From the IMG/VR virus record IMGVR_UViG_3300030095_001747, positions 1 to 36,631 of that record: DNA of 36,631 nt. One strand, written 5' to 3'. Source of the stretch: a virus. Lineage: Duplodnaviria; Caudoviricetes. This document shows, in pieces, positions 1 to 36,631 of this stretch. Both the position numbers and the translations under genes were made by a program. Positions within the stretch are counted from its first letter, which is position 1. Each line of letters opens with the position of its first letter. The notes under the pieces are model-generated. The model was not told the DNA's origin, searched no databases, and saw nothing but the letters and a program-made list of their open reading frames with translations.

Positions 1-184
1 GTTCGCCGTTTGGTTTCTTCATGGGGCCACGCATGCCGGCAAATCTGGCGGCAAAACTAACGCGGCGACCACTTGTTCCCGATTTCTGCGGAGATTTTAA
101 ATTGCTGCCCTCAGTGCGTTTAAAGAACTTACGACCAGCTTCGTTCAATCCGCCTTTTGGATTCTGGTATTTCTTAGCGACCAT
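1..184 (-). CDS. Partial second allele of the small basic protein at 36352-36624 (truncated by window edge)
   Basis: Translates MVAKKYQNPKGGLNEAGRKFFKRTEGSNLKSPQKSGTSGRRVSFAARFAGMRGPMKKPNGE. The start overlaps the upstream stop (TAATG). Confidence 0.85.
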   Translation of the reverse strand, partial: MVAKKYQNPKGGLNEAGRKFFKRTEGSNLKSPQKSGTSGRRVSFAARFAGMRGPMKKPNGE

Positions 185-191
185 TAGGCTT
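1..191 (+). repeat. Imperfect terminal direct repeat, left copy (matches 36441-36631)
   Basis: Ungapped manual alignment of 1-191 with 36441-36631 gives 26 mismatches (~86% identity). Confidence 0.95.
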
Positions 192-336
192 TGCTTTTGT
201 TTTTCTTACTATTTGGAAAGCCAGCTTGCATATTCTTGTATGCTTTTGACGAAATTGTAGACTCACTTTTTGGCCTGGACGAACCAGCTTTCTTGCGTTT
301 ATTTATGTTGTAATACAAACCCTTTTTCGCAGCCAT
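184..336 (-). CDS. Small Lys-rich hypothetical protein (50 aa, not in ORF track)
   Basis: MAAKKGLYYNINKRKKAGSSRPKSESTISSKAYKNMQAGFPNSKKNKSKA, with TAATG stop/start coupling at both ends. Confidence 0.8.
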   Translation of the reverse strand: MAAKKGLYYNINKRKKAGSSRPKSESTISSKAYKNMQAGFPNSKKNKSKA

Positions 337-524
337 TAGTACCCTCCGGTCATAAGTGTTTTACGTTTCATTTTTCTAGGCTTTCCGCCCTTTGCACGAC
401 CCTCGAACCGCTGCATCATGCGCTCCAATGGGTTAATATCCATTGCCATTGAGATGCCGGTCTTTCCTTGTGGCGATAAACGGCCCATCATACCGGCGAC
501 ATTCTTGGTTTTCTTTACTCTCAA
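336..524 (-). CDS. Small basic hypothetical protein (62 aa)
   Basis: ATGA overlap with the upstream gene and TAATG with the downstream gene; K/R/M-rich. Confidence 0.75.
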   Translation of the reverse strand: MRVKKTKNVAGMMGRLSPQGKTGISMAMDINPLERMMQRFEGRAKGGKPRKMKRKTLMTGGY

Positions 525-1090
525 TTAATTAAACCTTTAAGTTTGCGCCTATCGCGTGTTGGTGCATCCGTTAATAGGCCTTGTGACGATGTTAATATCG
601 TTCCTTTTTTGCCTTTTTTGCCAGTAGCCATTGCCTCATCTTCAAGATCACCGCTGCTCGATGGATCTTCTGCCACTGTTTTTGGTGCAACCGGTGGGTT
701 TAATTCTGTTTTTGTGCCGCTTGCAGCACCAGATCCGCCACCACTTCTGCCACTTGTTACTATCGATCCGGTACTTTTGTCCTCATATCCTCTTGTTTCT
801 CTAACCGATCGCCCGGTAGTTGGATCGGTACGCTCTCCGCCTGGATCACGCATATCAGCCATTGACTCCATAGCTGCTTTGTTTGCTGCCACACCCTCGG
901 CAAAATAATCTCTGTTTGGATCCGGTGATCGCCCTGGGCCTAGTAGAAAACTATCCACTCGTGTTGGCTCGTTAAACCGCATACTATCGGCCATACCTTG
1001 TATAGCTGCGCCGGTGTTTCGGCCAAAGTCTGTACCCTTGCCCTGGCTAACATTGCTAATCGCGTTAAAAAAATCTGTAAAAAATCCCAT
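521..1090 (-). CDS. Hypothetical protein, probably virion-associated (189 aa)
   Basis: RBS AGGAG. The C-terminal KKGKKGTILTSSQGLL segment resembles small genes found between terL and portal in this phage type (recalled, not searched). Confidence 0.75.
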   Translation of the reverse strand: MGFFTDFFNAISNVSQGKGTDFGRNTGAAIQGMADSMRFNEPTRVDSFLLGPGRSPDPNRDYFAEGVAANKAAMESMADMRDPGGERTDPTTGRSVRETRGYEDKSTGSIVTSGRSGGGSGAASGTKTELNPPVAPKTVAEDPSSSGDLEDEAMATGKKGKKGTILTSSQGLLTDAPTRDRRKLKGLIN

Positions 1091-1098
1091 GATATCTC

Positions 1099-2367
1099 CT
1101 ATAAAACGCGGTAATCATTCATCGCTGTTTGCTGCATTGGCGCAAATTGGCGCTTATCCTCGCGTAATCCTATAGCGCTGTAGCGAAAAGCATCCGCTGA
1201 GTGCGATGACCAATCGTGTTTTATCGTTGTAGAAAAAGATCGTGTGCGCTCGTTATACACACGATGATACTGTCGTAATGCCTCAAGGCCATGCTTGCAG
1301 TTATCCCGGTCAAACCAGGAGCGCTCGATAAGCAGCTGCGCTGCGTGTATCCCATCATCAATAGGGAGTTTTGGCACAACCCTAAAATTTAATCCTAGAT
1401 CCCAGGCTATCTCACGTCTGCTCTTACCGGATCCTAACTCTCTTACTTCTATGTCGTGCGGTGCGTAATGGGTATCATAAAGATACTCACGCTCTTGCAG
1501 CACCCGGGCATAATGCGGTAATCCCTCGCCTCTTGCCTCATAATAATCGATGTAATGTACGGCCCGGCCTACTACTTGGACAAACCAAATCGCTGTCGAA
1601 TCCCCGACTCCCAGGTCAAAAAAAGTGTCCACACGTACTGAACTATCATACGGCACTTTCGATATCCGCCCATCTTGAAAAGCCTTTTGTAGCTCTTTTC
1701 CAAAGATAGATCCGGGTACATTGGCGACCCAGGAACATTCATACTCCTGGTTATACTGGTCTTCGGACATGCCGATCCGCGCTGATTCAAGCTCGGTGGG
1801 CGGTAATATCCCGGTTTCACTCGCTGGGTACGTGGCAGCGAACCAATCCTTTGATGCGGTGGCCGCCTCGTAGAGTTCGAAAAACGCATTGTGTCCTCTT
1901 GGTGTACCAATAAATAACGCTTTACCCTCACGATCCGATAAGGCTGGTCGTATAACTTCCGGAAATAAGTTCTCCGGCATATCCGCCATTTCGTCCAAAC
2001 ACGCCATATCAAGATAGATACCACGTAAGGACGCTGGATTTTCGGATCCTAACAGCTGTATTCTCGCACCATTTGGCAGATCGCAGCGCAGTTCCGTTTC
2101 GTGAAAACGCGCCATCGGTATATTAACCGCGAATTGTTTGAGATAATCCCAGGCTACTTGTTTGGCCTGGCGATAGGTTGGTGCTATATAGGCATATCGT
2201 GGGTTTGGTTTGGTGCATAAGATAGCCTCACGCAACAAATGATTAATCGCCATCACTGTCTTGCCGGCTCTCCGGTGCATCACCACTACCGCCCATCGAT
2301 GATTGTCTAGCTGATCGTGTAGTTCCTTTTGCACTTTGCGCGGTGCGTATGGGATTTTTATGTCCAT
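1099..2367 (-). CDS. terL: Terminase large subunit
   Basis: Walker A HRRAGKT, Walker B ACLDEMA, coupling motif IGTP, RNase H-fold nuclease motifs DLGVGDST and HSADAFRY. Confidence 0.95.
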   Translation of the reverse strand: MDIKIPYAPRKVQKELHDQLDNHRWAVVVMHRRAGKTVMAINHLLREAILCTKPNPRYAYIAPTYRQAKQVAWDYLKQFAVNIPMARFHETELRCDLPNGARIQLLGSENPASLRGIYLDMACLDEMADMPENLFPEVIRPALSDREGKALFIGTPRGHNAFFELYEAATASKDWFAATYPASETGILPPTELESARIGMSEDQYNQEYECSWVANVPGSIFGKELQKAFQDGRISKVPYDSSVRVDTFFDLGVGDSTAIWFVQVVGRAVHYIDYYEARGEGLPHYARVLQEREYLYDTHYAPHDIEVRELGSGKSRREIAWDLGLNFRVVPKLPIDDGIHAAQLLIERSWFDRDNCKHGLEALRQYHRVYNERTRSFSTTIKHDWSSHSADAFRYSAIGLREDKRQFAPMQQTAMNDYRVL

Positions 2368-2463
2368 GTTTAAACTCTCGCCGCATCTGCCGCAGCATGT
2401 AATCTCTATGCAGCCGCTTTCTATCTTGGTTCCTTGAGAACCACGTCGCGCATTGCTGCAATA

Positions 2464-2646
2464 TTATTTTTTCAGCAAAGGCATCATCCATCCGGGTAAA
2501 CGTTTGCCGGAGTCATATTTTCCGTCAGCAACTTGATTAATTAATTTAATAGCTTTTGCCGCCTCTGCTTTTGATAACTTTGGTGAACCACCCGTTTTAG
2601 ACGGCCTTGCCATGCCGCCGGTCATCATTGATTTTCTTCCAGCCAT
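2464..2646 (-). CDS. Small basic hypothetical protein (60 aa)
   Basis: Strong RBS AGGAGG 5 nt before ATG; in the late-operon orientation. Confidence 0.7.
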   Translation of the reverse strand: MAGRKSMMTGGMARPSKTGGSPKLSKAEAAKAIKLINQVADGKYDSGKRLPGWMMPLLKK

Positions 2647-2655
2647 GATATCCTC

Positions 2656-2790
2656 CTATGCTTTTTTCTTCATTTTTGATGATGCAATCTTTTTCTGTAG
2701 ATCCTTAGGTAGGGTCTTCTGTCCAGCAGTTAAGATCGATTTCTTCTTCGTTGACATTGCACCCTTTGATTTTCCGTAATGTCCGGGCAT
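2656..2790 (-). CDS. Small Lys-rich hypothetical protein (44 aa, not in ORF track)
   Basis: RBS GAGGAGG; MPGHYGKSKGAMSTKKKSILTAGQKTLPKDLQKKIASSKMKKKA. Overlaps the tail of the DUF3310 ORF. Confidence 0.75.
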   Translation of the reverse strand: MPGHYGKSKGAMSTKKKSILTAGQKTLPKDLQKKIASSKMKKKA

Positions 2791-3007
2791 TTCTGTCCTC
2801 CTCATGTTTTATCAATGCGTTTAAATACCACTCCGCTTTCCGGAGATCCTCGACACCATTTTTATGCTTATAGCGCCATAAATACTGCACGATGGTTCCC
2901 TGGCAAAACGCGCCAAAGTTCTCACCCAACATCGAGCGCAGCGCATCTATACACTCTATCTCGCCATCGGTGTAATGCGACGGCCTGTTTACGTTATCAT
3001 TCTTCAT
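2705..3007 (-). CDS. DUF3310 family protein (T7 gp1.7-like nucleotide kinase domain)
   Basis: Signature NRPSHYT..IECIDA...YLWRYKHKNG.EDL.KA.WYL. Confidence 0.85.
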   Translation of the reverse strand: MKNDNVNRPSHYTDGEIECIDALRSMLGENFGAFCQGTIVQYLWRYKHKNGVEDLRKAEWYLNALIKHEEDRNARTLRKIKGCNVNEEEIDLNCWTEDPT

Positions 3008-3167
3008 CTTTGTTCTTTAAAAACGGCTTGCAATACGCGCTGTATGGACTGCCAGGCTTATTGATAAGCGACATATTCCAGCTGCAATCTTGATAGTTGC
3101 CGATCTCGGCCTCTTCCATGATTTCCGATCCTTTAAGAATAACCAGGACAAAAACTAGGGTTTTCAT
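2997..3167 (-). CDS. Small hypothetical protein with hydrophobic N-terminus and two Cys
   Basis: Probable start at MKTLVFVLVIL, which overlaps the MTase stop (ATGA). The track ORF starts at 3227. Confidence 0.55.
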   Translation of the reverse strand: MKTLVFVLVILKGSEIMEEAEIGNYQDCSWNMSLINKPGSPYSAYCKPFLKNKDEE

Positions 3168-3700
3168 TGGCGGCCTATAAATTCTGTTTCTTTTGTCTGC
3201 ATATACTTGGTGAAATAATACCAGCACACATTATCTTTACCGGTATGCTTACTATCCGGGATCCACTTGACACGACCCACAGACACTATCAACCGGCAAT
3301 AGGTTATTAACTCCGCTGCTTGCTTTGTATGTATCCAATCCGCATCAAATAAAAGCCACGTAGGTTTCAGCGACATGAAATACTCAATCATCGGATGAAG
3401 TAAATCACGCCGCCAGGGAGGATTAGTAATTATCGCATCCGCCTCTAAGATCTTCATCTCGTCGAGTTCCAATGCATCTTGTTCTACGATATCAATACGT
3501 CCTGGCTGTATATCGCTCTTATAGCAGCATCTAAGGCCGGCTAGCTCCAACGTATCCACTAACTGTCCATCGCCAGCACACGGCTCGCAAAACAGCTGTA
3601 CATTCGCTTTATGTAAATGTGGTAGCAACGGATCAACCGCTGCTGGAGGTGTTGGATAGAAATCTCTCGGTATCCGGTCAAATTCACTTCGTTTACCCAT
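3164..3700 (-). CDS. Small phage amino-(N6-adenine-type) DNA methyltransferase
   Basis: DFYPTP, SAM-binding EPCAGDG and catalytic ITNPPW motifs; RBS GAGGA. Confidence 0.85.
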   Translation of the reverse strand: MGKRSEFDRIPRDFYPTPPAAVDPLLPHLHKANVQLFCEPCAGDGQLVDTLELAGLRCCYKSDIQPGRIDIVEQDALELDEMKILEADAIITNPPWRRDLLHPMIEYFMSLKPTWLLFDADWIHTKQAAELITYCRLIVSVGRVKWIPDSKHTGKDNVCWYYFTKYMQTKETEFIGRQ

Positions 3701-3861
3701 GGTGTCCTCATTGTGAATGTGTGTGTCCGGATAGGGTTATATATGTATATGCAGCGCGTGGTGCGGTCGCCGGGGGTAGGGTCAGGCGGTATATGTGCAG
3801 AAATAGCAGCGTAACAGCCACCATCCCCCACGCTTTCCAATAAAATAACTACGATCGCAGC

Positions 3862-3883
3862 TTGTTATCCAAATGTTATCCAA
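3862..3883 (-). repeat. Inverted ectopic copy of the attP tandem arm repeat (TTGGATAACATTTGGATAACAA)
   Basis: Exact 22-bp reverse complement of 14003-14024. Confidence 0.9.
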
Positions 3884-3938
3884 TCGTTGCTGACTCGCGC
3901 GTGTGATTAAACGCAGTGTCAGTATGGCCTAACGGAAA

Positions 3939-4355
3939 TCAACCAGCTTTAATATCAACATCGCCTTTCTCCCAGGATAACGTAATCGTACCGCTCATCC
4001 CTGGTGCTGCCATATCCTCAGACTTATTCCGTATGCCTTTCGGTTGCAGCTGTGTGTGCCGTTTCTGCAATGTATCTACCTTTAAGCGTCGCATCTGAAC
4101 TTCTGCCATCATATGCTTTGGATCCACCGGTAAAGGTCTGTTAAGCACCTCGTCGATCTCCTCCTGGATGCGTTCACCCTGGATAGCTTTTGCTTTGGTA
4201 TACATCTCATGCGCGTCGTCATTCTTCTGAATGTATCGATACACTGTATCATCGCTTGGAAATCCATCGATCTTTGCAATCTCACGCATTGATTTGCCGT
4301 TGAGTAAATGATCGCAGATCTTTTCCATTAATTCTATGTTCATAAGCCGTGACAT
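3939..4355 (-). CDS. terS: Terminase small subunit (HTH)
   Basis: N-terminal HTH (ICDHLLNGKSMREIAK..GFPS..TVYRY) followed by a helical oligomerisation region; lies upstream of terL. Start chosen at the ATG after AGGTGGA. Confidence 0.8.
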   Translation of the reverse strand: MSRLMNIELMEKICDHLLNGKSMREIAKIDGFPSDDTVYRYIQKNDDAHEMYTKAKAIQGERIQEEIDEVLNRPLPVDPKHMMAEVQMRRLKVDTLQKRHTQLQPKGIRNKSEDMAAPGMSGTITLSWEKGDVDIKAG

Positions 4356-4371
4356 TGATCCACCTAAATGA

Positions 4372-4405
4372 CCAGGCATAAACCGGTGGAGCGGCTTATA
4401 CCTGG
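4372..4405 (-). promoter_or_regulatory. 14-bp RNA hairpin in the terS 5' leader
   Basis: CCAGGUAUAAGCCG-CUCCAC-CGGUUUAUGCCUGG; two G-U pairs make it perfect only on the minus (mRNA) strand. Confidence 0.55.
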
Positions 4406-4546
4406 CAAAGTAAAGGAAGTTGATATGATTAATCTAATCCCCTAGATCTATTGTTTTGGCAAACATATGACACAATATCAGCAGTAATATCGCAAGATCT
4501 TGGCAATTATAACGCAAAGCGTACTATATTTCGTGCCTTCGTGCAA

Positions 4547-5011
4547 TCACTTTGTAATAACTTTTTGCGTCAATCTTTCCGGTTGCAGCTGCATGCGATA
4601 CGCAAGTCTGACAATTGCGTCCAGGTAATTTGCTTTGACGCGCTTTGCTGAGATCCGATCCTTGCTAACCTTGCTCAGCTTTTCCCAGGCTGGGCCACGT
4701 TCTCGAATGTATCCGTTCTTTAATACAGCAGAATAATTCACGGCCCATATCAACCGGCGCTGCTCTGTATCGCAATAGGCAAGGGAGATATCGAGTGCTA
4801 AGAAATAGTCGTCAATATCTCGTGGTGAGGCTTTTGGTGCTTTTGGTGTGAACGCTACAGAATTGTACGCATGCCAGGATTGTTCGTACTCGGGCCAGCT
4901 GGCAAGTTTCCGTTTGACAATCGCCGGAGGCAGTCTGCGCTCCGTTGCTGCGGCTTGCAAAAAGAGCGACTCAAGCCAGGTTACGTCGTATGGAATCTCC
5001 TTATGCAACAT
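4547..5011 (-). CDS. DUF6362-like protein, possible late-gene regulator
   Basis: AA.TERRLP...WP motif. Its position just before the packaging operon matches the Q/late-activator slot (inference). Confidence 0.6.
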   Translation of the reverse strand: MLHKEIPYDVTWLESLFLQAAATERRLPPAIVKRKLASWPEYEQSWHAYNSVAFTPKAPKASPRDIDDYFLALDISLAYCDTEQRRLIWAVNYSAVLKNGYIRERGPAWEKLSKVSKDRISAKRVKANYLDAIVRLAYRMQLQPERLTQKVITK

Positions 5012-5019
5012 ACGTGTAA

Positions 5020-5097
5020 TTACACTGTAATATATACGTAATTATAACGTGTAGTTGCTCGGGCGGTGTAATTACCGAGGGTATCAATAATTTTCAT
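5020..5097 (-). CDS. 25-aa small ORF (not in track)
   Basis: RBS AAGGAG then MKIIDTLGNYTARATTRYNYVYITV. Overlaps GTAATTAC palindromic repeats. Confidence 0.4.
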   Translation of the reverse strand: MKIIDTLGNYTARATTRYNYVYITV

Positions 5098-5114
5098 TTC
5101 GTCAACTCCTTTTT

Positions 5115-5948
5115 TTATCCAACACAATCGCCGTCATCCGCCTGGCAAAAATAACCTTGCTGATCGAACACCCAATCGCTTTGTTTGCTTGCATAATTTT
5201 TAAGATTAGTTAGCGGCCGGTCTTTATTAAAAAAGCCATAATCACCCCGGCTAGCGTATTCTTGTTCCTTGTTTTCCCACCATGCGTATCGTTGCGGATG
5301 TTCTCTTAACAGCATGACTTGATGTGCCTCTGACTTTAGAAAACATCCATCACAATTTCCGTACATTGTCTTTCCGTTAATAACCGGCAGCTGTAATGAA
5401 AAATCTTGTTGTGACCAAAAGGCATCAATCGTTTTTTTTGTAACCTTTGCCGGAACGAGCGGCCTCCAGGGAGTTATAATATTATCTATTTTTTTGTCTT
5501 TAAGTCTATGTGGTTCGTCGGCTCTTATACCAACAGCGTTGTGCCATTTTTTCCAGCCGAGGCTTTTTAGATATCGTTTGCTGGTGTTGATCTTGAGTTC
5601 TACTGTGCAAAACCGAATAAGAGCGTGTGGCAATATGCGCTTGTGCTTTATCAGCTGGTCAAATGGTTCTCCGTTACGACTAGCGCTATTGTGGTTTACT
5701 ACTTGTACTCCTGGCTTTTCCTTGTAGAAATACTCCAGCCACGTAATCGGTACATTCCATTTTTCTGCACACTTTTGCACAAAATCATACGTCTGCGGCA
5801 TCTCTCTGCCGGTGTTTTGAAACAATACCTTTGCTCTTTCTGGTATGCCGTTGTTTGCCTGGATGATTTCATGCAATAAATATGCAGACGTGCGGCCACC
5901 AGAAAAAGATATACTTACATTTCCATCCGGCAGCACATAAGAATTCAT
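5115..5948 (-). CDS. PAPS reductase / PP-loop family protein, putative DNA-modification enzyme
   Basis: PP-loop SFSGGRTS, NTGRE, RFCT.ELKI, GIRADE and Cys cluster GNCDGCF. Confidence 0.85.
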   Translation of the reverse strand: MNSYVLPDGNVSISFSGGRTSAYLLHEIIQANNGIPERAKVLFQNTGREMPQTYDFVQKCAEKWNVPITWLEYFYKEKPGVQVVNHNSASRNGEPFDQLIKHKRILPHALIRFCTVELKINTSKRYLKSLGWKKWHNAVGIRADEPHRLKDKKIDNIITPWRPLVPAKVTKKTIDAFWSQQDFSLQLPVINGKTMYGNCDGCFLKSEAHQVMLLREHPQRYAWWENKEQEYASRGDYGFFNKDRPLTNLKNYASKQSDWVFDQQGYFCQADDGDCVG

Positions 5949-6904
5949 CTCGTCAACTCCTCTTTAATTGTCATTCCAATCAGCATTGCGATCTGCGGTA
6001 CAATAGCATTGCCTAATCCTTTTAATCTTTTTGTTCTGTTGGCTTGTTCAGCTGTGACTCTTGGGATGTTAGGTTCGTCCATCCAGGAGGGTATCCCATC
6101 AACCACTCGACCCAATCCGCCGATAAAGTTGCTTTTGTCTGCGTATTCTCTTTTATCATCACGTAGTTTGGCAGCTGCCCCATATGCGCCCTTTTGCCTT
6201 GTTCTATCTTCTCCTTTGTTCTCTCGAATGAGTTTGCTCCCTTGAAATCTCGCGCTGCTGGAGTCGGATACATTTCCAGATAATTTACTGCATCCTTCAG
6301 CTTCACTCCCCATCGGACTCCCTCCTTGTTTACTCTTGAAAACGATCCGTTCTTTAGTTCCACGTTCTTCACTATCCCACCCTCCGTGTCCGATACTCTT
6401 GGACTTGGAAATAATCCAGAGTCTGTTTCTTTGATGGGGTAATCCGACGATCGCTGCGCTTGGAAATACAAACGTCCTTGCGGCGTAGTCTTTGGCTTCC
6501 AGGTCATGTAATACCTCATCCAATCCAAGGGAAACATGCCCATAAACGTTTTCGAAAACGACAACATCGGGTCGCGTGGATGACACAATTCTACTGATTT
6601 CCGGATAGATGTGGCGAGAATCCTCTTTTCCGCCCCTCCTACCGGCTTGCGAAAAGGGCTGACACGGATAACCGGCTGTGAGGATAAAGGGTCTTGGGAT
6701 ATCTCCGGGAATAAATCTTGCTGGATCACTTGCTATTTCCTTAACATCGTCGGCAATCGGTACACCCGGAAAGTTTTTTCTGAGAATATCACGACACCAA
6801 GGCTCAAAATCACATAGCAAATAAGGGTTTTCAGATAAACCGGCCCATCGAAATCCGAGGCTAAAGCCACCAATACCGGAGCAAAGATCAACGTGAGAAA
6901 CCAT
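5945..6904 (-). CDS. C5-cytosine DNA methyltransferase, alpha polypeptide (motifs I-VIII and X)
   Basis: Motifs I DLCSGIGGF, IV GYPCQPFS, VI FENV, VIII PHQRNRLWI and X RLKGLGNAIVP. Motif IX is absent from this frame. Confidence 0.9.
   Translation of the reverse strand: MVSHVDLCSGIGGFSLGFRWAGLSENPYLLCDFEPWCRDILRKNFPGVPIADDVKEIASDPARFIPGDIPRPFILTAGYPCQPFSQAGRRGGKEDSRHIYPEISRIVSSTRPDVVVFENVYGHVSLGLDEVLHDLEAKDYAARTFVFPSAAIVGLPHQRNRLWIISKSKSIGHGGWDSEERGTKERIVFKSKQGGSPMGSEAEGCSKLSGNVSDSSSARFQGSKLIRENKGEDRTRQKGAYGAAAKLRDDKREYADKSNFIGGLGRVVDGIPSWMDEPNIPRVTAEQANRTKRLKGLGNAIVPQIAMLIGMTIKEELTR
6022..6729 (-). CDS. C5-MTase beta polypeptide (TRD and motif IX), nested in an alternative frame
   Basis: GTG start with AAGGA upstream. 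Carries FPSPRVSD and YPTPAARDFKG repeats plus motif IX-like LSADWVEWLMGYPPGWT. Confidence 0.75.
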   Translation of the reverse strand: MIQQDLFPEISQDPLSSQPVIRVSPFRKPVGGAEKRILATSIRKSVELCHPRDPMLSFSKTFMGMFPLDWMRYYMTWKPKTTPQGRLYFQAQRSSDYPIKETDSGLFPSPRVSDTEGGIVKNVELKNGSFSRVNKEGVRWGVKLKDAVNYLEMYPTPAARDFKGANSFERTKEKIEQGKRAHMGQLPNYVMIKENTQTKATLSADWVEWLMGYPPGWTNLTSQESQLNKPTEQKD

Positions 6905-6997
6905 ATACTCTCAGCCATAACCTATACCAAAATCCGCCGTTTCTTCTCGCCAGCAAACGACCAAATCTACCGGTAAAATGCTTATCGATATTACTTG

Positions 6998-7186
6998 TCA
7001 TATCTTGTTAAAGCTTTCGTATTCTACGCGGATAATATCGTCAGCAATAGTATCGACGACATGTTTCTCCGTATAACAATTTCTAGAATACTTCGGCGGT
7101 ATGTCATGCAGCTGCGCAATTTGCAGCAGCGTGTATCCCTGGCCTATCCTATAATTAATGTAGTCTTTCGCTATTTCACGATCCAT
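6998..7186 (-). CDS. Small hypothetical protein (62 aa, possible HTH)
   Basis: RBS AAGGAG; fits the operon after the VRR-NUC gene. Confidence 0.6.
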   Translation of the reverse strand: MDREIAKDYINYRIGQGYTLLQIAQLHDIPPKYSRNCYTEKHVVDTIADDIIRVEYESFNKI

Positions 7187-7535
7187 AATTTTTTATCTCC
7201 TTTGTTTTTGTTGTGGTGTTGAGTAATGCCTTTACATCCTCGAGTGTCTTGCAAACCGCTGTGACACAACCAGCTGACGACAAGGCTTGCAGTGTTTTAT
7301 TTTGTGCTGCCGTTATTGTGTTGCGGCCTACTTTTAGTTCGATAAAGATTGGCGGTGTTCCTGGACAAAAGATTTCAAGATCCGGCCAGCCGGTACACAT
7401 GCCAGCTTTACGCAGCTTGACACGATGCGCGACATGGCTTTTGCCCTCGTTTGGTGAGTGATGAAAGATAGATCCGTCCGGTAAAGCAACACGCAGATAA
7501 TCCGCAACCAGGTTTTGCAGCTGCGCTTCTTTCAT
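7176..7535 (-). CDS. VRR-NUC domain nuclease (putative junction resolvase)
   Basis: E..LQ, GWPDL, FIELK and Q motifs of the VRR-NUC PD-(D/E)XK family. Confidence 0.85.
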   Translation of the reverse strand: MKEAQLQNLVADYLRVALPDGSIFHHSPNEGKSHVAHRVKLRKAGMCTGWPDLEIFCPGTPPIFIELKVGRNTITAAQNKTLQALSSAGCVTAVCKTLEDVKALLNTTTKTKEIKNYGS

Positions 7536-7795
7536 AACTCGTCCTGGTAGAAATCATTAGGCTGCACTGCACCATCTGTTGCAACCTTGATCCGGCGCAT
7601 GTATTCCTTGTTTGGATGCACAGCGCGCGCGGCCCCTGGATGATTACGATGTAAACACCAGCGATGCACAACACCAGCACCAGGCGCATCAAGTAATTCT
7701 GCCAGCTGCCGATAGGTTAAACCTCTATTCTTGCGCCATTCCTCAAGTTTCAAATCAATGTTTCCTCTACGTAACCGGATCAATACCAGGATCAA
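7532..7795 (-). CDS. Cro-like HTH regulator (true start probably a TTG near 7753)
   Basis: LEEWRKNRGLTYRQLAELL...VHRW and C-terminal I..ATDGAV.PNDF; divergent from the repressor. Confidence 0.8.
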   Translation of the reverse strand: MILVLIRLRRGNIDLKLEEWRKNRGLTYRQLAELLDAPGAGVVHRWCLHRNHPGAARAVHPNKEYMRRIKVATDGAVQPNDFYQDEL

Positions 7796-7810
7796 TATTA
7801 TTGATTTAAC

Positions 7811-7839
7811 AAATTAAGTTACATTGATAAATAAATCAA
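7811..7839 (-). promoter_or_regulatory. Putative leftward sigma70 promoter for the cro operon
   Basis: TTGATT-N17-TAATTT, overlapping the palindrome ATTGA-N8-TCAAT. Confidence 0.45.
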
Positions 7840-7866
7840 TAGTTATTGTGTATTTAATAAATATGA

Positions 7867-7895
7867 TTGACTAACTGAGTTTATTTCACTACGTT
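7867..7895 (+). promoter_or_regulatory. Putative rightward sigma70 promoter for the repressor operon
   Basis: TTGACT-N17-TACGTT. Confidence 0.55.
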
Positions 7896-7958
7896 GGTAA
7901 GTCATGTAACAATAATTGTTACGAATATTATTGATTTACACTAATAGAGGAGGTAGAC

Positions 7959-8081
7959 ATGATTGATAATAAAACGCGCATTGCACGTATTAACCTATGC
8001 CAGCGAGCTGATACAAAATACTACACGCTGGTTCTTAGAATCTTATTTGGTTTGATCCCCTCAGAACGGAGGGTCACATGA
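7959..8081 (+). CDS. 40-aa leader ORF coupled to the repressor (not in track)
   Basis: RBS GAGGAGG; MIDNKTRIARINLCQRADTKYYTLVLRILFGLIPSERRVT. Its stop overlaps the repressor start (ATGA). Confidence 0.65.
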   Translation: MIDNKTRIARINLCQRADTKYYTLVLRILFGLIPSERRVT

Positions 8082-8803
8082 ATGTAATTAATTTTTATGA
8101 CGATATGACAGAACAGCAAACAACCGGAAACCTTAAAGCACTAGCCAAACGCGCTAGCCTTAGTGGTGTGCAGATCGCAGAACAAATGGGATTGCGCCCG
8201 GAAACTGTATCGCGTCATCTAAACGGCAAACAGAACATTAGTATCGAGGATGCTATGCGTTATGCAAAGATCCTGGGATGCACAGCAGAAGAGATATTGT
8301 TTCAGCGCAGCTTATGTCCAATCATAGGCGAAATGGCGACGACCGGTATATTCACCCATTACGGACAGAACGAATCAAAAATAAACTATCTCGCTGGGCC
8401 AATTAGTTTTCAATCCTTTCACGGCGCGTACAGTTGTCCTGGATGGTTTGCCAAAAAGAAAACAGCGATAGCTGTTATTGACACACGACCAATCGATAAA
8501 CGCTACATTCACAATCAAACTGTCGGTCAAATATCTCTTAACTGCATTAAAAACTTTCAAGATGGAAAAGATGTAACTGTTTTAGGCTACCCTTTCGAAA
8601 ACAGCGACTTCAAAACATATACCATACGACGCATTATTAATATGGTTGATGCGGTGCAAGAGCGCGATCGTAAAAAGCCTGTTAAATATCCATTGCTGGA
8701 TAAAGATTTTTTACCAGACTGCGAACTTCTTTGGTCAGTGCCAGTATCCATGATGATTTACGATCCGGCAGCTATGGGTTTTGAGTGCGTAAAAGATAAT
8801 TGA
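8078..8803 (+). CDS. XRE/CI-like repressor
   Basis: HTH_3 region (LSGVQIAEQMGLRPETVSRHLNG...YAKILGC) plus a C-terminal domain; divergent from cro. Confidence 0.85.
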   Translation: MNVINFYDDMTEQQTTGNLKALAKRASLSGVQIAEQMGLRPETVSRHLNGKQNISIEDAMRYAKILGCTAEEILFQRSLCPIIGEMATTGIFTHYGQNESKINYLAGPISFQSFHGAYSCPGWFAKKKTAIAVIDTRPIDKRYIHNQTVGQISLNCIKNFQDGKDVTVLGYPFENSDFKTYTIRRIINMVDAVQERDRKKPVKYPLLDKDFLPDCELLWSVPVSMMIYDPAAMGFECVKDN

Positions 8804-8869
8804 TGCAAATCTCAATATTATTGATTTTAATTATTGACGCATAGTAACAATATTTGTTATCACTGTTAG

Positions 8870-8910
8870 ACGCGCCGTACCTCCTCCTAAAAATTAGTTT
8901 CGCGGCGCGT
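8870..8910 (+). promoter_or_regulatory. GC hairpin with an anti-SD loop at the start of the early recombination transcript
   Basis: Stem ACGCGCCG/CGGCGCGT with loop TACCTCCTCCT...; a TTGACG -35 box lies at 8834. Confidence 0.5.
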
Positions 8911-8930
8911 ACCAACAAAGAGAGATAACA

Positions 8931-9836
8931 ATGCCGCTGCCCGAACTTACACCCGACTATGCTTTGCGTTTTAACTACCATCACCATAGCAATCCAATGT
9001 CGCAGCCTCGAGGACGCAAGCTGTTTGATAAAATAATCATCCGGCCCATGCTCGATAAGCTCTGGAAAGAGGATCCGGATCGTGCCAGGCAATTAGATCC
9101 TAATCGTTCAGCATCCCCACGAATGTTAGCCGGTACGTCCACACAGAAAGCTGTTGATAGTGTGCTAAATATTGATGATGCAGAACCCATGAAACTTGAT
9201 GAAGCGCACTCCTGGGCCAAATCTAAGGGGCTAATTTTCGAGAATAGGCATTTTATCAGCGATTTCCTGGGAAATAGCGACGAAATGGAGATTGAACTCT
9301 ATAAAGAAGAAATTCCGCTGGTTATCAACCATGCACTCGAGGGATTGAAACAAGCCATGTCTAGGGAGAACCGATATGTCGGTGAAATTATTCTCCAGGA
9401 CAAGCTGCCAGGATGCGAACTGCCGCACAACACCCGGCCGGACTATGCGCGACGCGGAGATCTCAAAACAAAATGGAGCAGCGTAAAACGCAAATCATAT
9501 TTACCAAATAATTTATCCGGGCCTTTCGAGCAGAAAGCTGTATACCAAATCGCCGGCTTTTGGGCCTTGAATGGTCAGCAGCCGCCGTTCCTGGTGTACG
9601 CAAACTACAAAGATTTTAAAGTATTTGACCAGGACAACTCACCAGAGTTAAGCGACGAGAACTTAGCCAGGATCGTAAAAGAGATTGCCCGGCATCACCA
9701 GGTAACAGAGCAGCTACTTAAAAAAGCAGACAACCAGGACGATTTGTTTCGCATGGTCGACCCAGAATGGCACGACGGATTTGCCTGGACGCTGCAACCA
9801 GAACTGAAAGAACTAGCAAGGAGAGTATTTAGATGA
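8931..9836 (+). CDS. PD-(D/E)XK exonuclease-like recombination protein
   Basis: RPD..GDLKT motif, a Q..G. motif and an upstream GT..Q helix; precedes the annealing protein. Confidence 0.7.
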   Translation: MPLPELTPDYALRFNYHHHSNPMSQPRGRKLFDKIIIRPMLDKLWKEDPDRARQLDPNRSASPRMLAGTSTQKAVDSVLNIDDAEPMKLDEAHSWAKSKGLIFENRHFISDFLGNSDEMEIELYKEEIPLVINHALEGLKQAMSRENRYVGEIILQDKLPGCELPHNTRPDYARRGDLKTKWSSVKRKSYLPNNLSGPFEQKAVYQIAGFWALNGQQPPFLVYANYKDFKVFDQDNSPELSDENLARIVKEIARHHQVTEQLLKKADNQDDLFRMVDPEWHDGFAWTLQPELKELARRVFR

Positions 9837-10549
9837 AAGATCAGCTGCAAGCAGCCATGAAAGAGATCGATGCTTTAAATAAGAGTGATGGTGTCGATAT
9901 GAAAGGAAAGAAATACACGACAGTTGCCATGCGTGTAGAAGTATTTAGAAAACACTTTCCGGACTATTCTGTGAATACCAGGGTAACAGTTGACGACGGA
10001 AAGCGCGTTATTGTTGTAGCAGAAATATATCCGCCAGGAGCAGAAAGACCGATTGCCACCGGGATAGCAGAAGAGATACGCGGCAGCACAAACGTAAACA
10101 GAACGTCAGCTGTAGAGAACTGCGCCACGTCGAGCGTTGGCCGCGCTTTAGCTGTACTAGGATTACATGGCGGCGAGTTTGCCAGCGACTTTGAGATTGA
10201 TCTTGCAAAACAAAATGGCGCAACGATGGATATGAACGAGGCTATCCAGGCAGCAAAAGAGGCAGAACAAGAAGAAGATGAAGTTATGCAAGACTTGCAG
10301 CAAGCAAGCGATGACTTTCCAGATGAAGAGGCAGAGGGAACTTCTAATAAAAACGATGACATCTTTCAAAGTTTCGTTGATCGCATGGTTAAAGAATTTA
10401 AGTTCGCTAAATCTATCGGGCAGATGAACGCAGTTTTTGCAAAGGAGCAAGCAAACTACAAGCGCTTGAAAGCAGAACGTCCAGCTATGGCACTTATTAT
10501 TGCGGATGCCTATGAACAAAAGGAAAGGAAATTAGATGGAAAAAATTAA
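9833..10549 (+). CDS. Single-strand annealing protein (Rad52/Sak-like)
   Basis: KGK.Y..V..R...FR and AEE.RG..N.TSAVENC.TS.VGRALA.LG motifs; acidic linker. Confidence 0.7.
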   Translation: MKDQLQAAMKEIDALNKSDGVDMKGKKYTTVAMRVEVFRKHFPDYSVNTRVTVDDGKRVIVVAEIYPPGAERPIATGIAEEIRGSTNVNRTSAVENCATSSVGRALAVLGLHGGEFASDFEIDLAKQNGATMDMNEAIQAAKEAEQEEDEVMQDLQQASDDFPDEEAEGTSNKNDDIFQSFVDRMVKEFKFAKSIGQMNAVFAKEQANYKRLKAERPAMALIIADAYEQKERKLDGKN

Positions 10550-10937
10550 GATGGGCGGATCAAAGCCGCACTTTGGAAACAATCAGTTTAGATTAGGAGG
10601 CGGATTAAAAAAGGATCACGACTATCAATGTGCTGGCTGGTTGCAGTTTCGCACCGGCAAAGGTGAGGATGGCCGGCAGCTGCCGCAGACTAACGAGCAG
10701 CGCGCAGCTATCCAGGAGGCTTATAAAACATTGCTTGACCTAGCGCTGAAATATGGCAATGGACAGTTGCAGCTGGGGCTAAGTATTAAGGAAAAAGGAG
10801 AACCCGGCGGAGTATGGCCGGTGCTCGAGCGGCCCCTACTCTTCCTAGATGTTCCGCAAGATCTACGACAAAACTATTCCAGACCTAATTTTGGTGATGA
10901 TGATGACAGTAGTGAAACTGACCGCCCCCAATTCTAA
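10536..10937 (+). CDS. Putative ssDNA-binding protein
   Basis: Follows the SSAP; acidic tail ending in PQF. Confidence 0.55.
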   Translation: MEKIKMGGSKPHFGNNQFRLGGGLKKDHDYQCAGWLQFRTGKGEDGRQLPQTNEQRAAIQEAYKTLLDLALKYGNGQLQLGLSIKEKGEPGGVWPVLERPLLFLDVPQDLRQNYSRPNFGDDDDSSETDRPQF

Positions 10938-11115
10938 GGGATTGTATACGCTATCAGAGGCCGGCAAGCTGCTGTTTCCTGGATTATCAGAGGCAGCTGG
11001 TTATCAGCGACTCCGACGGATCCTGGCGCATGGTGACTACGAGATCCACAAGAGCGGCCGCACAACGTATCTTGCTAGCCATGTACTCCAACGATTAGGC
11101 GCACAGATTAACTAA
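10897..11115 (+). CDS. Excisionase-like winged-HTH protein
   Basis: LYTLSEAGKLL...G.TTYL pattern typical of Xis/MerR-like HTH; start position uncertain. Confidence 0.55.
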   Translation: MMMTVVKLTAPNSKGLYTLSEAGKLLFPGLSEAAGYQRLRRILAHGDYEIHKSGRTTYLASHVLQRLGAQIN

Positions 11116-11191
11116 TAAAATATACTGTGTAACACTTTCTGTTACTTTTTACTTGCAATGATTGACGCATTGAGTCAATAATATTGAGTAA

Positions 11192-12019
11192 ATGGATCAA
11201 ATGATTCGAAAATATCCCCCCCAAGACAGACAGAAAGGAGCCACAAACGGCATGAAAAGACTTGTTCACGGCACACCAATTACACCTAAACGATATTTAC
11301 ACCAGCTTAAAGGTCACAGTTTCTGCGTCAGCTACATGCACCCGGAGCAGCTAGAAGATTGCATCAACCTGGTTGGCAAAGATCAGATCTTGATCTTAGA
11401 CAACGGCGCGTTTACTGCTTGGAAAAAAGGTATCACACTTGACGCAGCTTGGTGGGATGGGTTCTACAGCTGGGCCAACGACGCGATGGATCGATGCGAC
11501 CAGGCAGTGTGTGTCATACCGGACGTGATCGGCGGCACTGAGGCAGAGAACATGGCCTTGATCGCAGACGCGATACACAACGACAAAATCAAATACCCCG
11601 AAAGAGCGATGGCCATATGGCACATGAATGAAAGTTTCGAACAGCTAGAAAAGCTGCACAGACTTTTTAACTTCGTAGGTTTCGGCAGCTGCGCCGAGGT
11701 TGACATAGCCAGAAACGGCCCGGCCAGCGCATACTTCAACAAGGTCAAACAAGCTTTCGCCCATATGGATTATTGGGATGCAAATTACGGAATAGAAAAT
11801 AGACCCTGGATCCACATGATGCGAGGTTTAGGAGTGCTGCACAAGATCGGTTTCGATAGTGCCGACAGCTGCAACATAGCAATGAACCACTGCTACAAGC
11901 GAGATAAGATGGTTCACCACGTCAAGCAGTTTGCTGACAGACTCGAGGCAAAAGTTAATCACCAGGTATTCAACGATCTTCCATTGTTCAATACCGCAAC
12001 ATTGAAAGGAGTTGCTTAA
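11192..12019 (+). CDS. TGT-fold (queuine tRNA-ribosyltransferase/DpdA-like) protein; probable start at 11252
   Basis: LDNGAF, VIPDV, WH, HMMRG and SADS motifs, similar to phage TGT-like transglycosylases. Confidence 0.6.
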   Translation: MDQMIRKYPPQDRQKGATNGMKRLVHGTPITPKRYLHQLKGHSFCVSYMHPEQLEDCINLVGKDQILILDNGAFTAWKKGITLDAAWWDGFYSWANDAMDRCDQAVCVIPDVIGGTEAENMALIADAIHNDKIKYPERAMAIWHMNESFEQLEKLHRLFNFVGFGSCAEVDIARNGPASAYFNKVKQAFAHMDYWDANYGIENRPWIHMMRGLGVLHKIGFDSADSCNIAMNHCYKRDKMVHHVKQFADRLEAKVNHQVFNDLPLFNTATLKGVA

Positions 12020-12268
12020 TTGTACGACAAAAAATTCATAAAAAAACTTGAGGCTGGAATACCAGCCTCACTCATGATGATGCGAAAAGTTATTAAGGAC
12101 AAGACCGGACATGATCCCCATGTCCTAGGTCTTATCACCCTGGCAAAACGAGAACCAGATTTGTTTCCAGCTGCTGCACACGCAGACATCAAGATTGCCA
12201 ACGAACACATCGCTAATTGCATATACGACAACCTCAGTTTCAACATCAAAAACAAGAAAGGATCTTAA
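12020..12268 (+). CDS. Hypothetical protein (82 aa)
   Basis: RBS AAGGAG before a TTG start; directly follows the previous stop. Confidence 0.65.
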   Translation: MYDKKFIKKLEAGIPASLMMMRKVIKDKTGHDPHVLGLITLAKREPDLFPAAAHADIKIANEHIANCIYDNLSFNIKNKKGS

Positions 12269-12442
12269 ATGAAATACACAATCAAACAGTTTGTAGAGTT
12301 TGCTAAGAATGAAGAGTTTGAGATAGGACAAGCTACAGAAGAACAGCTTGACCAGGTAATCGAGATAATGAACGACGAGGGATTAGCTGGTGATGATATC
12401 TTTACTTTGTGGGAAGAGATGCAAGATCCGGACAACTTCTAA
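12269..12442 (+). CDS. Small acidic protein (57 aa, not in track)
   Basis: RBS AAGGA; MKYTIKQFVEFAKNEEFEIGQATEEQLDQVIEIMNDEGLAGDDIFTLWEEMQDPDNF. Confidence 0.75.
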   Translation: MKYTIKQFVEFAKNEEFEIGQATEEQLDQVIEIMNDEGLAGDDIFTLWEEMQDPDNF

Positions 12443-12462
12443 CAAAAACCACATAGCAAACT

Positions 12463-12488
12463 AGGCCGCGCTTGCGGCCTTTTTTTTT
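12463..12488 (+). terminator. Intrinsic terminator between the accessory operon and the convergent integrase
   Basis: AGGCCGC-GCTT-GCGGCCT followed by a T run. Confidence 0.85.
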
Positions 12489-13716
12489 AGTAACGCAGCG
12501 CTGCTTGATCTTCTCTTGCAGTTTCTTCCGGATCCTCTGCGTAATCCTCTAGCCAATGGCCGTAAGTTTTTGTTGTGGTGACAGTGTTGCTATGGCCCAG
12601 GTTGTTTGACACTTTCCAGATGCCATCCTTTGTGCCGCCTTTTAAGGCCAGCTGAGCGGAGGCATAGTAATGCCTTAGTTCGTGCCAGGTAATCCGAGGA
12701 ACACCGGCTGCAACGGCTGCTTTGGCTAGCTTCTTGATGAACATCGAGGGATGTATTGTTAGACCGCGTGTGTCTTGCCAAATAAGATCCTCTTTCGGCG
12801 GCTTGCCCTGGCGCATGTATTCCTCTTGCAGCGCCTTAACAACTACCGGCGGAAACCGCAATCGCCTGGTTGACTTTACTGTTTTTGGTTCCGCAACATT
12901 TCGATATCGATCGATACCTTTGTTGACCGCGACGGATCGTAAATCAAAGTCTACGTCGCTCCAAGTCAATGCTCTTTGTTCGCCCTGGCGCAATCCTGTT
13001 TGTGCTGCAAAGAACGCAGCTAGTCGCCAGTTACATTTTGTATAACCATGCAGCTGATTGCTATTGCCGGTCGGCAGCTGCTCGAGGATCCGCTCGACAA
13101 CATCGCGTTGCACTCTGTCGATCTTATCTTTCCTGGCAGATTTTTTTCCGCCATTTTTCGGCCGCGTTTCCCGGAACATATTGTGATCGGCATATCCAGC
13201 TTTGACGCAGTACGATCCGAAATCAGTGTAGCTGGCCCAATAATTTTTTACAGTTTTATGCACTCGATTTTTCGTAGTTGCCGGTGTAATGATTGTGAAT
13301 ACAGTAGTCGGATCCCCAAAAAATTCTGCCGCAGTTTTGTCGCCAACAGTTTGATTGTTTATTTTGATGTTGAGAAGAAAGTTTATATCGCGCATTGAGT
13401 TTTCAAAACTATGCTCTCGAATAGTTCCGTTTGCCACGTCGTCAATCCTAGATTTTTTGTAGCAACAAATTTCACCAGTCGTCTTACACTTCTCGCACTC
13501 AAAAATGTTTCTGACTTTTTTTTCTGCGCGGCCGGACGAATACAATCTAAGATTGCTTGCAATCTCTTCAGCGTATTTAATAGCCTCTTGTTTTGTGTAG
13601 AAAAATTTTCTTTTGTGATTGTGTTTTCTGCCGTCAACGCACCAGGGTCTTTTACTTCGTGATGCCTTGTAATCGTACTGGCGAACAAGATTATTTACTA
13701 GCTCTGTATTTAACAT
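12487..13716 (-). CDS. int: Tyrosine integrase
   Basis: Catalytic R (TGLRQGE), K (PKT), HELRH, LGH and Y (TYGH); N-terminal arm-binding-like region. Confidence 0.95.
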   Translation of the reverse strand: MLNTELVNNLVRQYDYKASRSKRPWCVDGRKHNHKRKFFYTKQEAIKYAEEIASNLRLYSSGRAEKKVRNIFECEKCKTTGEICCYKKSRIDDVANGTIREHSFENSMRDINFLLNIKINNQTVGDKTAAEFFGDPTTVFTIITPATTKNRVHKTVKNYWASYTDFGSYCVKAGYADHNMFRETRPKNGGKKSARKDKIDRVQRDVVERILEQLPTGNSNQLHGYTKCNWRLAAFFAAQTGLRQGEQRALTWSDVDFDLRSVAVNKGIDRYRNVAEPKTVKSTRRLRFPPVVVKALQEEYMRQGKPPKEDLIWQDTRGLTIHPSMFIKKLAKAAVAAGVPRITWHELRHYYASAQLALKGGTKDGIWKVSNNLGHSNTVTTTKTYGHWLEDYAEDPEETAREDQAALRY

Positions 13717-13725
13717 TGCACCCCC

Positions 13726-13920
13726 CTATAAATATATAGAGGGGTCAGTATCGACACACTGATTGATACCGCGCCGGATCAATTCAAGCTGCGCTTGTGA
13801 CAATACTATTTTTTGATTCTTGTTTGTATGCACGATCATGCTTGTTGTATTTGTAGTCAGATCGTACAGCTGCTTTAGTTGTTGCGATTTCTCACCGCTG
13901 CTCTCAATAACTTTTTCCAT
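13726..13920 (-). CDS. Small hypothetical protein upstream of int
   Basis: RBS GGAGG before the ATG at 13920. Confidence 0.6.
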   Translation of the reverse strand: MEKVIESSGEKSQQLKQLYDLTTNTTSMIVHTNKNQKIVLSQAQLELIRRGINQCVDTDPSIYL

Positions 13921-14001
13921 ATTGAACCTCCACATTCTTTTAGGAAACTTGATTAAAATTTCATTGATAATGACTCAATGAATCAAGATTGTAAAGTAAT
14001 G

Positions 14002-14217
14002 TTTGGATAACATTTGGATAACAATTGGTTAACAAACAGCTAAGTTATTGTAATATATGGGAAATTTTGGTGCGGGTGATAGGACTTGAAAATTCTCGCC
14101 AAGCGATATTTGGTGATAATATATGATATTTAATGATAATTAATGATAATAAAAGTGATTCCAATTATCATCTGTTATCGTTTGTTATCATCTATTTTGG
14201 ATAACATTTGGATAACA
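14002..14217. mobile_element. attP site with tRNA-derived core and arm-type repeats
   Basis: Core 14068-14090 reads TTCAAGTCCTATCACCCGCACCA on the minus strand (T-arm to CCA). TTTGGATAACA occurs twice at 14002-14023 (plus a degenerate third copy) and twice at 14196-14217. GATAAT-like repeats with ~10-bp spacing lie between. Confidence 0.85.
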
Positions 14218-14754
14218 CTACACCATATCGAGGGCAGTGTCTTTGACGTGTGCGTTCCTGGTTGTCCAGCCTCGACCATAGTGTTTGAACGTGGATAATC
14301 CCTCCAAGAAATCTTGCCGCAGATCGTGCATCTCATCGATGATTTGTTTAGAATCTTTTTTCTCTACAGCTGCTAACGTCCGATCACCGATCGCCCCATC
14401 TTTGGTTGCAGATACAATTCCTTGCAGCGCTTTTGCTGCCCTGGACACACCGCTATTTACACAGAAATCAAACGTCGTCCAATCGACTCCATCCGGTAGA
14501 TCGTCACCCTTTATGCGATCCCAATACAACTCTTTATAGACCGGATACACGTCTTCTTTATTCAGCGATTTCATAATCTCTCTTGTCGCTGGTTGACCGG
14601 TAAACTGTGCGTAAACTTTCGCCGTGACTCCCCAATTAGTTGAGCCTGGATTGCCGTACCCATCAGAAGAATTTCCGCTATCCCGATTGTCCTCCTGGTA
14701 TCCGCCCTCGTTCTCGAGCAGCATCACCATGCAGCTTTCAAAATTCTTTTTCAT
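14218..14754 (-). CDS. Endolysin, glycoside hydrolase family 108 with peptidoglycan-binding domain
   Basis: EGGY, TNWGVT, FDFCVNSG and C-terminal GRGW..R motifs. Confidence 0.9.
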   Translation of the reverse strand: MKKNFESCMVMLLENEGGYQEDNRDSGNSSDGYGNPGSTNWGVTAKVYAQFTGQPATREIMKSLNKEDVYPVYKELYWDRIKGDDLPDGVDWTTFDFCVNSGVSRAAKALQGIVSATKDGAIGDRTLAAVEKKDSKQIIDEMHDLRQDFLEGLSTFKHYGRGWTTRNAHVKDTALDMV

Positions 14755-15113
14755 TTCTTCTTCCTCATGTTGATAAATTTAGCAGCGGATCTGGTTGCAA
14801 AGCTGGCGCTTACAATTACTCCTATTGTCAGCTGATACCACTCCGGCATTTCGCTTAGTGCCTGGAACCCAGCAGCTGCCACACCTCGACCCCACTCACC
14901 ACAAAATGAGAGAATTAAAGGTATAGAAAATATGATTACTAAATACTCATCTTTCCAGCTGTTTTGTGAGGCGCGCATCGCTGCAAGATCCCAATCGATC
15001 TCACCGGTTGCCTCTTTCATTTTGATTTGTGCGTTTGCTTTTTGTATTGCCGTCTTGCCCTCGATCCAACTGGATGCTAGACCGGACACTGCGGTGACGA
15101 TGCTGCCAATCAT
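14751..15113 (-). CDS. Putative holin (3TM/GTA-type)
   Basis: SWKDE motif, hydrophobic helices, basic C-terminus; adjacent to the lysin. Confidence 0.7.
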   Translation of the reverse strand: MIGSIVTAVSGLASSWIEGKTAIQKANAQIKMKEATGEIDWDLAAMRASQNSWKDEYLVIIFSIPLILSFCGEWGRGVAAAGFQALSEMPEWYQLTIGVIVSASFATRSAAKFINMRKKK

Positions 15114-15322
15114 TCGGTTTTACCTTTCGACTCTGCGTTGAGAAAAACGGCCAGGGATCCGGTCATGGCCCCTGTGACAACCGATATTAGACTCGCTTGT
15201 TGTGTGGTCATATCTGCACCAAGACTCAAGCCGTACTCAATGCAGCGAATGTAGACACATGTCATAATCAAAAGCATTACCCGGGGAACAATCTTCCAGC
15301 GATCTAAATTTTCTGGACTCAT
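15110..15322 (-). CDS. Small two-TM membrane protein (lysis cassette)
   Basis: LDRWKIVPR followed by two hydrophobic segments. Confidence 0.65.
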   Translation of the reverse strand: MSPENLDRWKIVPRVMLLIMTCVYIRCIEYGLSLGADMTTQQASLISVVTGAMTGSLAVFLNAESKGKTE

Positions 15323-15480
15323 TTACTTTTCTTTTTCCGGACATTCTTCGTAGCTGCCGACTGTGATTGCTTTGGTCTGCCCCTTTTCTTGGTTGATGTA
15401 GACGCAATAAAACTCGGCAATGCTTCTTCCGGCTGCGGTTTTCCGAACCCTCTTAACCAGGTCATAATATATGCGATCAT
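15319..15480 (-). CDS. Small basic protein (53 aa, KKRGRPK)
   Basis: RBS GGAGG before the ATG at 15480; ATGA overlap with the next gene. Confidence 0.6.
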   Translation of the reverse strand: MIAYIMTWLRGFGKPQPEEALPSFIASTSTKKRGRPKQSQSAATKNVRKKKSK

Positions 15481-15494
15481 TCTTAACCTCCGAT

Positions 15495-15974
15495 TTAGTT
15501 TGAATAGGTGAAATAGATAACAACAGCCACACCAGCGACAGCGCTGCCGCCAACAATCCATAAAAGTATTTTGAGATCATTGATCATTTCTTTCCGGGCC
15601 TTTGCTTTAGCTGCTAATCTTTTTTGTTCAGCTTGCTTGTATTCTTTGATGCGTTTCTTACGCTCCTCCTGGATCCCTCGAAACGTGCCATGTCCAAACC
15701 GGTTGTCAATGAGAACGGAGATGTTATAAAGCTCTTCCTCGGCAAGCTTTGCACTTATGGTATCTGACGCGATTGATTTAAAACTAAATGATCCTGGCGG
15801 CGCTTTATGTTTCTTTGCACGATCAATCCTGGCTTTGCCGTCAAGCAACTGATCGATGCTCGACGCTAAATCCGAAACATCGCGGCAGCTATTGACTGTA
15901 CTTTTTATCGCGTCCACAGCACTTTTGAAGGCGCTCGCAGCTGCGATAGCCTCTCCGACCCCAAACCCAAGCAT
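15495..15974 (-). CDS. Coiled-coil protein with C-terminal TM helix
   Basis: 159-aa ORF with RBS GGGGGA and a hydrophobic C-terminus. Confidence 0.7.
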   Translation of the reverse strand: MLGFGVGEAIAAASAFKSAVDAIKSTVNSCRDVSDLASSIDQLLDGKARIDRAKKHKAPPGSFSFKSIASDTISAKLAEEELYNISVLIDNRFGHGTFRGIQEERKKRIKEYKQAEQKRLAAKAKARKEMINDLKILLWIVGGSAVAGVAVVIYFTYSN

Positions 15975-15991
15975 GAGTCCCCCCGGTTAAT

Positions 15992-16150
15992 TTAATATAT
16001 TTGAAATAAAACTGATATGAGCATGGTAATCACAGACCCCATGCCTAAAACTAATACAAGCTCCAACCTACGTAAGCGAAAAAAGATTTCCTTATACTGA
16101 ATATGATTGGTTGTTTCTATTTTTGTTATGCGTTCTAAAAGCTTTGTCAT
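15992..16150 (-). CDS. Small membrane protein (XhlA-like architecture)
   Basis: TAATG coupling to the fibre gene; coiled coil plus C-terminal TM. Confidence 0.6.
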   Translation of the reverse strand: MTKLLERITKIETTNHIQYKEIFFRLRRLELVLVLGMGSVITMLISVLFQIY

Positions 16151-17049
16151 TAGCTTGCTGTCACATATGTGCAAAACATAGTGTAGTAAAAATTATAGTT
16201 TCCACCGCTTTCAACTCCATCTATTAAACTGTGTCTTCTAGCTAAGGCTCCATATGCTAAATCAATATTATGATAAGGGCTTTTATAATCTTTTGCAAAA
16301 ACGCAAGTTGTATTGTTTTGCTCTACAAAAACTTGAGCTTTTTCCGTGCCAGAGTAACCAAGTATCATACCCCCACCAGCATAAGTATTACCACTAGCAG
16401 AAGTAAAAGGTAGCCCAGCAATTCTTAAAAGAGTTCCAGACCTAGAACTTTGTGCGCCTGATAAATAAAAACTACATCTTGCATGAACCATTTTACCAAC
16501 CTTTACATATACTGCTGAAACACCTCCTGTTGAGCCAACTTGCATAGAAGGTGTCCAACTTCCTGTAGAAGATGCAACAGACATACTTGTTAAATTCGCA
16601 CCACTAACGGCTGGAAGTGTTGCTGGAAATCGTGCATCTGGCATTGTTCCAGAGGTAAGATTAGAAGCACTAAGATTTGACAAGTCAACGTGCTGAGTAA
16701 TATTACTTGCAGCAAATAGTGCATCAGCAAAAGTTCCAGATGTAATCTTAGACGTTGCTAAATTTGGAATGTCACTTGCTCCTAACGATAGTCTAGCAGA
16801 GGGTACAGTACCAGAAGTTAAGTTACTTGCTGACAATGCAGTCAAGTCTACGTGCTGAGTAACAGAGCTGGAAGACAGCCTTGCATCGGCAAACGTACCA
16901 GACGTTATCTTTGAGGTTGCTAGGTCAGGCACTCTATCTGCACCTAGTGTACCAGATGTTATCTTTGATGCTGGTAAATCTGGAATAGTACCACTAGCTA
17001 AAACTCCAGACCCACTTATTACATTTGCTAAATCTCTTGCTTTAGTCAT
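16150..17049 (-). CDS. Tail fibre/receptor-binding protein with shaft repeats
   Basis: Repeated (S/T)KITSGT..DAR and SASNLTSGT.P.AR units; C-terminal GSWTP...Y.KVG..V....GLPFTS domain. Confidence 0.75.
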   Translation of the reverse strand: MTKARDLANVISGSGVLASGTIPDLPASKITSGTLGADRVPDLATSKITSGTFADARLSSSSVTQHVDLTALSASNLTSGTVPSARLSLGASDIPNLATSKITSGTFADALFAASNITQHVDLSNLSASNLTSGTMPDARFPATLPAVSGANLTSMSVASSTGSWTPSMQVGSTGGVSAVYVKVGKMVHARCSFYLSGAQSSRSGTLLRIAGLPFTSASGNTYAGGGMILGYSGTEKAQVFVEQNNTTCVFAKDYKSPYHNIDLAYGALARRHSLIDGVESGGNYNFYYTMFCTYVTAS

Positions 17050-17403
17050 CTACTCACCTTTTTCATTTGCAAGATACTTTGCTTTTAAGTCCGTAGTAAA
17101 ATAATCAGTTAGTTCTTTTTTAAGGTCAGCATCAACCTCACCAAAAACATTCTGTAGTTCTGTATCCCAGTTGTAATCTTCTTGTACCCAACCACGACCA
17201 ACAGTCTTTACGTCACCAAACTTTTTTCCATCTGGTAAAGTATCAGCTGGTGTTATAGTCTTCCCATTAACAATTACTGCGTCCATGTATAAAACATCAG
17301 TTTCATTAAAAACGTTTGAACACATAAAACCACACGCATGATTGTCAGATACACGCATTACATCTATTGAATATTGATTTTTTGTTGTTGTATATTTACT
17401 CAT
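17050..17403 (-). CDS. Hypothetical protein, possibly a fibre chaperone
   Basis: Lies between two fibre genes; RBS AGGAGA. Confidence 0.65.
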   Translation of the reverse strand: MSKYTTTKNQYSIDVMRVSDNHACGFMCSNVFNETDVLYMDAVIVNGKTITPADTLPDGKKFGDVKTVGRGWVQEDYNWDTELQNVFGEVDADLKKELTDYFTTDLKAKYLANEKGE

Positions 17404-17417
17404 TTATTCTTCTCCTA

Positions 17418-18068
17418 TTAACTATTTGCTATATAACTAAAAGACCAATAATTCCAACCATTATAAGCCGCCAAATCCGCAGCTTTACTATTAGGCATTG
17501 CTGGACTACTCGTAGTATTGTAATTTGCTGTGCGTTGTTGTGTATACCCATCCCTCATAGCACGTATTGTTGTACTATTATCCCTTATAAAAACATAACC
17601 TCTCGCAAGGTCAGCACCTTCTGCTCCAGAAAAATTACCAAGTCCTAGTAACCAGTTTCCACCAGAACCAGCACTTAGAGAAAGGGATGTAAATGGAGCA
17701 CCAGTTATATACCAAACAGCCGAACCTGATGGCGCACTATCCCATTTCCACTCCCATTGTAAATGAACTAATTGACCTATTTTTTGATACTGTCCAGATA
17801 CACTAGAAATAGTGCCAGCACTTACAGCTGGTGTCCAAGAGCCAGTTGAGATAGCAGACGCTGGAACACTGGTAAGATTAGCGGCAGAAAATGTAGGTGT
17901 GCCATATCGAGCATTAGGTATAGTTCCAGACGTTAAGTTAGATGCACTAAGAGCAGTTAAGTCGACGTGTTGGGTGACTGACCCACTCGATAGTCTAGCA
18001 TTAGCAAATGTTCCAGCCGTAATAGCTGTAGCTGGAAACGCATATCTATTAGCTTCGTATGTACTCAT
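17418..18068 (-). CDS. Tail fibre-like protein, paralogous to 16150-17049
   Basis: Shares VTQHVDLTALSASNLTSGT and the GSWTP...Y.KIG..V...GAPFTS domain. Confidence 0.75.
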   Translation of the reverse strand: MSTYEANRYAFPATAITAGTFANARLSSGSVTQHVDLTALSASNLTSGTIPNARYGTPTFSAANLTSVPASAISTGSWTPAVSAGTISSVSGQYQKIGQLVHLQWEWKWDSAPSGSAVWYITGAPFTSLSLSAGSGGNWLLGLGNFSGAEGADLARGYVFIRDNSTTIRAMRDGYTQQRTANYNTTSSPAMPNSKAADLAAYNGWNYWSFSYIANS

Positions 18069-18069
18069 A

Positions 18070-20472
18070 TTATTTCTCCATCAATAGCCAACCCTGAGTA
18101 TCCCCAGAGAATACCAGAGCAAATCCAGCTCGTTCTGTGGCAACAGTCATGTCCGACGCATCGCCTTGTACCTTCTTGCCGTTACGAGCCACAGTTAAAT
18201 TGTTTGAATCAAATGTTGCACTCAAGTCTATAAACCGCACAGTATCACCAGCAGTAGGGCTGGCTGGTAATGTCGCTGTAACTGCACCACCTGACGTATC
18301 TACAAAGTACCCTCGACTTGACGCTACATTAAATGCTGACGTTTTTGTTTCCCATGTAAAATCTGTCTCAACAGTAACCGAACCCCCCAAAGAAATAGCA
18401 GAACCATTAATAGTTATAGCTGAGTTTGCAAGAGCAGAGTTTGGAACAGATGTTAATCGTGCATTAGGTAGTGTGCCAGTAGAGAGATTAGAAGCATTGG
18501 TTGTATCAACAACAGCAAAAGTATTATCACCTCGTAAGAATGTAGTATTATCTCTTGTGCCAGAAGAACCAAGCCTTGCTACTGGTACTGTACCAGAGCT
18601 AATGTTTGATGCACTTATAGCCGCCACATTGAATGTACCGAAACCAACAATGTCTACTACATCGCCATTAGCCAGGGCAGACGCAAAAGTAACTGTATCT
18701 CCACTTGTAACCGTCACGTCTGATCCGTTGACTTGCTTGACCCCATTTAAAAAACAATCAATGAATCCCGCATCGTATGCTAAAGTGTTGCCGTTTGCGT
18801 CTGCTCCTGTTACGGATGTTGGTGTGCCAGAGATATTATAGGTAAATCGAGCAGAGGTTCCATTTACTGTTGACCCAGCCGCGGCCCAGCCAGAAGATTT
18901 ATAAACCTTTAACTCGTTAGCAGTTGTATCAAAATATAAATCACCAACATCTAATGATGCTGTCGGTGCAGAAGATGCGATTCTATATCTATCAGCAAAC
19001 GAATTAACTCCGCTAACATTATTTGCTACTGTAGTTACGTTTGAAGATATGCCAGCTACAGTTCCAATATTTGATACAACGCCACTTGCATTTAAGTTTG
19101 CAATGTTCGTAATAACACCACTAGCATTTAAGTTAGCCATATTCGTAACATTAGTCGTTGTACCAAGATTACCCATCGCTGTTACATTCGCGGATGTGCC
19201 TATATGACCCATTGCGGTTACGTTTGCGTTTGTACCTAGATGACCCATTGCAGTTACGTTTGCGTTTGTGGCTAAAATTGCCATGTCATCTGTAATTGTG
19301 GAATCTGCTAATATTGCCAAATCATCAATAATCGTAGAATTTGCGAGTTGCGCCATATCAGCAATTACTGTATCTGTGCCAAGTAATGCCATGTCTGCAA
19401 TTACTGCACTTGCAGCGAGAGCAGTAATATTTGAATTGGCACTAGCTACTGCATCAATATTCGTTTGTTCAGAACTAGTTGGCTTTACATCTATCCAAGC
19501 AGACCCATTATAGACTTTCATGCCTGTTCCATCTGTCTTGAAATATAAATCTCCTGTGTCTAAATTTGACGATGGATCAGAACTAGCAGCACCGTGATAT
19601 TGCCCTTGAAACGTAGCCAATGCAGTTTCACTTGAGTTCTTTGCAGTAACACTCGCATCTCGTGCTGTTTCACTTGCAGCTTGTGCAGTTTGTGCATCAG
19701 TTTCACTAGACGCTGCTGCCGTCGCGCTGGCTGCTGCTGCGTTTTGACTTGTCGTAGCACTCGCAGCATCCACAATTAACGACCATTTTGCGCTATCTGT
19801 ATTGGTTGTTAATGGCTGCGATCCAGACGACGTATGCGCCGTTACACAAATAAATATATTATTCGTGCTAGTATCCTTTACCAAATCACGCACAACGTAT
19901 GCTGTACTTGCCGCCCAATTTCCTTTTAATGTTCCTAGTTCTTGTGCAATGCTAAGTTCTCCGGATGTATCAAAAGCAATCAGCTTACTCGCACGATCCG
20001 TTGCTGACGTTGTAAACTCGGTCGATGTCATAGTATTAGTACGCGATAGCTTGAGTGATCGGTCTAATTCTTCTTCGTGCTGCTGCACCATACGGACGAG
20101 CTTGTCCATGTTTGTTTCCAGGGTTTCCGCTGGAAAAGGATCGTTAGCCACTAGATCCATTGTCTGAGTGTTTGCTAGCTCCGATCGTATAACAACTGTT
20201 TCGCCGGATACTGGCCTAAAATCACTTGTCGAGTAATGTGCATCCGAGGCATTGCCGGTATTAAATTTAAATAGAACTGTGCCGCCGCTCGATACTCCAG
20301 CACCAGTGACAACATAATGTGTATTGAGTGTCTTTACTGTTTCTACACCGGTCGAGGATCTAATAATAACTGTAAGATCCGCGTCTGCAAAAATCTTAAA
20401 ATCATATGCAAAAGAGTGAGTCGATCCGTTTCCCGAATAACTCTTCGAGATCGTCGTTGTACTGATTGTCAT
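18070..20472 (-). CDS. Major tail fibre protein (T7 gp17-like N-terminal anchor)
   Basis: N-terminal SYSGNG...F.Y.FKIF...DL.V motif, an Ala-rich stretch, 12-aa repeats and two GDLYF...KVY...W modules. Confidence 0.85.
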   Translation of the reverse strand: MTISTTTISKSYSGNGSTHSFAYDFKIFADADLTVIIRSSTGVETVKTLNTHYVVTGAGVSSGGTVLFKFNTGNASDAHYSTSDFRPVSGETVVIRSELANTQTMDLVANDPFPAETLETNMDKLVRMVQQHEEELDRSLKLSRTNTMTSTEFTTSATDRASKLIAFDTSGELSIAQELGTLKGNWAASTAYVVRDLVKDTSTNNIFICVTAHTSSGSQPLTTNTDSAKWSLIVDAASATTSQNAAAASATAAASSETDAQTAQAASETARDASVTAKNSSETALATFQGQYHGAASSDPSSNLDTGDLYFKTDGTGMKVYNGSAWIDVKPTSSEQTNIDAVASANSNITALAASAVIADMALLGTDTVIADMAQLANSTIIDDLAILADSTITDDMAILATNANVTAMGHLGTNANVTAMGHIGTSANVTAMGNLGTTTNVTNMANLNASGVITNIANLNASGVVSNIGTVAGISSNVTTVANNVSGVNSFADRYRIASSAPTASLDVGDLYFDTTANELKVYKSSGWAAAGSTVNGTSARFTYNISGTPTSVTGADANGNTLAYDAGFIDCFLNGVKQVNGSDVTVTSGDTVTFASALANGDVVDIVGFGTFNVAAISASNISSGTVPVARLGSSGTRDNTTFLRGDNTFAVVDTTNASNLSTGTLPNARLTSVPNSALANSAITINGSAISLGGSVTVETDFTWETKTSAFNVASSRGYFVDTSGGAVTATLPASPTAGDTVRFIDLSATFDSNNLTVARNGKKVQGDASDMTVATERAGFALVFSGDTQGWLLMEK

Positions 20473-20475
20473 AAT

Positions 20476-22950
20476 TTACCTCGTTAGATTGTCAAATCTT
20501 GGGCCGCGTTGTGGCTCCGTTCTTCCTGGCCTCCACCAATAGGAATTTCCGTATAACTTTTTCTGACGTTTTTCTAAGCGCCTCCGCTTTGCTTTTATCT
20601 TAGGATCTGCCATTTCTGATAGTTGATCCCAAACTCTTCTTTCCAAAGCTAACCGGCCATACCAAAGAGTTCCGCCAGGGATATATCTCTTAGTGAAGTT
20701 TACGGCCTCTGCTGCAAAGTTTGTGTCTTCACCCTGGGCGAGTTGCACTAAATTACCAACGGAGAGATTTATTAGATCATTACCAAAACCAACTACCGGC
20801 CCAGCTACTGTTGTTGCAATTCCTTGACCAAACCTATTGACGTTAGAAAATAAAAAATCTCCATATATTCCAAACCCACCAGATGCCATAAGAGCATGGC
20901 CCCAAAACTTAGGATCATCCATTGGTCGAGGATCCCGGCCCTTTGCTAGTTCTTTCATTTGTATACCAAAAGCTGCCAACACTGTACCGGCAATAATAAA
21001 TTGCGCCAGGTATCCAACTTTTTTATTGTTCTTTAACTCTGCAACACCGCGAAACATATGCGTATTCATAATCGTAACACCAAAGTTTTTATACATAGCA
21101 AAAGATCGTAAGATCTCTCCGCCTAACTCTCCAGGTTGTGTATTAGCCAATAAACTCAATCTTGACCGCAGTGAACCTGTGGGTACGGCAAATTCCGTTT
21201 CCATGTTAATCATTTCTAATATTCTTGTGCCTAGTCGCTCTGCCTCTCCAGCATCAATGTCAGTACGCTCGATAAGTTTTTGTACGTCAAAGAATGTTGC
21301 TCCTTCATACTCAAGCAATTCTGTCTGTCGTATAACTTCCCAATCTGCCGGTTTAAATCCATAGTTATCCATAGCACGACGCAACCCCTCGTCTAGCTGT
21401 GCAAAAGGCTTATCGACGTTATCAGCTAGTGTACCTAGAAACTGTTGACCAAAGGCCCATCGACCAGCTTGTGTCCAGGGCGAAAGCAAAGAGCCTCGCA
21501 TTACTAAATCACTTATACGTTTTGTTATTTCCGGGCCACTTATTTCACCAACATAACGCATTTGGGCAGACGCTATTGTAGTCCAGTGATCGGCAATCAA
21601 TCCTAATCGTGTCGCAAGTTTGCCTCTCTCCTTTGCTTTCATAGGATTCATAAACTTTAAAACTTGATTTAAAGATTTTACCTGAGGCAGTCCGTTAAAT
21701 TGTCGGGCCAGAGATTGACTATTGAGATCTGTAATAGCTGTGTAAAATGTTGAACCAAGCTGAGCAGCGGTAAGAATATTACGTAATCCAGCGAATCCGT
21801 TTGCTATGACACCGCTAATAGGTGAATTAAGAGTTCCCATATGCGCGCGGTACAGTGTATCCATTTTTGTTGCGGCTTTGTTTGCTCTGCTTTCTCCCAA
21901 TCCAGTTTCTGCCACTCGTTTTCGCAGCGATGTTTTTATAGCATTTATAGTTGTAACAGGGTTTGGCCCCAAAACTTCCATCATAGCAATATCGCGCGAT
22001 AACGACGTTATATGCGTAATCATCGTATCGAAAGCATTGACGTTGCCAAATTCTTTTTGATACTCAAGCCATTGGTCGCCGTTTTTAAATTTTAGAAAGC
22101 GATGATCTTGTCGTCGATTAGCCATAGACCGACCTTGCATCGCACCGCCAGGACGTACTTTATTTAATCCATCTTGTGTTATAGTTGTATATACGTCGTT
22201 AAGAACAATCCGTAATCTAGCCTCGTTAAAAGCTAAACCAGTTTGTTCATCAATCATGTTTTCAATATCGAGCTTTGCGATCGTAAAATTTACCCACTCA
22301 TCACGCGATTTCTTTCTGATCCGGACAGCATCATGTACTTGTGGCATACCCCAATTACGTAACTTAGGTATTGCACCACCAGCTGCATTGAATCTTTTAC
22401 GCAGCATATCCGTTGTTTGTGTCCAGGCATCCGCCATTTCTCTAGCTGCCGTATCACCGGTGTTTTCGCCAAACAACTCACGCACCATGTTTTTTTGCTT
22501 TGCTTTTTGCTGCGTTTCTCCAAAAATGTTTCTTTTGAATGAGGCTAGTATTTCGTCCATTCTTTTAAATGCGATGCTTTTTATGGCATCTGCTCTGCTC
22601 TCTACAGACGAAAACTTCTGATCGCGTACATGACCAAGAAGATTTATTGCTGCATCTGCTGGATCCTGGCGGCCAAATGGTGTTTTATGTGTGTCTAGGA
22701 TCTGCTCGATCTCTTGCCACTTACGTGCTTGCAGTAGCTTTTTTCTGCGTGTTTCGTGTTTTTGTCGCCGGATCGTTGCTAAAGTGTCGGCTGCTGCTCG
22801 AGCATCCGCCGGAGCATTTGCCATATTTCCTCGATACTCACCGGAAAGCTGGTCAAACATTGTATTGATTTCGTTTGCATCCTCTTCCTTAATCAATCCC
22901 TCTCGAACACCATCATTTATGCAGTTTTGAAACGTACTCATTTGACGCAA
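20476..22950 (-). CDS. Internal virion/ejection protein (824 aa)
   Basis: Large helical ORF in the podovirus ejectosome position. Confidence 0.75.
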   Translation of the reverse strand: MRQMSTFQNCINDGVREGLIKEEDANEINTMFDQLSGEYRGNMANAPADARAAADTLATIRRQKHETRRKKLLQARKWQEIEQILDTHKTPFGRQDPADAAINLLGHVRDQKFSSVESRADAIKSIAFKRMDEILASFKRNIFGETQQKAKQKNMVRELFGENTGDTAAREMADAWTQTTDMLRKRFNAAGGAIPKLRNWGMPQVHDAVRIRKKSRDEWVNFTIAKLDIENMIDEQTGLAFNEARLRIVLNDVYTTITQDGLNKVRPGGAMQGRSMANRRQDHRFLKFKNGDQWLEYQKEFGNVNAFDTMITHITSLSRDIAMMEVLGPNPVTTINAIKTSLRKRVAETGLGESRANKAATKMDTLYRAHMGTLNSPISGVIANGFAGLRNILTAAQLGSTFYTAITDLNSQSLARQFNGLPQVKSLNQVLKFMNPMKAKERGKLATRLGLIADHWTTIASAQMRYVGEISGPEITKRISDLVMRGSLLSPWTQAGRWAFGQQFLGTLADNVDKPFAQLDEGLRRAMDNYGFKPADWEVIRQTELLEYEGATFFDVQKLIERTDIDAGEAERLGTRILEMINMETEFAVPTGSLRSRLSLLANTQPGELGGEILRSFAMYKNFGVTIMNTHMFRGVAELKNNKKVGYLAQFIIAGTVLAAFGIQMKELAKGRDPRPMDDPKFWGHALMASGGFGIYGDFLFSNVNRFGQGIATTVAGPVVGFGNDLINLSVGNLVQLAQGEDTNFAAEAVNFTKRYIPGGTLWYGRLALERRVWDQLSEMADPKIKAKRRRLEKRQKKLYGNSYWWRPGRTEPQRGPRFDNLTR

Positions 22951-25900
22951 TACCCCATCCGCTCGATCATCTTTTCTTCATAATCGATCTCATCTTTAAT
23001 CTGTCGCATTGTTTGGTTGACGACTGTGATGTCGCCAGTAGCCGGGTCTGTTACCTGGCCGACCGGAACTTCATAATCTAGCTGCTGGTCTGTAACTTCT
23101 TCGCTATCTCTAAGACTTGCTGTTTGGCTCTCGGTGAGTTCGCTCTCTGGATCCCTCGTTCCTCCGCCGCGTCGTAGTCGAATATCAGTGTCTTTGATGA
23201 CTTCTCTTGTGTCTTCGATGAGGACTTTGCCGTCGTCGATTTCTCCGTTATTGTCGATCCGCGTGTAGCCATCAGCTTTCCCTTGTTGTTTTAGCGTGTC
23301 GTATGTTTTACCAGGATTATCGCCCACTTGACGAACATAGTCTGGATTTATTAATCGTCCGGTCTTAACAAAACGCATAAACATTCTGTTTCTTGCATTA
23401 CTATAAGTAACAGACATATCAACTAAATCAACAGAATATCCCTTTTCTTTTAACTTAGTGATGAGCTTTTCTATTGACCCAGGACTACCGCCAACTTTTG
23501 GTATTACGACATTATCACCAAACTCTAACGCAAGATTAAGAACTCGCTCTGCAAGGTCGCTGCTTTCTTCGTGTACTGCGTTTGCGCCTATACCGCCCTC
23601 ATACTCTGGTAATAATTTTTTTGCCTCGTCACTATCAATAATAGCTGCGTTCATCTTACGTGCTATCGGATTGGCTAGCGTTGATTTGCCGGCAGCTGGT
23701 GGCCCTAATACAATTGCAGCACGTCTATTTTGGTTTATGTACTGACCTTGTGGCAGATCTAATCCATCGTCCTTCCAGCCCATATTTCTTGCGCCACGAT
23801 ATAAAGCAGCGATTGCATCAGCATAACCTTGTATTTGTTCTCCAACGTCAACACCCATTTTTTTAAGAGATGTTGTATTAAATACTCTCGATGTTTCCCA
23901 GGTTTCTGTACCATAACCAGCCATTGTGCTAGTGTCTGTTTTCGATTGTGCCTCCTCTATAGCTTTTGTAACCGCTGGATGTGCGTCTATTGTAGCCTCT
24001 TCAGCACCCTCATCTAGTATACGTCCTAAATCGTTTCGTAATTCATCATCAGATTGGAAAGCCTCGCGCGGCGTTTTAGGCGGTGGCTCCTGGAACATAT
24101 CCGCTGCCAGCTGATCCATTTGCTGATTGGATCCTGGGCCGGCTGCAACGTCAAATGTTTCTAAACTTTGCTCAATTGCGCTTGCTGGTACTTCGCCGTT
24201 CTCCGGCGGAGCATTGATAGCGCGTCCTGGATTGCTAGGGATTTCCCCAAAGAAATCGCCTCGACCAACTGCTCCTCGGACAGACTCGACAAAGCTGTCT
24301 GTAGCCGCTGCATATTTTCCATCTCTTTTGGCGGCTCTGGCGGCAGCTGTGAGGTCGTCACTGAGTTGTCCTCTTCGGTTTGCAAGGGTTTGGATGAGGT
24401 CGATTGCTTCTGCATCTTTTTGGATTTTTTGCTCATTCGCACTCCTAACCAGCTTATTACCAGCTGATTCAAACTTTGTTTGATTACGTACTATAGTATT
24501 AAAGGCGCTTTTATCACGCTGCAATATTTTTATCGCGTTATCGAGAACCTTTGCTCTTTCAAAATATAGGCTTTCTTCTTCGATCTTATCGCCAAACAAA
24601 CTCTCCTGGTTGACCTTTTCTGTGCCGCTATCCATAACTTGCCGGGTAACAGCCTCTGTCTGCACGTCGTTTTCCGGCTTTACTTTGGCAATAACATTCA
24701 TTGCAGCACGCTGCATTGTGGCATCATCCGGGATCATTCGGCCCACTACGCTAGCTTGTTGTGGTGAAACAAGGCCATTCTTAAATAAACCAAATGCCTC
24801 GTCGTCCTCGATGTTAACTATGTTACGTGCCATGCGTACCAGCGCAGATCGTGGCGGTAACTCACCAAACAGTTTTTTATCACCACGTAAAACCTTTACA
24901 GCATCAAGAACAGTACCGGTTCCCTCGGCAATATTTTTCATAGCAGCAACAACCATTGCTTGCTCTCTTGATATGCCGTCTTTTTCACGCAAGACAGATC
25001 CTAGAAGAAATACGTCCTGGCTAGGATCCTGGCTTTTTATGCGTTTTGCTAGACCTAATCGCTGGTGTCCATCTGCTATAAAGAACTTACCATCAGCTTG
25101 CTCGTATACGACCACAGTGCCAGCTTTGACCGGATCCCATGTTTTTACGTCTTTTAGTCTTTCTGTTACACCAAACTCGTCGCCGCCCTCTTTAAACTGG
25201 AACGCTTTTGCATCGACGTTTAGTTCCTCTACCTCGAACCTAGACACAACATCATTTATGGTCGCTCTCGGCTTGACTTCGGGTTCTGCCTCTAACGATG
25301 CCTCCAAACCTTTTTTTGCATCATTGAGAACATCTAATAATTCCTTTGCATCTTCTAGGTTTTTCTTAGATTCTAGCGCTTCTATTCTTTCGTATGCAGC
25401 AAAGAAATCGTCGTTTGTAAGTTCTTTTGTTTGCCCTAAATCATCTAGTTCTTTTAAGATTGCCTCTTCTTCTTCTTTAAATTGTCTTTCAAATAAAGTT
25501 CTTGCCTCTATAATCTCTTTTATTTCTTTGTTTACCGTATCTAAACTTTCGGCAAACTGACCAGGGTTAGCTTGTTTTTGCAACTCAGCTTTTGTTACAC
25601 CGCTTGCCGGTTCGTCATTTATACCAGGTAACACACCCTCGTTTACCGCGTCATCGACCGCATCCATTCTATTTAAATGCTCATCAACATCATTAATAGG
25701 ATTGTTTGCAAACGTATTTTCGATCTCATCGACCATATCCGCCGCTGTATCGGCCGTTTGACTAAATCTTTGACCAGCAGATTGGTGAGCGCTCTTTATG
25801 GCCTCATAGCCTTTTTTTGCCTGGCTAGCTGTTAGCTTTACTGTGTCACCTCCGACCTTGAAAGCAAGAGGAAACGCAGCAGATAACGCTGCCGCCGCTC

Positions 25901-26585
25901 CAACATTTGTTGCAAAGGTTTCCCAGGTATAAGGTAACTCTAAAGTTTTGTACCAATCTTGCACTTCGGCTTGTATTAAGACTTCACTAGCGCCACCGAT
26001 AATTGCCTCACGAAACATCAATCCATACAATGTTTTTAGACCAGGCATAATCATGCCGGTTCCTATTGTAGATTGAATAACAGGGTCATCTAAAGATCCA
26101 ACAGCTGCACCGGAAAACTGCCCCAACCATTTTCTCCAATCAGTAGATCTTGCAGCAATTTCGTCGTTTTCTTCCGCCCTATTCTGTGCAAGTTTTATTG
26201 CACGATCCATAATAAAATCGTGCGTTAGCTGCTCAAACTCCACACCTAAAGTTTCTGTATTATTTTTTGCAAAATCTATAATTTTATCGACATCATGCCG
26301 ATACTTAAATTGATTTGTACCGCGTGTTGCGCCACCACTAAAAATGCCCTTGTTTAAGTGCCTACCTGGATTAAAAAACTCTTCGCCGGTCTTTCTCTGT
26401 ATCTCGTCGATAAATGGCTGCCAGGCATCTTGCAACATAACGGCACGAGAGTTTGAATTACCTCTTGCTCTTTGATCTTCTCTTGAGGCGCTAAAGTTTT
26501 GCGTAAACGATGATTGTGGCTCTGACGTGCCAGTTAATTTGTCGAGATAAGAACGACTTCTATATTTCTGAAATATTGCGCTCAT
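22938..26585 (-). CDS. Large internal virion protein with ParB-like and zeta-toxin-like P-loop domains
   Basis: VVVYEQADG.FFIADGHQRL (ParB-like); VLGPPAAGKST, IIDSDEAK and VHEES (zeta/P-loop kinase). Confidence 0.8.
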   Translation of the reverse strand: MSAIFQKYRSRSYLDKLTGTSEPQSSFTQNFSASREDQRARGNSNSRAVMLQDAWQPFIDEIQRKTGEEFFNPGRHLNKGIFSGGATRGTNQFKYRHDVDKIIDFAKNNTETLGVEFEQLTHDFIMDRAIKLAQNRAEENDEIAARSTDWRKWLGQFSGAAVGSLDDPVIQSTIGTGMIMPGLKTLYGLMFREAIIGGASEVLIQAEVQDWYKTLELPYTWETFATNVGAAAALSAAFPLAFKVGGDTVKLTASQAKKGYEAIKSAHQSAGQRFSQTADTAADMVDEIENTFANNPINDVDEHLNRMDAVDDAVNEGVLPGINDEPASGVTKAELQKQANPGQFAESLDTVNKEIKEIIEARTLFERQFKEEEEAILKELDDLGQTKELTNDDFFAAYERIEALESKKNLEDAKELLDVLNDAKKGLEASLEAEPEVKPRATINDVVSRFEVEELNVDAKAFQFKEGGDEFGVTERLKDVKTWDPVKAGTVVVYEQADGKFFIADGHQRLGLAKRIKSQDPSQDVFLLGSVLREKDGISREQAMVVAAMKNIAEGTGTVLDAVKVLRGDKKLFGELPPRSALVRMARNIVNIEDDEAFGLFKNGLVSPQQASVVGRMIPDDATMQRAAMNVIAKVKPENDVQTEAVTRQVMDSGTEKVNQESLFGDKIEEESLYFERAKVLDNAIKILQRDKSAFNTIVRNQTKFESAGNKLVRSANEQKIQKDAEAIDLIQTLANRRGQLSDDLTAAARAAKRDGKYAAATDSFVESVRGAVGRGDFFGEIPSNPGRAINAPPENGEVPASAIEQSLETFDVAAGPGSNQQMDQLAADMFQEPPPKTPREAFQSDDELRNDLGRILDEGAEEATIDAHPAVTKAIEEAQSKTDTSTMAGYGTETWETSRVFNTTSLKKMGVDVGEQIQGYADAIAALYRGARNMGWKDDGLDLPQGQYINQNRRAAIVLGPPAAGKSTLANPIARKMNAAIIDSDEAKKLLPEYEGGIGANAVHEESSDLAERVLNLALEFGDNVVIPKVGGSPGSIEKLITKLKEKGYSVDLVDMSVTYSNARNRMFMRFVKTGRLINPDYVRQVGDNPGKTYDTLKQQGKADGYTRIDNNGEIDDGKVLIEDTREVIKDTDIRLRRGGGTRDPESELTESQTASLRDSEEVTDQQLDYEVPVGQVTDPATGDITVVNQTMRQIKDEIDYEEKMIERMGYCVK

Positions 26586-28864
26586 TCTTTAATATTCCCA
26601 AATCCAAGCAAACCTCGTTTTACTTCTTCAGTAAACGCATTTGGAAACTCTCTTTGCATAAGTTCAAGGTTTATGAATACGTTTTCGTCATTTGGATAAC
26701 GTATTATTACTTCGCGCGATTTGTCATAAATGTAGTAATCGTCACCAGAAAAATATTTTAAAACGTAGTCATCATAGCGATTGCGTATATCTAATATTGT
26801 TGCATCCGATAATTTCATCTCCGCATCATCTTCGCGGACAAACTCATTCATCGCAGCTATCATGTTGCTGTTTAAATTATCTAAAAAATTTTCCGCCTCA
26901 TCAGCGGTGATATCGGGCGGCAATAGTGTTTTTGTGTTGCGTACCTCCTGGATCCCTCCTCTTTCGCCCTCTTTTCCTAATACAATATCAATAGACTTTT
27001 CGAACAACTCTCCATCAAAATCAACAAGTCCCCTACCTTTGTAATGGGCCTTTGCTAAATTATACAAGGCCATTTGATCGCGTGGATCCATTGTTTCTAG
27101 CAAATTCATACCATCGTCGTCGGTAATAAATGTTGTAAATATTTGCATTATATTTTGTTCTGTTTCACCGGTTATTTTCAACCCAGCGTCGAACTCTTCC
27201 ATGCCTTTCATAATTGATGATGCTGCCTCGTTACGATTAGCATTTACTAATGCTCCCAAAGCCGATATTTCGTTTGCGTCTTTTTCACCCATTTGCAGAA
27301 ATACATCAGCTGCTGCACCGCCCCAGGCTTTTTGAAAGTCAGACATAAATGCAAGTTTTACATTTGGATTTACATCTTTTTTCTTTATAAATCGTGCAAA
27401 AGATTTTACCTCGTTTTTTGTAAGATATTGCGGCACTGCCAATCCATAATGCTCAGCTACTGTTTCTGCATTAAGATTTCTTTTTAAAATATTATTCGGA
27501 TCAAAATTTCCTTCCTCATCAAATAGGTTTTCGACCGGCTCTTCGACTAATCCGTTATCTATTCCCCATTGTAAACCATCGTCTTTGAGCGCTTTTTGCA
27601 TCTTACTCGCTCTGTTTGTAAGATAATTCAATGCTTTTTGCTCGGCTGCCGTATCCATACCAGCGCCGCCAAAACCCTCTGCACCCTCTTTAAAATCTTT
27701 TATAACAGTGTTAAGACCATCTACATCAGCTGATCGCACTGTTGCTGCCACTGTACTAACAAGCGCAAGCTCGTTTCTTTTATCCTTAAATGATGGTGCA
27801 ATACTTGGATCTTTAAGAATTAAGTCATCCATATTTGACAAAACATTTGAAACTGCTTCACTGTCGGCTTTACCCTCTAGTTCCATTTGTGACAACAATG
27901 TATCCGTTTGATTCAATAACAAAGATTTCATGCTATTCAGCTGTGACTTTTTTGCTTTCTCCTCAAATCCTGGGCCGTATATCGACGCGATATCTGTTGC
28001 CGACGTTTTAAGTACACTGGCTAACTCATCATCGTCTAGCTGCGTAAGTCTTTTATATAACTCCTCTGCACCAGCCAAACCACGCGATGCAAGCGTTTGA
28101 CCAGCTTCTACATTGCCAAGAACTAGCTCTCCTTTTCTGCCGTCACGAATAGCGTTACGTATAGCCGTGAGTGTTGTTATCTCAGATCCGCGCTGGTCTG
28201 CAATAAACTTAGTAAGCGCATTACGTGTCGCGCCTAACTCCATTGCTTTTATTGTTTCGTTTACCTTTGTCTTGCTTGCGCCGGTTTGTGAAACATAACC
28301 ATTCGTAAATACTTTGATGTCACTTGTTATCCTGGCACGATCATAAGCATCAAGACTAGGATCGCTTAACTGTCTTTCGCCCTGGACAAGTTTCGCGCTG
28401 TAGTTATTCGCACTTGCTATTTGTATCTGTCGATCGACCTGGTTGCGCAGCTGGAACCTATGCTTTAGTTCTAGCTGGCTAAATCGTGTATTAAAATAGT
28501 TTTGGCTATATTCGTCTTTGCCTACATTCTTTCTTAGCTGCTCTTTAACACTATTAGACCCACTCATCCATCGTGGATTATCTCCATCTAGTATGTTGTT
28601 GTAATCGCGCGTTTTTTCTAAATCGTTTCGTAACTTAAATAGCGCCTCCTCCGCTGCAATATCGGCCTCGGCTAGTAAATTGTTTCGTACTGTTTTATAG
28701 CGTTCTTTTGCGTATTCCCCGACTTCATCAGCAAACGCACTGAAAGGACTAGCTTTTGCTAACTCTGTTTGTGCTGCAAGCTGTACGTTTTTACGCGCCG
28801 TTATAGATCGACCAGGCGCTTCACTGGTTGCCCTGGTTTGCGCGGTGTATAATGGTATTCGCAT
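26582..28864 (-). CDS. Internal virion protein (760 aa)
   Basis: MRIPLY start, helical composition, ejectosome position. Confidence 0.75.
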   Translation of the reverse strand: MRIPLYTAQTRATSEAPGRSITARKNVQLAAQTELAKASPFSAFADEVGEYAKERYKTVRNNLLAEADIAAEEALFKLRNDLEKTRDYNNILDGDNPRWMSGSNSVKEQLRKNVGKDEYSQNYFNTRFSQLELKHRFQLRNQVDRQIQIASANNYSAKLVQGERQLSDPSLDAYDRARITSDIKVFTNGYVSQTGASKTKVNETIKAMELGATRNALTKFIADQRGSEITTLTAIRNAIRDGRKGELVLGNVEAGQTLASRGLAGAEELYKRLTQLDDDELASVLKTSATDIASIYGPGFEEKAKKSQLNSMKSLLLNQTDTLLSQMELEGKADSEAVSNVLSNMDDLILKDPSIAPSFKDKRNELALVSTVAATVRSADVDGLNTVIKDFKEGAEGFGGAGMDTAAEQKALNYLTNRASKMQKALKDDGLQWGIDNGLVEEPVENLFDEEGNFDPNNILKRNLNAETVAEHYGLAVPQYLTKNEVKSFARFIKKKDVNPNVKLAFMSDFQKAWGGAAADVFLQMGEKDANEISALGALVNANRNEAASSIMKGMEEFDAGLKITGETEQNIMQIFTTFITDDDGMNLLETMDPRDQMALYNLAKAHYKGRGLVDFDGELFEKSIDIVLGKEGERGGIQEVRNTKTLLPPDITADEAENFLDNLNSNMIAAMNEFVREDDAEMKLSDATILDIRNRYDDYVLKYFSGDDYYIYDKSREVIIRYPNDENVFINLELMQREFPNAFTEEVKRGLLGFGNIKE

Positions 28865-28871
28865 TTATCAC

Positions 28872-29387
28872 CTATGATGCTAGTGTTCGCGCAGCAGATC
28901 CAAAACTCGATATTAGACTTGCCGTACCTTGCGCGCGTAAACTTGCAGCGGCAGATCCGCCCTCCATACGTGCAAGCTCCGCATTTAGCCGGGCATTTTC
29001 TTGCGCGTCATCTATCTGCATGTTTGTTACGTCGTTGTTGAACTTGTCGTTATCGAGTTCAAATTTCATTTCCCTGGCGTTTTTTCTAAGAGTATAGATC
29101 GGTGTACCCTCGGCTATATCAATTCCACCATAGGCATAGTTTGCTTTTACTTCGCCCTGGACAGATTTAAAACTTTCTTTCTTACGATCGTTGCTTACAC
29201 CAAAGTTTGCGTTGACGAATTGCCGTTGCTTTTCTAGCAAATCAACGTCGCGCTCGATAATGGTTGCGTTAAAGTTTGCTGCTTGCTGTGCAGCTGCCGC
29301 CGCATTATCGGCTGCTTGTTTATCGTTTATGCCGCCAAGAATACTTGATCCAGCAGCTACTAAATTAAATACTGTTAAGAAATCCAA
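28872..29387 (-). CDS. Internal virion protein (T7 gp14-like, Ala-rich)
   Basis: Position after the nozzle gene; Ala/Gly-rich hydrophobic termini. Confidence 0.7.
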   Translation of the reverse strand: MDFLTVFNLVAAGSSILGGINDKQAADNAAAAAQQAANFNATIIERDVDLLEKQRQFVNANFGVSNDRKKESFKSVQGEVKANYAYGGIDIAEGTPIYTLRKNAREMKFELDNDKFNNDVTNMQIDDAQENARLNAELARMEGGSAAASLRAQGTASLISSFGSAARTLAS

Positions 29388-29395
29388 TGTTTTAC

Positions 29396-31402
29396 CTATA
29401 CATCAAAAGTGTTCATACGCGCATACAATGCCAGGACAGTAAGAGGCAAAGGCTGGCTTTGCGCCACAAAAATACGATCGTCTTCCTCAAAACCACCGGC
29501 AAACTCAATATCTTTATCACCGGTAAATAGACTAACCGCTTGATCCATTGCCATGCTGCTATCCCGAAAAGGCACACGATCGACATCGCCCGAGGACGAA
29601 CCAACCTCTAGTCCAACTGTTCTAAATAAACGCAGCGTAATGTGATGAATACGTTTAGGCTTACCCTGGCTCGTGCCATCGACGGATCCGCTTTCTAGTC
29701 TAAGTGTCTGTAAATTAGACGTGTATCCCAATCCTACCGCTGCCGTTGTTGCCGATACATCTAAACTTATAGTGCCGCTGCTAACAGCTTTGTCGGCATG
29801 CGATCCACCATTACCAAGTATGCTTACTGTTTGGCCCTCCAGGTGATGCAATGCTCCTAGTGATGTTACAGCGCTTCCGCTGTAGGTCAGACCGCTATCA
29901 ACAAAAAATGCTGACGTTGCTGACGTACCAAAATCAAACAGTTTTAGACGCTCGACATAGCGCTTTGTTACTGAATTGATAGTTCTCTTGACTATCATGT
30001 ATAACTCATCTTCGCCGGTATCTGTTGGCAATGTGGCTATGCTTTCGACCACTGCATTACCGGTACTGAACACACCGCCTATTGTGTGCTTATGCCAGGC
30101 AACAACTTGTTCCTCTCGACGATAGGTAAGACCCAGCAAGACACCATCGGATCGTAAGGCCCACACAACGCTATCTGGTTCTTGCTGATACGCAAACTCT
30201 GTTATGCCGCCCTCTGTTATATGCTCCGCTAATATCGTCATATCCGGGGCCGTGTAGCCGCTGGTATCGACATCTCCTACAAATCGAAACTCACGTACCT
30301 TTCTATTGCCGCGTTGTAGAAACAAAGTAACGTCTGCAACTTGTACCGGATCCGCGTTAGCTGATCCATAATTACTATACTTACGAATAAGTGTTGTTGT
30401 CGGTGTTATAGGGCCGTCATTGGTTGTACTGACCACATACTCACCGCCCGACGTACCCACAGTTAGAACGCGCGTAGCTGTTAGAAATCGTATTGCGTTT
30501 ACCTGGTTGCTAGCAATCGTGTAGATCAGCGCATCATCGGCATTACTGCCGGCTGTAAAATTAGTATAATCCGCTGTTTTAGAAAACCATATTGTCTGTG
30601 GGTTGTTGTTTGTATTGGCAAACACAAGCCGTTGTTCAAAGAAACTAACAACACTAGGATAGTTATCACTAGAGTTATTTAAATTAGGACTAGGCGAACC
30701 GCTTATCGAGGGAGTCGCAAAGCTCCATGTCGTGTGTGCTGACCTGGTTAATGTGCGTATCGCATAACTAGGATGCACGATATACATTGTATCGGCGCTT
30801 TGTGCAAAACGTAATGTCGGTAGATCTGCTTCCGGATAAGGTGTTGCCACTTCAAATATCTCGTTGACGTTACCGGCGCTGGCATACGCTGTAAAACTTG
30901 TTGTATTGATCGCGTTACCAAATAGATCGGTTAGCGTAAATGTATTCGTTGTAGAATTAGCGACTTTGTAATTACGTGTATTTAACTCTGTCATACCAAC
31001 GATTGAGTCTATAAATACCTCATCGCCGTTACTGTATCCATGCGAGTTGGATGTAATAACACCAGGACTAGCTTGTGTAATAGCGCTTATAGTTTTTGTT
31101 GTGGCCGATAATACTTGCAATCCGTTGCGATAAACACGCATGATCTGCTCACCAAACTCAAGAATATACGTATCCGTTGTCTTGAACTGAAAAGGAATTA
31201 AGCGCGTCTTAACGCTGCTTGTTTTAACTTCTCCTAGAAACTCTGTACCTGGACGACGTGCAACACCGCCATGCGGCATAGACACCATGTTTGTTAGATC
31301 CGATAATCCCTCTCTATATTTTTCTATATTTATTCTGCCCTCTAGCCTGGGAGATAGTTCTCCAGCCGTAAAGGATTGTATAGCTGGCGCTGATCGTGCC
31401 AT
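29396..31402 (-). CDS. Tail tubular protein B (nozzle)
   Basis: SFTAGELSP..GR, GG..RRPGT, QSAD, FFEQRL and V.AWH.H motifs. Confidence 0.9.
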   Translation of the reverse strand: MARSAPAIQSFTAGELSPRLEGRINIEKYREGLSDLTNMVSMPHGGVARRPGTEFLGEVKTSSVKTRLIPFQFKTTDTYILEFGEQIMRVYRNGLQVLSATTKTISAITQASPGVITSNSHGYSNGDEVFIDSIVGMTELNTRNYKVANSTTNTFTLTDLFGNAINTTSFTAYASAGNVNEIFEVATPYPEADLPTLRFAQSADTMYIVHPSYAIRTLTRSAHTTWSFATPSISGSPSPNLNNSSDNYPSVVSFFEQRLVFANTNNNPQTIWFSKTADYTNFTAGSNADDALIYTIASNQVNAIRFLTATRVLTVGTSGGEYVVSTTNDGPITPTTTLIRKYSNYGSANADPVQVADVTLFLQRGNRKVREFRFVGDVDTSGYTAPDMTILAEHITEGGITEFAYQQEPDSVVWALRSDGVLLGLTYRREEQVVAWHKHTIGGVFSTGNAVVESIATLPTDTGEDELYMIVKRTINSVTKRYVERLKLFDFGTSATSAFFVDSGLTYSGSAVTSLGALHHLEGQTVSILGNGGSHADKAVSSGTISLDVSATTAAVGLGYTSNLQTLRLESGSVDGTSQGKPKRIHHITLRLFRTVGLEVGSSSGDVDRVPFRDSSMAMDQAVSLFTGDKDIEFAGGFEEDDRIFVAQSQPLPLTVLALYARMNTFDV

Positions 31403-32007
31403 TATAACCTCGATTCAATAAGATCACTTGCCTCAATACGCTGTGGCGCTCCCTCTGTTGCATCGATAAATCTAGCCTCACGCAATCGCTCGTCGTATAA
31501 AACTTTTTGCAGCTGCACTACTGTTGTCGATCCGGTTAGCGCATAGGCTATAGAATAAGCAAGTCGTGCTGATAATGTGCCTATCAATCCAGCATCATAT
31601 TCGTTTGGATCCTCAGATCGTGATACAAACTTAATCTTTGCAGTATCTTCGTCCGTTAGCAGCTTTCGGCCCTCTATCACAAAGACGCTGCCGCCGGTAT
31701 TGTTTGTTAGATTATCGAAAGGATATGTTGACGTGCCATTACTAAACTCAAGAACACGCAAGCAAAATGGATCCGTCGGTAACGTATAAGAATTACTATA
31801 GCCATAAGTAGGGCCGGTCGTATCTTTTGCTAGATCGGCCCTCTTAATTAAACAGTTCCAGGGGTGAGCGCGAAATGTTTCATTCCGGACGTTTGCATAG
31901 ACTTGACTAATAACACGCGCTGCTTTGGAGTTCTCATCCAGCGCTGTAATATTGGTCGCCCCAATCGCGTTTAGCGCATTATTAGCTATTTCTACTACAC
32001 TCGACAT
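31402..32007 (-). CDS. Tail tubular protein A (adaptor)
   Basis: I.N.AL..IG, HPWN and YTLP.D..LRV motifs. Confidence 0.9.
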   Translation of the reverse strand: MSSVVEIANNALNAIGATNITALDENSKAARVISQVYANVRNETFRAHPWNCLIKRADLAKDTTGPTYGYSNSYTLPTDPFCLRVLEFSNGTSTYPFDNLTNNTGGSVFVIEGRKLLTDEDTAKIKFVSRSEDPNEYDAGLIGTLSARLAYSIAYALTGSTTVVQLQKVLYDERLREARFIDATEGAPQRIEASDLIESRL

Positions 32008-32026
32008 AGATCACCCCTGGTTGAAT

Positions 32027-32530
32027 TTAGGTTACGACATACTCAATCATAAAGGAGAGATCGCCGGCAGTGTCACCAGCGGCATCAAACAACAGACCGA
32101 TATTGTAGTATCCGCCTGGATCGCTTGATTGCCCGGCATCTTCCCAGACTCTCTGACCCATTGTATTGATATTTCTCGCCTCGAAAGCTACTTCTGTTCC
32201 GGTTGTAACCGCTGCACGTAAATCAGTGATAGCGCTTGCATAAGCGTCATCATCGACAGCTGTTACATTACCATCCGCAGAATATAGTCCTACGTCGCAC
32301 GTATTTGTAGAACCACTATCCAGGTCGTCATTGAATAGCTTGATGCTGATAACACTCGCGTTTGTTGGAATTGGCGCAAGCATTACAGTATCAGTAGCAC
32401 TAAGATCACCGGCAGCAAGAGCAACAGTACCCTGTATAACTCTCTTGATTCCGTGATGCTGTCGTGCTGGATTCATAACCTGGGGATCAGCTTCAAAGTT
32501 ACTTACTAATGTTGAATTTTTATTAGCCAT
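32027..32530 (-). CDS. Capsid-associated/decoration-like structural protein
   Basis: Beta-rich 167-aa ORF directly after the MCP. Confidence 0.7.
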   Translation of the reverse strand: MANKNSTLVSNFEADPQVMNPARQHHGIKRVIQGTVALAAGDLSATDTVMLAPIPTNASVISIKLFNDDLDSGSTNTCDVGLYSADGNVTAVDDDAYASAITDLRAAVTTGTEVAFEARNINTMGQRVWEDAGQSSDPGGYYNIGLLFDAAGDTAGDLSFMIEYVVT

Positions 32531-32543
32531 GATCTAGCCCCCC

Positions 32544-33603
32544 TTATTCGTTACAAGCTATTTCTATTACCATCTCTTCTTGCATCCTGGATGCACCAAA
32601 AGTTGAACAGTAATAGATTTGTGTTGAATAGGATTTATCTGGACGAGGATCTATCTTTGCAGTCACATCCTTTCCCAATGCCATTACTACACCTTCACGC
32701 GCATACGCATAGCATAGTCGTGATGTACCATCGTCTTTTAAACGATTGGATGTAATAAATTTAAATCCCATGAATGAATCAACAGTTCCGTTTACTAGCG
32801 CCTTTCGTACCATCTACGGCTTTCGCCGCCGCTTTCGCGTTTGTGGTCTGGACTTTATCTTTACCCACAACTGAATGTTTGGGTATCCCCTGTCAAGTCT
32901 CTACACCTTCCTATTTCTAGGCTTGGCTCGGTATTACCATTTTAAAGGCTTCACCGAATTTAAGGGAGTTTCGTCTAAGTGTTTCCACTTAGATAGGCAA
33001 AGTGTTTACCGAGTTAAAATCCGCTGACGTTACTGAAGTTGTGTTGAGTAGATCCTCGATCTGCTCGGGAGATACAACAATATATCTCTCGATTGAGGGA
33101 TCAACACTGTTTTGATCCATTATTTTTTTAGCACTAATTAGCTTAGCGATTGTCAAACCGGCACTGCCATGCACGATTTTCTGACCACTAGGCAACGCTG
33201 TGCTAGTTCCACCGGACACACCAGTTTTGGCTGTACCGCCTAAAGCATCAATGATTTCATCATCCATTGCTCTGCCGATAGCTGCCGCTGCTGCCTTGCC
33301 GTATGTGGACTCTGGAGAGATAAGCATACGTATCTTATCCTGGTCATCGACTAAATCCGCATATTCATAGTCGGACATCGTGACCATTCTCCTCGCGTGA
33401 GGAGTATCCATAATTGGTGTTGACGCATGCCGGCTAGCTCTCTTTTGCGCCACTGCCGAACCGATCTGTTCGAAAAAGGCTTTCTCGCCGTTAACAGTTT
33501 CTTGTCGTACAGAATTACGCAGTAATGAACCCATTTGCTGCGATAATAACTGTATGTTTTGAGAAAACTGATTAACGAAAGCCGTAGTGATTTGTGTACT
33601 CAT
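32544..33603 (-). CDS. Major capsid protein, two exons (33603-33008 and 32805-32544), 285 aa after splicing
   Basis: Joining TCG GT|A AAG GCG gives SADFNSVKALVNGTVDSFMGFKF, a continuous MCP motif. The spliced length of 858 nt is in frame. Confidence 0.93.
32806..33007 (-). ncRNA. Group I self-splicing intron (202 nt, IC3-like core, no ORF)
   Basis: 5' exon ends in U with a U-G pair in P1; terminal G; P3/P7 pseudoknot; conserved AAUUCGGUGAA, CCGAGCCAAGC, GAAGGUGUAGAGACU and AAAGUCCAG; four GAAA tetraloops. Confidence 0.93.
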
Positions 33604-33697
33604 AATAAGTACCTCCGTTAATTTAAGTTAAAATTGAAGCTGGGTTGTCTTAATAATAAGGCCCATATAGATAGTTTGACCTGGAAGGATCCTAAGA

Positions 33698-34522
33698 TTA
33701 CCCCTCATCAAGTTCTGGATATAGCTGCTCGTTAAGTGCCAAAACACGCTGTACGTAGGTTTCATGCTCTGGATGTTGACTACTCCAATAAGGTGAACCG
33801 GTAACCATTAACTCGCGTTTTTCTTTCTCGAGTTCTGCCGGTGTACTAATCTGCTCACTTGTGGGGCCGCCCAGGGCATCTTCGCTTATCTGGTCAGCTA
33901 TAGTGGCAAACATTCTTATAATCTGTGGGTTATCGCCTAGCAGTGTTCCGTCGGATAGCTCGATGCTCTCCATAATCTCATCGCTGCCTAACAGACTAAC
34001 AACTGCCGATCTTGCTCTCTCGAGCTTTTGCGGCATTGCGTTGCCCCACTCTTGTTCGAGTTCTGCACGATTATCATTAACAATTTGCTGTGCAGAATAT
34101 TCGTTTTGTGATTGCGCTTGTGTAAAGGTATCCTTTAGAAAATCAACAACCTTGCTTGCCTGGTTAGTGCTTAAACCATTAGCCAGCGCTGTTTCCTTAA
34201 ATGCGCTTTGTTCTTCATCCGTGAATAAATCCGGAAAACTAATTTCATATCCCGATACATCCGCCGGTGATCCGAGCTTTCTATAGACTTCTAGCCGCTC
34301 ATCATCGGTGGCATGCTTGCCAGGAATTGCTACTTTATCCGCTCCTATCATGCGCTGTGCATGCATATAGGATTTCGCCAGGCCATTAACGTCCTGGAAA
34401 TTTGCAAATATAGGGTTGCCTTTAAACTCGTCGCCTAGTGTATCGGTAAACGCGACCGGAGTTTCTTGTGCTACTGTTTCTTGAGATTGAGTATCCTCAA
34501 TTACCTCTGCTGTTTCATTCAC
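33698..34522 (-). CDS. Capsid scaffolding protein (start may be 34517)
   Basis: LAKSY...MIG, LG.P, EWG and PYW...HP.H motifs; acidic; precedes the MCP. Confidence 0.85.
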   Translation of the reverse strand: MNETAEVIEDTQSQETVAQETPVAFTDTLGDEFKGNPIFANFQDVNGLAKSYMHAQRMIGADKVAIPGKHATDDERLEVYRKLGSPADVSGYEISFPDLFTDEEQSAFKETALANGLSTNQASKVVDFLKDTFTQAQSQNEYSAQQIVNDNRAELEQEWGNAMPQKLERARSAVVSLLGSDEIMESIELSDGTLLGDNPQIIRMFATIADQISEDALGGPTSEQISTPAELEKEKRELMVTGSPYWSSQHPEHETYVQRVLALNEQLYPELDEG

Positions 34523-34733
34523 TGTTAAGATCCTTTCTTTCTTCTAACATTCTTAAAATTAAGAGGATTGCATTGCGCTGCCCCTCATAGAACGCACTTT
34601 CATGGGGATCGCCCGGAACGTGCGTACTCTTGTATAGACCAAGCCTTTTTTTAAGGTCGTCTAAAACTTTTTCGCCATCCTCCGTTGTAAATGTGGCGCG
34701 ATATATACGTTGTAAATCTTCTATCTCCATCAT
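34515..34733 (-). CDS. Bbp19-like small head protein
   Basis: F...DG..VL.DL and AF.EGQR motifs; lies between portal and scaffold. Confidence 0.8.
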   Translation of the reverse strand: MMEIEDLQRIYRATFTTEDGEKVLDDLKKRLGLYKSTHVPGDPHESAFYEGQRNAILLILRMLEERKDLNSE

Positions 34734-36349
34734 TCAGCCTGGCCTTGACTCGCTTGTAAGGCTTGCATAAGCGGCGCAACGTTACGCGCTTGCTCGGAGT
34801 TTTCCATTTCTTGCTGTGCTTCTTGTTGTGCAGCGGCTGCCTCTTGCTGTTGCTGGCGTAATGCAGCTACTTGCTCATCCGACAGTATGACTTGTGCCGG
34901 CAATCCGGTGACTTTTATAATGTACTTTACTAAACCATCATTATCGAGAAAGTCCGTGATGCCTGGTATCGCCTCGGCTAAACCGGTCATCAATTCAATT
35001 CCGCGCACTAGATTTTGTAGATCCCCTATCTTTTGGGCCTTTGCCAGCGGTGATACGTACTCAATATCTATATCTTGTCCTTGCAGTTCTTCCGGTGCTG
35101 GCGGTAATACGCCCTGGGTAAGCAGCAATTCAAACGTCCTATCAATAAGAGGCTTCAGTAATTCGGATTGCAATCGACCAAGTACCGGGCCAAGTAAGCG
35201 CAAGCGCTCTTCTTGCATCTGTAATGTTTGTGTCGCTGTCATTGTTTTATCGGTTGACGCTAACAGCTGGTCTACATAAAAGATCCGGCGAATCTGATCT
35301 TGCCGTCGCTCCTCCTGGTTAAGCTGCAACAAGTTATTGGCATCGGTTTTTAGTGGCTCAATACGATCTCTTGATCCCGATCTATAGAAATTCAATGCTC
35401 CTGGTGATGTTCGTACCGGCAAAACATAGCCATCATCCGGAACCATTAGCGGCGGATCCAGCTGCTTTTGTGCCGCACGAATACCAATCTCGGCCATTTT
35501 CGACACCATCATTGTATCGGCAAGGCTTGTATGCGCCGGAGAGTGTCCGTAAACACTCGAGCTATCCTTAGTAAACCTGGGTGTCGCGATAGGCATACTG
35601 TCAAAACCGCTTTCTTGCATCATTGTTTTGCTGTCGAAACAGTAGTGAATAGACGCAAACGGCTTGTCTTTTGCTGCTTTTGCTAATCCTCCAGCATCTT
35701 GTCGTGGATAAATCGCGTTAATTATAGAGAATTTCTCTAGCGGATCGTTCTCGAGCGACTTACGTATTTTCTCTGATAGGTTTTCTTTGCCAAACTTTTG
35801 CTCTGCTTGCCTGGCGGTCAACTCATACTTACGAAACACAGTGTCAACACGGCCCTCATGGTTCTCGGCAATGTAGATCTCCGCTATATGCCGGGTAGAA
35901 AAGCGGATATCCTGGCCCATTTCTTTCTCGATTGCCAGCGCTGCCGTTCCAAAAACAACAAGATCGTAGTACAATTCGTGTATTTCTTGCTGAAAATTGG
36001 ATCTTTCTAGCTCCTGGTACATAATATCGGTGCATGTTTCCAGCCATTCGTTCAACGCATCGACTTGCTGAAATGCTCTGTTTCTATACCGCATAGAAAA
36101 CCACGGCACACTCGGACTTGTTAGTGTGCCATGTAAGTTCGCTGCTAGCAATTCGACCGCATGTTGCGCGGTGGAGTCGAATATTCGTTGGTCTTTTCTC
36201 TCGCCTGGTGTGCGTTTATTAATGATATCCGCTTTCCTGGGTAAGAAAAAATCGGCTACTTCTTGCCATCTATTCTCGATGTTGCTGCGCTGTGTTGCTA
36301 GTGTTTCATAGCGTTTGTGCAGCATCTGTACTAATTTCGATGGTTCCAT
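34730..36349 (-). CDS. Portal (head-tail connector)
   Basis: FDSTA, LVVFGT, YG.SP, MTAT, LGP..GRLQ.E.L.PLI.R and EYVSPLA motifs of T7-like portals. Confidence 0.95.
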   Translation of the reverse strand: MEPSKLVQMLHKRYETLATQRSNIENRWQEVADFFLPRKADIINKRTPGERKDQRIFDSTAQHAVELLAANLHGTLTSPSVPWFSMRYRNRAFQQVDALNEWLETCTDIMYQELERSNFQQEIHELYYDLVVFGTAALAIEKEMGQDIRFSTRHIAEIYIAENHEGRVDTVFRKYELTARQAEQKFGKENLSEKIRKSLENDPLEKFSIINAIYPRQDAGGLAKAAKDKPFASIHYCFDSKTMMQESGFDSMPIATPRFTKDSSSVYGHSPAHTSLADTMMVSKMAEIGIRAAQKQLDPPLMVPDDGYVLPVRTSPGALNFYRSGSRDRIEPLKTDANNLLQLNQEERRQDQIRRIFYVDQLLASTDKTMTATQTLQMQEERLRLLGPVLGRLQSELLKPLIDRTFELLLTQGVLPPAPEELQGQDIDIEYVSPLAKAQKIGDLQNLVRGIELMTGLAEAIPGITDFLDNDGLVKYIIKVTGLPAQVILSDEQVAALRQQQQEAAAAQQEAQQEMENSEQARNVAPLMQALQASQGQAE

Positions 36350-36351
36350 AT

Positions 36352-36624
36352 CTAACTCTTTTTATTGCGCCTAGCAAAGTTTCGTGCAGCCTCTACGCTG
36401 CCAAATCCCCAGGCTTTTAGCGCTAGTGCCTTGCGCGTTGGCTCACCTTTTTCGTTTTTCATTGGGCCACGCATGCCGGCAAATCTGGCGGCAAAACTAA
36501 CACGACGGCCATCATTTCCCGATTTCTGCGGACTCTTAAGATTGCTGCCCTCAGTACGTTTGAAGAACTTACGACCAGCTGCGTTTAATCCGCCCTTTGG
36601 ATTCTGGTATTTCTTGGCGACCAT
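36352..36624 (-). CDS. Small basic phage protein (90 aa)
   Basis: NPKGGLN..GR and SF.ARF.GM.GP...G.PTR.ALAL..W motifs, common in marine podoviruses (recalled, not searched). Confidence 0.8.
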   Translation of the reverse strand: MVAKKYQNPKGGLNAAGRKFFKRTEGSNLKSPQKSGNDGRRVSFAARFAGMRGPMKNEKGEPTRKALALKAWGFGSVEAARNFARRNKKS

Positions 36625-36631
36625 TAGGCTT
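36441..36631 (+). repeat. Imperfect terminal direct repeat, right copy
   Basis: ~86% identical to 1-191 without gaps. Confidence 0.95.

Follow-up and report, generated by a model that had tools for sequence, protein, structure and literature searches.

The window (the whole stretch of viral DNA analyzed here, 36,631 nucleotides) is the genome of a marine podophage of 36.6 kb with a completeness rating of 100%, and profile searches place its portal, Bbp19-like, scaffold, capsid, and tail genes all on the minus strand. The capsid protein is 60 to 67% identical to the capsids of HTVC010P-type pelagiphages, with 22 records in the 60 to 80% identity band. Pelagiphages have low GC contents, and the 44% GC of this genome suggests that its host is probably other than SAR11. 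The two halves of the capsid protein align to positions 1 to 204 and 202 to 293 of PF19821, and exon 2 is 98 to 100% identical to the C-terminal part of intronless relatives. The capsid locus is laid out as follows.

33008..33603, minus strand: major capsid protein exon 1, codons 1 to 198 plus two bases of V199 (PF19821 / PHROG 3437)
32806..33007, minus strand: 202-nt ORF-less group I intron, best labeled as IC3/tRNA-intron type (RF00028, covariation, RNA contigs)
32544..32805, minus strand: major capsid protein exon 2, last base of V199 to the stop codon (PF19821)

Intron boundaries

A preliminary description, made from the sequence alone, held that a complete ORF-less group I intron at 32806..33007 splits the capsid gene at the junction FNSV/KALV, with omega-G at 32806, that splicing restores the frame, and that unspliced mRNA ends at a TAA in P2; it proposed an Rfam search, the comparison of homologues for compensatory changes and intronless alleles, and a search of metatranscriptomes for sequence across the junction. 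Its coordinates and junction prove exact. Rfam model RF00028 matches 32836-33017 on the minus strand at 68.6 bits (gathering score, 50; E = 1.5e-15), the only Rfam match in the whole window, and the intron has a folding z-score of -3.8, with none of 200 shuffled sequences equally stable.

The last base of the 5′ exon is U 33008, and omega-G at 32806 gives an intron of 202 nt. Holding the 5′ site constant, we tested 28 Gs between 32870 and 32781 as 3′ splice sites: 32806 yields a stop-free protein of 285 aa, as in intronless relatives; 32788 yields 279 aa with six conserved residues (KALVNG) deleted; and for the remaining 26 candidates the frame stops by 226 aa. Alternative 3′ splice sites are therefore rejected, only 32806 restoring the full 285-aa capsid. 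In unspliced RNA, the TAA at 32991-32989 ends the frame at 204 aa, so that full-length capsid of this genome needs splicing, a dependence that the preliminary description had also deduced.

The capsid reading is continuous through FN[ST]V-K/R-A/S-L in 60 of 78 assessable homologous loci; among the best 80 capsid relatives in IMG/VR, these 60 are uninterrupted at the site, 15 have an intron at the exact position, 3 have one six codons downstream, and 2 are truncated. Two further readings of the broken frame were rejected: a sequencing or assembly artifact, because the same intron is present in four other contigs of near-identical phages and in 44 distinct versions at the site, and programmed frameshifting or readthrough, because insert lengths fall in all three frames (19, 12, and 13 introns) and a stop occurs within six codons in 44 of 44.

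Conserved structure

Motif scans raised the total to 85 loci (some on the same contig), with 44 distinct introns of 188 to 253 nt at V199, the boundaries of which were set by motif (boundaries at non-IC3 sites are approximate). We aligned 42 of the 44, leaving out two introns of 252 to 253 nt that belong to another class, and the structure supported by this alignment consists of the following elements.

32996..33010, minus strand: P1 with the internal guide sequence; 5′ splice site at the U-G wobble 33008/32998 (across 42 homologues, 100% of cells paired)
32802..32805, minus strand: 3′ exon strand of P10, pairing with 33002-32999 (matching flank in 44 of 45 carriers)
32974..32993, minus strand: P2, with GAAA loop and in-frame stop at 32991-32989 (7 of 8 pairs change on both sides)
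32886..32967, minus strand: P3 pseudoknot, 32967-32962 with 32891-32886 (5 of 6 pairs covary)
32957-32952/32933-32928, minus strand: P4, inside the P3 span (covariation)
Within the P3 span 32886..32967, minus strand: P5, P6, and P6a, the last at 32921-32910 (covariation)
32850..32901, minus strand: P7, 32901-32895 with 32855-32850, the 5′ strand inside the P3 span (five invariant pairs and one covarying)
32899/32851, minus strand: predicted guanosine-binding G-C pair in P7, assigned from the established group I structure
32885-32862, minus strand: P8, enclosed by P7 (two-sided changes)
32806..32848, minus strand: P9 region ending in omega-G 32806, with an extended P9.0, 32848-32844 with 32812-32807 (covaries)
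32839-32830 and 32829-32816, minus strand: two GAAA-capped P9 hairpins

Across the 42 introns, 96.2% of cells are paired, and both partners change in 35 of the 61 pairs; no shuffle out of 500 is as high, and slid controls pair at 30 to 42%, a comparison that favors the structure as drawn, since both the window sequence and the alignment went into it. The two-sided changes seen in P2, P3, P4, P5, P6, P6a, P7, P8, and P9.0 are direct evidence for the structure. The U-G pair at the 5′ splice site is found in 42 of 42 introns, the terminal G is invariant, and P7 is 100% paired. Carriers also fix synonymous bases for P1 and P10, with CGGT before and RAAG after the site in 44 of 45, versus 1 of 51 noncarriers of the same set.

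The general core is that listed in the preliminary description, with amendments: P4 is 6 bp long, and the outer U-G partner once counted in it belongs to P6; P5, P6, and the extended P9.0, all left out of that list, exist; the sixth, covarying pair of P7 had been missed; and of the two P9 hairpins, both present in the window, the first is poorly conserved (54% of cells paired). In the window and about 18 other homologues, P8 takes the form CCC/GGG plus an A-rich asymmetric loop, a putative receptor for L2; in the others P8 is short. The receptor motif of IC3 introns runs CCC/GGG and then an A-rich asymmetric loop. A GNRA loop L2 with a receptor in P8 is described as an IC3 trait (PMC2275092).

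The in-frame stop in P2 is likewise conserved. All 40 main-lineage introns have it as their sixth codon past V199, as TGA in 22, TAG in 11, and TAA in 7, with TGG in none (Fisher P = 1.4e-5, uncorrected for kinship), and about nine switches among stop codons are counted on a tree built without those columns. At the aligned columns of 77 tRNA-type introns, a stop triplet occurs in 13. Cycling among all three stops reads as a clean sign of selection for a stop, and the avoidance of TGG may have a structural cause. An early in-frame stop is a known trait, thought to aid folding (PMC3984707).

Splicing in ocean RNA

Four RNA runs (X1 to X4) were examined, all as assembled contigs at depths of 2.5 to 4.5, with at least 31 nt per side as the bar for bridging the splice joint. 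In X1, a 244-nt contig skips exactly the 202 nt, with 158 and 86 nt on its two sides; with just 2 other letters within the 158 nt of exon 1, this contig is near-identical to the window there and thus carries the flank of the intron-bearing allele. The same joint occurs in X3, where one side is 21 nt (below the bar), so that it is bridged by at least 31 nt in one run only. X2 covers the unspliced 3′ junction, and X4 holds an intronless allele with the other flank. All 10 intronless near-identical DNA contigs carry a different flank, and in the four of them compared, the 30 nt before the site contain 9 differences. Splice-compatible intronless DNA alleles occur in other clades (L011, L420, L445, and L461), so the joined contig could in principle stem from DNA. 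A metagenome scan for the end of exon 1 yielded one contig, which carries the intron and is probably identical to L001. The intron is real and very likely active, the basis for splicing being these low-depth RNA contigs.

One X1 contig runs from omega-G back 201 nt to intron base 2 (33006), as in a head-to-tail circle. The junction itself is observed; the freed intron likely closes into a circle of 201 nt, minus the added G and the first A, a register that we infer and in which the added guanosine would pair with the C of the guide sequence and the first A would lie opposite the guide G. The junction lends indirect support to the predicted protein-free, guanosine-dependent self-splicing. The T4 td intron circle also forms with loss of a dinucleotide. 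Circles truncated at the 5′ end are the normal fate of Azoarcus-type introns, as described in PMC13168695.

Affinity to tRNA introns

The P4-P5 core motif of this intron recurs in about 1,900 stretches of GTDB genomes. Among the 120 bacterial loci listed of these, 111 received intron-containing tRNA calls, mostly Leu, Arg, and Met, some with loose or wrong boundaries and a few that do not span the motif; having been picked by a motif of this intron, the bacterial set is biased. On a covariance model built from the 42 V199 introns and used to score kin, 78 bacterial loci reach 66 to 153 bits, compared with 47 to 49 bits for ORF-less introns of the same size and another class at the same codon and 19 to 23 bits for T4 td and nrdB, whose scores are depressed because of their ORFs. 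Viral loci with the P6-P7 motif received intron-tRNA calls in 38 of 80 cases (L085 to L160), some of which may be host tRNAs beside prophages; a 2014 review knew phage introns only from protein-coding genes. A tree of 103 cores places the capsid introns among tRNA introns, with weak deep support.

The architecture is consistent with subgroup IC3: P5 is 3 bp with a short loop, and 3 nt separate P7 from P3, which leaves no P5a-d extension and no P7.1/P7.2. P7.1/P7.2 is a feature of IA introns. Absence of the P5a-d extension is given as an IC3 criterion in PMC11835236, and phage introns have mostly been filed under IA subgroups (PMC11878797). Kinship by core motif, model scores, and tree makes IC3 the best label, and the intron appears to be kin to bacterial and viral tRNA introns and not of the T4 type, the affinity that the preliminary description had proposed.

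Distribution among related phages

Among 15 near-identical contigs (capsid at least 97% identical, window included), the intron is present in 5 and absent from 10, 3 of which carry a 248-nt intron at codon 71/72 instead. A quick capsid tree of 98 rows requires 11 changes, at least 9 gains or losses being forced by well-supported branches. Intron and capsid distances are weakly correlated (Mantel rho of 0.29, 0 of 2,000 permutations), with one clear intron swap (L099). Around the site, locus L011 matches the capsid haplotype of the carriers L014 and L017, yet it lacks the intron, which suggests either a precise loss or a permissive allele that is unoccupied. The intron site is flanked by a divergent tract of about 30 to 45 nt; mosaic tracts also occur elsewhere in the capsid gene, so this one is not unique.

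Within a set of 253 distinct near-full related capsid genes, enriched for carriers by the motif scans, 73 have insertions (18 of them two or three, and some genes three introns) and 180 have none. All 95 insertions are ORF-less, span 188 to 268 nt, and lie at about a dozen sites. The same gene also has close relatives of the V199 intron at codons 47, 53, and 205; each of them follows GGU and shares the GCC guide. The best tree groups them with the V199 introns (21 rows, support of 89), and their nesting within the V199 clade is suggested only, lacking statistical support (AU P = 0.12). At the same codon, L043 and L099 form a distinct sublineage of this first class. A second, IA-like ORF-less class of about 240 to 266 nt occupies the same codon (L035, L036, and L040), codon 71/72 (L399, L401, and L406), and many other capsid sites (L206, L209, L213, L223, L250, and others); the introns of L035, L036, and L040 (252 to 253 nt) resemble those of phage DNA-polymerase, td, and nrdD genes and are those scoring 47 to 49 bits on the family model.

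No nuclease-bearing version of the intron was found in scans of viral contigs, and 0 of the 95 insertions exceed 268 nt. There is no ORF within the 202 nt that could encode a homing endonuclease, and profile searches of the genome found no match to HNH, HNH_3, GIY-YIG, or LAGLIDADG_3, in agreement with the preliminary description, and no reverse transcriptase; Endonuclease_7 had no match in the genome, in a search whose control matched nowhere either. The capsid neighborhood is syntenic across related loci without an added nuclease gene, and none lies within 2.5 kb of the capsid in the 61 representatives scanned of 127 clusters (1,121 ORFs).

The cultured Pelagibacter phage HTVC120P (MH598807) has a T7-like capsid annotated as gp29 and gp30, and between the two lies a 197-nt element (19609-19805; in L269, 2988-3196) that scores 172 bits on the family model and whose removal gives a protein of 325 aa. 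Its guide GCG faces an exon ending in CGU, a compensatory change. The deep-sea phage contig KT997847 holds two such elements in a T7-like capsid gene (L270, 2987-3203 and 3696-3896; 3′ ends approximate). A second capsid family has the same ORF-less ribozyme type. Neither record annotates an intron, and the word “intron” is absent from the main text of the HTVC120P preprint.

Discussion

Capsid-gene introns and ORF-less phage introns are already known, and the surprise that the preliminary description attached to an intron in a capsid gene was overstated. LittleE has a capsid intron and BAKA/Optimus have a 265-nt tail-gene intron (Pope et al. 2013, PMC3706429), Tuc2009 has a capsid intron (cited in PMC3706429), and crAss-like phages have introns in the major capsid protein gene (PMC7886860); in all of these, as here, a group I intron that is spliced at the RNA level splits a virion structural gene. 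The BAKA intron is ORF-less like ours, whereas the LittleE and crAss-like examples are described with endonuclease domains. New are the tRNA-type ribozyme in capsid mRNA and the nuclease-free persistence of an intron family: a whole family is present here at about a dozen sites, nuclease-free and tRNA-intron-like. In the literature searched, we met no description of an IC3-type intron in a phage capsid gene, nor of any intron in pelagiphage or HTVC010P-type capsid genes.

The psbA intron of S-PM2 is about 212 nt long. Like the capsid intron, it is a small group I intron that has no ORF and interrupts a highly expressed marine phage gene (PMC6083498, PMC3984707), but whereas S-PM2 has the free-standing F-CphI, we found no partner nuclease adjoining the capsid gene or in the genome. 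The introns of T4 td, nrdB, and nrdD and of Bastillevirinae are likewise phage mRNA introns with an early in-frame stop (PMC3984707), differing in their IA architecture, their location in DNA-metabolism genes, and, mostly, their nucleases (PMC11878797). Close in design is the Azoarcus intron, which, as described in PMC13168695, shares the absence of an ORF, of P5abc, and of P7.1/7.2, a short P1, GNRA-capped P2 and P9, and 5′-truncated circles. The likeness in size drawn in the preliminary description holds (202 versus 205 nt); its placing of the intron at about the smallest known natural group I ribozymes is right as to Azoarcus-like size, but the intron is not the smallest, since relatives at the same site reach 188 nt. 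Unlike the Azoarcus intron, the capsid intron is part of a phage mRNA that is translated; its P2 contains an in-frame stop, its P9.0 is extended, it has two P9 hairpins, and its circle closes at base 2 instead of at the L-3 and L-5 sites that Azoarcus uses.

The locus holds a compact group I ribozyme related to bacterial tRNA introns, precisely removed from capsid mRNA in the ocean, and we think it probable that it persists as a tolerated selfish passenger and not as a regulator. Ribosomes on exon 1 would halt at the stop codon present six codons into the intron, and this halt would free the intron core to fold. The guide sequence pairs with the exon ends through P1 and P10, as their covariation shows; by standard group I chemistry, cleavage at 33008/33007 would be made by a free guanosine and the exons then joined by way of omega-G 32806, the joined product being that seen in the RNA contigs, while the freed intron would become the 201-nt circle. 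Without a nuclease, the intron would pass down together with the capsid gene, and recombination between coinfecting relatives would add or remove it as a short block, as we infer from its patchy distribution on the tree and from the divergent tract beside it. Vertical descent with gain and loss by recombination is the best reading of its history, and the intron may help or burden the phage slightly. An intron without a nuclease is expected to disappear with time if nothing drives it; we found no driver of its persistence in the genome, the introns, or the capsid neighborhood.

Such a driver could be a homing endonuclease that cuts, or once cut, the intronless site, against which the intron protects its carrier, either in trans, by collaborative homing of the S-PM2 psbA/F-CphI type, or through an ancestral intron-borne nuclease since lost. 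The occupation of one codon by two unrelated intron classes and a sublineage of the first, together with a divergent tract such as coconversion would leave, agrees with this life cycle, which has published precedent (PMC6083498, PMC3984707). We nonetheless consider it unlikely, given insertions that never exceed 268 nt, a genome without matches to the four nuclease profiles, a syntenic neighborhood lacking an extra nuclease gene within 2.5 kb, and intron divergence that broadly tracks capsid divergence; a nuclease of another family, or a distant gene in other genomes, may exist. The preliminary description had likewise suggested that the intron might shield the site from a competitor's nuclease; no such enzyme turned up near any of the capsid genes. 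Spread could also take place at the RNA level, with excised introns reverse splicing into abundant capsid mRNA at guide-matching sites and becoming fixed through cDNA and recombination, no nuclease being needed. The introns after GGU at codons 47, 53, and 205, with their common guide and their grouping with the V199 introns in the best tree, are what this route would produce, as are ORF-less introns at about a dozen sites, and the circular excised intron of one RNA contig exists in situ; L011, which looks like a precise loss, would also call for cDNA or an unoccupied permissive allele. We rate such spread as decidedly improbable: the genome has no detected reverse transcriptase, the nesting has no statistical support, and a guide-exon match is needed for survival whatever the insertion route. 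Its boldest version, that a tRNA-derived ribozyme lineage colonized the capsid mRNA of some of the most abundant phage groups in the ocean and spreads by guide-directed reverse splicing without a homing endonuclease, we hold to be quite doubtful; if true, it would be the first natural RNA-level mobility of group I introns in phages.

The preliminary description had also raised the idea that the intron gates virion assembly. In that case, splicing dependent on GTP, Mg2+, and translation state would time capsid synthesis to host condition, and the need for splicing to make full-length capsid, the conserved early stop that couples splicing to translation, and the strong selection on structure could all be read in its favor. 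Efficient removal alone already predicts selection on structure and stop, however, and the intron is missing from 10 of 15 near-identical contigs, 3 of which have the codon 71/72 intron instead, and from the 180 of 253 related genes without an insertion, in a set enriched for carriers. With most near-identical phages lacking it and at least nine gains or losses on the capsid tree, the intron looks like a passenger rather than a switch on capsid production, and the gating proposal is not supported; we regard an adaptive gate as highly improbable.

The intron is a tRNA-type (IC3-like) ribozyme operating in a heavily translated phage mRNA, with a sequence trace of adaptation in a stop that is kept as its letters change, and it reveals that the capsid marker gene of abundant marine podophages harbors a large family of introns without nucleases. 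Gene callers render intron-bearing capsids as split or truncated, gp29/gp30 of HTVC120P being an example. Because HTVC120P is a cultured phage-host pair, the persistence of ORF-less introns and their colonization of sites are directly testable, and the natural variants of 188 to 205 nt, with their rich covariation, are useful compact ribozymes.

Other genes of the window

Amid the internal virion genes, 22938-26585 (minus strand) encodes a protein of 1,215 aa, residues 956 to 1114 of which form a Zeta-toxin-like P-loop kinase domain (PF06414, E = 5.8e-20). PAPS-reductase-like, two methyltransferase, and queuine tRNA-ribosyltransferase-like genes at 5115-6904 (minus), 3164-3700 (minus), and 11192-12019 (plus) suggest an encoded DNA modification system, and an integrase at 12487-13716 suggests that the phage is temperate. 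A likely recombination module at 8931-10549 (plus) and 7176-7535 (minus) comprises a PD-(D/E)XK-like protein, a Sak-like single-strand annealing protein, and a VRR-NUC nuclease; the genome likely codes for a Sak-type annealing protein and a PD-(D/E)XK-like protein, which we count, as leads only, in favor of the passenger reading. Copies of a DUF6321 gene lie at both ends of the record (1-191 and 36450-36631) and are similar, not identical, a pattern that a nearly circular assembly of mixed strains would give.
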